A stretch of DNA of 64,000 bases from Ascoidea asiatica JCM 7603 (lineage: Eukaryota; Fungi; Ascomycota), in NCBI GenBank assembly GCA_001600695.1, contig BCKQ01000005.1, positions 328,732-392,731 on the forward strand, written 5' to 3'. Numbering within the stretch: the first letter of the stretch is position 1; the number at the start of each line of letters is the position of its first letter. This document shows positions 1 to 64,000 of this stretch, in pieces. The translations under genes and the position numbers were made by a program. The notes under the pieces were generated by a model that worked only from the letters and a program-made list of their open reading frames with translations, was not told where the DNA came from and did not search any database.

Positions 1-846
1 AATTCAAATTCAAATTCAAATTCAAATTCAATTTCAATTTCAATTTCAAATCAAAATTCAAGAAATTCTCTTCTTAGATCAAAAAGTTATCATTTCAATA
101 ATTCAAACAATAATTCAAATAATAATAATACCGTTAAAAATAAATATTCATTCCTTAAAAATAATAACACCGATAATTTAATTTCTTCCAATTCAAATTC
201 AAATTCAAAACCAATTAATAAAATTTATCGTTCTGTTTCCTTATATAATCATAAAAATCATGATCTAAATTCATTTCAATCTATTTCTAATCCAATTTCA
301 AATTCTCCTCCTACAAAAGTTTTAAATGATCTTTCTTTCTTAAATAATTATCAATCTAATAATTCTACTCAATTATCTTTACAAGATTCAAATTATTCAT
401 TTAATTCAAATACTTCAATTAATTCAAATAATTCAAATAATTCTGCTTTAAATAATTACTCAAATTATTCAAATTATCCATCCAATTTAAATAATTCAAA
501 TAATTCTTGGAATTTCAATTCAAATTTAAACTCAAATTCTAACTCAAACTCCAACTCAACGAACTCAAACTCGAACTCTTCTCACTCTTCAATTGCAAGT
601 CCTGAAAATGATTCTTTTTCTTTTAATTCTTCTTCTACAACTATTACTAATGATTCTTTTAATAGTTCAAAAAATTATTATACCTCGAATACAAAAGAAA
701 TTATTTCTTCCAAAGAAGATGATGATGATTTTTCTTCTATTTTATCTTCAATCAATAATATTAATCTTTCAAATAATGATCAATCTCAAAATCAATTCTC
801 TTCAAAATCTGATCTTAATTTCGATTGGTTAAAAGTTTGGGCTTAG
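1..846 (+). CDS. 3' part of an Asn/Ser-rich low-complexity protein, truncated by the window start; ends ...DLNFDWLKVWA*
   Basis: Frame 1 reads as codon-like AAT/TCA repeats from base 1 to TAG at 844-846. It is absent from the ORF track, presumably because its start lies outside the window. No family recognised. Confidence 0.75.
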   Translation, partial: NSNSNSNSNSISISISNQNSRNSLLRSKSYHFNNSNNNSNNNNTVKNKYSFLKNNNTDNLISSNSNSNSKPINKIYRSVSLYNHKNHDLNSFQSISNPISNSPPTKVLNDLSFLNNYQSNNSTQLSLQDSNYSFNSNTSINSNNSNNSALNNYSNYSNYPSNLNNSNNSWNFNSNLNSNSNSNSNSTNSNSNSSHSSIASPENDSFSFNSSSTTITNDSFNSSKNYYTSNTKEIISSKEDDDDFSSILSSINNINLSNNDQSQNQFSSKSDLNFDWLKVWA

Positions 847-2073
847 AATAAATTTTATCCACTCTTAAGATTTTTAATATATTATTACTACTCTTTTAGA
901 ATTATTTTGAATTATTTTGAATTATTTAATCGATTTTTAATCTTTTTTTACATTTGCATTCTTTAAAATCTAAATTTTTTTTATCTTTTTTCATCTTTTT
1001 TCATCTTTTTTTCATCTCTTTTTTTATCTCTTTTTTATCTCTTTTTTCTAATCCTTTCAATTTATTCTTAATCTGTTTTCACCTTGTTTTCACCTTGTTT
1101 TTACTTTGTTTTGTTTTGTTTTGTATTGTTTCAATTATGCTTTATTTTATTATGAACATTTCAATTATTATTATTTCAATTAGTGTTATATTATCATTAT
1201 CCTCTTATAATATTTTGCCTTAACTAAATTCAAATTATATTCAAAGGTAAAACTAGAATTGTATAACAGTATATATGGAAGAGAAAAAAAAATCCTCAAT
1301 TTTTTGTTATTATGGTGTTAAGTTTACTAAAATTTTGTTAATCATATTATTTACTTATTATTTACTTATTGTTCTCATTTTTATTCACTTTAATGTTAAC
1401 TTTTTTTTTGTCTTTTTTTAAAAAAAATCTGTTTTTTTTAATATTTTATATGAGCTATATGTTTTTTCAATGGAAAAAGTCCTACAATTGTTTTTTTTCT
1501 AAAAAATGGAGAGATTTATTTATATTGGATTTTATATTTTTATTACATATTTTCTTTATAAATTTTTATCCTGTGTTGGTATACCTATTTTGTTTGGTTG
1601 AATATTTAAATTCTGGACTTTATCTGTTATAAAAAAAATTTTATGAATTTTCTTTGGTAATCAATTTTTCTTTGATTTCTTTATGTTTTTCCTTTTTACT
1701 TTGAATTATATTTATTATTTGTACTACAGTAGTCACTTATTTTTTTTTATTATTTACCTTCTTATTAAACTTCTTTATTTATTCAAATATTTCAATTTAC
1801 TTTTAAGTTTTTTTAAAGTTTAGGTTTTCAAAAAACCAGAAAGTTGGTTTCTCTTGGGTCACATGTGGTTTTTTTGAATTTTGGAATGAATTATTTTGAA
1901 AAGTTAAATTTATATTGAATTATTTATTATAACTTTATAGAATTAATACCATAATGTAGAAAAAATAAATATCTATCAAAGTCATACTTTGAATGAACTT
2001 TAATAAATATCTTTATAATAATAATATTCAAAATAACAATAGTAAAAGCAACTATAATTTTATAAATTTAAAA

Positions 2074-2373
2074 ATGGTGAATAGTGTAAATAGTGAAAAT
2101 AAAAGAAAAGAAGAATTTCCTAAAGAAATGTCATGTAAAGAAGCATTTGATCAATTATTTCAATGTTATACAGTTGGAGGGCAATTTCGAAATTATTATA
2201 GATATGGAGAATTAAACGAATGTAATAAAGAGGTAAAGAAATTTAAAATATGTATGATGAATAAATTTAGAAATGAAAAAGAAAAAAGTAAAATTGTTGA
2301 AAATTTCTATAGAGAAAGGTATAATGAGAATAAAGTTAAAGGTAATAGTGAAGATATATGGGATTTGAGGTAA
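2074..2373 (+). CDS. EMI1: Early meiotic induction protein 1 (twin CX9C, DUF3128-like)
   Basis: MSCKEAFDQLFQCYTVGGQFRNYYRYGELNEC..KFKIC and C-terminal SEDIWDLR are typical of Emi1. The ATG at 2074 has AAA context; the upstream ATG at 1993 is an alternative start. Confidence 0.85.
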   Translation: MVNSVNSENKRKEEFPKEMSCKEAFDQLFQCYTVGGQFRNYYRYGELNECNKEVKKFKICMMNKFRNEKEKSKIVENFYRERYNENKVKGNSEDIWDLR

Positions 2374-2860
2374 ATGAATAATTTTGAAGTTATTTTTTAA
2401 ATAAATTAAATCACTGTAAATAGATAGATGAATGAAAAATTTGATAAGCAGATAGATAGATAGGTAGATAGATAGATAAATATATAAATAAATAAAGTAG
2501 AAAGTTCAATATGTATTGTTTTTTTAAAATAAAGAAATGAGAAAGTTTAATAAAATGATTAATTAAATGAATAAATGGGGAAATGAATATTTGAATGAAT
2601 ATTTGAAAGAAAGAAAGAAAGAAAGAAAGAAAAATAAAGAAAAAGAAAAAATAATGATAATCAAATGTCAAATTTCAAAAGAAAATGAAAAAAAAAATGA
2701 AAAAGAAAATGTAAAAGAAAAGATAAAAGAAAATGGGAATGAAAATGAAAATGAGAATCAAATTATATAGAATAATAATGTATATAAATAAAAAGAGATT
2801 ATATTGGAGATAGAATATATTTTGGAAATGGTTGTATTCTAATGTTAACTAAGATGATGT

Positions 2861-3931
2861 TTATTTGTTAATGTCATCATCATCATCATCGTTATCGTTG
2901 TCGTCGTCGTCATTGTTATTGTCATCATTGTCATCATCGTCATCATTATTATTATTATTATTATTATTACTATTATCAGCATCATCATCGTTATCAGCGT
3001 CAATAATATTATCGTTGTCAGCATTACTATTTTCATAACTATCGGGATTAACATCATTATTGTCATCTTTAGAAATATGATTATTATCATTAGTTATTTG
3101 ATCATCATTATTATTTGAATTACGATTATGATTATGATTATTATTATGATTTTTAACAGAACTTTTTCGAAGAGAAGAAGTAAGTGAATGTGTATTGATA
3201 TCATTTAAAAGATCAGAATCATCAGAATTAATTGAAGCAAAATCAGTTATTCGAGAATTTGAAATTATATCTATATCATTTAAATTATCAATTGAATTAT
3301 TCAAATTATTATTAAGATTAAGATTATTTGAATGTTCAATTTGAGATTCCATATCAACAGTATGAACCATTTCAATTAATTCTATTGTTTCATAAAGACA
3401 CATTTTAAATTTCAATTTTTCATAACCTGAAAAATTTTTACAATATTTAGTCATAATATTATTTGTAAAATCTTCTCTTTGAGAAATATTATCAATTTTA
3501 TTATTATCGATATATTCAGTATAATCATTTTCAAATTCTTTTAATTGTTTAATTACAACTAAATTTAATTTAAATTCTTTCATAATAATATTATAAAACC
3601 AATTTTTTAAATCTTTTGGATTTTTAAAAAATTTTAATTCAACAGGATCTAATTCATCTAAAGATAAATTTGAAGAAGAATTACCAGAAGAAGAATTTGA
3701 TGGATTTAATTTATAATTTAAATTTGTTAATATTCTTTTCCAATAATTATCTTGTTTTGAAATATTTACTCTTAAAAAAGGTTTATAAAATAAAATTTGT
3801 TCATAAACATAAAAATTGATTAAATCTAAATCATGATCAAGATTATTTGATTTAATATTATTCAGTATATAAATGTAGGATAAATAAATAATTGAAATTG
3901 GTAGGAGAAGAAAAGTTATAAAAAATATCAT
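2861..3931 (-). CDS. Hypothetical protein with N-terminal transmembrane/signal anchor and acidic D/N-rich tail
   Basis: 356-aa ORF: hydrophobic residues 1-23, globular-looking middle region, low-complexity C-terminus. Confidence 0.75.
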   Translation of the reverse strand: MIFFITFLLLPISIIYLSYIYILNNIKSNNLDHDLDLINFYVYEQILFYKPFLRVNISKQDNYWKRILTNLNYKLNPSNSSSGNSSSNLSLDELDPVELKFFKNPKDLKNWFYNIIMKEFKLNLVVIKQLKEFENDYTEYIDNNKIDNISQREDFTNNIMTKYCKNFSGYEKLKFKMCLYETIELIEMVHTVDMESQIEHSNNLNLNNNLNNSIDNLNDIDIISNSRITDFASINSDDSDLLNDINTHSLTSSLRKSSVKNHNNNHNHNRNSNNNDDQITNDNNHISKDDNNDVNPDSYENSNADNDNIIDADNDDDADNSNNNNNNNNDDDDDNDDNNNDDDDNDNDDDDDDINK

Positions 3932-4023
3932 TTTGATATTTAGAAAAAGATGTAAGATGAATTATAAAAGATATATTATGAGCTATAAGATTTTAATATC
4001 TCATCTATGATAAATATTTACTA

Positions 4024-4058
<35 letters not shown>

Positions 4059-4375
4059 GTATATATAAAATCTTATGTCAATATTGACTAGGAGTTATGA
4101 TAGATTATATTAGTCTATTGTACTATTATTGTCTTGTATTATTACTATATTGTAGTATTGTATTGTATTGTATTGTATTGTATTGTATTATTATACTATT
4201 ATATTGTATTATTGTTTTATTGTTTTACTTGTTGCATTAAATCTAATTCTGAGATTATCCTGGTAATAATTAAGGATTGAAGAAGGAAAAAGTGGTTGAA
4301 AGAGCAAGTTGGCTACGATGGTTATTACAGTGGTTATTACAGTACTACAGCGGTTCACGGTAACGCCAACGCCAG

Positions 4376-4793
4376 TGATTGTTAATCATTTTATTCTTTT
4401 ATTAGAATTGTCTTCGAATATTCTAGGCTACTCTTAGACTTTCTAAGATTGCATAGATTGTTCTACGACTACATTCTATTGCGTTTTCAGAACTTCCGTG
4501 TGCATGTTAAATGTACTAGAACGTTCTGGGTCTGCATTATTTATTCTTTCTTCGAAGTTCTGTGTGCATCTCGAATGTACTGGAATCTTCGTGTTTGTTC
4601 TTAGAATGACGTAGTGTCTTCTAGAACAAGACTTTCACATACTAAATTTACAAATTTATTCTTAAGATGGGTTACCCGCTCCTATTTTCCACTAATATAA
4701 ATAGGGCACTTACCTCCCATATTTTTTATTGTTTATAATTTGAATTAGATATCTTCTTAGTAATAATTATATATTTCGTTCGAACTACAATCA
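4376..4793 (+). mobile_element. Solo LTR (418 bp), probably Ty3/gypsy type
   Basis: Termini TGATTGT...ACAATCA form a 7-bp inverted repeat with TG...CA ends. Direct repeat CCAG flanks both sides (4372-4375, 4794-4797). TATAAATA at 4696-4703. Internal imperfect duplication (~4490-4540 vs ~4554-4603). Confidence 0.75.
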
Positions 4794-4799
4794 CCAGCT

Positions 4800-5500
4800 A
4801 CAACCCGCCCGGTGGCGTCAACGCTAGCTCCACTGACTGCAACTACAGTACCACCCACACGGAAGCAAAAAATGTAAGCAAGCAGGGCGGGTAACCGCGG
4901 ATATCCCACGGACGCGGAGAAGTGAGCCACGGTTACAGATTGAGGAGTCTCAAGCGTCTTGTCTGTTGACATGTGTAGCGAAGCTGTGTGTCACGAGTCC
5001 TGTTCCGGTAAACACTAAATTTACACGTGCTCTGTTTTTGTCATCTTGAAACCCTCAAGAAATGCGTAACCCTAATTATGAGGCTAGAGTACAGGATGAG
5101 GCTCTATTAGATCTTCATCCAGACGTTGATGAGGCTTGAAATAAGTAAACTGTGGATGGTGCAAGGAACGGGTAAGGCTGAAGAGCAAGCAGGTGAAATA
5201 AGAAGCAGGGAATGCAGCAGGGAATACAGAGAGAAGACAGAGAGAAGAGCGAAGAAAGCAGGGAACAGGGAGCATGGAAGACTCGGCCATAGCGCCAGTC
5301 CACAGTGCGCCACAGTGCGCCACTCCTCTTCTGAGCATTATCTGCTCCCGCTGCCACGCACAAGCCCGGTCTCCAGCCAGCAGTCCGTGAGTGTTACCAT
5401 TACCATGACTATCAGTAACCCTCACTTCCAGGACTGCACTCGAGTACTCGAGTGCCGGCAAAGATAGTCAGGCAAATGGTCAGATCAAATGAGAATATCC
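4800..5500. promoter_or_regulatory. GC-rich regulatory island between the divergent hypothetical gene and FLO8
   Basis: GC far above background. Reb1-like CGGGTAA (4888-4894), CACGTG (~5024), Tbf1-like TAACCCTAA (5067-5075), tandem CACAGTGCGC x2 (~5301-5320). Confidence 0.55.
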
Positions 5501-6668
5501 AGCTTATTTCCAGCTTCTTTTGCATTCAATGATATTTAGCAGAATAAAATACTGGATAAGTTACTTCTTGACTGATAAGTTAACTTGATACTTGATACTT
5601 GATATTTGATAGAAATAAACACCCTCAAAAGAAGGAAAGAAATATATTCAGTAGTAGAATTAATAATATATCCACAAAACTACAAAATACTCTTTTGCTC
5701 TGAGTAAATTCCAATTTTCACTTATTCCCAGCTTTGGAGTGTTTTGGTGCGTCCATTCAATCCAACTCATTTCGACTACAGTACCATACTACTACCATTA
5801 CTACTACTACAGTAGGTACACTCTCTTCTACAACCAAAGTGAAATTATTTTCATTTTTTACTTTCTATTTTCTAATTTCCAGTTTCTAATTTCTAATTTT
5901 CTTATTTCTTATTTCTTATTTCTAATTTTTATTTTTTATTTTTTGTCATTTATTATTATTAACTGTTTTTCATTTATCATTTATCTTTTTGGTTTCTAAT
6001 ATATAATATTCATTATCAATATTAATCATAATATTTTCACAATAGTATATTATAATAGGGTACTTTGAATTATACTGTCTTATATAATACTAGCTATCAT
6101 AATCAACCTATATTTCAACTATTTTGAGTAAAATTTGTATCCATATTCATTATTTAATATTCAATATTCAATATTCAATATTTAGTATTTAATATTAATA
6201 ATTCACTTTATCTTATTCAGTCTTCTTTTTAATCTGAATAATATTATTCAAGACTAAGACAATAAGTGAGTGCTTTAAAAGATTTATAAATTTCAAAAAT
6301 TTCATTATCAAATCCTTACATTTTTTATAATACATATTCAACCAAGTATAAACTATTAACTATTACAATAATAATCCTCTGATTCTTTCAATTTCCATTA
6401 TCGTATCTTATTTATAATATCTCATAGGCCTATCTTTCTTTACTTCTTATAAAACAAAAAAAATTACAATACAAAAAAAAACAATATAGTATAATATAAT
6501 ATATTAATATATATATATACTATATATATATATATATATATACTTTTATATATCTATATCTATGTATATATAATTACACATTGATAATCTAAAATAAATA
6601 TTATAAATATTGACTAAACTCAAATTTTTACTCAAAATAATATAAATGGTCCTTTACTGAACTCTCAA

Positions 6669-9600
6669 ATGAATTTAAATGATAAAAATATAAAATCTAT
6701 TAATATCAATAATAATAACATTAATAATAACATTCATAATAATAATATAAATTCTTCTCAAATTCAAATGAATGGTAGTCAAGTTAATCCAGTTAATCAA
6801 TTTAATCAAATTAATCAACTTTCTCAACTTAATCAATTTGGTCAATTAAGTCAACTCAATCAACTTGGTCAAATGAATGGTCAAATGAATGGTCAAATGA
6901 ATGGTCAAATGAGTGGTCAAATAAATGGTCAACTTAATACACAAATGAATTCTAATATGAATTCTCAAATTAATCAAAATAATCCAATGAATCACTTAAC
7001 TCAAATTAATAATCAACTTAATAATCAAAATACTACTAATCAATTATCACAAGTTAATCCAATTAATCCAATTAATCCAATCAATCCAATAAATCCAATA
7101 AATCCAATGAACCAAATGAACCAAATGAATCAAATGAATCAAATAAATCAATTAAGTCAAATTAATCAATTAAATCAAATTAATCAATTAAATCAAATGA
7201 ACCAAATATCTCAAATCAATCCTATTAATAAAATAAATCCATTAAATCCAATAAATCAAATTAATCAGTTAAACCATTCAAATCCAGGTAATCAATTAAA
7301 TAATCAATTGAATAATCAATTAACCAACCAACTAACCAACCAATTGAATAATCAATCTAGTCCAATTAATATAATTAATCCTTTCAACCAAGCTGATCAA
7401 TTAAGTCAATACAATCAATTCAATCAATTAAATCAGTTAAGTCAATTATCTCAATTAAGTCAAAGAAATCCAAATAATCATTCAAATAATCAATTAAATA
7501 ATCAAATCAACCAAAATAAACAAAATAATCAAATTATTCAAAATAATCAAAGTAATTTAGCTATTCAAAATAATCAGAATAATCAAAATAATCAAAATAA
7601 TCAATTTGCTCAATATAAACAATTAGCTCAAATTAATCCAGTTAATTCTCAACTTAATTCTCTTAATGCTTTAGATCAATTACAATTTAATAATATTAAT
7701 CCTTTAAATCAATTTCAATATTCTCATATAAATCAAATTCAAAATCAAGGTCAAAATCAATTTCAAAATAGTAATACGGCAACCCCTACTCCATCCTTAA
7801 AACAAATTTCTTTACAAAATATATCTTCACCTTCAAATATTAATAATCTATCAAATAATAATCATCAATTGATAAACCAAGCGCCAAATTTTTCATCTTT
7901 ACCTCACCATCCTCAAAATCAAAATCAAAATCAAAATCAAAATCAAAATCAAAATCAAAATCAAAATCAAAACCAAAACCAAACTCAAAATCAAAATCAA
8001 AATCAAATTAAAGGTCAAACTGAACCTCCTTCTCTAGCTTCAATTTCAACAACTGCTTTACCCTCAGTCCCTGCTTCTATTCCTACTTCAATACAACCTC
8101 AATTTCAATTACAACCCAAACCCGCGTCACAATCTCAACCCCAATCCCAATCCCAATCCCAGTCACAAACAGTTTCTCAAACTTCAAACAAAGTCAAAAT
8201 AAAAGAACAGCTTGATCGATCTCAGAATAAAAGTAATATTCAATCAGAAAATTTAAGCTCAATACACAATCAAATTCAAAATCAAATTCAAAACATGACT
8301 CCTATTTCAAACAATGATCTTGGCCTGATGCAAGATATCCCTTTTTCTGGTTCATTTGTTACTAATTCATCTATTTCTAATCAATTAGATCATTTTTCAT
8401 CAATTTTTAATTCTTTAAATTCTTCTGAGAATTTAAATATTTATGTTTATGACTTTCTATTAAAAAATGGTTTGTTTAACTCTGCAAAAAATTTCCTCAA
8501 AGAATCAAATATTCCAAAATCCTTATTAAACCCCGTATTAAAATCTTCTCCTTCTAAGAATATATCTAAAAATATTGATTCTACTTCAGCTACTTCTCAA
8601 TTTGATTTACCTACAATCAATATTCCTAAGAATATTCAAAATAGCTATCTCTTTGAATGGTGGGATATATTTTGGAAAACTCATAAGGCAAAACATAGAA
8701 ATGCTGCCATGCTTCAATTACAGCAGTTTCAAAATAATTCTCAAACTAATTTACAAAATAATCCTAAAAAAAATTTATTGGATGAAGAAGATTCTGATTT
8801 AATTTATTCTCAATTTCATTCTCTCGAACATTCAAGAAAAAGATTAAAGATTAAAAACTTATCTGTTCAAAAATTCAATCATTCAATATTATCTCCCAAC
8901 AATTATCCAATAGTGGATCAATTTTATCACAACTCAGCAGCATCTTCAAATTATCCACCAAATGCAAACTTAAACTCAAACCAACAATTTCTGATGTCCA
9001 ATGTTATACCGAATTCTCAAACAATTCAACAGCAATCACTAACTCCCCAAAATCAAATTGTTCAGCAGCAATATCAACACCTGAAAACAAATTTCAATAA
9101 TTCTTCACTCAGTACTACTCATAATTCAAATTCAAACTTCATAAATGGCCACTTGACTGGTAAACTAACTGACACCATAGATAACCACGTTAATAATAAT
9201 ATCAATAATTCTGTAAATAAAAATTTGAACAATAAAAAAATAAATCCATCAAATAACACTTTGACAACCGATAGTTCAATTACTGGCAATAACATTATTA
9301 ATAGTAATAACAATATCAGTAATAACACTAATATCATCAACAGTGAAAGTAATAGTAATAAAAATAATAATAGTAAAAATAACAATGCAGCCAATCTTTT
9401 AAACAATAGTGATAAAAACTTCCAAATGGGATTTACTGTTCCTAATCCTGTCAATAAAAATCAACCACGTAAGCCCAACTCACAACAAGCTGTAGAAATT
9501 GAAAATCAAAGAAGATTCTCTTTGCAACATCAAGCTTATAATAAAAACATTCCTCAATCGACCAATATTCAACAACAAAGTATGCCTAACACTCCAGCGG

Positions 9601-11309
9601 ATTTGACAGGTGCTTCTTCTCCATCGAACACATTTAATAATCCGAAATCTATTTATTTTAAATCCAATAATAATTCCATGTCATCCACAGGCATTAATAA
9701 TATTAAAACAAACTCAAATATATCTAATGGAAACTATCCAAAAAAAATCAATAAATTAACAGGTCAAATTGAAACACATGAAAATTTAGATAAAGGGAAT
9801 TCAGATAATGACGAAACTCTTAGTAACTTCAATAATTATAATCAATCAGGAAAGATCGATTTGGAAAAATCCAAAACAGAAAATATAAAAGAAAATTCAC
9901 TGGATTTTATTGTTCATTTTCAAAATCAATTACGAAAATTAGGTCAAACCTCTCAGGAAAGAAAACATCCTGATAAAAAGCTTTCTAAATTAGTAAAATC
10001 CAGTTCTTCGGCAATAGCGAATACATTTTCATCTTCTCCGTCTTATAAAGATCAAGTTTCCTCCTTAACTACTTCCGTTGATTCTGGAACAGAAAATCAT
10101 CAAAAAGTAGATGAAATAAATCAAAATAAGAAAAAAAGCCAAGAAGGTATGCCCCCTCCTAGTAAAACTCCAAAAGATTCACCAACCCTGTCAACTGTAT
10201 CTGGTGGAAGTGATAAACCCAAAAAGAAGACTAGAAGAAGGAAAAAGCAAAATTCAATAAGTGACTCTAATTCTAATTCTAGTCATAATGGTAGTGGATT
10301 CCATTCAAACGGTTCAGAAACACCAACACCTCCAACACCTAGTACCCCTCTTCCACCTTCAAATGTTTTAACTGGAGATACTTCTTCTGTTACCCGAAGA
10401 TCGGCAAAGTCAAATATTTCAAATAAAGTTGATGATCCCAAAAGTAATGCCACTAAAAATGCCATTAATAATAACATTGACAAAAATGGTGAAATCATTA
10501 ATAATAATAATGACAATGATGGTCAGCATTTAGAAAATGGGTTAAGTGTTAAAAATGGTAGAAATTCTACCGATTCCAAAAGTAATGAAAAAGTCAATAT
10601 TTCTGCTAATAATATCTCAAAGGTGGTACCTCTAGACAAAGGTATGGATAATCGAAAGAATAACACCATAGATGACCATGATTTCACTACAATGATCGAG
10701 GATAAAAGCGACTCTTGGATAAATCCTGCTGCTAATGAAAATGATATAAAAAGTAATTCTGCAAATGGCAATATTAGTAAAACTTCGGCTATGAATGCAA
10801 AGGAAACTAGCCCTCATGCTGATGAAACTAATAAAACGAAAACTAATTCATTTAATATAAGCAATAATAGTGCCAAAATTTCTTCTGAATCTATTACAGC
10901 CATTGATCACAATGACAATACTATTAATAATAATACAATTGATACTGAAGACATCAGAATGATATTTGATGATCCTGAATCAACTGTGATTGGTAATAGA
11001 AAAAGTGATTTGGATATAAATAAATTTTCAATGATGGACAAATCTTTACTTTCATCTACACTAAAGGATTTTAAGTCAGGTAGCAAAGAATCCTCTGCAG
11101 ATCCCGGAGAAAACTTAACATTTCCCACAGATTTAAATTTTGAAACTCATATGAACTTATATGATATTACAGGAACTCAATCGAGCGATCTAAATGTATC
11201 TAATGGCTTAAATGCTTCTGATTTTCCTAGCAGTAATTTCCTAGATCTTGATATGGATCATCTATTCAACACCACCGATGGTCCTAATGGCTTTTTTGAT
11301 AATTTGTGA
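6669..11309 (+). CDS. FLO8: Flo8/Mss11-family transcription factor with LisH/LUFS domain and very long Q/N-rich N-terminus
   Basis: LUFS motif LNIYVYDFLLKNGLFNSAKNFLKES...YLFEWWDIFW. Adjacent to GLE2 and near KAP123/SWI4, matching the S. cerevisiae YER107C-YER111C neighbourhood. Confidence 0.75.
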   Translation: MNLNDKNIKSININNNNINNNIHNNNINSSQIQMNGSQVNPVNQFNQINQLSQLNQFGQLSQLNQLGQMNGQMNGQMNGQMSGQINGQLNTQMNSNMNSQINQNNPMNHLTQINNQLNNQNTTNQLSQVNPINPINPINPINPINPMNQMNQMNQMNQINQLSQINQLNQINQLNQMNQISQINPINKINPLNPINQINQLNHSNPGNQLNNQLNNQLTNQLTNQLNNQSSPINIINPFNQADQLSQYNQFNQLNQLSQLSQLSQRNPNNHSNNQLNNQINQNKQNNQIIQNNQSNLAIQNNQNNQNNQNNQFAQYKQLAQINPVNSQLNSLNALDQLQFNNINPLNQFQYSHINQIQNQGQNQFQNSNTATPTPSLKQISLQNISSPSNINNLSNNNHQLINQAPNFSSLPHHPQNQNQNQNQNQNQNQNQNQNQNQTQNQNQNQIKGQTEPPSLASISTTALPSVPASIPTSIQPQFQLQPKPASQSQPQSQSQSQSQTVSQTSNKVKIKEQLDRSQNKSNIQSENLSSIHNQIQNQIQNMTPISNNDLGLMQDIPFSGSFVTNSSISNQLDHFSSIFNSLNSSENLNIYVYDFLLKNGLFNSAKNFLKESNIPKSLLNPVLKSSPSKNISKNIDSTSATSQFDLPTINIPKNIQNSYLFEWWDIFWKTHKAKHRNAAMLQLQQFQNNSQTNLQNNPKKNLLDEEDSDLIYSQFHSLEHSRKRLKIKNLSVQKFNHSILSPNNYPIVDQFYHNSAASSNYPPNANLNSNQQFLMSNVIPNSQTIQQQSLTPQNQIVQQQYQHLKTNFNNSSLSTTHNSNSNFINGHLTGKLTDTIDNHVNNNINNSVNKNLNNKKINPSNNTLTTDSSITGNNIINSNNNISNNTNIINSESNSNKNNNSKNNNAANLLNNSDKNFQMGFTVPNPVNKNQPRKPNSQQAVEIENQRRFSLQHQAYNKNIPQSTNIQQQSMPNTPADLTGASSPSNTFNNPKSIYFKSNNNSMSSTGINNIKTNSNISNGNYPKKINKLTGQIETHENLDKGNSDNDETLSNFNNYNQSGKIDLEKSKTENIKENSLDFIVHFQNQLRKLGQTSQERKHPDKKLSKLVKSSSSAIANTFSSSPSYKDQVSSLTTSVDSGTENHQKVDEINQNKKKSQEGMPPPSKTPKDSPTLSTVSGGSDKPKKKTRRRKKQNSISDSNSNSSHNGSGFHSNGSETPTPPTPSTPLPPSNVLTGDTSSVTRRSAKSNISNKVDDPKSNATKNAINNNIDKNGEIINNNNDNDGQHLENGLSVKNGRNSTDSKSNEKVNISANNISKVVPLDKGMDNRKNNTIDDHDFTTMIEDKSDSWINPAANENDIKSNSANGNISKTSAMNAKETSPHADETNKTKTNSFNISNNSAKISSESITAIDHNDNTINNNTIDTEDIRMIFDDPESTVIGNRKSDLDINKFSMMDKSLLSSTLKDFKSGSKESSADPGENLTFPTDLNFETHMNLYDITGTQSSDLNVSNGLNASDFPSSNFLDLDMDHLFNTTDGPNGFFDNL
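7914..8007 (+). repeat. (CAAAAT)n coding microsatellite encoding a (QN)n tract in FLO8
   Basis: Directly visible hexamer repeat. Confidence 0.9.
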
Positions 11310-11931
11310 AAAATTTTATTCACGAATTTTAATTTTCCTTTTTCTTTCAAATGTTTGATAAATTATGTATTTCCTATTGTATTTTGTTTTCATTTTTTTT
11401 TTTAGTTTTTGTTATTTATTAGTTTTAATGTTCCTTTTGTATTGCTTATATTTTCTTGAGACATAGTTCCCTTAGGACGTATAGTTTTATTTTTGATGTA
11501 TTATAGTATTTTAGTTCTTATATTTTTTTCTACAAGGCTGATAAAAAAAGTTTCCTTTCAAAATTGAAACCTTCTTAAAATAGAAAATAAATTAGTATTA
11601 TTGTAATTTATGTGAATTAATTCGACTTGAAAAAAAAAAGAATTATTCAAGTAGCATTGTAGTTTTTGTTTATTATATTTAAAACTAAATTATTGAAAAT
11701 TAAGAGTTCTTCATTTAAATACTTTTCTGTATAAATCTACTGAAAAGAATATTTTAAATAATTTTCAAATAAAACATATTCAAAATCATAACAAAAAATT
11801 GCTGCTTGGCTAGAAATCCTTTAAATGGGAAACCGACTTTTAGAATTTCAAAAATAGCAATAAATAAAATTAGAATAAAATCAAAAAATTTGAAAGAAAA
11901 AATCATCAAAAATTGAAGTTTGATATCCAGA

Positions 11932-13029
11932 TTAACCATTTTTAATTTTCACTTCAGCATCCTGAACAGAATGCAATTTTATGATATTTGGAAAATCAAG
12001 CCTGTCGGATGTATAGCCCTTAGACCAATCATTACTTAAAGCATATGCAAGAATAGATCCATTGGAATTAAAAGCTGTAGATGTTATTGAATATTGTAAA
12101 CTTAAAATTTGACTTAACTTACTTTTTTTATCTTTATCCCAGAAATAAATAGCACCATCAGAACCCCCAGTACAGAAAGTTCCATAAATTGGATGAAAGC
12201 TTAAACAGTTGACTGGATAAACTTTGGGATTATTTTGTGAAGTATCTCTATGGCATCTAAAAGTGAAGTCTTTTTGCTGGTCTACAGGCTTTATGTATCT
12301 AATAGCACATCTTCCTTCAATAGAAGCAACAGCAAAACCATCGCCCTGATTAAAGCAAGCTATAACTCTTGTTTGAAATTTCAAAGGAGAACTCAGCTCT
12401 TTGAATACAACAGTGGGATTATTCAAGTCAATTATTAATATCTTTTTCTCTGCAGTTCCAATTACTAATAATTTTTCTTTAGAATCGAGAGCATAGCATT
12501 TTTCAGGTAATGATAAAATAGAAATAGGAGAAGAACTCCTTGTATCCCAATACTTAACAGTTTTATCCCAAGAGCCCGATATCACTATTGGCGTATTTGA
12601 AGGCCCACATTCTGCAAATCTGACAATTTTAACAGGAGAATCATGAATACCAATTTGTTCTGCATAATTTTTCTGGACATCATATAATTTAATTTTATTA
12701 TCGCATCCACCACTTATTATCTTTGTACCATCCTTAGACCACCTAGTGGATAATACAGGTGCGTCATGTTTATAAGTGGCCTTTCCTTGTGTTGAACCAT
12801 CTTCAAGTATTTCATATACTCTAACTTGGCAATCCCAAGAAGAAACAGAAAGAAAGTTTTGATCTTGAATTGGTGAAAAAGAAAGGTCTGAAATGGAATC
12901 CTGAGGTGGATCAGCAATCGTTATATCATTTGAACTGAGCAACTGACTATCTGAATTCAGCGAATTAAATAAGCCGGATGAATTTGATGTTGATATTACT
13001 GGGTTCGATGAACTAGAAAAGAAAGACAT
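11932..13029 (-). CDS. GLE2: WD40 mRNA export factor / nucleoporin Gle2 (Rae1)
   Basis: PPQDSISDLSFSP, SGSWDKTVKYWD, SPLKFQTRVIACF, ASIEGRCAI, FTFRCHR, DWSKG. Confidence 0.95.
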   Translation of the reverse strand: MSFFSSSSNPVISTSNSSGLFNSLNSDSQLLSSNDITIADPPQDSISDLSFSPIQDQNFLSVSSWDCQVRVYEILEDGSTQGKATYKHDAPVLSTRWSKDGTKIISGGCDNKIKLYDVQKNYAEQIGIHDSPVKIVRFAECGPSNTPIVISGSWDKTVKYWDTRSSSPISILSLPEKCYALDSKEKLLVIGTAEKKILIIDLNNPTVVFKELSSPLKFQTRVIACFNQGDGFAVASIEGRCAIRYIKPVDQQKDFTFRCHRDTSQNNPKVYPVNCLSFHPIYGTFCTGGSDGAIYFWDKDKKSKLSQILSLQYSITSTAFNSNGSILAYALSNDWSKGYTSDRLDFPNIIKLHSVQDAEVKIKNG

Positions 13030-13389
13030 TTATTAAAAATTGATAAGAAACAAAAAAAACATCGTCAAAAAAGAATTATTTTTGTGCTTATTGTTTGGCA
13101 GTCAGCCGAGATAAGCATATGTAAAGGTGCGAGTAAATGCTTTTTCAGTAACGCTCCTTCGCCAGTAGTAAAACATCAAAACAGACGGGTAATTCGCAAC
13201 CTTTAAGCTCTTGAAATAAAGGTAACGATAAGTAATTTATTTGAGTGTATCTGACAAAGCCCAAAAACAATAATTTAAATTTTTATTTCTTGATTTCTAT
13301 TTTATTGTTTCCTTTTTTTGTATTTTTCACTCGTACAACAAGCAAAAGAAAATATCGCTAAGTTTTAGAATGCTAGAAACATAAATAAT

Positions 13390-16209
13390 ATGTCTAATAT
13401 AAGTTTTCAAGTACCTGTTGTAACGTTCAAAAAATATTCCAAAGATGAAAGCTCCATACCATTAAAGAGATTCACTAGAATAAAGAATTATGAAAATTAT
13501 TCTCAAATTGATTGGTCTTATGAAAATCAATCCGAAAGAATAATCGCTCAGAATAATCCTACTGCAAAATCGTTATTCAATAGGGTAGAAAAATGGCTTA
13601 TACTAATATCTGCTGGTTTAATAATTGGAACTATAACATCTTGGATTGATTTATCTTCTAAATGGCTATATGATATAAGGACTGGTTATTGCAAAGATGG
13701 TTTTTATCTAACTAAATCGAATTGCTGTTTGGGATTCTCATTAGATCAATGTTCCTCTTGGAATAATTGGAATGAATATGCAAATTTATCTAATTCTTCT
13801 TTTGCTTCATATCTTATAAATTTTTTCATTTATATTGTAACTTCCATATTTTTATGTCTAATAGCTGTCAAATTAGTATTTAAGGCACCTTTTAGTATTA
13901 AATCAGGGCTAGTTGAAATCAGATTAATATTATCTGGTTTAATATTGAATCATTTTTTTGATATCAAGGTTTTATTAGTGAAATCTGTTGGCTTAATATT
14001 AGTTGTTGGATCAGGATTATGGGTTGGGAAGGAAGGACCTTTAGTTCATATTTCATGTTGCGTAGTTCATGCTTTGATAAGTCTTTTCCTTTATTTGAAA
14101 AATAATAATTATACTAAGAATGAAGCTTTAAAACGAAGTTTATTACCTGCCTCAATCGCAGCTGGAATTGCTGTTGCATTCAATGCACCTATTGGAGGAG
14201 TATTATTTACTTTGGAACAATTCAACTCATCATTCCTTAATATTGATAAATTAATGTGGAATTGCTTTGTTTGTGCAACAATTGCCACTGTCGTCCTTCA
14301 AATTCTATATCCATTCAAAGAGGGTAATAATGTTTTGTTTGCTGTTACAATGCAACAAAATTGGTTTAGTTTTGAAATCGTACCCTTCGTCTTTCTTGGT
14401 ATTTTAGGGGGGATATATGGTTTTCTTTTCTCAAAATTGAATTTATTCTTCTCAAAGTTAAGAAGCCGATTTATAGGTAATGATTCTACAAAAAGAGTTT
14501 TAGAAATTATTTTACTTTCTATTGTCACTTCAATAACTACTTATCCTTTGATATTCGCTAAACTTCCTTTATCAACTTTAATAAAGAGATTATATGCAGA
14601 ATGTGATAGTAAAATGCTTAATTCTACATCTTCTGTAATACTAGAAGATTTATGTTCGATCAAGGATGACGATATCAAGAATTTTCAAACCAAGGCATTT
14701 ATTCTATTGATTTTGACTGCAATTCAAGGTTTAATTTTAAATTCTTATTCATTTGGAGCTTATATTCCTGGAGGGATTTTGATGCCTTCATTGGCAGTTG
14801 GTGCATGTATTGGAAGATCTTTAGGAATTTTGATGAGTTATATTCAGATAAATCATTCCGATTGGGCTGTTTTTGGAGAATGTGCTTCTTTACTAGATTC
14901 AAGTTCTTCTGACTCATCTTTCAGAACAACTTTAAGCTCAATTTCAGCTTTTTTTGGCTCGATAACTGGAGATCAAAATAATAATAGCTCCAAGGTTATA
15001 TTAACTTCACAATGTATTTCAGCAGGCGCTTATGCTGTGATTGGATCAGCTGCATTTCTAACTGGAGTTACGAAACTTACCGTTTCTATTGTAGTTATTG
15101 TTTTTGAACTTACCGGTGCTTTGACATATGTTTTGCCTATAATGATTTCTGTTTTAGTTTCCAAACATACAAATGATTTTTTAACTTCTAAAAGTTGTTA
15201 TGACATTTGGATAGGGCTAAATAAGTTCGAAACTAACTATCTAGATGAAAATTTAAGTAATAATACAAAGCCTGTTCCTCTTCTTAGAGCGGAAGATATA
15301 ATGATTGGGTTGAAAGAAATTTGTTGTATATATGCGGAAGATTATTTAGTTTATTATTGTCCAGAAGTTTTACGACTTATCAATAAAAATAACCGATTTA
15401 ACCAAAACAACCTTGAAACTAGTGGAATTAATGTCGAGGGAAAATCTCAAAGGTTAAATATAAAGTCATTGATGAATTTAATTGAACTCAGTGATCCATT
15501 CCCTAAACATTTGACAACTGCTCAAAAGGATTTTATATCTTATTCATATCATTATGATAATAATTATTTGAATTCAACTCAAAACGCTTATTACAGTTTT
15601 CATCTAAAGGATATTGAAGGGTTTCCTGTCCTTAAATCTCAAGCAGAACCTATTTTAATTGGATGGATTTCTAAATCTGAACTTAAAATAGAACTAGAAA
15701 GAATAGGGACAATATCAAATATAGACACTGAGTTAACTGTTGAGTTTCTTTCTGATCGTCAAAATGATCCAAGTCATTGGGATAACTGGCAAATAAGTGT
15801 TGAAAATTTAGATGATGGAAAAAAAATTCAGTCATCCTTAGTTGAAAATAATAATATAGAAGAAGATTTAAACAACAAAATTTCTAGTACTGATGAAATA
15901 TCAAATATCAGTCCAGAAAAATTTCCAATGGATCAATTAATTGAGCCTTTGAATTCTCAAGTAATTGTCTCGAAGCAGCTAGATTTAATAACTGTGATTG
16001 AGTTTTTCAATAAAATGAATTTAAATATTGTTTTTGTAAACAATGAAGAAGGAAATTTGAATGGTGTGATTAAGAAGAGTACTATAACAAAGTGTGTTGA
16101 AAGTAATTATGAGTCTAATAGCTTATTAGCTAAAAGCATGTACAATAATAGTAATAATAGTAATAATAGTAATAATGCTAATAATCAAAATGGAAGAAGT
16201 AGTGAGTGA
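13390..16209 (+). CDS. CLC family chloride channel/transporter (fungal paralog clade, probably not the Gef1 ortholog)
   Basis: GKEGPLVH, AFNAPIGGVLF, GGILMPSL, VIVFELTG, multiple TM helices, CBS-like C-terminus. Confidence 0.9.
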   Translation: MSNISFQVPVVTFKKYSKDESSIPLKRFTRIKNYENYSQIDWSYENQSERIIAQNNPTAKSLFNRVEKWLILISAGLIIGTITSWIDLSSKWLYDIRTGYCKDGFYLTKSNCCLGFSLDQCSSWNNWNEYANLSNSSFASYLINFFIYIVTSIFLCLIAVKLVFKAPFSIKSGLVEIRLILSGLILNHFFDIKVLLVKSVGLILVVGSGLWVGKEGPLVHISCCVVHALISLFLYLKNNNYTKNEALKRSLLPASIAAGIAVAFNAPIGGVLFTLEQFNSSFLNIDKLMWNCFVCATIATVVLQILYPFKEGNNVLFAVTMQQNWFSFEIVPFVFLGILGGIYGFLFSKLNLFFSKLRSRFIGNDSTKRVLEIILLSIVTSITTYPLIFAKLPLSTLIKRLYAECDSKMLNSTSSVILEDLCSIKDDDIKNFQTKAFILLILTAIQGLILNSYSFGAYIPGGILMPSLAVGACIGRSLGILMSYIQINHSDWAVFGECASLLDSSSSDSSFRTTLSSISAFFGSITGDQNNNSSKVILTSQCISAGAYAVIGSAAFLTGVTKLTVSIVVIVFELTGALTYVLPIMISVLVSKHTNDFLTSKSCYDIWIGLNKFETNYLDENLSNNTKPVPLLRAEDIMIGLKEICCIYAEDYLVYYCPEVLRLINKNNRFNQNNLETSGINVEGKSQRLNIKSLMNLIELSDPFPKHLTTAQKDFISYSYHYDNNYLNSTQNAYYSFHLKDIEGFPVLKSQAEPILIGWISKSELKIELERIGTISNIDTELTVEFLSDRQNDPSHWDNWQISVENLDDGKKIQSSLVENNNIEEDLNNKISSTDEISNISPEKFPMDQLIEPLNSQVIVSKQLDLITVIEFFNKMNLNIVFVNNEEGNLNGVIKKSTITKCVESNYESNSLLAKSMYNNSNNSNNSNNANNQNGRSSE

Positions 16210-16658
16210 TACCTTTTTGGAATCTATTAGGAAATCTTAAATAAAATACAATAGACAATTCAATATAGAAAAATTTGATAATCAAACTTAAAAATGTTAT
16301 AATTAATTTAAACAACCTAGCAAATAATTAATCTCAATAAAACTATAAAATTCTTTTTTACTATTGTAAATACAGTATATTCACCATTTATTTTTATAGA
16401 AAAAATACAAACAAGAGGAATTTTGAGGAAAGCTTCGATGATATATTTAAAAGTAGATTTTGAAAAGAAGAATATTTTAGTTATTACAGTGCTTCACTGA
16501 ATTTATAGATATGATAGATAGATATTAAGATGATAAAAAAATAGATAAGTAAAAAAGAATAAAAACCTAAAGATTGAAACATAATATAATAAAAGTGATT
16601 TATTTTTTCAAAAAATAGTAAATCGAAATTTGAAGTGAAAAAAACTAATTTTATTATA

Positions 16659-17533
16659 TTATATAAAGGCATTCTGCTGTTTTTCTTCTTGTAGCATTAC
16701 ATTTACTAATTCTTGTAGAGGACCAAAATCTTTTTCATTAATTAAATCAAAATTTTTAGAAAATAAAACAAAATGCTTTAAACTTGTATTTAAATGAGTT
16801 TGTAAACCTAATTCAGTAATTTCATCAAAATGATGACAATAAATATGAGCATAAACTCTAAATAATCTTTTCATAATTGTTTTACTTAAAGCTAAAAATT
16901 GAGTTGGAAATGGTTGACCATTTTTAGTTGGAAAAATTTCATCATCATCAAAAAATTGTTGAATCCAAGTCATTAAATTTTCAATATAATTTGGAGCAGG
17001 TAAAGAAATTGGTTTTTTTGAATTTACATCTTGCCAAAGATATTCATATTCATTAGTTGCAATCATTCTTGGACAAGTTTTTGGAGAACAAAATTCAGTT
17101 ATTGTTCCATATAACATATTAATTTGATTATAAAAATCAACAAGGTGAAGAGCTAACCATTCATTTAAATCTTCATCTTTTGGTAATTTAACTGCTTGAG
17201 CTAAAGCAGAACCAGAACCTAAAGTTGCTTCTGCAAAATTTCTAATATCTCTATGAGATGTTATTGAAGAACCTTGAGTTGGGGAAGTAGACTTTATGGC
17301 CTTTGTTGTTGAATAAGGATTTATATTATTTCCAGTTTGTGTTTGAGTTGGACTTGAACTTTGATTGATTCTTTTGAATCCTCTGACTGTCCTCAAAGCA
17401 TGATTAGAATTTGTATTTAAGTGTCTAATTGAGTTAGTATAAATGAGAAAATAGAAAATAATAACCCTTAATATTTTTTGAGAAAGATAAAAGAAAAAAA
17501 GCAAACATACAGGCTTTGAAAGAAAGAAGACAT
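16659..17533 (-). CDS. MOB1: Mob1 kinase activator; two exons (17533-17511 and 17424-16659)
   Basis: [39 protein letters not shown]. Exon 1 (MSSFFQS plus CT) joins exon 2 in frame. Confidence 0.95.
17425..17510 (-). other. Spliceosomal intron of MOB1 (86 nt)
   Basis: 5' splice site GTATGT (17510-17505), branch point TACTAAC (17439-17433), 3' TAG ending at 17425; removal restores the frame. Confidence 0.93.
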
Positions 17534-17859
17534 TTTTATGAAATCTTAGATAATAATTATAATATAATAGATAAAAATAAATTCAAATATCTTATTTGAA
17601 AAAAAAAAACAGTATAATTTTTAATTTTTTATATAATTCACTTAATCAAAAGTATTTATTAGCTATTTCACTTTTCAGTTCCCATTCCAGCAGAATCTAA
17701 ACCGCTTTTTTCAATAAACTTTCTTGATTTTAAAAAAAAGAATATTACTTCGATTTCAATAAATTAATTTTATAACTGATAGATAATTAAGACTTCATGA
17801 ATTATTTCACGAATGATTTCATTATCAATTTCAATATTATTTCAAAATCATTTCACAAT

Positions 17860-18760
17860 CATTTTTGTTGTTTACACTTTTCCGTTTTGATCAGCATCAC
17901 GTAAACACAAAAAGTGCAAGCTTACTAAAGCCGTGATAATGGTCTCGTCCATGTCATGTGAAATAATCAATCACATGATAAAAACTTTTCTGCTGCTTTT
18001 GCAGTTTTTGCTGCTTTTGCAGTTAGGGAAGAAAAGAGAAGTGCTGAAAAAACAATGAAGAGATAATTCAGAAGCATTCCTCAACTTCCCAAGCATATGT
18101 TTGAAATAGAGGAAACAAATTAAAACTAAAAAAACAATGCTAATTAAATATACGTAAATTCTTGATCAAGAAACAGTTGGATGATTACTTGAGAGATGTT
18201 GTTCTCCTTTGAAAATGCAATGTAAATGTGATAGATTGATTAGCTTGATAGTTCGTACGAAATTTTTAGAATCCTCTTTTATCTTTAACTGATTCTAGGC
18301 AATTCTAGCTTTACGCGATAAAAACATGAAAACACAAAAATAAAAGAATAAAAAAATATGTCAGTATGAAAACATCAATATCAGTTATTTTCTTCGTGAT
18401 GTTTCTCAGATTTCGAGTTTGTGCAAAACGCTAAAAACATAAAAAAAAACATAAAAAAAAACAATCGCGTGCTGGAAAACAGTAAACAAAAGCGAATCTG
18501 AGTAAACAGAAGCAAAAAAGAGTGTTCGCTAATTTATCAGTGTTCGCTAACGGGTTTTGAGAATCCGGTGCCTGGATTTCATACCAAAACACGGTAAAAT
18601 CCACGTAATTTTTGGTTTTGAAATGGCGTTTGCAAAATTTGTTCGCTATTTCTGAATAAACGTTCTTTTAAGACGTTGGTGTTTGTTTGTTTGTTATCTT
18701 TTGCCTGTTTATTTGTTTGTTTGTATGTTTGCATGTTTATGTTTACGAGTCTTGCACAGA
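17860..18760. promoter_or_regulatory. Divergent MOB1/NRM1 cell-cycle promoter with forkhead and MCB/SCB-like sites
   Basis: GTAAACA/TGTTTAC at 17870, 17901, 18482, 18502, 18740; ACGCGA at 18313, TCGCGT at 18465; E-box CATGTG/CACATG at ~17955-17978. Confidence 0.6.
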
Positions 18761-19045
18761 ACAACAATAAATTATTTTATGAAGATACGTGAAATGAATT
18801 GAATAAGTTGAATAAAGTGAATTGATTGAATCAACATCAATGCTATTGCAATATTTCATAATAGACTTCGAGATCAAAAGAGAATAACATTCGTCATATA
18901 TAAACTCTGGTAATTCGTATTATAAGTTTCATTCATCAACTCTTTTTTTTTTTTTTTATCTTGAAGCTTTATTCATTTATTTGAAGCTCATAAATTTCAT
19001 TTATAATTCAAATTGATACTTTTTTTTTTTATTCGATAAGTAATC

Positions 19046-20125
19046 ATGTCTCTGTTCAGTTCAAATAATTCAATAACTCGTTTACCTTTAGCTCCAATAG
19101 ATTCAAATGTTCATTTGAATAATAAATCATCTCCTTCCAAAAAGAAGTTTTATAAAAATAAAGATGATAATGATAAAAATTTAGATTTTTTTGATTATTC
19201 TAAATTTCTAAAAAAAGAAGAATCAAGTCTGATTTCAAAAAATATTTATACCGATTTTAAGATATCCAAATCTTATAAACAAAATGGTTCAAGTAATAAA
19301 AAACATATGAAAAATGATGATATATATATTGGTTCTGATATTCATATACTACATGCAACGAAACTAAAATCAAGATTACAATTAGCTTATTTCAAATTAT
19401 GTTCAAAAAAACAAATAAATTCTCTGGAAACTCCAATTAATAATAAAAATGAATTTATTTCAAAAAATAGTTCAACAAAAATTACTTTACCTTCATTAAC
19501 TGATTTAATTTCACAACAAAATATAACTTCTCTAACTCCTCCTGCTTCTACTTTTAATTTAAAATGTAAAGATATTATCAATTCAAAAAAAAATTCTGAA
19601 TTTAAATTACCTTTACCAAAATTAGATACATTCTCAAATAATATAAAAAATGATTCTATTAAAACTTTTATACCACAATCCCACAATTTATTTACTCCTC
19701 CAACAACTTCTACCCCTTTCAATATAAAAATTAATGCAAATTCTATGATAAAAAAAAATCTTAGTAATTTGAACATGAATACTAATATTAATAAATGTAA
19801 TAGTAATAATAACAATAATCTCAATAATTTTATAATTCCAAATACCTCTGTAACTTTTACTAATCAAGCTTTATCTGAATCTACCCCTTTTAAAAATATC
19901 AATGTATCTAATGAAAAAAATGTTAAAAGCTTTTCTCAACAAAGAAATATTCAATCTGATACTAACAAAGAGCGAATGTTATCATCTAGTCCTATAAAAC
20001 ATAGTAATTTAGATGTCAAAAAATCTAATGATTCAAATTATAATAATCAAGTTGACGAGAATTCAACTCCTTCATCTGTTGGTGCGGCTGCTAAATCATT
20101 ATTACAGTTGGCTTTCAATAGTTGA
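19046..20125 (+). CDS. NRM1: Nrm1/Whi5-family G1/S transcriptional co-repressor
   Basis: N-terminal RLPLAPI (D-box-like), GTB motif KLKSRLQLAYFK, C-terminal STP..GAAAKSLLQL. Confidence 0.75.
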   Translation: MSLFSSNNSITRLPLAPIDSNVHLNNKSSPSKKKFYKNKDDNDKNLDFFDYSKFLKKEESSLISKNIYTDFKISKSYKQNGSSNKKHMKNDDIYIGSDIHILHATKLKSRLQLAYFKLCSKKQINSLETPINNKNEFISKNSSTKITLPSLTDLISQQNITSLTPPASTFNLKCKDIINSKKNSEFKLPLPKLDTFSNNIKNDSIKTFIPQSHNLFTPPTTSTPFNIKINANSMIKKNLSNLNMNTNINKCNSNNNNNLNNFIIPNTSVTFTNQALSESTPFKNINVSNEKNVKSFSQQRNIQSDTNKERMLSSSPIKHSNLDVKKSNDSNYNNQVDENSTPSSVGAAAKSLLQLAFNS

Positions 20126-20324
20126 TATAAAAAAACATGCTTTTCTTAAATCATTACCTTTTATTTTTTTTTTCCTTTTTATTTATCTTTTTGTTTCAAT
20201 TCTCTTTTACAGCATTTAAAATTCTTTTTAGCTTTTTTTCCTATTTTTTAAAACTTTCTTCATTTATTGTATATTATATACTTTATAGTGTTATTTTTAT
20301 ACTAGTAATAATATATTACTAGTT

Positions 20325-22100
20325 TTATGTACGACTAGAACGAGTTGCTTCTTCATATGTTGGTAATTCGTTATTACTAGATATATTTTCATTTATTGTG
20401 GAATTTCTAATTTCTCCATTATTTATATTTGTATAATTATTACCTGGAACATAATTTCCATTTGTATTTTGAAGATTATTTTGATTGAAAATTTCTGATG
20501 AGGTACCTGTAGTAGAAGTTGAAGATCCTGAAATATTTGCTTCTTGGCCTCTTAAAAAATTTCCAACTTCCGAAAATAATCCTGAAAGAACTACATCACT
20601 TGGTATACTACCATCAACCATTCTTTGTCTATTCAAATAATCTAATAATTCACGTTGAGATAAATTAATATCAGTTATCACTTGAATAGGAGATTCTAAT
20701 TGTATCATAATTTCTTCGGATCGTTTATTTGAGTTGGCACCCTCAAAATTAAAAAAACTACAACAAATTTTAATTGTAAAATTTCTTGAGAAATTACAAA
20801 TTTGAAAATTTGCAACAATTCCATTAGGTATTTTAATTTGTTTAAAATCATAAGGAATTTTAATTTCAAACAAATTTGAATCTCTTGAACATACTTGAAG
20901 TTTACTTAAGTCAATTTCAATTATTTTATTTAACGATAATAAATTCATAACTCCAAGATATGAATGATTTAATTCTTGAGCCCTAGTATCAGATGAAACA
21001 ATTAAATCAATAGAAATTGATTGAATAAATATTTTTCCCTTTCCATTTGATTTAATAAATGCTTCCGGGCCAATTTTCGATACTATGTATAAATCACCAG
21101 AATAATTTTTTCCTGGAATTAAATAGCCTGGATATGCAAATCTTGCTTCTAATGAAAATAATACTTGATCATAGTTAGACAACTTTCTAGTTGTATTTCT
21201 TATTAAATTATTAGAATTACCTCTAACTCTAGAGAAAACATTACGGGCTATTATAGAATTTAAAAAAGAAGAATTCCCAACTGTTTGCTGATCATCTTGA
21301 GAATTAAAGGAATCATTAGTGATATTTTTTTCTTTATATAAAATACCATCTTTTCTAAAAAATACTTCCTTATTACTTAAATGATTCTCAGAATCTTCTA
21401 TTAAGAGATCATTTAAAGGTAAAAAAGGGAATGCTCTAATAGTTCTACCGTTTATCTTTAAAAAGTTTGGTCTTGATACAGTACATTTTATAAAATATTC
21501 AACTGATATATGAGACTGTAGATTTATATCTTGTTCACATTTTTCATTAAAAGAAGGAGGTAAAGGATAATTATGAAGATGTTTTTGAGAATTAACATTA
21601 TTGAAAAATTCAAATTTATTTCCAATAGAGTTTTTATTTCCACCATCAAGTTGAATTCTATTAGTAATTTTACTTAAATTAAAATTTGCTAATGGATCAT
21701 TCGCAGGTTGATGGTTAAATTTTTCATTATCATTACTTTCACCAGCAACACAGCTAGTAAATTTGAAAGGTATTTCAAATTCAAAATTATAAGTATGAGT
21801 TCCTGGAATTACTGTCAACTTTCCAGAATCTCCTGCTTTTAGAACAGTTACAGTCTTATATAAGAATTTATGAGTTTCTGCTCTATTAAGTACTCTAGGC
21901 TTACGTGATTTTGGGTGAATATAATGTTTTTGAATGGAAGTATTAGAGACACCTTCCAACTTTAAAACTATTGAGCTTATGGTGACTTGAGAATGAGCTT
22001 TGAGAGTAACTGTTCCTAGGATTTTATCATAATTTGTATAAATTCCCTCTCTGTTTTTTGGCTTTTTTAGATCTATTAAAATATCGTATGAAAAACCCAT
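20325..22100 (-). CDS. ART10: Alpha-arrestin (Art10-like Rsp5 adaptor)
   Basis: LKLEG, HKFLYK, PGTHTYNFEFEIP, LPPSF, VEYFIKCTVSRP and C-terminal LPTY. Confidence 0.7.
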   Translation of the reverse strand: MGFSYDILIDLKKPKNREGIYTNYDKILGTVTLKAHSQVTISSIVLKLEGVSNTSIQKHYIHPKSRKPRVLNRAETHKFLYKTVTVLKAGDSGKLTVIPGTHTYNFEFEIPFKFTSCVAGESNDNEKFNHQPANDPLANFNLSKITNRIQLDGGNKNSIGNKFEFFNNVNSQKHLHNYPLPPSFNEKCEQDINLQSHISVEYFIKCTVSRPNFLKINGRTIRAFPFLPLNDLLIEDSENHLSNKEVFFRKDGILYKEKNITNDSFNSQDDQQTVGNSSFLNSIIARNVFSRVRGNSNNLIRNTTRKLSNYDQVLFSLEARFAYPGYLIPGKNYSGDLYIVSKIGPEAFIKSNGKGKIFIQSISIDLIVSSDTRAQELNHSYLGVMNLLSLNKIIEIDLSKLQVCSRDSNLFEIKIPYDFKQIKIPNGIVANFQICNFSRNFTIKICCSFFNFEGANSNKRSEEIMIQLESPIQVITDINLSQRELLDYLNRQRMVDGSIPSDVVLSGLFSEVGNFLRGQEANISGSSTSTTGTSSEIFNQNNLQNTNGNYVPGNNYTNINNGEIRNSTINENISSNNELPTYEEATRSSRT

Positions 22101-22310
22101 GATAGTTGAATTTATTCCTTGACTATTAATAATACAAAATGTAACAAATATAATCAGAAAAATAAGTAAATGTCTTTATTCAAAGTGAATAATGTCATAT
22201 GGAGATAATAATTATCATAAATATTTATGATTATTCAAATTACTGAATTTATCTCTACCTGAATAGTGTTTTTCCTCAAGTAATAAATGATATTGATGAT
22301 ATTGATATTA

Positions 22311-24539
22311 TTACGTAACGTTAGCAGATTTGTTTTGGCTCAAGTCTGGTCCGGGGCTGCTGCGGCCCGCCATAGCCATATTTAGTATTTTCTCAAAGCC
22401 AACGGCTAGCGACAAGCCGAGACTGAACTCCCAACTTCCGGCCTGCTCAAACGTCTTTTGGTCGTTGAAAATAGTGAGCCAGCCTACTTTTCCTTCACAA
22501 AAATCATCATCTGGGGGATTTTTCATTAGCAAACCATCTCCAGGTTTATAGAATGTTTCAAGTTTCTTGTCCTTTGAGAATAGAATCTTCTCATTATCAA
22601 TCTTTTCATTTTCTTGGAATCTTGGTAAAATCTTTGTTGTTGCTTTATCTGAAATTTTAGTCGAGAGTTTCTTCATTTCTTTTCTCAAGGATTTTAATTC
22701 TTTCAAAGATCTATGTTTCAATTTCTTGGAGGTACTATTAGGATTGAAATTGGAATTGGATGTAAAAGTGGTAGTTGTATTTGAAGAGATTCTTGAAATA
22801 TTTGTTGATGATGAATTCAAAGTTGATCTACTATCAAGAGTATTCAGATTATATTCTGTTTCACTCCCGCTACTAGAATAATCATCTATATTTCCAGTTT
22901 CTCCATTTGATTTATTTTTATTATAATAGTAATCATCAATGGATGAGTTTTTATACCTTTGAAAATTTTGAGTAAATTTTTTTTTGAATCTTTTTTCATA
23001 TGGTCTAAAAACCGATAAAATATTTTCATGTTGATAATTTACATAACTAGTTCCAGTGTTTTGATTATTTAAGTGATTGAATAGATAACTGTTATATTTT
23101 TTATGTAATTTTAGTGATGATAATTGTAGGGCGGATGAATTTTTATTTGCCATCTCTTTCATTGAATTTGATATCTTTTTATAATTTGAATTCAGAACTT
23201 TGGGAATTGAGCCAATATACCAAGGACATCCATTAATATCAAATGATTGATATCTAGTAATCATTGAATATTTCATTCTCGGTTCAAATGATTCATGATT
23301 TATAACTAGTTTGTTTAGTAAATCATTATCATCAATGAATTTATCTAAAGGTAATTTATTCGATATTATTTGTTGATATTCTGTTTTAATTTGCTTTTTG
23401 TTTTCTTCTTCTTCTTCTTCTTCTTCTTCTTCATTATCTCCTTTAACTGATTCTTTAGTTTTATCTATATTAACAATTTCATTATCTTTTAAAATCGATT
23501 CTGATGAGAACATTATTTTAAAATTGCCTCCATCTAACCTTGATTGTTTCTCAATAATTATTAATGGAATTTTTCTGTTTTCATTATTAAATACTATTAA
23601 TCTAAATCCAAAATCAGATCTTAACATTGAGGTTTTATTTAATTCCGAATATTTTCCAATATTTTTTTGTTTCATATTATTTAAGTTTGGATATTGTACT
23701 TTAATAAAATATGATGGACCTAATTTACAGTATAAATGTTTAAAAGAAGGATTTGTTGTAGCATATAAGTAATTTAAATCATTATCTAAAGATAGCAAGT
23801 GATATTTCCAAAAAAATTGATTATATAATACTTTTGCTTTTAAAAATCTATTGTTTTTATTAAAAATTGAAGAGTCATTTGAACCGAGAGTTGAATTAAT
23901 AGAATGTATTTTATTTGAATAAAAAGGATCACCTATAAGTGATTGTGGTCTTTTCATTATAATATTTTTAGGATCATCTTCATTATCATTTTTAATATAT
24001 TCATGAGATATTAAAAAATCATTGGAAATTAAATGTAAATTTGGATTACATATCCTTATATCATTTAAATCAGATTCATTAATATAATCAGCATAATCAT
24101 TTTCTTTTTTAGTTGATTTTGAGTCAAAATTATCCTTTTCAATATTACAATTATTATTATTTTTCTCAAATGAAGAAATATTACTATCTAAATTATCAAA
24201 AATAAATTGAAGGATTTTTTTATTTGAAATTGACATTTCAGTTTCTGAAGAAATTGTTTTAAAAACTCTGAATTCACGAGGAGTAAAATCATATTGATAT
24301 GCTCTTTCAAGTTCTTTTTTCTCAATTACTGAATTAATTTCTTGAGGTTGATTTTTATTGATGACATTGTTTGCAATGGGTTCCTTCTGATTCGATATTG
24401 TAGATGGGAGTGGTGGTAAACCTTTATTTGTCTTAGCTATAAGTAAATTTGTTTCTATTAACTTATGATTATGACTTTTAATTTTGCTCACAAAGCTTAA
24501 TTCTTTTCTTTTTTTCTTGAGTTTACTTTTCCAAGCCAT
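22311..24539 (-). CDS. Conserved fungal hypothetical protein
   Basis: 742-aa ORF with ordered blocks (YLYATTNP..H...GPSYFI; KVGWLTI...WEFSLGLSLAVG). No function assigned. Confidence 0.8.
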   Translation of the reverse strand: MAWKSKLKKKRKELSFVSKIKSHNHKLIETNLLIAKTNKGLPPLPSTISNQKEPIANNVINKNQPQEINSVIEKKELERAYQYDFTPREFRVFKTISSETEMSISNKKILQFIFDNLDSNISSFEKNNNNCNIEKDNFDSKSTKKENDYADYINESDLNDIRICNPNLHLISNDFLISHEYIKNDNEDDPKNIIMKRPQSLIGDPFYSNKIHSINSTLGSNDSSIFNKNNRFLKAKVLYNQFFWKYHLLSLDNDLNYLYATTNPSFKHLYCKLGPSYFIKVQYPNLNNMKQKNIGKYSELNKTSMLRSDFGFRLIVFNNENRKIPLIIIEKQSRLDGGNFKIMFSSESILKDNEIVNIDKTKESVKGDNEEEEEEEEEENKKQIKTEYQQIISNKLPLDKFIDDNDLLNKLVINHESFEPRMKYSMITRYQSFDINGCPWYIGSIPKVLNSNYKKISNSMKEMANKNSSALQLSSLKLHKKYNSYLFNHLNNQNTGTSYVNYQHENILSVFRPYEKRFKKKFTQNFQRYKNSSIDDYYYNKNKSNGETGNIDDYSSSGSETEYNLNTLDSRSTLNSSSTNISRISSNTTTTFTSNSNFNPNSTSKKLKHRSLKELKSLRKEMKKLSTKISDKATTKILPRFQENEKIDNEKILFSKDKKLETFYKPGDGLLMKNPPDDDFCEGKVGWLTIFNDQKTFEQAGSWEFSLGLSLAVGFEKILNMAMAGRSSPGPDLSQNKSANVT

Positions 24540-27244
24540 TTTTCTTCAATTTTGTTTGATAATTTCTCTATGGATTATATTTTGAATATATGATGAGTTT
24601 TAATTATTGAAATTGAAAAAACTCAATAATTCATTAATTCAGCTTTATAAATGAACAATAATAAACAATAATGAACTAAAATGAACTATAATGGGTAGTT
24701 AACGAAAACCGATTCACCGGTTTGAGTTTCTAAATAAAAGATAGAAAAAAGAAATCCGTACTACGGATTTCCATCTTTGGAATTCATAAGCCTTCTGCTT
24801 GAAAATAATTGAAGAAAAAAAAAATAAACAGTTTTTTGTAATTTTTGATGAAAGAAGGTAAGGATGAAATAGTAAAAATAGAATTTTTCAAGCTTATGAA
24901 AAAAAAAAGGTAACAAAAAGAATTGAGAAATGATTTAAAGAAAAACAGAAAAGAGGGAGTTTGGTGTCATAATTTTAAAAAAATTAACAAAGATAGAAGA
25001 ACAAGAAGAAACTTAAAATGTTTGATAAAATAATTTTGAAGAGAACTTAAAGAATGATTTTGTGCTTTGAAGAATTTACTATTATCTAATAAAGATTCAA
25101 AAAATACTAAATATTTTTCATGAGTTTTTTTAGTTTTTGCATAAGTCAAATATAAAAAATAATTGTACCATCACCCATTATTTAAGTTTGAGGATAATTG
25201 AAAAGGTATGATGAAAATAAGAGCTAGTCATTAATCAAAAAAAGAAGTATGAAATATGTAAGGAATTTATTTAATGTTTTGGAAAACGGTTGTGCATTTA
25301 AAGCTTATGTAGTTTGCACATTGCTCAAGTTAAATTTTGAAATAAAATGAGGTTTTAGAAGAAAATAATTCATGTTTGGGTTGATTTAATCGGACTTTGA
25401 AAAATGTTTAAAAAGGTTAGCTAGATAGTGAGTGCAGTCAAATCGTTGTGATAGATGCATTTGTAAATTCTGAGTCGGTATTTTTTGTGATTTTAATGGA
25501 AAAAAAATTGATTACCCAATAAGTTCATTAGTTATTTCAGTTGCTAGGTGACTTTGAATGTGAAATTTGCATCATCCATGCCTATTTCTTTCAGATAGTT
25601 ACAGTAAGTTATAAATTTTGAGCCAAAATGAAAAAGGTTATAAAGCCAATCAATCATTTAAATTAAATTGAATAAAAATCGAGCTTAGTTTGTTTTTGTG
25701 AGTGCAGAAACAGATTCTTTCATTCTGCACCTTTAATTGCAGAAATCTTTCCAAATTTTTTTTAAACTGTCAAAGAAATGCTGAAAACTTTACCTCTTTG
25801 TTCTACAATGCTCATCTTAATCTTCAATTAATCAATTTTTCGCTCTTCAAACCAAATCTTTAAACAATCGCCATCAAATAAAAATGTGACCAAATATGTG
25901 GATCTCAATTGAAATACTTTTTTTTTCAGATGTTTTTATTATCTATCAATAAATAATTTTGAGAAATAAAACCCAGCACATAAAAGCTTTTTCCATTAAG
26001 TTAGTAGGTATTCATCTTCTTTCTCTTTCTATTTCCTTCACTTTTCTTTAAACGTGGCTTTAGGTAAAACGTAATAAAACAGTAAATATAAACATTGCAA
26101 TAATCTCAGATGAGAATATTCCACTGACTGTGTAATTTCATTCAAACAGCTTGAAGTCACACAAAATTCAAAATTGCCAAAAGTTGTTTGAAGAAAGTCT
26201 CAGCAGAAAGTGCAAAAAGGCACGTGATTGTTGATGTTTTTTAATGTTTTGTAAACAATCCTTCTGTACATCGGTGTGCGTAGTTATGCCTAGCGTCGTA
26301 AAAAGGTAAACAATTTGGAAAAACGGTTCTGCTTTGATTCGGTTTAGGGTTGGTCTTTATTTGTTTACATTTAAAATAGCGTTATTCAGGCCAGTTGAAG
26401 AAATACCGTCGAAAAAGCATAAACAGATCTTCTCTTTAATCTGCCGTGAACGTCATATTGACTTTATATAGTGAATAATCATGTATAAAGATGTTTTTTT
26501 AAAATATAGTTTAAAACCTAAAGTTAAATTTTGCTAGGTTAAAATTTAGAGTTCACTTTAAAGTTCTCAAGAGGTGTAAATATGTGTGCTTTGTGAGAGG
26601 CTGCATACTTGATAACTTTAAAAATTATTTAATATATTAATCAAAATTATTATAAAATTTAGCAGGTCTGAAACTATGATTATCATATATTGGAGAAATA
26701 AATTTAGTTCAAATTTAACATTAAAGTGATATTTTATTTAAAATTTTTTGAAATAACAAGGTCAGATATTATATTTTTTTGATAACAATTTCTTATAACT
26801 ACAGCGAGTTTCTCTTACATTTTGTATATTTAATAGATTAGTGTTTTTGTTGTTTATTTTACTTCAATGAAATGAAAACATTAGTTTCTCGTAATCATAA
26901 TATACTATTTGCAAATGACTTTGAAGAATTCTTAAAATTGGATTTCATCAACTAACAAAATCATGTTTCTTCAAATAATATAAATTAAAAGAATTCTCCT
27001 CTCAATTCTTCTTCTCTTTTTTTTTATTTCAAAAGATTAAATTAACAACTTTTATTATTACTATTATAATTTTTTTATACAACCTAAATTACTTTTGTTT
27101 GTTGCTTATATTTCAGTTTCCTATTATTATATCTTGCTTCATAAAATATTTCTGCTCAATATATATTATTTTGTTTTCAATTAGAATTATTTGTGTTTAA
27201 TATTCAAGAATTTAATTTATATTAAGAAAAAATCAAAACAAAAA

Positions 27245-27827
27245 ATGACTGATCCATTCAATCCAAATCTGTTTTTTTTGCAAAGTCAAGCAAATCCAAA
27301 TGGTTTTCCAAATAATCAAGGACCAGTTCAATTTGTAACTATGTCTCAACTTGTGAAACCTAATTATTATTATAATTTTATTATAACAGAATCACCAGTT
27401 GATGCTAGACAAGCAACATTGAAATCAAAACGTTTAACAGGTCCTTTCAAATTATATCTAGATACAAATGATAAAGATCCAAGAATACAATATTTTGTTC
27501 AATTTACTATCAATGATGTTACTACAGCCACCAACCAAATTAATAATTTAACTCATTTTTCTGATCAAAGTATATTCATGGGTAAAAGATTTTATTTTGG
27601 AGAATATTCAAAAAATGAAGATCGTTATAATTTTTTAATTAAAGATTTAGCTGTTACAAAAATTGGAGAATATACTTTTTCAGTAGCTTTATTGAAATAT
27701 TTTTTAATGGAAGATAAAAAGCCAATATATATTAAGACTATTACAACTCCTAAATTTTCTGTGAAGTCTGCAAGAAATTATTATAAAAATAAAAAACTGG
27801 AAAAAAAACAAACACAATCTGATACTT

Positions 27828-27858
<31 letters not shown>

Positions 27859-28135
27859 TAACAATAACAATAATAACAATGGCAATAATGGTAATAATGG
27901 TAGCATTAACATTAATGCACAATTATTTCCAATTATGGTTTCTTATTCAAATAATCTCAATTACAATTCAAATTCTACCCAAATGAATCAATTTCCAAAT
28001 CAAACTCTAAATCAAAATCAAAGAGAAATAAATAATATGAACTCACTGGATGTCACCCCAGATTTACTTGATTCTTTTCTTAAAAATAATTATACTCAAA
28101 GTTTTAATTCCAACGAGGGCGATAAACATTATTAA
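27245..28135 (+). CDS. Divergent velvet-domain (VosA/VelC-like) protein
   Basis: YNFIITESPVDAR..KRLTGPFKLYL and FLIKDLAVTKIGEYTFSVALL...ITTPKFSVKSARNY resemble the velvet blocks QQP..AR/RRPIDPPPIVQL and FVF.DLSVR.EG.FRL.F/S..F.V.S.K.F. First ATG at 27245. Confidence 0.65.
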
Positions 28136-28770
28136 CCGATCATTTATCAGTGATAGGTTTTTTTACATTTTGTTTTCCTCCTTTTTCAGTGTGTTGTTGT
28201 TTTGGGTCTTTCATGACTTTTTATACCCTGTGGTCTTTATATCCTCATACTTGTTATATATTCACTTATATAAGCATTATTCACCTTCTTTCTTTTTTTC
28301 ATTTGACTAATTGACCATTTTTTTACCTCTTATTCAATAATATGTTTTTTTTTTCTTAGACAGTGCAAACTTGTAGACTGGGTTTCTTCCAATTATTTAA
28401 CTGCAATTAACACCCTCGCTCCTTTGTTTTCTTTCTGACGGAATAAGTTATCAAGGACGGAACTCAGCGGTTTTCATGGGAAAAAACATTAATTCTTTAA
28501 TTTCATGTTTCTTGCCCCAGCAATTTCTAGAAATCTCAAGAATAGAAAGACCAAAGAACTTCAGAACTTCAGAACTAAAGAGCTAAAGAACTAAAGAACA
28601 CTCCCAGGCTTAAGTATTAAGTGCTTTGAGATTCACCTGAAGCACTGAATTGAGAATCAGTCTGCTAAAGAACAAAATTGAATCAAAATCTGTATTGGAG
28701 ATTTTATTTGTAATTGATTTAATCGTCACCTGCCTTTAATTGTTGTTCATATATCAATTCAATTATTTTA

Positions 28771-29973
28771 ATGTTCTCCTCGAAAAAATTGGTTTTTCGA
28801 AACTTCAGACAGTTCAGTACAACTTCAATTTCTTTTGCCGATTATTCTCATGTGGTGATTGGTGCTGGCGCTGTTGGTTTAGCTGTAGCATCTAGGCTAG
28901 CTGAAAATAAGTCCAATTCAGTTTTAATAATTGAAAAAAATTCGAAATATGGGGCTGAGACTTCTTCAAGAAATTCAGAGGTTATTCATTCTGGCGTTTA
29001 CTATCCAAAAAATAGTTTAAAATCTGATTTATGTATCCTTGGTAAACAATTAATTTATCAAGATGCCTTAAAAGCTGGAGTTGAAATGAAAAAATGTGGT
29101 AAATGGATTATAGCTCAAACTGATCAAGATGATGCATATCTTGAAAGTTTATATTATAAATCTAAAGAACTCAATATTGAAATTGATTGGGTACCATTAT
29201 GGAAATGCAAGTATATTGAGCCTGCCATTAAAATAAATAAATCTGTCTTAGATTCTCCAACAACTGGAATAATCAATGCAGAATCTTTTATGACATATCT
29301 TTCAGGAAAATTAGAAAATAATGGTGGGCAAATTGCTTTGAATTCAAAAGTTACAAACTTAGATTATACAAATAATGAATATGAATTAACTGTAGAATCT
29401 ATTGAAGAAAATAATAGAAATGAAAAAGTCAAAATAAAATCGGAAAATGTTATCAATTCAGCTGGACTTTTTGCAATTGAAATATCAAATTTGTTGCTAC
29501 CTGAAGATAGACATTTGAAAGCATATTATGCCAAGGGAAACTATTTTCAATATAATAAAAATTTTCCAAGTGTTAATAAATTAATTTATCCTTGTCCAAA
29601 ACCTGGTTTACAATCTCTTGGACTTCATTTAACCATAGATTTAGGTGGAAAGATTAAATTTGGACCAGATTTAGAATGGGTTAATGATCCAACAAATTAT
29701 AAAGTTAATGATCAGAATATTGAAAAAGCATATTTAGAAATAAATAAATATTTTCCAAGTTGTTTTAAAGAAGATATAACACCAAGTTATTGTGGAATTA
29801 GGCCCAAACTAAATGATCCAAATGATTTAAGTAAATCCGAAAAATTTCAAGATTTTATAATCAGAGAAGAAAAGGGATTCAAAGGATTCGTTAATTTGTT
29901 AGGAATTGAAAGTCCAGGTTTAACTTCTTCTATGGGAATTGGTGAATATGTTTATAGTATGTATCATAAATAA
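28771..29973 (+). CDS. Mitochondrial L-2-hydroxyglutarate dehydrogenase-like FAD oxidoreductase
   Basis: Presequence-like N-terminus, VIGAGAVGLA, ETSSRNSEVIHSG, AKGNYF, LGLHLTIDLGG, GIRPK, GIESPGLTSS. Confidence 0.9.
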   Translation: MFSSKKLVFRNFRQFSTTSISFADYSHVVIGAGAVGLAVASRLAENKSNSVLIIEKNSKYGAETSSRNSEVIHSGVYYPKNSLKSDLCILGKQLIYQDALKAGVEMKKCGKWIIAQTDQDDAYLESLYYKSKELNIEIDWVPLWKCKYIEPAIKINKSVLDSPTTGIINAESFMTYLSGKLENNGGQIALNSKVTNLDYTNNEYELTVESIEENNRNEKVKIKSENVINSAGLFAIEISNLLLPEDRHLKAYYAKGNYFQYNKNFPSVNKLIYPCPKPGLQSLGLHLTIDLGGKIKFGPDLEWVNDPTNYKVNDQNIEKAYLEINKYFPSCFKEDITPSYCGIRPKLNDPNDLSKSEKFQDFIIREEKGFKGFVNLLGIESPGLTSSMGIGEYVYSMYHK

Positions 29974-30456
29974 TACTAAATGGTATTATTAAATAGAATC
30001 CGAGTATAGAATAATATAATAAAATTTACAAACTCTGAAAATAACAATACTTATATTTAAAGTGAATTTCCTCTGAAATTGGTGAAATATTCAAGTAGAA
30101 TAGCAATAAACACAAATTTAAGAAACAATTTATTTAGCGAGAACTGCATTTTTACTAGAATATAATAATTATTACAAAATCCAACTGGAGAATTTTTAAC
30201 TCAAATCTGGCTGTTTGTGAATTATTGAACCTAAATTATGCATGTTAATTCAAGTTCATGTTTGTATCCAGTTACCGATAACTTTAAATAAAACTGTAAA
30301 TTCTTCAAAACTTCAGAATTTTTGAATGAACATAAAAAAATAAAGCACTTTATGAAGAACTTGATTTATATTTTTCGAAAACTATAACTACGAAGTGTTA
30401 GTTATTAAGTATAAAAGGTGATAATCATAGATTAAGAGTAAATAGGAAAAAAAAAA

Positions 30457-31845
30457 CTATAAAGAATCATAACTAGGTGCATTTTCATATCTTGGCAAAA
30501 TATCAAACTCGTCACTGTTATAATAACCAACTTCTTGTACACTTTTCACATAATTTTTATAACTATAGGAATTCTTTGAAGAGCTGTTGATTTTATTCTC
30601 TATGATAGTTGTATTTGGAAAGTTGATTCTATTTTTTAATAATTTCAAATTTATATTTGAATACAAATTTGTATTAATAAGATTGATTTCATGAATTAAT
30701 TCAACAGTTTTTGATGTTGAACCATCAAAATTTGAAAATTTACAAATTAGTTCTAAGTCATATGAATTATTAATATTAGGAGATTTGAAGGAAGATAATA
30801 AATTGTTCGGTATAATTATGTGATTAATTAAATAATCTGGGAATTTTATTGAACTTTTTAAATTATTGGAATTATTATCACTATTCAAATTTAGATCAAT
30901 TTTTAAGTTAGACAATTTTAATAATGATATATTAAATGATAAAAATTTATTCGATTTTTTCTTATTATCATTTAATGAAATTTTATTTATTAAATTAATT
31001 TGAATTGAATTTAAATAAATTTTTTTATCTGGAAACTTTTTTAAAATTGAAGAATTGGGATTTATTAAATTTAAACATATATTGAAAGTTGTAGATAATT
31101 TTAAATTAGTTATTAAAAAGATTGGATATTTTATTGTAAATTCAATTGAGAAATTATTTAAAAAATATCTTTTAACAAATAATTCTTTTTTGAAATATTG
31201 ATCTAAATCAGAATTTGAATTGGTAAATAAAGCTGAAGATTGAGATAATAATAATGGATAAAATGGATAAAAATCAAAAGATTTTGAAATTTTGATTGAA
31301 TTTGATAAAGAATTATTTATAATATATAAGTTTATTGTATAGGAGATATCAATTGAAGTTGAAGAATTTAAATTATCTTTTGAAATTGATGGAGGTAAAA
31401 AATGTTTAATACTATCATTATTATTACTATTATCATTATTATTATTATTGCTATTGCTATTATTATCGGATATATCATTGGAATATAAGGGTAATTTAAA
31501 ATTAAATGGATATAAATGAAAACCATGACTTAAATTATTAGAAGTTAAAGGTATTTGCTGAGTTAAAAAAAGAAAATTTGATTGATTGATTGAATTATTT
31601 GAGTTACCTTCTAAAGAAATAAAAAGTGAAGAAATATTATTCAATGGATTATTTAATTTTAATCGAATTGAACCAGTTATATTTTGTAAATTGGTAAAAA
31701 CATCATTATAATTGTCATTACTATTATTCTCATTTATTAATATTGAAGCAGATATATTGTTATTATAATAATTATTTCTACTATTATTAAGGTTATTATT
31801 ACCTTTGGTAATTTTGAAATTTTTGAAATTTTTAAAATTCTCCAT
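30457..31845 (-). CDS. Second, degenerate alpha-arrestin (Art10-like)
   Basis: ITGSIRL, ISLEG, GFHLYPFNFKLP, LPPS, ISYTINL and C-terminal LPRY/APSY. First ATG at 31845. Confidence 0.65.
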   Translation of the reverse strand: MENFKNFKNFKITKGNNNLNNSRNNYYNNNISASILINENNSNDNYNDVFTNLQNITGSIRLKLNNPLNNISSLFISLEGNSNNSINQSNFLFLTQQIPLTSNNLSHGFHLYPFNFKLPLYSNDISDNNSNSNNNNNDNSNNNDSIKHFLPPSISKDNLNSSTSIDISYTINLYIINNSLSNSIKISKSFDFYPFYPLLLSQSSALFTNSNSDLDQYFKKELFVKRYFLNNFSIEFTIKYPIFLITNLKLSTTFNICLNLINPNSSILKKFPDKKIYLNSIQINLINKISLNDNKKKSNKFLSFNISLLKLSNLKIDLNLNSDNNSNNLKSSIKFPDYLINHIIIPNNLLSSFKSPNINNSYDLELICKFSNFDGSTSKTVELIHEINLINTNLYSNINLKLLKNRINFPNTTIIENKINSSSKNSYSYKNYVKSVQEVGYYNSDEFDILPRYENAPSYDSL

Positions 31846-32990
31846 TAATGTTGTCAATTTGAAATATTTTTTCTTATGATTGATTTATTTAAGATGAAAT
31901 TTAAGCCAAGAAAGCAAAAAAATAAAGGATATTTAGATAGCATTTTATATATTGAAAATAATTGGAAAAAAACAAATGAGTAAATTATTCAAAAGCATAG
32001 AATTGAAGCACTCAGAAAAAACAAAAAAACAAAAAAACAAAAAAGCGAAAAAATTAATTTCAAGACCGAAAAAAATAGAAGTTTAATCAATGAATGCGCG
32101 TAAAAAAAAAAATATAAATAAGTTTTGAATATATTGAAAGTTCATTATTATGAAAAAAATTATAAAATGGGCTAATACAGCATAATAAATCGGTGTAGGA
32201 AAATCAGCTCGCAAAAGATATTGAAAAAATGAAATATAATAATATTAAGTTTGTGAGCTAAAAATTAGGCAATAGATTAATAATCATAATCATAATCTCA
32301 TCAATGCTAAAAGAGATAATGATTCCTAAACAATTTCCAGAAAGAAAAGTTTGGCTTTGAAGCTCCAAAATGCATACCCAAGCTAAAATACCGGCAGGCA
32401 GCATTAAATATTACCCTTTTCAATAAAACACAAGAGCAGCCATAGAGCATTGTTTACCGGGAAATGGATTGTTCGGAAGGATCAGGTTTCGCCCGCATTT
32501 AAATAATTCTTTCGCAGTCCGCAAAAAAAGCAATTTTGTGAAAAAATATGCACAGCGCAGTAATAAAACCTAAGAGTGCATTCTGCGCATTTTACAGCGC
32601 ACGCTTTTTTAGATATTGCGCAAAACTGGTTCTTGGTGTTGATTTAGGACGACGTGGCTGATGCTTCAAAAAAAGCGGAAAAACCTGATTTTGGTGGGCA
32701 TCATGAGAGGAAAAACTATTGAAGCGGATTAACCTTATCGGATGATCGATTTGTAATTTGGCTTTACGGAAGTGGAAACGTGTGATGTTTTAGTCTTTAT
32801 CAATTAGTGGAGAAAAATAACAATTGTTAAGGTGAACGAACAACAGAAAATATTTACTAATAAATAGTATTAAATTTTTCTGTTTTATCTTGTATATCAT
32901 ATTGAAATATTAAATATTAAATATTAATTATTGGATATTAGTTATGAGAAATTGGATAGTAGATATTAGATAGAGTTTATTATATTAAAA

Positions 32991-34088
32991 ATGGATACAA
33001 AAGAAAATAGAATAATAAATATTGGAATTGTTGGTACTGGATTATTTGCTCAAGAGCATTTAAAAGCATTAACATCAAAAAAATTAAATTGTAAATTTCA
33101 AATTATTGGATGTTTTAATCGTACAAAATCAAAAGCAATTGAATTTAATGAAATTTATAAAAAATTAACAAAAAGTGAAAAAAATTTAAAAATTTATGAA
33201 GATATTGAAGAAATTTTTAAAGATAAAGAAATTGAAGTAATTGATGGATTATTACCTGTTGAAAATAATTTAAATTTAGTTAAATTAGCAATTAAATATA
33301 AAAAATCATTATGTTTTGAAAAACCAATTTCAAATAATTTTACTAATGGATTAGAAATTGTTAAATTAAGTGAAAAAAATAAATTAACAGTTTTAATTTT
33401 AGAAAATTTTTTATATCATAAAATTAATTCAATTATTAAAGAAAAATTAAAATTAATTGGAGATATTATATCATTTACATATAATTCAACAGGACCATTT
33501 TATTTTGAAAATAAATATTTAAAAACTTCATGGAGAAAAAATCCTCATCATATTGGAGGATTTTTATTAGATGGAGGAGTTCATCAATTAGCATATTTAA
33601 CAGATTTTTTAGGTCAAATTGAAAAAATATCAGGATTTAGTAAACAAGTTAGAAAAGAAAGTGGTACAAATGATATTTTATATTCAATTGTTAAATTAAA
33701 AGATGATAAAAATATTATTGGAAGTTTTACATATGGTAGTGCATTTGCTTCAACAGATAAAAGTAATTATTTAAAAATTTATGGTATGAAAGGTACAATA
33801 ATTTTTGATTTTTCACCAAAATTTAAAAAACCAATTTTAAAAATTTGTTTAGGAGAATCAGGAGAAGAAAATAATGGAAATTATGAAACTATTGAAATTG
33901 AAGTTGATAAAGAAGATAATAAAGGTATTGGAGAAGAATTTTGTAATTTATATGAAAGTATTATTAAAAAAGATAAAAGTTTATTGAAAGGTAAGCCAGA
34001 AGTTGCACTTCATCATTTGGCAGTTATTGATGCTGCATTAAAGAGTAATGATCTAGGAGGTGATTCAGTAAAAGTAGCTGACTGGTAA
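32991..34088 (+). CDS. Gfo/Idh/MocA family NAD(P)-dependent oxidoreductase (YMR315W-like)
   Basis: IGIVGTGLFA, EKPI, LENF, TSWRKNP.HIGGFLLDGGVHQLA. Confidence 0.9.
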   Translation: MDTKENRIINIGIVGTGLFAQEHLKALTSKKLNCKFQIIGCFNRTKSKAIEFNEIYKKLTKSEKNLKIYEDIEEIFKDKEIEVIDGLLPVENNLNLVKLAIKYKKSLCFEKPISNNFTNGLEIVKLSEKNKLTVLILENFLYHKINSIIKEKLKLIGDIISFTYNSTGPFYFENKYLKTSWRKNPHHIGGFLLDGGVHQLAYLTDFLGQIEKISGFSKQVRKESGTNDILYSIVKLKDDKNIIGSFTYGSAFASTDKSNYLKIYGMKGTIIFDFSPKFKKPILKICLGESGEENNGNYETIEIEVDKEDNKGIGEEFCNLYESIIKKDKSLLKGKPEVALHHLAVIDAALKSNDLGGDSVKVADW

Positions 34089-34196
34089 TTTATAGAAAAT
34101 AAAGTATATAGTAAGTAATATTGGTAACATAAGTAAATAAATAATTTCTATTTTCAATATACTATATATAAAAAAAAAAAAAAAAAATTCAAAACT

Positions 34197-34363
34197 GAAG
34201 ACCAAAAGTATGGTACTCTTACAATGAGGCCATCTTTGAGGTACTTTTTATTTAGAGACCATATTCATGGGATTTCTTTTTTTGAGACCAGGATTCAGGT
34301 AGCTCTTATTTGAGACCATTTTTATGGTATCTTTTGAGATGAGACCACTCCCGTGGCACTCTT
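34197..34363. repeat. Six-copy degenerate tandem array (28-29-bp period) of GAGACCA-N6-WGGTACTYT upstream of PGK1
   Basis: Copies start at 34197, 34225, 34254, 34283, 34311 and 34340. The spacer is always 6 nt. Confidence 0.85.
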
Positions 34364-34732
34364 CCCCCGGGCTCACCTTGCTATGGCTGTTGTGGGCTGT
34401 TGGGTGATGATTGGCGGCGAGCGAGTGAGCTGCACCTTGTTCACTGCCATCACCACACTCATCTCTAGTTTACTGCATTTATTGTACTAAATTAACTAGA
34501 AGAATACCCACTGGACCCACTTGACCCTCACTGTGATATATAAATACTTCCAACTTTCTCTATTTATTGAACTGGGCTTTATCTTTTATTTCAATAATTT
34601 CAACTTTTATTAGAATTATTATTATAAATTAAACTATTATATTATATTTTATAAACTATTGAATACTATTTTTATTAATATTATTATTATATTTAAACTC
34701 AATTAATCCAATTTAATCTTAAATACTCAATT

Positions 34733-35983
34733 ATGTCTCTTTCAAATAAATTATCTGTTAAAGATTTAGAATTAACTGGTAAAAGAGTTTTTATTAGAGT
34801 TGATTTTAATGTACCTTTAGATGGTAAAAAAATTACAAATAATCAAAGAATTGTTGCTGCTTTACCAACAATTAAATATGTTTTAGAAAAAAATCCAAAA
34901 GTTGTAATATTAGCTTCTCATTTAGGTAGACCAAATGGTAAAGTTACTGATAAATTTTCTTTAGCTCCAGTTGCAACTGAATTAGAATCTTTATTATCTC
35001 AAAAAGTTACTTTCTTAAATGATTGTGTAGGTGATGATGTATTAAATTCTGTTAATTCTGCAAAAGATGGTTCAGTAATTTTATTAGAAAATTTAAGATT
35101 TCATATTGAAGAAGAAGGTAGTCAAAAAATTGATGGTAAAAAAGTTAAAGCAAGTAAAGATGATGTTACTAAATTTAGAAATCAATTATCATCTTTAGCT
35201 GATATTTATATAAATGATGCTTTTGGTACTGCTCATAGAGCTCATTCTTCAATGGTTGGTTTTGATTTACCACAAAGAGCTTCTGGTTTCTTAATGTCAA
35301 AAGAATTAACTTTTTTCGCAAAAGCTTTAGAAAATCCAGTTAGACCTTTCTTAGCAATTTTAGGTGGTGCTAAAGTTTCTGATAAAATTCAATTAATTGA
35401 TAATTTATTAGATAAAGTTGATATTATTATAATTGGTGGTGGTATGGCTTTTACTTTTAATAAAGTTATTAGTAATATGTCTATTGGTACATCTTTATTT
35501 GATGAAGCTGGTTCCAAAACTGTTCCTGCTTTAGTTGAAAAAGCTAAAAAAAATAATGTTAAATTAGTTTTACCAATTGATTTTGTTACTGCTGATAAAT
35601 TTGATAAAGATGCTGAAACAAGTTATGCAACTTTAGAACAAGGTATTCCTGATCAATGGATGGGTCTTGATGCTGGTCCAAAATCAATTAAATTATTTGA
35701 AGAAACAATTTCTGAAGCTAAAACTATTGTATGGAATGGTCCACCAGGTGTTTTTGAATTTGAAAAATTTGCTACTGGTACAAAATCAATGTTGGCTGCT
35801 TGTATTAAATCTTGTGAAAATGGTAATACTGTTATTGTTGGTGGTGGTGATACTGCTACTGTTGCCAAAAAATTTGGTGGTGCAGATAAATTATCTCATG
35901 TATCTACTGGTGGTGGTGCATCTTTAGAATTATTAGAAGGTAAAGCTTTACCAGGTGTTGTTTTCTTATCTGATAAAGAATAA
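34733..35983 (+). CDS. PGK1: Phosphoglycerate kinase
   Basis: [66 protein letters not shown] at ~34537. Confidence 0.99.
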
Positions 35984-36282
35984 GTTTTCTTTTTTATCTA
36001 AAACCCATTTATTAAATTTCTTGAGTCTCAAATAACTTGACCTATTTATTTTCCTCATTAAGTTTCCGATATTATATATCCAAATACAGTATATACATTT
36101 TCTACTATTTCTTTTCTCTTTTTTTTTTTATACCAATTTTAATGAATTTACAATGATTTATATGAATTTTAACTATTAAAAGTTTTTCAAATTTTGTTAT
36201 ATGTATGCAGTACAGGAAGAAATGTTTTTGAATTTTGAGTTTTTTTTTTTTATTTTTTTATTATTTTACTATTTTCTAAGTT

Positions 36283-36562
36283 CTATCGTCTATATACTTT
36301 ATCTAAAGAATTTAATGAATTCATCATTACCATAACTTCATTACTATTTTCTTTTAAATTATTCGAAGAATTCAAGACATTTTTCTTTGTTGAAATTTTA
36401 ATTTCATTTGCATAAAGTCTTAAAGATTTTGCAACTGGTCCACCTTTACTTAACATATTCAGTAATAAAGTACTAAAATTTATACTCATTTCATTCCAAT
36501 AATAATTTATTAAATTTTTATTATTTAAATTACTATTTTTTATTAAATATTCATATAAATTA

Positions 36563-36622
<60 letters not shown>

Positions 36623-37752
36623 GTAGTAGTAGTAGTAGTAGTAGTATTACTAGCAGTATTTGATTGAAGAAAATTAGACCAAAAATTTATTGAAATTTTG
36701 TCAGAATTTTGAGAATTATAAATTGGTAAATTAATTGAATTTAATATTGAATTACAAAAATCATTTAAAAAAATAGCAATATTTGAAATTCTATTCATTG
36801 TTGAATCAAAATTTCTTGGAGATGTTAAAACTTTTGAGAATAAATTTATTGAATAATTTAAATTATTTGATAACATTGAATTAAAAGAAATTAATAAAGA
36901 ATTTTGATCAATTATATATAAAGATAAAAATAATAATTTAATATTATTTTTATTTTTTTCAATATTTTTTGAACTAAATTTATTATTATTAATTGAGAAA
37001 TTTTGAATTAAATTTGAATAAATTTTAATTAAATTTAATTTATAAGAAGATAATAAAGTTTTATAATCTTTAAATAATTTTAAAGAATTTAAATTATCAT
37101 TTTTTAATAAATTATTTAAATAATAATAGTTTTTAATTAAATTTATATTAAATAAAGAATCATTTGATTGAAAATTATTTTCAATAGAATTTTCAATAGA
37201 ATTTTCAATAGAATTTTCAATAGAATTTTGAAAATTATTTTGAATATCATTATAAATATTAATAAAAGAAGTGAATAAATTTATGAAATAAATAAAATTT
37301 TTTAACAAATTTGAAGTATTATAAATTTTTGTTAAAGAATTATTTAATTTTTTATAATTATTAAAAGGAATTATTAAATTTTTATCAATTTTTTCAAATT
37401 GAGAATTTAAATGATCAATTGAAGGTAATAAATTTGAATTAATTAAATGATTAAATTTAAAATTTTTATTAAATTCATCAATTAAAAATTCATAATTTGT
37501 AGAAGAAATTGAATTTAATTTTTCATTAACTTCTAAAATATCAAAATTTAATTTTTTAATTGGATTTTTTATATCTAAAGTAGCATCAGAAGAAGAAATA
37601 TTGTCATTTAAAATATAATCATTATTCATTGAAGATAATAAAGAATTTGCATAAGTAATTGGTTGGAAATCATCATTTGTAAAATCTTTGAACTCATCTA
37701 ATTCTTTATCCAAAACCTCTAAACTTGAATCTATGATTTTAGTGTTGTCCAT
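36283..37752 (-). CDS. COG5: COG complex subunit 5
   Basis: DF.P..YANSLL, LDI..PIKKLNFDI.E, C-terminal KGGPVAKSLR. Contains poly-T/poly-N insertions and NSIE repeats. Confidence 0.8.
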
Positions 37753-38422
37753 CTTTGGTGGATTGCAATTGAAGTCCTGAATGAACCTCTAAGAAGATAT
37801 GATATGGTATGATATTATATCAATCGATTGATATATTTTATTTCATTGAAAGCATCTATTGATATTTCAATCAATGATATTTCAGTCAATAATATTTCAG
37901 TCAATAATATTTCAAATCAGATATATTTCAATCAGTATCCAAAACCAACAAAACCCTTTCAATCTCCAATCTCCAATCTCCAATCTCCAATCTTCAATCT
38001 TCTCTCAGCGCTCTTTTGTAACGTCAACGTTGAAGTTAAGAAAAAAACTGTCACCCGGCGGTTAAAGGAAAGCACCGGGGAAAAAAGCAGCGGAGGCGGA
38101 AACGCGGACAGGAACTGGGTTGAAACTAAAAAAGGCAATCCACGACAACGGAACAGCAGCGGAAACCACTACTGTGGATGTAATGCAACCACACCCGCTC
38201 TAACGCTTTTAAAGGTGTGCATATGCTTTGTTTTGCATGTAGAGACGTATGCAATCTTATGCCGCTAGATGCATGGCACGAGGCGGCAAAAAAGGGTGTT
38301 CGTTAAAGTGTTCGTGAAGAGAGCAAAACACTGTTTGGCAACATATTTTTGAATTTGAGAAACTGGCAAAATGCTGGCTAGTTTTTTTTCAAATGTATGG
38401 AGGAATTTAACTGAAAATAATT

Positions 38423-38590
38423 ACGCGTCTGTTCGTTAAGCTGTTTGCTAGAGGTTGTTTGCTCGCATACCGGCTCGTTCCAGACATTTTCAATTTTCAC
38501 ATCTTTTTGTATTAATTCAAAGTTACTCTTCTGTTAACTTTCGCTTTTTGAAATTTTTATCGTGAAATATTTTTTTGAAAAAAAATTTTG
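38423..38590 (+). promoter_or_regulatory. KAP123 promoter with MCB (ACGCGT) and RRPE-like element
   Basis: ACGCGT at 38423-38428; TGAAAAAAAATTTT at 38576-38589. Confidence 0.55.
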
Positions 38591-38985
38591 ATGAAAATAA
38601 AACAATTTTGAAATAAAAAAAAAAAAAAAAAAATTTTTTTAGAGTGATCTGTTTAAAAAACTGTTTAATATATATTAATATATACCTTCCTCAGATTAAT
38701 TTATTATTTCTTAATGAATTATAAAAATTTCATCTTTTCATTTATTCATTTATTTATTCATTAATTCATTAATTTATTTTCTTTCTTCATTTCCCTAATC
38801 TTCTTCATTTCGGTTTGATATATTCTTTATTCAAATATTCAATATTTAGTAATCAATAATCAATAATCAATAATCAATCATCAATTAATAATATTTGGAT
38901 TTTTTCATTACAGATATTAACTTAATAAATATTACTTGCTTTATAAATATTTCAAAATTCTACAATAATAAAAACTTAATAAAAA

Positions 38986-41900
38986 ATGGATAATCAATAC
39001 CTTGCTTCTTTAGAAGAAACTTTAAGATTGGCTACTTTACCAGATACTGATACAATTAAAAATGCAACTGCTAATTTAAAAAAAAATTTCTATTCAGATT
39101 CAAAATCTTTACCTGCAATGATTCATATCTTTCAAAATCATTCTGATGATTCAATTAAACAAATAGCTGCTGTTGAATCAAGAAAATTAGTTCAAAAACA
39201 TTGGGCTAATATTGATAATAATACTAAATCTCAAATTAGACCTTCTTTATTATCTCAAGCTTTATCAAATTCAAATTCAAAATTATTTAATCATAATATT
39301 GCAAGATTAATTACTTCAATTGCTGATATAGATTTATCAAAAGGTAATTGGAATGAATTATTACCAACTTTAGTTTCAAATAGTACTGAAAATATAAATC
39401 AAAATGCAATTTATATCATTTATACTCTTTTAGAATCTTATAATCCTGTTATATGTAAAAAAGAATATGTTAATGATTTATTATCTTTATTTGCTAAAAT
39501 TTTAACTGAACAATCAATTGATTTAGATTTAAAAACAACTGCTTTATTATCTTTATCTTTAATTGCAACTGTAATTGAATCAAGTGGTGATAATGATCAT
39601 GATCATGAAGATAATGATCAACATGATCATCCTCATGATGATGATGAATCTTATGCTGAAAAAGAAATTGATGAAACTTTAGCTGCAAATTTTCAATCTT
39701 TAATAACTCCAATGATTAATGTATTAAAATTAGTTGTTCAATCAAATGATACTATTAATGCAAAAGAAGTATTTAATGCTTTTAATGATTTTATTTATCT
39801 TGATAATAAATTATTAGGTGATAATTTATTAACTTTAATTAATGTAATGTTTGAAATTGCTTTAAATAAAAATAATGTTGAAGAAGAAATTAGAGTAATG
39901 GCTTTAACATTTTTATCTCGTGTAATTTCATTAAGAAAAACAAAAGTTACTCAAAATAAATTAGGTCCATCTTTTACTTTATCTACTCTTAAAATTGCTT
40001 CTGAACCTGTTGATATTGATGATGAATTAAATAATGAAGATGAAGATAATGAAAATGAAGAAAGTACTCCTGGTGCTTTAGCCTTAAAACTTTTATGTGA
40101 TTTATCAACTGAATTACCTCCTTCTCAAACTATTTTACCTTTATTTGAAACTTTACCTTCTTTATTAAATTCTTCTGATAAATTTGAAAGAAGAGCTGGT
40201 ATATTAGCTATTGGTTTAACAACTGGTGGTGCTCCAGATTATGTTAATATTCATTTATCAAAATTAATTCCACTTTTAATTAATGGTTTAAAAGATTCAG
40301 AGTTAATTGTAAAATTAGCAACTTTAAAAACTGTTAGTGAATTAACAACTGAATTACAAGATGGTATTACTGAATATCATGAACATTTATTACCTTTAAT
40401 AATTGAAATTATTGATTCTGCAACTAATATTATGGTTTATAAAAATGCAACTTTTGCTTTAGATGGTTTAATTGAATATATGAATCATGATGCTATTTTA
40501 ATTTATTTAGAACCATTAATGAATAAACTTTTCCAAATGTTGCAAAATTCTGATTCTCCTTCTTTAAGTACTGCAATTGTTTCTGCTATTGGTTCAACTG
40601 CTTTTGCCGCAGGTAAAGCTTTTATTCCATATTTTAATCAGTCTTTACAATTATTAGAACCATTAATACATTCTCAATCTGATCCATCTAAAAAAGATAG
40701 TGAACTTCCAGAAGTTGAAATTGAATTAAAAGCTTCAACATTTGAAAATATTTCAACTATGGCTAGAGCTGTTGGTCCAGAACCATTTGCCAAATTTGCT
40801 GAACCTTTAGTTAATTCTGCTTATAATTCCATGAATTCGGATGCTCCAAGATTAAGAGAATCTGGTTTCGCTTTTGTTTCAAATATGGCTAAAGTTTATG
40901 GTAAAGATTTTACTCCATTTTTAGAAAAATTAGTTCCAGAAATTTTCAAATGTTTAGAACAAGAAGAAATTAATGCTGATGAATTAGTTAATGAAATTGA
41001 TCCAAATGATTCAACATTTTCTGTTCAAGATATTATTGATGGTGCTGCTGGTGAAGATGAAGATGATTTAGATGGAAAATTTCAACTTCATACTGGTATT
41101 ACTATGGAAAAAGAGATTGCAGCTTTAGCTTTAGCTGAATTAGCTATTGCTACAGGAAATGATTTTGCTAAATATATTGAAAGTTCTATAAAAATTCTTA
41201 ATGATCAAATTGATAATTCTTTTGGTATTGTTCAAGCAGCATTAAACTCTCTTTGGAAAATTGTTGTTGCAATGTTTAAAGCTAATTATATAAATCCAAG
41301 TGAAAATAAAGATATAATTAAATATCCAATTGGTGCAGTAACAGAATCTTATGTTAATTCTGATATTTTAGCTATGATTAAATTAGCAAGATCTAAATCT
41401 TTAGAAACTTTACAAAATGAATATGGTTTAACTCTTGTTTATACAATTTTGGATAATTTTACTGAATCAATTAAAACAATTGGTCCAATAGCTATAATGG
41501 ATAATGGAGATAGTTCTGAATTAGAACAATTATGTGTTGAATTAATGAAAATTATTAAAGGTGAACATCCATGTCAGATGGATGAAGATAAAATTGAAGA
41601 AGATGAGGATACATCAGAAATGGAAGCTTCTTTATATGATTCAGCTTTAGAAACTTTAGTTTCGTTATCAATAGCTTTAGGAACTGATTTTAATAAAGTA
41701 TTTCAATCATTTAAAGATGTTATTATTGGTCAATTAAATAGTAAATCAAAAACTAAAAGAAGTTCAATTATTGGATCTTTAGCAGAAATTTGTTTAGGAT
41801 TAAAAGATTCAAATTCATATTCTAAAGAATTATTAGAAATATTTATTGGTATTTTAAGTAATGATAAAGCCTTAGATGTTAGAAGTAATTCAGCTTATGG

Positions 41901-42459
41901 TATTGGAATAATTATTGAAAATTCTTCAGAAGATTTTTCTTCAGTTTATCCAAATATAATGAATGAATTATCAAAATTATTAAATAAAACTGAAAAAGAA
42001 GCTAATAAACATATTGATGATGAAAATGGAACTGAAACTATCAATAGATCATATGCTAATGCATGTGGATGTGTTTCTAGATTAATTTTGAAAAATTCTT
42101 CAGTTATTCCATTAAGTGATGTATTACCAGTTTTAATTTCACATTTACCAATTGCTTCAGCTTTTGAAGAAAATGCTCCAATATTTGAATTAATTTTAAA
42201 ATTATATCAAGAAAATAATGCATATATTTTATCAGAAACTGCAACTGTTGTTGGTATATTTTCTGCTGTATTCAAAAAAGAATTAGAAATTACTAAATTA
42301 GAAAATGAATCCACTTTAGGTAGAGAACAAAATATTGATACCTTAAAACAATTTCAAAGTCCAGAATTAAAAAATAAAATTATTGAATTATTAAAATTCT
42401 TAGATGGTAAATATAATGGAATTGTCTCTAATGATGAAATTTTAAAAACTATTATTTAA
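38986..42459 (+). CDS. KAP123: Karyopherin beta (importin-4 family)
   Basis: HEAT-repeat protein, QIAAVESRKL, LRESGFAFVSNMAKVYG, ESTLGRE near the C-terminus; synteny with SWI4/FLO8. Confidence 0.92.
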   Translation: MDNQYLASLEETLRLATLPDTDTIKNATANLKKNFYSDSKSLPAMIHIFQNHSDDSIKQIAAVESRKLVQKHWANIDNNTKSQIRPSLLSQALSNSNSKLFNHNIARLITSIADIDLSKGNWNELLPTLVSNSTENINQNAIYIIYTLLESYNPVICKKEYVNDLLSLFAKILTEQSIDLDLKTTALLSLSLIATVIESSGDNDHDHEDNDQHDHPHDDDESYAEKEIDETLAANFQSLITPMINVLKLVVQSNDTINAKEVFNAFNDFIYLDNKLLGDNLLTLINVMFEIALNKNNVEEEIRVMALTFLSRVISLRKTKVTQNKLGPSFTLSTLKIASEPVDIDDELNNEDEDNENEESTPGALALKLLCDLSTELPPSQTILPLFETLPSLLNSSDKFERRAGILAIGLTTGGAPDYVNIHLSKLIPLLINGLKDSELIVKLATLKTVSELTTELQDGITEYHEHLLPLIIEIIDSATNIMVYKNATFALDGLIEYMNHDAILIYLEPLMNKLFQMLQNSDSPSLSTAIVSAIGSTAFAAGKAFIPYFNQSLQLLEPLIHSQSDPSKKDSELPEVEIELKASTFENISTMARAVGPEPFAKFAEPLVNSAYNSMNSDAPRLRESGFAFVSNMAKVYGKDFTPFLEKLVPEIFKCLEQEEINADELVNEIDPNDSTFSVQDIIDGAAGEDEDDLDGKFQLHTGITMEKEIAALALAELAIATGNDFAKYIESSIKILNDQIDNSFGIVQAALNSLWKIVVAMFKANYINPSENKDIIKYPIGAVTESYVNSDILAMIKLARSKSLETLQNEYGLTLVYTILDNFTESIKTIGPIAIMDNGDSSELEQLCVELMKIIKGEHPCQMDEDKIEEDEDTSEMEASLYDSALETLVSLSIALGTDFNKVFQSFKDVIIGQLNSKSKTKRSSIIGSLAEICLGLKDSNSYSKELLEIFIGILSNDKALDVRSNSAYGIGIIIENSSEDFSSVYPNIMNELSKLLNKTEKEANKHIDDENGTETINRSYANACGCVSRLILKNSSVIPLSDVLPVLISHLPIASAFEENAPIFELILKLYQENNAYILSETATVVGIFSAVFKKELEITKLENESTLGREQNIDTLKQFQSPELKNKIIELLKFLDGKYNGIVSNDEILKTII

Positions 42460-43243
42460 CTTTTCAAAAAAAAATAATTAATTTTAAAAAAGATCTCCTT
42501 GTCATACGTCCAAGCTCGTTAACTTGTTTTCACCTATTATATGTTTTATTCATACTCTCGCACTCATTCCTGGTTAGCGCCTCATTTTTAGATTTATTCT
42601 TAACCAGTATAGTATCAATTTTGCTCTTTTAATTTTATTTAGTTTTATTTAATTTTAGTTTATTTTATCTAGTTGTCATTTTTCCCTTCAATTTCTCCCA
42701 ATCTCTCCCCCCACCAATTTTTTCCTTATCTTTTTTTATAAAAATTCAATATTAATATTAATATCCTTTTTATTCCATACTTTAATCAACCCTTCATTCT
42801 GTCATTAACGTCTTTGTCATTCACCATTTTCCCATTTCTGGCTCTCTTTTGTATTTAGTTTTACGTATCATTCTTCAGTTTCCTCTTTAAAAAATGGATT
42901 ATCCAAAATTGTTCCACTTTTTGTAGTTGTTTTTGTAGTTGTTTTGTTTTCTGTCTGTCCAGTACAAAGCGTTACAGAGTGACAGAAGGCCGAATGTTGG
43001 GTGCTCCGTTTTAGTAATTTTTCAATAAACCACCCAAACAGAAACTGAATTCAGTTTTAGTTTTGTAAATTGAAGTAAAAAATGAAATAAAAATGAAATA
43101 AAAATGAAATTAAAATGAAATAAAAACAGGATTTCAAAAGAATTCAAAGGGGATTCAGGATCATTAGAATCGAATAGTTTAAAGTTTTAACTCCATTGAA
43201 TTTGTATCAAGTATAATTCAATTCATTCAGAGAATTTAAAGAA

Positions 43244-45016
43244 ATGGCTGAGCAGACTTTAAGTCAAAGAAAGATACCTTTAAGTGATAAGCCCAAAGAA
43301 ACAATAAGTGTCAAAGATAGTAACGATATAAAAGATGTGGAGTTGAAAAATGGAATTGAGTCTGAAAAAGATCATTTTGATAAGATATCAACTTCAGAGC
43401 CTGATAATTCTCTTCCTCCAGCAGTTGTGATTCAATATTTAGTGACAATAAGAGTACTAAATGCTTTTACCATAGCAACTTTTTTTCAGCCTGATGAATT
43501 TTATCAATCATTAGAAGTTGCTCATAATTTTGTCTATGGATATGGAGATTTAACTTGGGAATGGTTAACTGAATTAAGAAGTTTCAATTATCCCTTTATA
43601 TATTCATTATTATTTCAATTTTCAAATTTATTGGATTTAGGATATGTCGGTGTTTATATTTTTCCTAAAATTTTCAATGGAATAATTGCTGGAATAAGTG
43701 ATTATTATTTATATACACTTGCAAGAAATTTAAATTTATTCAATTCTTCTTCAAAAAATGAACAATTTGCAAGGTATGTTTTATTAGCAACTATTGCTTC
43801 AACTTCTAATTGGTTTTTTATTACCAGAAGTTTTTCTAATAGTCTTGAAATGATTTTAACTACAATTGCTTTAAGTTATTGGCCCTTTGATATAAAAGTA
43901 TCATATTCTCCAAAAAAAATTTTAAATTCTTTAATTACTTCTTTATCAATTGCTTCAATTGCATGTATAATTAGACCAACCAATGGTTTAATTTGGTTAG
44001 TACTTGGCTTAAATTTTTTATTATCAAATTTCAAAAATAATTCAATCAATTCAAATTTTAAAATAACTGTTTTAATATATACAGTTTTAATTGCAATATT
44101 ATCAATAACTTTAAATACTATAATTGATTATTATTATTATAATAAATTAACATTTCCAATGAAAAATTTTTATAAATTTAATTTATTAAATTCATATTCA
44201 GATTTTTATGGAACAAATTCAATTTTATTTCATTTTATTCAAAGTTTACCATTTTTATTAACAACTTATTTACCTTTTGTTATATTCTCATCAATTAAAT
44301 TTCCAAAATTTAAACAATTATTCAATTCTATTATAATTCTAGTAATATTTTTTTTCTCTATTATAAATCATAAAGAAATTAGATTTATTTATCAATTAAT
44401 GCCATTTTTTTCAATTTATACTGGTTTTGGTTTTTATAAATTATCTCAATCAAGTTCAAGAAACTTTAATTTTGTCAGGAAGTATTATATTTATTTAATA
44501 CTTATTTTAAATTTATTATTAAGTTTATTTTTAACTCAGGTTCATGAAAGAGGTGTAATTGATTTAATTAATTTTTTACATGATAATGTGGATGTTGAAT
44601 CAATAGGATTTTTAACACCATGTCATTCAACACCTTTACAATCTCATTTACATCGTTCAGATTTATCAAATAAAATTTGGTATTTAAATTGTGATCCACC
44701 AAATATCAATAATAATGAGATAATCGATTTGAAAAATTATAAAGATGAATCTGATATATTTTATGAAAATCCAAAAAAATTTTTATTTCAAAATTTACCA
44801 CCTGTATTTAAAAAAGATTTAAGAACTCCTGGTAGAGTTTATAAATATGAATGGCCAACTCATTTGATTTTTTTTGAAAGTTTAGAAGATGAAATCAAAG
44901 ATTATATAAAAGATAGTAAATATGAAGAATGTGCAAGATTTTATAATACATGGTTTCATTGGGATAATAGAAGACAAGGTGATGTAATTGTTTATTGTAA
45001 ATGGCCATGGGAATAA
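43244..45016 (+). CDS. GPI10: GPI mannosyltransferase III (PIG-B)
   Basis: TFFQPDEFYQSLEVAH, TWEW..LRS, HKEIRFI, PCHSTPLQSHLH, HWDNRRQGD. Confidence 0.95.
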   Translation: MAEQTLSQRKIPLSDKPKETISVKDSNDIKDVELKNGIESEKDHFDKISTSEPDNSLPPAVVIQYLVTIRVLNAFTIATFFQPDEFYQSLEVAHNFVYGYGDLTWEWLTELRSFNYPFIYSLLFQFSNLLDLGYVGVYIFPKIFNGIIAGISDYYLYTLARNLNLFNSSSKNEQFARYVLLATIASTSNWFFITRSFSNSLEMILTTIALSYWPFDIKVSYSPKKILNSLITSLSIASIACIIRPTNGLIWLVLGLNFLLSNFKNNSINSNFKITVLIYTVLIAILSITLNTIIDYYYYNKLTFPMKNFYKFNLLNSYSDFYGTNSILFHFIQSLPFLLTTYLPFVIFSSIKFPKFKQLFNSIIILVIFFFSIINHKEIRFIYQLMPFFSIYTGFGFYKLSQSSSRNFNFVRKYYIYLILILNLLLSLFLTQVHERGVIDLINFLHDNVDVESIGFLTPCHSTPLQSHLHRSDLSNKIWYLNCDPPNINNNEIIDLKNYKDESDIFYENPKKFLFQNLPPVFKKDLRTPGRVYKYEWPTHLIFFESLEDEIKDYIKDSKYEECARFYNTWFHWDNRRQGDVIVYCKWPWE

Positions 45017-45161
45017 GTTAAATGTTTTAGAAAAAAAAATTTTAAAATGAAAAGAGCAAAAAGCAAAAAATATAAAAAAAAATATAAAAAAAATAAATAA
45101 AAAATGAATGAGAATTATGTACAGTATGATAAGCTTATTTTAATTGATTTTTTTTTTTTTT

Positions 45162-46460
45162 TTAAGAAGAATAAATTTTTAAAATTTCATTTGAATCTAT
45201 TTGAATTTTTGAAAGATAAGAAGTTCTTGAATTTAAAAAGTTTTTATATAATTGCAAATTTTTTAATTTTGTTAATAATAAATTTTTTATAGAATTAAAA
45301 GCACTCTTAGCATTCGATAAATCATTTAATAATATATAAGAATCAAATTGACCAATTAAACAATTTATATCAGATTGATCTAAATCATAACCTAATTTAA
45401 ACCATTCTAAAGCTTTTATATTATTATTAAAATAATTTAATTCTAAAAAACCTAAGACATTAAAAGCATTTTTAAAAGCTTTTTGGGCTAAGATTTCTAA
45501 ATGATATCTTGCTAATTTTGGATCAGTTTCAATATAAATTTGAGCTAAATAATAATGACTTTCTAAAGAATTTGAATTAATTTTTGAAGTATGATTGATT
45601 GTTAAAATTGATTGAGTGAAAAAGATCTTTGCAATTGAAATATTTGGTTTTTGAAAATTAATTATACCTAATTGTTTATAAACTTCTGCTAATAAATTAT
45701 TATTATCTAAAGAATTTGAAGAATTTAAAGATAAAAATTTTTTATAACAATATTCTGAGTTTAAAAAATTTTTATTATTGAAAAATAAATCACCTAATAA
45801 TTTTATTGTTAATGGATGATTAATATTATATAATTGAAGAATTAAAGAAACTGCATAATTCTTTTCTTCAATTTTTTCTTCAAATTTTTCTTTAAATTTT
45901 TCCTTATTATTTTCTTGTTCTGAATTTTTTGATTTTGATTGTAAAACATTGAAAGCTAATAGGGCAATGGCAGTATTATCATTTAATTCAGCAGCAGCTT
46001 GAATTAATTCATTTTCAATATTTAATAGTGAAGTATTAATTTTATTTGAATCATATCTATAATTTTCTAAAATTTTTTTCATAATCATTAAATCTGAACC
46101 ATTGATAAAATTTGGAATTTTAATATCATTTTTTTCACTATTGAAATTATTATTATTATTGTAACTATTGTTATTAATTGAATCATTGAATAATTTATAT
46201 ATAGGCAATAATTTTTTATATGAATGGGAAGATCCTAAATCAAATAATTGATTTTTGATATATTTTTTGGGAGGTAAAATCTCAGATAAAACTATATTTT
46301 TTTCGTTATTATTACTATTTTTATCATTATTATTATTATCATTATTATTATTATTGAATAAAGAAAGTAAAGAGAATGAAAGGGAATTAGATTTTATTGA
46401 AGAAGGTATATTAATGATTTTTGGTGAAATTGAAGGAAGTGGTTTAAGTAATGAAAACAT
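45162..46460 (-). CDS. MSS2: Mitochondrial TPR/Sel1-like protein for Cox2 C-terminal export
   Basis: IENELIQAAAELNDNTAIALLAF, HPLTIKLLGDL, LGFLELNYF...ALEWFKLG. Adjacent to KIN28 as in S. cerevisiae. Confidence 0.8.
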   Translation of the reverse strand: MFSLLKPLPSISPKIINIPSSIKSNSLSFSLLSLFNNNNNDNNNNDKNSNNNEKNIVLSEILPPKKYIKNQLFDLGSSHSYKKLLPIYKLFNDSINNNSYNNNNNFNSEKNDIKIPNFINGSDLMIMKKILENYRYDSNKINTSLLNIENELIQAAAELNDNTAIALLAFNVLQSKSKNSEQENNKEKFKEKFEEKIEEKNYAVSLILQLYNINHPLTIKLLGDLFFNNKNFLNSEYCYKKFLSLNSSNSLDNNNLLAEVYKQLGIINFQKPNISIAKIFFTQSILTINHTSKINSNSLESHYYLAQIYIETDPKLARYHLEILAQKAFKNAFNVLGFLELNYFNNNIKALEWFKLGYDLDQSDINCLIGQFDSYILLNDLSNAKSAFNSIKNLLLTKLKNLQLYKNFLNSRTSYLSKIQIDSNEILKIYSS

Positions 46461-46692
46461 ATTGAATATTATTAATAAATTTTAGTTGATTTTGACGTTA
46501 ACTATGATTTAGTTGAATAATTCTTAATTAAAATTAAATGATTTGAATAAATAATATAATTCCTAATAAATAGAGTAATTTTTAGTTATGATAGAGTGAT
46601 AAAGTGAAAGAGTAAAAGAGAGAAAGAGAGAAAGGATGCGGGTCATGTGATATTTTTGAAATAATATTTTAAAAATATTATTATAAAATTGA

Positions 46693-47616
46693 TTAATTTA
46701 TAATTTTAGGTAAATTATATGGAGAAGTTGGAGGTGGAGATTCTAAGAAATAATCTGATAATAAAGCTTGTTCTGCGGTTAATCTTTTTGAAGGATTTAA
46801 ATCCATTAAACTAATTAAAAGATTTAAAGCATTTTCAGTAGCAGCTAAGAATCTTCTTCTTAATTCATCTTTTGTTGGTTTTGGATAAATTATTAAAGAA
46901 TTATAATTTGGTAAAGAAGAAACATTTTTCCAAATTGAATCAGTTGGAGTACCTAAAGCTTTAAAAGTTATATTTAATTGATCTAAATCATTTAAACCTG
47001 GTAAATATGGAGTTCTTAACATTAATTCAGCAAATATTAAACCAATTGACCAAATATCAATTGGATATGAATAAAATTTTGAACCAAATAATAATTCAGG
47101 AGCTTTATACCATCTTGTTACAACATTATTTGTTAATTTTTCAAAATTATTAATATTATTACCTAAAGATCTAGCTAAACCAAAATCAGCAATTTTTAAA
47201 AAACCATTTGGATTAATTAAAAGATTATTTGGTTTTAAATCTCTATGTAAAATATTATTTCTATGACAATGATGAATACCTCTTAAAGTCATTAATAACC
47301 AAGATTTTATATTTGCAGGAGTAAAAATTATATTTTTATCTTTAATTAAAATATCTAAATCATATGGTAAAAATTCTAAAACTAAATTTAAATTATCAAA
47401 TTGATAATAAACATCAATTAATTCAATAATATTTTGATGATGTAATTCTTGTAAATATTTCATTTCTCTTATTGCAGACATATCTAAACCATCATGAAAA
47501 TTGGCAGTTTTAATTTCTTTTACAGCAATTGGGCGGTTAGTTGATAACTGTTTACCTAAATAAACAATAGCATAGGTACCTTCACCAACTTTCCTTTCTT
47601 TGAAATAATTGGACAT
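46693..47616 (-). CDS. KIN28: TFIIH CTD kinase (CDK7 homolog)
   Basis: VGEGTYA, DGLDMSAIREMKYLQEL, HRDLKPNNLL, AELMLRTPYLPG. Confidence 0.96.
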   Translation of the reverse strand: MSNYFKERKVGEGTYAIVYLGKQLSTNRPIAVKEIKTANFHDGLDMSAIREMKYLQELHHQNIIELIDVYYQFDNLNLVLEFLPYDLDILIKDKNIIFTPANIKSWLLMTLRGIHHCHRNNILHRDLKPNNLLINPNGFLKIADFGLARSLGNNINNFEKLTNNVVTRWYKAPELLFGSKFYSYPIDIWSIGLIFAELMLRTPYLPGLNDLDQLNITFKALGTPTDSIWKNVSSLPNYNSLIIYPKPTKDELRRRFLAATENALNLLISLMDLNPSKRLTAEQALLSDYFLESPPPTSPYNLPKIIN

Positions 47617-47799
47617 GAATTGATATTATAAAGCAAAATAGAAATATTCATCCAAATTTATAAAATTGTATTTGAAGGAATAAACAAAAAAAGATGATGA
47701 AGATGATGAAGAAGAAGAAGAACAACAACAACAAAAAGATAGAGAAGCAGAAAGAGAAGAAGCAAGAAACAAAGAAACAAGAAGATTCAAGATAAATTT

Positions 47800-48110
47800 A
47801 TTCATGTGACGCTATACGCACCGCCACAATTCAAAATACAAACCAGCCACTCGTGTCAGCCACAAAACTGGAACACGGCACGCAGCACAGCAGCACAGCG
47901 CCCCGCAGAGACGCGAAACTGGCAAAAAGCGACAAGAAGAAGAAGAGAACGAGAACGAGAAAGAGAAAGAGAAAGAGAAAGAGAAAGAAGAAGAAGAAGA
48001 AGAAGAAACACGTTCTTCAGACTATCCTCAGATTATCCTCAGATTATCCTGCGGGTCTCTTGTGATTATCTTGTCCTTACTGCCTGCTCAGCGTCCTTTT
48101 CTGAGCTGCG
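47800..48110. promoter_or_regulatory. GC-rich divergent KIN28/SWI4 promoter with SCB-like site
   Basis: ACGCGAAA at 47911-47918, TCATGTGAC at ~47802, purine microsatellite at 47935-48007. Confidence 0.55.
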
Positions 48111-48671
48111 TTGTTGATTTTACTGCTATTTCATTCCCACCATCCTCGTTGTTGTCGTTTTCTTCTTCTTCTTCGTATCTTCTTTTACTTTTTTTTTTAT
48201 TGTTGATCTCTTTTCTCCATATCAGTTTCATTGGATTTACAACAACAGATTCATATCACTTTTATAACAAATTTGATAAAAATATTATCTTATAATTTAT
48301 AAAAGATTTCATAATTTCAAAGATCTTCATCACTTTTCGAATAATTATTTAGGTCTTCTTTCCTCCTTAGATTTCACTCGATTTTAAAATTCTCCGGTTT
48401 AAATCAACAAATTAATACATAGAATTGTAGTGGAACTCAGATAAAGTACTGTAATACAGTCTAATACTCTAATATTCTGATACTCTGATACTCTGATACT
48501 CTAATTCTGTGCAGTACTTTGTAAACTTAACTTCCATTAAACAACTTATTATTTATTATTCATTAATTATTATTCATTAGTTACTATTTCCTAAGTACTA
48601 ATATTCAATTATCAATTATTAATCAATAATTAATATATTTACAAATCAATAATCAAATCATATATCGAATA

Positions 48672-51600
48672 ATGAATGAAAATATTATATCTACTGAAAA
48701 AACTGTAAAAAATGGAATCAATAATAATAATGATAATAATAATGATAATGAAATAGAATTAGAAAAAGAAAAACAAAAACATAAACAAATAGAAAATGAA
48801 AATAAAAATAAAAATGAAAATGAAAATGAAAATGAAAAAGAAAAAGAAAAAGAAAAAGAAACTGAAAGTAATATTAATAAAGATATAAACAATAATATAA
48901 CTAATAATATTACAAAAGATATAACAAAGAATATAATTAAGGATATAAATAAGGAAAAAGACAAAGACATATATAAAGAAGAAGAAAAAGAAAAAGAAAA
49001 AGAAAAAGAAAAAGAAATAAAAATAAGTAATGAGAAAAACAAGGAGAAAATAAATAAAACTGATATAAACAATAACAGAAATAATAATTCTGATAATAAT
49101 ACTCAAGAAACTAAGAATAGTAAAGAAATTAAGGATATAACAAATAATAAAGATAATAAAGATAATAAAATTAATGATAAACAGAAACTTCAATCTCAAT
49201 CTCAATCTCAATCTCAATCTCAATCTCTAATACAATCTCCCATTGAAAACAGTAATAAAAATAATAATATTAATAATCCAACTTTAATCTCAAAATCTGC
49301 AATTTCAACTCCAATAAATAAAATTAAAAAAAATAGTTTATCTTCTTTACCTTCTTCATTATTAAAAAATAATAATTCAAATTTAAAAACTCCATCTTCA
49401 AATTCTCCTCCTTTAGAAAATGAAATTTATATTTCAACTTATTCTGGTCAAGATGTTTATGAAATTTTAATTGATAATGTACCTTTAATGAGAAGAATTG
49501 ATGATGATTGGGTTAATGCAACTCAAATTTTAAAAGTTGCAAAATTTCAAAAAGCTCAAAGAACTAGAATTCTTGAAAAAGAAATTCAAACTGGTAATCA
49601 TGAAAAAATTCAAGGTGGTCATGGTAGATTTCAAGGTACTTGGGTACCTCTTTCAATTGCAATTAATTTAGCTAAAACTCATTCAATTAATAAAAATATT
49701 TTAAGCCTTTTAAATTTTAAATTTGATAAAAATAATCCTCCAATTAGAAGAAAAGTAACTAAATCAAATATTTTAACTAATTCTATTTCAAAATCTCATT
49801 CAAAATCAATTTCCTCTATTTCTCATTCAAATTCTCATTCCAATTCCAATTCCAATTCTATCTCCAATTCATCATCATCATCTTCTTCCTCTTCTTTCTC
49901 TTCAAAATCTCATCCTACTTCACATCCTAATTCACTTTCTCATCCTCATTCTCATTCTCAATTTATTCAAAATCAAAATATTCAACTAAATAATCTCAAT
50001 AATCAACTTAATAATTTAAATAATATTAATAACCTTAATTTTAATAATTTCAATAATATTAGTAATATTAATAGCATCAATTTTAATAATCTTACTAATT
50101 TCAATAATAATAATATTAATAATATTAATCAAATTCATGATTATTCTTCAAATCAAAATATTGATACTCCTTTAAAAAGAAAAAAAAGATTCAGTAATTC
50201 ATCTTCTATCAATATCGAAAATAATAAAAATAAAAAAAATATTAATTCAAATAAAATTACCAAAAATATCAAAAATAATAAAATTAACACTATTAATTCC
50301 AATACACCAACTAATTCCAAAAATCTCAATAAGCAGCATAATATTAAAATTAGTACTGATAATTTTAATAATCATAATACTAACAATAATAACAATAATA
50401 ATACTAATAATAACAATTTAATAACTCAAATACCACCTCCTGCATTTCCAAACCCTCAACAATTACTTTTACATCAACAACAGCAACAGCAACAGCAACA
50501 ATTGCAATTACAAACTCAGTCTTTACAACTTCCTTTCAATGGACCATCTAATAGCTCCGTGTTTCAACCACAGGTAAATCCTCTATTCAATCTTCAGCAA
50601 CAACAACAACAAAAATTTCAAATTTCTCAATCTTTGGCTTTGCCTCCAACTCCAGCTTCTGCAAGTTCTTCTGCTCCTCCATCTGCAATATCTGCAACAT
50701 CTTCGGTACCTTCCCAATTTTTTCAATTACAACAATTACAGTACCAGCAACAATTACAAGCACAAATGCAAGCTCAACAAGCTCACCATCAACAACAAGA
50801 GCAGCAAAAGCATCACCAACAACAGCAGTTACTTCAACAACAATGCTTTCAGCTTCAATTGCAACAGCAACAACAAATGTTACAACAACAACAAGTTCAA
50901 GCTTTACATCCAATCCAAGGTCAATTAAATACTCAACCATCACTTCAAAATAATCTTACCCCACAGCCCCTGTTAGTCTCAAATACTTCAGTTCAAATGT
51001 CAACCTCAGTACCGAATTTAGATACAACTGGGATTGTATCTTCATCTGATTCTCAATTAAAAGATCAGCCAAGATCAAATATAGCTCCTCAAATAAAAAA
51101 AAAAAAAATTGTAGATCCTTTTAATCCAACTCATGATTTAAAGTCAGCCAATAAGTCCAATCTTGATTTGCAAATTAAATCTAATAAAGATTCAGATATA
51201 TATCGTAATAGTTCTATCAATGATATTAATACTTCTATTTCAACTACCAATAATATTGGCAGGAGGTCTACTTTGACTAATACTAATTCCGAAGCTGTTT
51301 TTAATTCTAACTCAATTTCAATCAAAAATATCAACAATACCCCTTCGAATTTAAATATTAACTCAAATCTTTCTATCCCTGATAATCCAATATCTACTGC
51401 AGACTCAGCTTTTATTTCAAATCAGAATATCTCAAATAATTCCTCGATTACTGAAATTAATGATTTGGATCCAAAACCTGATATAAATTCTCTATCTTAT
51501 AATCGACAAATTGAAAAATATTTAAGTCAAGAAACCTCTGAAATACCTTCTTTTCTTATTGATCTCACAAATGACTTCAACATTGATGACCCTATAGATT

Positions 51601-54170
51601 CAGAAGGTCATACGACTTTACATTGGGCTTGTGCTCTTGGAAACACACAACTTATAGATATTTTAATGAAAAATCATGCAAATCCTTTAGTAACAAATAT
51701 TTATGGCTTGAATCCGTTATCTCGCTTAATATCTTTTAATAATTGTTACGAACGAAAAATTTTCAAAGAAATATTTGAAAAATATCTAAAGCCATGTCTA
51801 TTTCAGCCAGACCAAAATAATAGAACAGTCTTACATTATATATGTGATTTATCAAAAATTCAGAGCAAATTTAGAAGTTGTTTTTATTATTTTAAAATTA
51901 TTTTCAAGGAAATTATTATGGAGAATAGTATCAAAAATGCTTACATTCTTCAAGCGTTAAAAAACCAATTTCAATTGACAAGGCCAGATATTCCTATTTC
52001 TGATTCTGAAATATTAAATTCGCCTTTGTATCAATCAGCTAAGGATCAAGTGTTAAAATTTTCTTTGAACTACCCTGATATAAAGGGTGATACAGCCTTA
52101 CATATTGCAATTTATTCGAAAAATCCTATATTAATCAAAATTTTGGTTGCTTTTGGGACAGATTTATTGGCCAAAAATGCCAAAGGGGAATACCCAGAAC
52201 AATTAATTCAACAACTAATATCGAATAAGTCAATAAATTTAACCTTTAACGAATTAAATACTTATATTTTACATCCTGGATTGATACTGTTCGATGAAAA
52301 TGATGAAAGTGAAATAATTGCCTTGGAAGATAAAAGTACAAGTAAGGAAATTAAAAACAGCAATTCTATTTTGACGGTAGGTAATAATTATAATAGAAAT
52401 GATCAACCTTCGGTTTCGATTAATGGAGTAAATGAAATAAGCATGCTTGAAGATAGTTTAGCGGAGTTAGCTCCTTTGAAAGAAATTACAATTGAAGAAC
52501 AGAATAATACTTTAGCATCTTTCGAGAATAGCAAGGAGCCTACCAATATTCTGTTTCAACCTGGAAATACTTCAATTTCGGAAAATGTTTTAATCCCCGA
52601 AAAAGTTTCAACCACTGATAATACTCAGGCAACCTCTGTTAAAGATCTTAAGAGTAGAAAAAATAATATAAGTTTCATTACAAGTTCTCAATCTCAAAAT
52701 TCAGATATTCCCAAAGTACTTCAAATATCTTTTGATGAAAATAATACTCAAAATGAAGAAGAAGGAAAATCAAATTTGAATAAAATATCAAAACAAACCA
52801 TTAATCAATTTTCTGAAAAAGAAGATAGAGAAATGTTTTCTCCAGTTAAAAAGAAAAAATTGAATGATAGTTCAATTCAAAATAAATATCCTCATACCTC
52901 TTTGCAACCACCTGTATTGATAAACAAATCTAAAAAATCAAATGAAACTTTGAAGGAAAGTCAAACAATTGATTACAATGGAAAACAAACTCAGATTCGA
53001 CATAGGCTTTCGGCTTTAGAGGTTAAGCCTATGATCGACTCGATGATTGACTCCTTGAATGATGCTCAAGCTTCTCAGTTACAAGTCAAAAAAAACGAAA
53101 TTGAATCTATCCGTGAGTCTGTAAATAAAATTACTCCTGAAATTGATTCTATGAATTCTCAAATTCATAATTCCTTACTTTCTATATATAATGATGAAAA
53201 TCAAGAGATAAATAAGAATGATATGGAATCTAAGATAAAATTATTGATTGATGATAGTTTGGATTCCGAATCTTTCGCAACGGAGCTAACTCGAAAGATT
53301 AAGAAGGAAGAAGAAGAATTAGCTGTTAAAAATGGTGATCTCACTACCATAATTGAAAGATCTCAGTGTAAATTATTGGCAGATTTAGTAATGGAAGAAG
53401 AATTGAAAGCTTTAAAAGAAGACCAACTTTATGCAGTAACAAAGGGTAATTCTATTCTGGAAGAGGAAAAAAATAGAGAGCTGTCTACTCCTAAAAGCTA
53501 TGGGAAATCGCCTTTTGATCATAGCACGACTATAAAGACTAATCAGTTCAGAACGCCTCTTCCAAACAAAGAGGTCGACGATAGCAGAATACTTGAAAAG
53601 GATCAACTGAATTTATTTACCCCTAAAGGATCTAGTAGTCCAGTCAAAGTTCCTTCTAGTTCTGCTACCATATCAAATTATTCACCGTCTATAACAGAAA
53701 GTAAGAATGAGTCTGATGAAAACTCGATTGAGCAAAGATGTAGATTGTCTATTGAGTTAAGTATTTTACAAATCAGAAGAATTACTAAAATCCAGCAGAT
53801 TGTTGATTTCATCAACAATGGTACTATTAACTCTAAGTTTAACTCTTATAGACAGTTGATATCTACTGCTTCTGGGCTTGATATCAATGGGATTGATGAT
53901 CTTGTCGATTCAATAGAAAACGAATTGATGCAAGATAATACTGGTGACATCGATAATTTGGATTCGATTGATCATGAAGCATTAGATATTTCTATGAATG
54001 ACCCTGATAAGACTTTTACATCTTCATATATTGGGAACCAAAGTTTTCTCATGGAACAAAATACAAACAATAACTCTCCAAATAAAGAAAGCAATCTTAA
54101 CTCTGTTTCGAATTCCAAGAAACTTTCTAAAAGTAAGGGTATCCTGGACTTGCTGTTGATCAGAACTTAG
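48672..54170 (+). CDS. SWI4: SBF DNA-binding subunit (APSES/KilA-N domain, ankyrin repeats, polyQ)
   Basis: WVNATQILKVA..RTRILEKE..HEKIQGGHGRFQGTW (the RFQGTW variant is Swi4-like), ankyrin GHTTLHWAC and GDTALHIA; synteny with KAP123 and BOI. Confidence 0.85.
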   Translation: MNENIISTEKTVKNGINNNNDNNNDNEIELEKEKQKHKQIENENKNKNENENENEKEKEKEKETESNINKDINNNITNNITKDITKNIIKDINKEKDKDIYKEEEKEKEKEKEKEIKISNEKNKEKINKTDINNNRNNNSDNNTQETKNSKEIKDITNNKDNKDNKINDKQKLQSQSQSQSQSQSLIQSPIENSNKNNNINNPTLISKSAISTPINKIKKNSLSSLPSSLLKNNNSNLKTPSSNSPPLENEIYISTYSGQDVYEILIDNVPLMRRIDDDWVNATQILKVAKFQKAQRTRILEKEIQTGNHEKIQGGHGRFQGTWVPLSIAINLAKTHSINKNILSLLNFKFDKNNPPIRRKVTKSNILTNSISKSHSKSISSISHSNSHSNSNSNSISNSSSSSSSSSFSSKSHPTSHPNSLSHPHSHSQFIQNQNIQLNNLNNQLNNLNNINNLNFNNFNNISNINSINFNNLTNFNNNNINNINQIHDYSSNQNIDTPLKRKKRFSNSSSINIENNKNKKNINSNKITKNIKNNKINTINSNTPTNSKNLNKQHNIKISTDNFNNHNTNNNNNNNTNNNNLITQIPPPAFPNPQQLLLHQQQQQQQQQLQLQTQSLQLPFNGPSNSSVFQPQVNPLFNLQQQQQQKFQISQSLALPPTPASASSSAPPSAISATSSVPSQFFQLQQLQYQQQLQAQMQAQQAHHQQQEQQKHHQQQQLLQQQCFQLQLQQQQQMLQQQQVQALHPIQGQLNTQPSLQNNLTPQPLLVSNTSVQMSTSVPNLDTTGIVSSSDSQLKDQPRSNIAPQIKKKKIVDPFNPTHDLKSANKSNLDLQIKSNKDSDIYRNSSINDINTSISTTNNIGRRSTLTNTNSEAVFNSNSISIKNINNTPSNLNINSNLSIPDNPISTADSAFISNQNISNNSSITEINDLDPKPDINSLSYNRQIEKYLSQETSEIPSFLIDLTNDFNIDDPIDSEGHTTLHWACALGNTQLIDILMKNHANPLVTNIYGLNPLSRLISFNNCYERKIFKEIFEKYLKPCLFQPDQNNRTVLHYICDLSKIQSKFRSCFYYFKIIFKEIIMENSIKNAYILQALKNQFQLTRPDIPISDSEILNSPLYQSAKDQVLKFSLNYPDIKGDTALHIAIYSKNPILIKILVAFGTDLLAKNAKGEYPEQLIQQLISNKSINLTFNELNTYILHPGLILFDENDESEIIALEDKSTSKEIKNSNSILTVGNNYNRNDQPSVSINGVNEISMLEDSLAELAPLKEITIEEQNNTLASFENSKEPTNILFQPGNTSISENVLIPEKVSTTDNTQATSVKDLKSRKNNISFITSSQSQNSDIPKVLQISFDENNTQNEEEGKSNLNKISKQTINQFSEKEDREMFSPVKKKKLNDSSIQNKYPHTSLQPPVLINKSKKSNETLKESQTIDYNGKQTQIRHRLSALEVKPMIDSMIDSLNDAQASQLQVKKNEIESIRESVNKITPEIDSMNSQIHNSLLSIYNDENQEINKNDMESKIKLLIDDSLDSESFATELTRKIKKEEEELAVKNGDLTTIIERSQCKLLADLVMEEELKALKEDQLYAVTKGNSILEEEKNRELSTPKSYGKSPFDHSTTIKTNQFRTPLPNKEVDDSRILEKDQLNLFTPKGSSSPVKVPSSSATISNYSPSITESKNESDENSIEQRCRLSIELSILQIRRITKIQQIVDFINNGTINSKFNSYRQLISTASGLDINGIDDLVDSIENELMQDNTGDIDNLDSIDHEALDISMNDPDKTFTSSYIGNQSFLMEQNTNNNSPNKESNLNSVSNSKKLSKSKGILDLLLIRT

Positions 54171-54948
54171 CATTCTCCTTTCAGTTCTTTTGTGTTTATT
54201 AAGCTGAATGTATTTTATTTACTTTTTATAATATATTTTTCTTTTTTCTTTTTTTGCGCATTTTATATATACTTACATCGGTAATTCTAATTCAATTTTT
54301 ATTTCAAGTTTGGTATGTAGGTCTTCTCAATAAGTATTTCTAAATAAATATATTTTCGGCCTCTAATCAAATAGTTATTAATATAATTTAATAAAATTAG
54401 CAAATTTCTTATTTGTGTTACTCTTATATTACAAAATGGCATTAAGCCCTTTGAGATTTACTAATGTCTGAAAGTTTTTCGTATAGCTTAGTCTAAAATT
54501 AAAAGTTACATCCAAAATTCATTTGAACATATTTTAGACCATAAGGTAAATTTAAACCTAGCTCTACTTGAAAAAAAAAAATAATCTTCTTGAATACAAA
54601 GTCGAATAAAGTAAAACCAAAAACATTCAACCCAATTTAAAAAAAAATATCAAAAACAAGGGTTGAACTTTATTTGAACAAATTAAAACAACTAAAAAAT
54701 AAAGCTAGGAAAATAGACAAAGAATCAAACAAACCAAAAATAACATGAAACAAATAAAAAATATATAAGAAAGAATTAAAAACAAGCGAACACAAACTAT
54801 TCATTCAAGGAAAATCATATATAACCATCAGAGAAACTTAATTGTACCTAAATATACACTTGGCAAAATAAACAAAAAGCTAAAAGTCCATAGGTTATCT
54901 TCAATAAAAAAGCTAGTAAAAAAGGGTTCATTAGTGGATTAGAAAAAT

Positions 54949-57900
54949 TTATGAATGTTCTTTTAGGCTACTTCTGCCTTTGATTTTGTTTTGCAATCCT
55001 GAACTCTGTCTTTGGGCATTTGTTTTAGGTGAAGAGGGACTACTTGGATGAATTCCTGATGCTAATAAATAAGGAGATTGAAACCCTGATGATTCATTGT
55101 GGTCATTCAATTTAGGTGTAGATATATGAGAAGTGGCAGTAGTTGATGGAGTTTGATTTGATTCAATAGAAGAAGACAAAGATGAGGATGATGGATGAGA
55201 GGAAGAAGGATGAGACTGGATAAAATTTCCCTTTTTCAAAAGTTCTTCTCTTTTTTGTGCGTTTTCTCTTGCCTTTGAAAGTAAAGTTTGTGCCTTTTGT
55301 AAAGAAACAGTTGGGGTGGTACATGAAGAAACAATAGGCGTCGTATCATCTAGATCGATTGTGGCTTTCATTAATGCAGCCATCCAGCCCCTCATTTCCT
55401 CCCGAGTATCGACTGCAAAGTAGTGAATTTTTGGTTGAGTGAAAGTTAATCCTTTTTTGAAACCAGGAGCAGGAGGTACTAGCTTAAAGCAATATCTTCC
55501 TTGACCAGTTGTTGCAGCATAAAGTGCTACGAATTTATCATCTTCTCTGGTAGGTAATACTTTATGAGCCGTAATATCAATTAAACCTTTTTCTTTTGCA
55601 TCCTTCATTGATCCAAAATAAGATAATCGTGTATGATGGAGTGTAAAAAATCTTGTTTTCCATGGACCAACAGTACTTGATCCTTTTTTGCTCATCCAAC
55701 CGGAATAATCCGCTGTTTTCAGGGAAACTTCAGGATTGACTCTTTGTATCCCTTCTTGAAATGCTGATGTTTGTTTTTTAGTTTTTTTTCCAGTTTCGGA
55801 TGTCTTTGCATTTCTTACCTCTCTGACTTTAAATGATTCTGAACCCGTTGAACTTGAAGTATCAACTGGTATAGGTGGTAAACTATTCGAAGTATTATTA
55901 TGAATGAGCCTTTTATTTTCTGGTTGATCCTTCTCTTTAGAATTTTTTTCTTTTGCTTCTTTTTTATTCTTTCTTAATCTACCATGACTTGTAGTAAGGG
56001 ATCTATGTGTTGCCTTTTCTTTAGGACTTTCCGGTTCATTTGCAGAAACTGATCTTCTTTTGAAAGGTTGATTTAATTTTTTTAAAGAATTCCTAATTGG
56101 AGACATTTGATTTTCAAAAGCTTCTTCTTTTAGTTTTCCAATATCAGAGTCTTCAAGTGAACTTGAATCTTTCATAAGGTTACTATTTGAACTTGATAAC
56201 GATTGACTAGCCCTTTTTGCAGGATCTAGAGTAGGTTGAGAAGAAATACTAGGGGAATTATTTGAATGACCATTTTGTTTTGCTCTATTTAGAAAAGATA
56301 ATCTATTTTGATTCATTAAAGATTCTGCATCATAGTTTGAAGTCGTTGACGATACATTTTCAGGAAATTTAGCTATACTTGGTGTTGATACTGCAGAATC
56401 ACAATAGATTGAAGAAGTTGGCCTAGCAGGACCAGGATCAATAGCGAGCAAAGAATTGTTATTTATTTCATTGACTAATGAGTCAATGGTTGGTATTTCC
56501 ATTTTAAGATCATCTTTGAAAGAAATTGGAGATTGCGATACAGCATTACTTAAAAGTGTAGGTGAATCAAGTAATAGATTTTTTTTATTATCGATTGAAT
56601 TAGTTTTAAGCTGTAATTTTGGTTTTGAAAATTTAGAACCATTTGAAGTTGGGGTTCTAGAAAAGGAAGGAGGAAGAGGTACAGGCCTTGGTGATTCAAA
56701 TTCCCTATTATTATATGATGAGGAGTTTCTCTGAGAAGGCAGCTTTACAGATTTTTGATGAACATTATAAAATGGGGAATCATTATTTGAATTATAATTA
56801 ATATAATCAAGATCAGTTACAGATCTGGATCTACTCCTTCTATGTTTTTTTGCTTCATCTTCCGGATTTAATAGTGGTGGAGCCATTAATTCATTTTTAT
56901 TTGAATTACTTGAAGGATTGAAAAAATCACCTCCCAGGCTACCATTTCTATTTAATTTTGGTAATGAAGGAGTTGAAGAATAAGTTAATCTTGAATTTGT
57001 TTCTAATTGTCTTCTTTGATAAGCAGCATTTTTTAAAGCTTCTATTTCTTTATAAATTTCGAATCTAGTACCAAAAGATGCAATTTCTAATTCTTTCAAA
57101 TAACTTAATTCTAATTCTAATAAAATTGTTCCAGTTATTTTATGTCTTAAAAATTTTGAGAAAATATCTTCATCAAAGCCAAGATATTTGAAATATTCAG
57201 ATACTTGTACTGGAGACCAAGATTCAACAAATATTGGATTGAATTCTTCTGGAATAGAATCAATTTCATCCAAATCTTCTTCATTTTCAAGAGAACTTGA
57301 ATCATCCCTTTCTATATTATTTTTTGAGTTTTCAGTTATATTACTATTATTATTATTATTATTAGGGTTATCAAAATCATTTTGATTTGAAGGGTTTCCA
57401 AACAGAGGATTTGTTTTTGAATCATTTATTGAATTATTATTATCATTATCGTTAATACTATTATTATTAGTGGTATTATTGGTATTAGTATCATTGATAT
57501 TATTTTTAATTTTATTTGAAGTATTGAATTCTTTTAAAGTATTATCAATTTCTGTTAAAGTTTTGTGAACAGAAGATTGTCTATCGTGATCAATCTTTGA
57601 AGAACTATTTCCACTTGATCTTTTTTTTGGAGTTGATAATCTATTTTTTGAGCTTGAATGGCTTGTATGCTTTGAATTTGTTATTGAAGAATTTGACATT
57701 GAAATTTGAGATGGGCTTCTTTGATTAGTTGATTGATTAACTGGATGATTAGTTTTATTGAGAGAAGTGATTTTTCTACTTCTTGATCTTAATAAATTTC
57801 TTTGTTGTTCTTGAGTTAAATATGCATTTATTGATTGAGTAAAAGATTTTGGATAAAGTCCTGCACGACCTGTTGACAAATTTTTCCCCATATACCAACC

Positions 57901-58173
57901 ATCATTAAACTTAGAATCATCAGCTATAACTTCAATTTTATCACCGGGTTTTATTGCTAATTCATCATCTAATCTTGGATTGAATTCTTTTATTACAGTG
58001 AATAAATTTGAAGCATTTGGTATTGGATCTTGAAAAGGTATATTATTATTGATATTATTAAGTTGAGGAGATTGTTGTTTTTGATTATGATAGTAATTCT
58101 TTTTTTGATCCGAATTATTATTGTTATTTGGAGTATTATAAGGGTTTTGATAAGCGCTTGAATAATTAAACAT
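54949..58173 (-). CDS. BOI2: Boi1/Boi2 polarity scaffold (SH3-SAM-PH)
   Basis: SH3 (DELAIKPGD..GWYMG..GLYP), SAM (WSPVQV..HKITGTILLEL..SFGTRF), PH (SGWMSKKG..WKTRFFTL). Single-copy BOI1/BOI2 homolog. Confidence 0.9.
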   Translation of the reverse strand: MFNYSSAYQNPYNTPNNNNNSDQKKNYYHNQKQQSPQLNNINNNIPFQDPIPNASNLFTVIKEFNPRLDDELAIKPGDKIEVIADDSKFNDGWYMGKNLSTGRAGLYPKSFTQSINAYLTQEQQRNLLRSRSRKITSLNKTNHPVNQSTNQRSPSQISMSNSSITNSKHTSHSSSKNRLSTPKKRSSGNSSSKIDHDRQSSVHKTLTEIDNTLKEFNTSNKIKNNINDTNTNNTTNNNSINDNDNNNSINDSKTNPLFGNPSNQNDFDNPNNNNNNSNITENSKNNIERDDSSSLENEEDLDEIDSIPEEFNPIFVESWSPVQVSEYFKYLGFDEDIFSKFLRHKITGTILLELELSYLKELEIASFGTRFEIYKEIEALKNAAYQRRQLETNSRLTYSSTPSLPKLNRNGSLGGDFFNPSSNSNKNELMAPPLLNPEDEAKKHRRSRSRSVTDLDYINYNSNNDSPFYNVHQKSVKLPSQRNSSSYNNREFESPRPVPLPPSFSRTPTSNGSKFSKPKLQLKTNSIDNKKNLLLDSPTLLSNAVSQSPISFKDDLKMEIPTIDSLVNEINNNSLLAIDPGPARPTSSIYCDSAVSTPSIAKFPENVSSTTSNYDAESLMNQNRLSFLNRAKQNGHSNNSPSISSQPTLDPAKRASQSLSSSNSNLMKDSSSLEDSDIGKLKEEAFENQMSPIRNSLKKLNQPFKRRSVSANEPESPKEKATHRSLTTSHGRLRKNKKEAKEKNSKEKDQPENKRLIHNNTSNSLPPIPVDTSSSTGSESFKVREVRNAKTSETGKKTKKQTSAFQEGIQRVNPEVSLKTADYSGWMSKKGSSTVGPWKTRFFTLHHTRLSYFGSMKDAKEKGLIDITAHKVLPTREDDKFVALYAATTGQGRYCFKLVPPAPGFKKGLTFTQPKIHYFAVDTREEMRGWMAALMKATIDLDDTTPIVSSCTTPTVSLQKAQTLLSKARENAQKREELLKKGNFIQSHPSSSHPSSSSLSSSIESNQTPSTTATSHISTPKLNDHNESSGFQSPYLLASGIHPSSPSSPKTNAQRQSSGLQNKIKGRSSLKEHS

Positions 58174-59519
58174 TTTAAGATATGGTTGAAAAAATTATTC
58201 AATAATTGAAAATTAAAATTGGAAAGAAGAAATAAGAAATAAGAAAAGAAATAGGAAATGAAATCTTGATTTATAAATTTTAAAATATAATATTTAAGTT
58301 ATAACCTATAATTTACAATTTACAATTTACAATTTTTAATTTATAATTTAGCTTATAAATTAAGAGGTAATTTTTGTGAAATGTTTTAAAAAAGATATTT
58401 TAGATTGACTCTAGAAATAATATACCAAAAGAATAAATAATATTAGATTAGAGTGATTTGATTATTATATCGATGTAGATAGATTTGAAAAACTTTAGTG
58501 ATAAATAGAATAGAAAACAGTAAAAGTGTCTTTTAAAGAAGATCAGGCGCTGAAAGAAATATGAAGTTTTGAAATAACTTGATATGAAGGATGAGATATT
58601 TTGAAGAATGAAGATGAATATCAGTGAGTAACGTAATACAAAAGTTGATATATCTGAGTTGGACAATGTACTATTCAGAAAATAAGAATACTCAAATGAA
58701 GTATTTAAAGATATGTAATTTTAATACTGGAATACTTGAATATAAAGTCTGAATATATAAATAATTTTATATTGATCAATTTACCATTGATATCTATTAG
58801 TAGCAGTAGTACCGTTGGATACTAGAGACAGTTGATGAATTGCTTACTTAACATACAGTACTGTAGCTGGTGTGCCGGTTCAGTATGTGCAGAACACTCT
58901 CTAACGGTGTGAAGCTCTGGTTCTGTTATAAAGCGCAATTTGGAATTGGTAACGTTGAAGAGTATGTGATAGAGTATGTGAAAGAGTATGTAATACAGTA
59001 TGTAATAAAGTATTCTATTTTGTTACTCGTCACTCTTTACTTCTTACTCGTTAATTAACTCTGTTGCAAAACAGCTATATTTTCTTTTTCTTTTATTGCT
59101 TTTTCTTAAAAATAAGAGAAGCATTGATTAAGCATTTGAACTTCTTCGTATTAATTTTGCAGTTGAGGCTAAGGTTTTTCAAATTTTACACAATTCGGTT
59201 CGTTACCCAGCTTTAAAGCTAAATCTAGCTACTAAGTTGTAAAGCGAGATGCAAAACTAAATCTAGCTTCGATGAAAAAAAATTTTGAGCGCTACACTTT
59301 TTATTAGTGTTAATTATTTTGTAATCTATTCCTATTTCTAAATTCAAGGCCAGGAATTTGGCTACTGATAGCCAGCTGTCCTATAATATATTTTCTAATG
59401 GATACTACAGATACACTTCATTAATTCAAATTTATTTTGTTTTCCACAAAGTTACAATAATCTTTTTTCACTCTTTTGATATTGTTTCACTTTTGTTTTC
59501 ACTACCTTTTTCCATACTA

Positions 59520-59995
59520 CAATATCCAACAAATTCCATTAAAGGAACAGAACTTGACCTTCCTTGGCTCAACACTAGACCTTTTTTGGATACGAGTAAC
59601 ATTTATTCCTTTGTGAGTTTGATAGTGTTACGTACCACAGTAGTTACCACTATAAGTTACAGTTACCGCTTGCAAACAACAATCTAAATTAGGACGGCTG
59701 TCCTGCCGCACCAGAATATGGACCCTGTTTCACGAGTCCAAAGCCTCGATTCCTATGTTAGATCCCCTACACATCCACAGACTTGGCAGAAATTTGACAT
59801 CTGCTCATATTTAACAAAGGCCTCATGACAGAGGACGTCAGGGTTACACAACAGGAAAGGTGTATGGATGAATTTTTCACTCGCCACAAATGACTCATTA
59901 GTAACAGCTGTTCCTGCATCAACCCAACAATTATCACAGAAAGTTTTTGGTTCTTATTTATGCGGTTCAAGCATGTTACCACACCTAAATGAATT
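59520..59995 (-). ncRNA. Candidate unannotated structured ncRNA (family unassigned)
   Basis: GC-enriched, no credible ORF, several complementary segments whose G-U pairs form on the minus strand (see findings). Confidence 0.3.
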
Positions 59996-60238
59996 ATTCA
60001 TACTTAGTGTTTTAAATTTTCCTAATCTAACCTAAAAAAGTTAGAATTGAGAGCCCAATTTTCAAAAAGTTACAAAAAGTTAGGAAATAAATATTAAGTG
60101 TAGTCACGTGATTTTAGCCTATTATCTGTACTTGTAGAAAAGTTCTAAAATAAAGAACATTAAAACTAAGCTTTAAAATCAATTTATTATACAATCAGGT
60201 GATTTATAGTTAGGTAGTTAAGATAGGTATTTTGAGAC

Positions 60239-60275
60239 TTTAAAAGTTAGGTTAGGACCTAACCTAACTTTTAAA
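60239..60275. repeat. Perfect 37-bp palindrome of telomere-like TTAGG units
   Basis: TTTAAAAGTTAGGTTAGG-A-CCTAACCTAACTTTTAAA (18-bp arms, 1-nt centre). Confidence 0.95.
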
Positions 60276-60339
60276 CACTATTCATACTGTCGGTGATTAT
60301 TATATATTTAATTAAATACAAAAATAAATTCAAAAGAAT

Positions 60340-63300
60340 TTATTTAAATTTATCTAACTCTTCTAAAGTATTTTGAATATCTATCTGACATTTTTCTCTC
60401 ATATAGAAAATAGAACAATCATTATTTGAACAAATCACTTCGTGTGTTAATGATCCTTGACATCTTTGACATTGTGTCCATAATCTTGAGAATTTTGTTT
60501 CTAATGAATTTAGTTCTGCTATTTGTTCTGCAAATATCTGATCTCCTTTATCTTCACAATTATTGCATAACGCTCCTTCACATGGGGTTTTACATATTTT
60601 ACATGTATTAACCTTTTTAGCAAATTTCATTAACCCTCCTAATCCTCCATTTCCACCATTTTTATTACTACTAATATTATTATTATTATTATCAACAGTA
60701 CTCCCTCTACTTCCACCTCTACCCATTATTACCTTTCTAGTATGCGCTCCTGTTAAAAGTTGTTTAGCTTTATTTTCTCCTAAAATTGGTTCAAAAATCC
60801 TCATTAGTGGTTTAGCTAATTGTTGTTGTAAATAATATGTTGAATCAATCGCAAGTCCATTTTTTAAAACATACAATGGATCTTCCGATTTCTCAAATGC
60901 TTTAGTTGATGAATTTCGAATTATAACATATGCAACTCTATCGCCAACTGATGGTGCTGATCCTGGATCTCTTTCTCTCATTCTTTTAGCCAATTCAGCA
61001 TGGGCTTGTTTACCGGCATATTCTGCACCAAGACTTTTTGATATAACTAATTCGGATAAATCAATTTTATTTTGTAATAAATCTGCAATTACTTTTTTAA
61101 CAAAATCTTCTGCCCCATTAACATCTCTTTTAACTAAAATTAATTCTAAAATTTTTGTCATAACATTGGCAACTAATTTACAATTATCTCTTCTAACCGT
61201 TTCAATACCTTTGGTATCAATTTTATCATATTTCTCACAATTTGTCCAATATAATCCTGCATATCTTTTCTTATTGATTAATAAATAAGGATAATAAACT
61301 TTTTCAAATTCAAGTTTAACCGGAGCTTTGAATAATTTCTTTGTAACTAAATTTGCTGCTTCTTCTCCTAATTCCATACATTTTTTTAAATCTTCATATC
61401 CAAATTTAACCATAACTGAATCAGTATCCCCATAAACAACTTCGGCATCATATTTGAATCCATTTTTTTTACAATAATGTTTTTCAACTTCATTTTTTGT
61501 TGCTTCAATCATCATTCTACCAAATGCTGTAATACTTGATGATATTGCTAAACATGGTAATTTTCCATTGGTTGCCCCCGTAACCCCATAAACAGAATTT
61601 GCTGAAATTTTAAGTGCTAATTGTCTACCATTTAAAACATCTTTTTTGAAAACATCTTTTTCTTCTTTTAAATCACTTTTAGCTTTTTTACGTGCTCCTA
61701 ATAATTCTTCTAAAATTGTTGGTAAAATTCCTTTTTTTAAATGGCTTTTAATAAAACATTCTCCTATTGGAGTTTTTGTATAATCTTTACCTTCAATAAG
61801 TTTTAATCTTTGTATAGTTTGCTGACTTAATAATGTTGTATAACATAGATTATGTGCAATAATAATTGAAGGATAAAGTGATGCAAAATCTAACGTTGCG
61901 ATTGGTATTTCATGAAATCCTCTAACAGGTTCAATAACAGTTGCACCTTCATATGGCTCATCACCACCACCACCTGATGTAAAATTTGGTATTACTATAT
62001 CATGTTCTAATGATTTTCGAAATAATTGAGATAAAACTTTAATTTGTTGCCCTCTTGAAAGTAAAAATGAAAATGGAACACCTGTAACTCTTGCCATTTC
62101 AGTATAATTGACAAGACACATCATTTTATGTAATAATCTCATTGGTAAAAACGCATCTTTTAAACAATATACTGCTAATCTTCTTCTTGTTTCTGGATCT
62201 CCATTTTGAAGATCAGTTATAATAGTATGATGAACATCTTCTTTTTGTTCCCCAAGATATAGAGCAGAAACATTATTTAATTTATAGGATCTCATTTTAA
62301 CTTCTCTTACAAAATATTGATAAAGATCAAACTGTATTCTTCCATCAATAATAGTTATTTTATTTTCTTTCGTACCATAGGCTCTTGACGAAAACGTCGA
62401 ACTCTTCGCTTCTTGTTTAATATTTTTCATTCTCCCAAAATATGGAAAGTCTGTTACTCCTAAAGCTTGAGCTCTATCTAAAAGATATGGAATATCAAAA
62501 TTTTGAGTATTATAACCGATTATAATATCAGGATCAATTTGAACAACAAAATCTTTCCATGCTCTTAACATTTGAGGCTCTGTTGTATTAGAAATTACAT
62601 CACATCCAACTATAGGAGAGCAAGTATTAAGAGTAAAAACAACATTTTTGAAAGGAGCAGGCTCACCAAATCTTTGAACAACATTTGCAATCTGAATAAC
62701 CGAATCGTTTTTGGCATCAGGAAAATGACCTTTTCTACTCGAGCACTCAATATCAAAGGATAATATTCTTAATGTTGGAATTGTTGACCACTGTCCTTCA
62801 GATGGATGACTTATTAAATCTTTATAATGAATGCTGCATTCAATTTGACAGTTTGATAATTTAGATCGCTCGTTAGTAAGAACATTATACTTTGCTTTTG
62901 GCAATGTTAACCAACTGACTCCAGTTATTCGACAATCAATCATCATTCTCAACGTATAAGCAATATTATCATATGTCATAATGGTACCGGATTTAAAAAA
63001 CTCTTGAAATTGAATTTGACCTCTTTCAAAAGCAGATCTAACTTTTCCAATACTTTTTGCGTGCGAAACAACAATTTTTAAAAAAGAAGATTTCTCATTA
63101 TTATTATAACCCCAGATTGATTCTTTTGAAACAATTTCAATCTGACACACATTATCAAAGCCATTATTACGAAAATATTCTAGGAAAGTTTTAATATGAG
63201 ATTTAGTAAATGTCATTGAAACAGGAACATAAAAATAATGGAGAAAGCCAGTAACATTACACATAATACTATTTCCTTTATCAGTAACACCAAAGAAACG

Positions 63301-63489
63301 AACGCATGAAGACCCAGCAAAGTTACTCTCTTCAGCATCCAATTGTATAAAGTTAATATCATCTGAGCTTGGATCTAAATCTAATGCTGGTCGACTAGTG
63401 TTTCTATTGATTGCCTGATTTAATTTTACATTTTGAGTTAATGAAAGCAATTCATCTTCGAATTTGGATTTCTGAGAACTTCTGAACAT
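60340..63489 (-). CDS. POL3: DNA polymerase delta catalytic subunit
   Basis: Exo motifs SFDIEC / GYN..NFD / YCLKDA, LDFASLYPS, KISANSVYG, YGDTDS, KGIETVRRD, CysA/CysB motifs. Confidence 0.98.
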   Translation of the reverse strand: MFRSSQKSKFEDELLSLTQNVKLNQAINRNTSRPALDLDPSSDDINFIQLDAEESNFAGSSCVRFFGVTDKGNSIMCNVTGFLHYFYVPVSMTFTKSHIKTFLEYFRNNGFDNVCQIEIVSKESIWGYNNNEKSSFLKIVVSHAKSIGKVRSAFERGQIQFQEFFKSGTIMTYDNIAYTLRMMIDCRITGVSWLTLPKAKYNVLTNERSKLSNCQIECSIHYKDLISHPSEGQWSTIPTLRILSFDIECSSRKGHFPDAKNDSVIQIANVVQRFGEPAPFKNVVFTLNTCSPIVGCDVISNTTEPQMLRAWKDFVVQIDPDIIIGYNTQNFDIPYLLDRAQALGVTDFPYFGRMKNIKQEAKSSTFSSRAYGTKENKITIIDGRIQFDLYQYFVREVKMRSYKLNNVSALYLGEQKEDVHHTIITDLQNGDPETRRRLAVYCLKDAFLPMRLLHKMMCLVNYTEMARVTGVPFSFLLSRGQQIKVLSQLFRKSLEHDIVIPNFTSGGGGDEPYEGATVIEPVRGFHEIPIATLDFASLYPSIIIAHNLCYTTLLSQQTIQRLKLIEGKDYTKTPIGECFIKSHLKKGILPTILEELLGARKKAKSDLKEEKDVFKKDVLNGRQLALKISANSVYGVTGATNGKLPCLAISSSITAFGRMMIEATKNEVEKHYCKKNGFKYDAEVVYGDTDSVMVKFGYEDLKKCMELGEEAANLVTKKLFKAPVKLEFEKVYYPYLLINKKRYAGLYWTNCEKYDKIDTKGIETVRRDNCKLVANVMTKILELILVKRDVNGAEDFVKKVIADLLQNKIDLSELVISKSLGAEYAGKQAHAELAKRMRERDPGSAPSVGDRVAYVIIRNSSTKAFEKSEDPLYVLKNGLAIDSTYYLQQQLAKPLMRIFEPILGENKAKQLLTGAHTRKVIMGRGGSRGSTVDNNNNNISSNKNGGNGGLGGLMKFAKKVNTCKICKTPCEGALCNNCEDKGDQIFAEQIAELNSLETKFSRLWTQCQRCQGSLTHEVICSNNDCSIFYMREKCQIDIQNTLEELDKFK

Positions 63490-63608
63490 TTCTATAGCTA
63501 AATTATGATTTTTATAGAAAATATATCGATTTTAAATATTTATTTCTGATTTGTTCAAATTTATTTTTAAATTTAAATTATTTCAGAAGGTAAATTATTT
63601 ATTCTCAG

Positions 63609-63631
63609 ACGCGTTGATTATTAATTCGCGT
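63609..63631. promoter_or_regulatory. MCB elements upstream of POL3
   Basis: ACGCGT at 63609-63614 and TTCGCGT at 63625-63631, 120-140 bp upstream of the POL3 ATG, as expected for an MBF-regulated replication gene. Confidence 0.75.
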
Positions 63632-63880
63632 AAGATTATTTGAAAAGAATAAATTATAGAACTGCAAGAGTACCAGTGGTTTGGACTCGTATCAACTCAC
63701 TTTGAAAAACTGAAGCTCGCTGGGTGATACATTATAAACTTTCAAAATTTTTAACGTTTATTAAAAAATAAAAAATTAACATTACTAAGTGAAAGTTGAA
63801 GATTTCATTCGTTTTATTTTATTGAAATTAAAATCAGTATTTGATCTAACAGAAAAACATTAGATATTACCCAAAGGAAA

Positions 63881-64000
63881 ATGGGATTTTCATTCAAATT
63901 TAGCGATGATGAACTTGAGGAAGATATACTTTTGGATTTACGCAATAATCAAAAAAAATCTGGTTTTTCCTCAGCGTATAAAAATGAAAACCCTTTAGAC
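63881..64000 (+). CDS. HPM1: 5' end of a probable histidine protein methyltransferase (Hpm1/Mni1), truncated by the window end
   Basis: MGFSFKFSDDELEED resembles the Hpm1 N-terminus (MSFSFGF...DDDE); frame open to the window end. Confidence 0.5.
   Translation, partial: MGFSFKFSDDELEEDILLDLRNNQKKSGFSSAYKNENPLD

Follow-up and report, generated by a model that had tools for sequence, protein, structure and literature searches.

The upstream region of the phosphoglycerate kinase (PGK) gene in the yeast Ascoidea asiatica contains six related units arranged head to tail, and we asked what kind of signal this array represents and whether it belongs to PGK at all. The original prediction had combined two ideas: (i) the units consist of half-sites held at a fixed distance by selection for protein binding, as opposed to a decaying satellite; and (ii) they form a lineage-specific activator system for PGK and other glycolytic genes, bound by a dimeric factor. 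We evaluated both ideas using the window, the 64-kb stretch of DNA that surrounds the array (positions 328732-392731 of contig C5; coordinates below are counted from its first base), and the 20.3-Mb, 71-contig assembly to which it belongs.

The local architecture is as predicted. Six plus-strand units succeed one another at periods of 28, 29, 29, 28 and 29 bp, for a total of about 167 bp, and they end 370 bp and begin 536 bp upstream of the PGK start codon, where a distance of roughly 370-540 bp had been anticipated (Table 1). The core pattern, GAGACCA-N6-WGG, is exact in four of the six units, and the remaining two each carry a single mismatch (AAGACCA in unit 1 and GAGGCCA in unit 2). The spacer is 6 nt long in all six units and its letters vary, again as had been described. 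Tandem Repeats Finder reported the array with a period of 29 bp, 4.3 copies and a score of 81. Allowing at most one mismatch, we counted 12 occurrences of the pattern in the window versus 1.45 expected from shuffled sequence, and none of 100 shuffles reached 12.

Table 1. Coordinates of the motif units and of neighboring features in the window.
Feature	Position	Strand	Remarks
Single motif copy	17931..17946	-	One mismatch; divergent promoter between ORFs ending at 17504 (-) and starting at 19046 (+)
GFO/IDH/MocA-type oxidoreductase gene	32991..34088	+	Upstream neighbor of PGK
TATATA and A18 run	34162..34187	+	Directly upstream of array; presumed 3'-end formation region of the upstream gene
Whole array	34197..34363	+	Six head-to-tail units, period 28-29 bp
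Unit 1	34197..34224	+	AAGACCA-N6-TGGTACTCTT; one left-arm mismatch
Unit 2	34225..34253	+	GAGGCCA-N6-AGGTACTTTT; one mismatch
Unit 3	34254..34282	+	GAGACCA-N6-TGGGATTTCT; exact core
Unit 4	34283..34310	+	GAGACCA-N6-AGGTAGCTCT; exact core
Unit 5	34311..34339	+	GAGACCA-N6-TGGTATCTTT; exact core
Unit 6	34340..34363	+	GAGACCA-N6-TGGCACTCTT; exact core; abuts GC-rich island
GC-rich island	34355..34530	none	45-62% GC; between array and TATA box
TATATAA	34537..34543	+	196 bp before PGK ATG, 174 bp after array
PGK gene	34733..35983	+	Pfam PGK, E 1e-152
Single motif copy	38162..38177	+	One mismatch; divergent promoter between 37752 (-) and the importin gene at 38986 (+)
Single motif copy	63673..63688	-	One mismatch (GAGTCCA variant); 184 bp upstream of ATG at 63489 (-)

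The array starts 109 bp past the stop codon of the oxidoreductase gene, and the A18 run lies only 10 bp ahead of it. On its other side, the GC-rich island stands out from a background of about 20% GC (20-26% for the genome) and probably holds the gene-specific elements of the PGK promoter. We note that a 9-bp repeat, ACCCACTGG, is present in 2.4 copies at 34506-34527, directly upstream of the TATA box.

A search of the whole assembly placed the array in a much wider setting. GAGACCA-N6-WGG occurs 439 times as an exact match, versus 16 times for a control pattern read backward. A spacer of five bases gave 35 matches (control 13) and one of seven gave 7 (control 12), so that N6 exceeds N5 and N7 by 12- to 60-fold; this was the comparison that the original prediction had proposed, and its outcome is decisive. 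The approximately 440 strict copies fall at roughly 350 loci, most of them as singletons. A matrix built from 63 sites revealed that the right arm is longer than WGG and reads T-G-G-n-W-C-T-T-C-T, giving a full motif of 23 bp, GAGACCA-N6-TGG-n-W-CTTCT, in which the right outer arm (n-W-C-T-T-C-T) is weaker. The extended pattern GAGACCA-N6-TGGKWCTY had 50 matches in the whole assembly and its control had none. Read in reverse, the right arm becomes AAGA-C/T-CCA or AGAGTACCA, which is the left arm with one extra base, and the 23-bp site is therefore a quasi-palindrome. Its CCA and TGG cores are 10 bp, or one helical turn, apart, and the six spacer positions of the matrix hold all four bases. Hence, the PGK array is not specific to PGK; it is a local pile-up of a genome-wide 23-bp intergenic signal.

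Inverted cores with a fixed spacer are typical of a homodimer with a fixed linker. The site found here combines such cores, spaced by one turn, with a free spacer and outer arms of unequal length, and this suggests a dimer or a two-module protein as its reader, in keeping with the dimeric factor that had been proposed.

PGK is also not the only locus with an array. Head-to-tail arrays of 2-7 units with a period of 27-29 bp are present at about 20 other loci, and across these unrelated loci the copies share one orientation and a near-invariant period of 28 +/- 1 bp. We compared units within 11 arrays and found a pairwise identity of 0.74 at motif columns, 0.35 in the spacer and 0.34 in the linker; between arrays, identity at spacer and linker columns was 0.33 and 0.35. 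Since the spacer and linker letters are randomized and the arms are kept, the arrays are not young duplications. A young tandem satellite was rejected on the same numbers, as units are not alike over their full length and their spacer and linker identities equal the between-array background. The arms and the register are thus what is selected, a signature expected of a protein-sized footprint repeated at a fixed pitch. The pitch itself resembles what steric packing of footprints about 27 bp wide would give, and we infer that 5-7 units, or 140-200 bp, would cover about one nucleosome. With a period of 28 bp, adjacent sites look toward different sides of the helix, and same-face cooperative binding is therefore not implied.

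These data bear on the possibility that the motif is a selfish or neutral repeat, either a minisatellite or a transposon-derived subterminal repeat, without a function for the host. The single period shared by head-to-tail arrays at about 20 loci would be natural for such a family, as would the weak similarity between the PGK array and another array (75% over 125 bp). We nevertheless regard this origin as very improbable: outside the motif all positions are fully randomized while the arms are conserved, the length of the spacer is invariant, the majority of copies stand alone and have no terminal repeats, the sampled copies lie entirely outside coding DNA, and the orthologous promoter in Ascoidea rubescens also has a copy even though the PGK proteins of the two species are only 81% identical. 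The claim that fixed-distance half-sites are under selection, and are not remnants of a decaying satellite, is upheld by both the N6-specific excess and the restriction of identity to the arms.

We then considered where the sites lie relative to genes, relying on about 30 loci of 3 kb and on gene models that are ORF calls only, so that some "intergenic" or "convergent" assignments may be wrong. All 30 of the first-listed strict sites on contig C1 (about 22 independent loci) are outside ORFs of at least 100 aa; with the ORF cover of the window, about 59%, the chance of such an outcome is p ~3e-9. Twenty loci could be classified, of which nine are divergent, nine tandem and two convergent. Sites in divergent regions occupy a roughly central position, with 268-540 bp separating them from the nearer ATG. 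In eight of the nine tandem regions they lie 80-199 bp past the upstream stop codon, with a distance to the next ATG that ranges from 377 to 1077 bp. The anchor in tandem regions therefore looks like the upstream 3' end and not the downstream start, and PGK conforms to this arrangement. Orientation of the motif relative to genes is variable, as would be expected for a near-symmetric site that is read on DNA.

An alternative is that the motif acts in RNA, as a transcribed hairpin in the 3' UTR of the upstream gene or in a non-coding RNA, and is read by an RNA-binding protein. GAGACCA can pair with TGGT-n-CTC in each unit, and the single-stranded array folds somewhat better than shuffled sequence (z -2.2). 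Against this, the arms are conserved in sequence and not through compensatory change, copies occur in both orientations relative to the flanking genes and also in divergent promoters, the array has no Rfam or tRNA match, and it begins past the likely poly(A) signals. We give this explanation hardly any credence.

Base composition around the sites is distinctive. Sites are found in or at the edge of GC-rich patches, with an average of 30-37% GC versus about 21%. GC-rich islands of 200-500 bp and 40-60% GC, compared with about 10-20% for intergenic DNA, were seen at 32300-32800 and 34350-34530 of the window and at other loci, and they seem to mark regulatory regions genome-wide. In addition, 6 of the 12 CACGTG boxes in 127 kb are within 75 bp of a motif site, far above chance, and at several loci, including on contig C1 of A. 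asiatica, such boxes are 5-20 bp from motif copies. The motif and CACGTG may form a composite element with a bHLH protein of the Cbf1/Tye7 type.

The second idea in the original prediction, an activator specific to PGK or glycolysis, makes a claim about neighboring genes, and here the genome-wide distribution is unfavorable. Strict copies are located beside genes of every kind. Genes that face the motif encode a WD40 protein, a DUF1689 protein, a peptidase M3, methionyl-tRNA synthetase, an amino-acid permease and a cyclin, as well as Rad54, Aha1, a WH1-domain protein, an EamA transporter and a UBA/thioredoxin-like protein, and we found no pathway common to the motif-flanking genes.

Glycolytic promoters gave a more nuanced result. 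Within about 1.2 kb upstream, eight of nine lower-glycolysis promoters have a copy with at most one mismatch (PGK, two TDH, ENO, FBA, two PYK and TPI), versus 5 of 20 control promoters from the window (Fisher p 0.002, with PGK included); as PGK is the ascertained case and the numbers are small, these figures somewhat overstate the enrichment. A copy is present at both PYK genes and at one of the two ENO genes that we examined, the FBA copy is weak, and the TPI copy is exact and at -473. For glycolysis as a whole (10 of 16 versus 5 of 20 control promoters) the difference is marginal, p 0.03. No copy was found in the upstream 1.2 kb or so of PGI, of three of four hexokinase-family genes, of one of two PFK genes or of one of two ENO genes. 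When spacers were compared in 10 kb of DNA upstream of lower-glycolysis genes, N6 gave 10 matches versus a mean of 2.4 for the others; in 100 kb of control DNA it gave 13 versus a mean of 4.25. Of the two ribosomal-protein promoters examined, one has no copy and one has a weak copy, so there is no Rap1-like link to those genes in this pair. Enrichment at glycolytic promoters thus exists to a moderate degree in the lower part of the pathway, and upper-glycolysis promoters are mostly without the motif. We conclude that the motif is a general one, moderately enriched at some very strong promoters.

A different sequence is a more attractive candidate for a pathway-specific site. The GC-rich word CACCACCAGA recurs in the TDH, PYK, TPI and FBA promoters, and in PGK as CCATCACCACA (34451-34463). 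It lies closer to the TATA box, with 280-430 bp between it and the downstream ATG, and other intergenic DNA of the window is almost devoid of it. The word is a better candidate for a glycolysis-specific site than GAGACCA-N6-WGG and may be where a regulator of this pathway binds.

Taken together, these observations make it unlikely that the motif is the upstream activating sequence (UAS) of a lineage-specific activator of PGK, glycolytic or highly expressed genes that has replaced Rap1/Gcr1 or Tye7/Gal4. The excess at lower-glycolysis promoters, the N6 preference in their upstream DNA, a distance between array and TATA box that is classical for a UAS, and the retention of the motif at the A. 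rubescens PGK promoter would all agree with such an activator. However, at most of the roughly 350 loci the neighboring genes are unrelated, the upper-glycolysis and ENO promoters listed above lack the motif, the ribosomal-protein promoters have a weak copy or none, copies are present in convergent terminator regions, and the word shared by glycolytic promoters nearer the TATA box is the better candidate.

We note several features of the glycolytic genes themselves. They are multi-copy, with five TDH, three ENO, two PYK, two TPI and four hexokinase-family genes, and two of the TDH copies form a tandem duplicate. The loci include C31:19387, C31:22003, C49:3807 and C56:1930 and involve contigs C5, C30, C1, C3, C6 and C10. 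The two TPI loci, on the small contigs C49 and C56, are identical including their flanks, and these twin contigs are probably duplicate contigs or haplotigs.

How old the motif is can be judged from related species. The neighborhood from PGK to an importin gene is syntenic with that of A. rubescens, with 70% identity for the importin and 81% for PGK. In A. rubescens the PGK promoter is divergent with a CWH43-like gene and contains two copies, one exact (-585) and one inverted with a single mismatch (-548), on either side of a CACGTG (local segment 9416-9468). An exact copy arose by chance in 159 of 50,000 shuffles of this 838-bp promoter. In 67 kb of the same A. rubescens contig, N6 had five intergenic matches with at most one mismatch, compared with 0.5 on average for spacers of eight other lengths, although outside PGK the sample is thin and its three matches are weak. 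Among blocks conserved between the PGK promoters of the two Ascoidea species, only TGAGACCAC exceeded shuffled sequence. The motif was not found in the PGK promoter of Saccharomycopsis crataegensis, nor in that of a second yeast (public run). On the sequences compared, the motif is at least genus-wide at the PGK promoter and not detectably older, and as far as they reach, the lineage restriction that had been proposed holds.

We compared the motif with known binding sites. In S. cerevisiae, the PGK UAS holds Rap1 and Abf1 sites. Simple scans of the A. asiatica PGK upstream region (34089-34732) detected no consensus site for Rap1, Reb1, Tbf1, Cbf1/Tye7, Abf1, Mcm1 or Gal4. The CArG box of Mcm1/SRF, CC(A/T)6GG, is likewise a CC...GG palindrome that is read by a dimer and widely used in yeast promoters; it was rejected since the cores here are eight bases apart (CC-N8-GG) where the box has six, the spacer accepts all four bases, and there is no CC[AT]6GG in 34089-34732. 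The Zap1 element, ACC-N5-GGT (ACCTTNAAGGT), differs from the ACC-N8-GGT of the motif, whose excess is gone once the spacer is one base shorter. Rap1 binds tandem hemisites of the ACACCCRYACAYM type, and we found no ACCCA..CA upstream of PGK; moreover, the motif pair is inverted and not direct. An Abf1 site (RTCRY-N5-ACG) is likewise absent from the PGK upstream region and has different arms, and a search of the genome for BAF1_ABF1 (PF04684) gave no match at E <= 0.001, with control genomes that were uninformative for this fungal family. Consensus scans and spacer counts thus agree with the earlier statement that the geometry is none of those of Mcm1, Zap1 or Gal4, and they extend it to Rap1, Abf1, Reb1, Tbf1 and Cbf1. 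In the literature we encountered CCA-N6-TGG only as the BstXI restriction site, and nothing relevant on a promoter motif in Ascoidea.

Zinc-cluster proteins of the Gal4/Ppr1 type deserve separate mention. A Ppr1-type Zn2Cys6 site, CGG-N6-CCG, shares with the motif two inverted 3-bp cores and exactly six free bases, at one turn from center to center. However, the triplets of the motif are CCA and TGG instead of CGG and CCG, its unequal arms extend 4-7 bases outward with the right arm one base longer, and it is far more abundant than the sites of any pathway-specific zinc-cluster regulon; CGG-N11-CCG was absent as well. The resemblance is one of geometry only.

The closest parallels are the general regulatory factors of budding yeasts, whose sites include RTCRYN5ACG for Abf1, TTACCCG for Reb1 and ACACCCRYACAYM for Rap1. 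With these sites the motif shares hundreds of copies, far above chance and with one fixed, N6-specific architecture (439 versus 16), confinement to intergenic DNA (30 of 30 listed sites), neighbors of all functions, extra use at strong promoters and a position between transcription units. With Abf1 it also shares a bipartite site and a fixed, sequence-free spacer. It differs in being longer (23 bp), quasi-palindromic and of another sequence, and in its strictly phased head-to-tail arrays of 5-7 copies, which occur at about 20 loci and have not been described for Abf1, Reb1 or Rap1 sites. Homotypic clusters of transcription factor sites likewise gather several copies of a single site in a regulatory region, which selection retains as the DNA around them drifts, but the Ascoidea copies additionally share orientation and a 28 +/- 1 bp period across unrelated loci.

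Another class of widespread intergenic element is the replication origin. In Pichia pastoris, a promoter-linked, GC-rich origin motif (GC-ACS) has a TYGAAC core and a poly(dA) tract nearby (PMC3945215). The A. asiatica motif resembles it in being GC-rich and promoter-associated, in long intergenic regions of a budding yeast and with poly(dA) in the vicinity, as exemplified by the A18 run 10 bp before the PGK array. A density of about one locus per 30-60 kb, an intergenic and GC-rich context in an AT-rich genome, and presence in convergent regions would all suit an element that recruits the origin recognition machinery. In contrast, the motif is unrelated in sequence to the TYGAAC core, the P. 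pastoris element is rarer than expected in convergent regions and is not arrayed, origins are not known to carry arrays of 5-7 copies, the flanks of the A. asiatica sites have no general poly(dA) enrichment, and both the enrichment at strong promoters and the pairing with CACGTG point to transcription. Hence, we consider an origin element of this kind decidedly improbable.

Based on its abundance, geometry and placement, we think it likely that the PGK array is a set of close-packed sites for a putative, probably dimeric, general regulatory or boundary DNA-binding protein. The lineage-specific system with a dimeric factor that had been envisaged thus remains the best reading in its lineage restriction and in its putative, probably dimeric protein, but not as an activator system for PGK or glycolysis. 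We propose that one abundant sequence-specific protein of Ascoidea yeasts binds all six sites. A dimer or two-module protein would contact two successive major grooves on one face of the helix and ignore the six bases between them. The protein would mark intergenic DNA in the middle of divergent promoters and just beyond the terminators of upstream genes, where it would probably keep the DNA nucleosome-free and shield the downstream promoter from incoming transcription. In the case of PGK, the stretch from the 3' end of the oxidoreductase gene to the GC-rich island and TATA box holds six sites over about one nucleosome's length, and the array may bound or open a very strong promoter on its upstream side, as opposed to being a glycolysis-specific switch.

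Placement in divergent centers, past terminators and in some convergent regions, in either orientation, suggests a boundary or chromatin-opening role. Such a role would fit the post-terminator position at least as well as activation does, and a classical pathway activator would fit the overall distribution less well. The two convergent, terminator-only loci among 20 argue against a pure activator and not against a boundary factor. Reb1 and Rap1 are roadblocks to polymerase in S. cerevisiae, and by analogy the Ascoidea protein may possibly act in the same manner. A more detailed version of this proposal, which we offer only tentatively and with the odds somewhat against it, is that a previously undescribed Ascoidea boundary factor uses 23-bp sites stacked every 28 bp to build barriers of nucleosome length (5-7 copies, 140-200 bp) past terminators and in the middle of divergent regions, as a graded roadblock and chromatin opener that would take the place of factors of the Abf1/Reb1/Rap1 type.

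General regulatory factors set up promoter chromatin in yeasts and stop transcriptional interference, and they have been swapped during evolution. To our knowledge, only a handful have been characterized, all in model species. The clean statistics, strict geometry, conservation in a second species and natural arrays of the Ascoidea motif should allow the responsible protein to be fished out by DNA-affinity capture. The system also provides two test cases: (i) how a very AT-rich genome marks its regulatory DNA; and (ii) whether the number of sites, from one to seven or more packed copies, tunes the strength of a barrier or promoter. In addition, for annotation of the A. asiatica genome, motif and GC-rich islands jointly provide a practical marker of control regions between genes.

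Our comparison with A. rubescens also yielded observations on the surrounding genes. No homolog was found there for the DUF1689 protein, whose gene lies beside an array, in a word-based search that was swamped by asparagine runs; many ORFs are rich in long runs of this kind, as expected from the extreme AT content. The order of PGK, a 489-aa gene and the importin gene is kept (window 36283-37752 and 38986-42459 versus A. rubescens segment 13930-19094), with the middle 489-aa gene inverted between the species and a 742-aa gene missing in A. asiatica. Velvet regulators are uncommon in budding yeasts, and the window contains a velvet-like gene at 27191-28135. The VosA velvet site, which we considered on account of this gene, is an 11-nt consensus of the CTGGCCaaGGC type (PMC3876986) and bears no resemblance to the motif. 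The A. rubescens homolog of the velvet-like gene (segment 19643-20599, 31% identity) gives a weak Pfam Velvet match.
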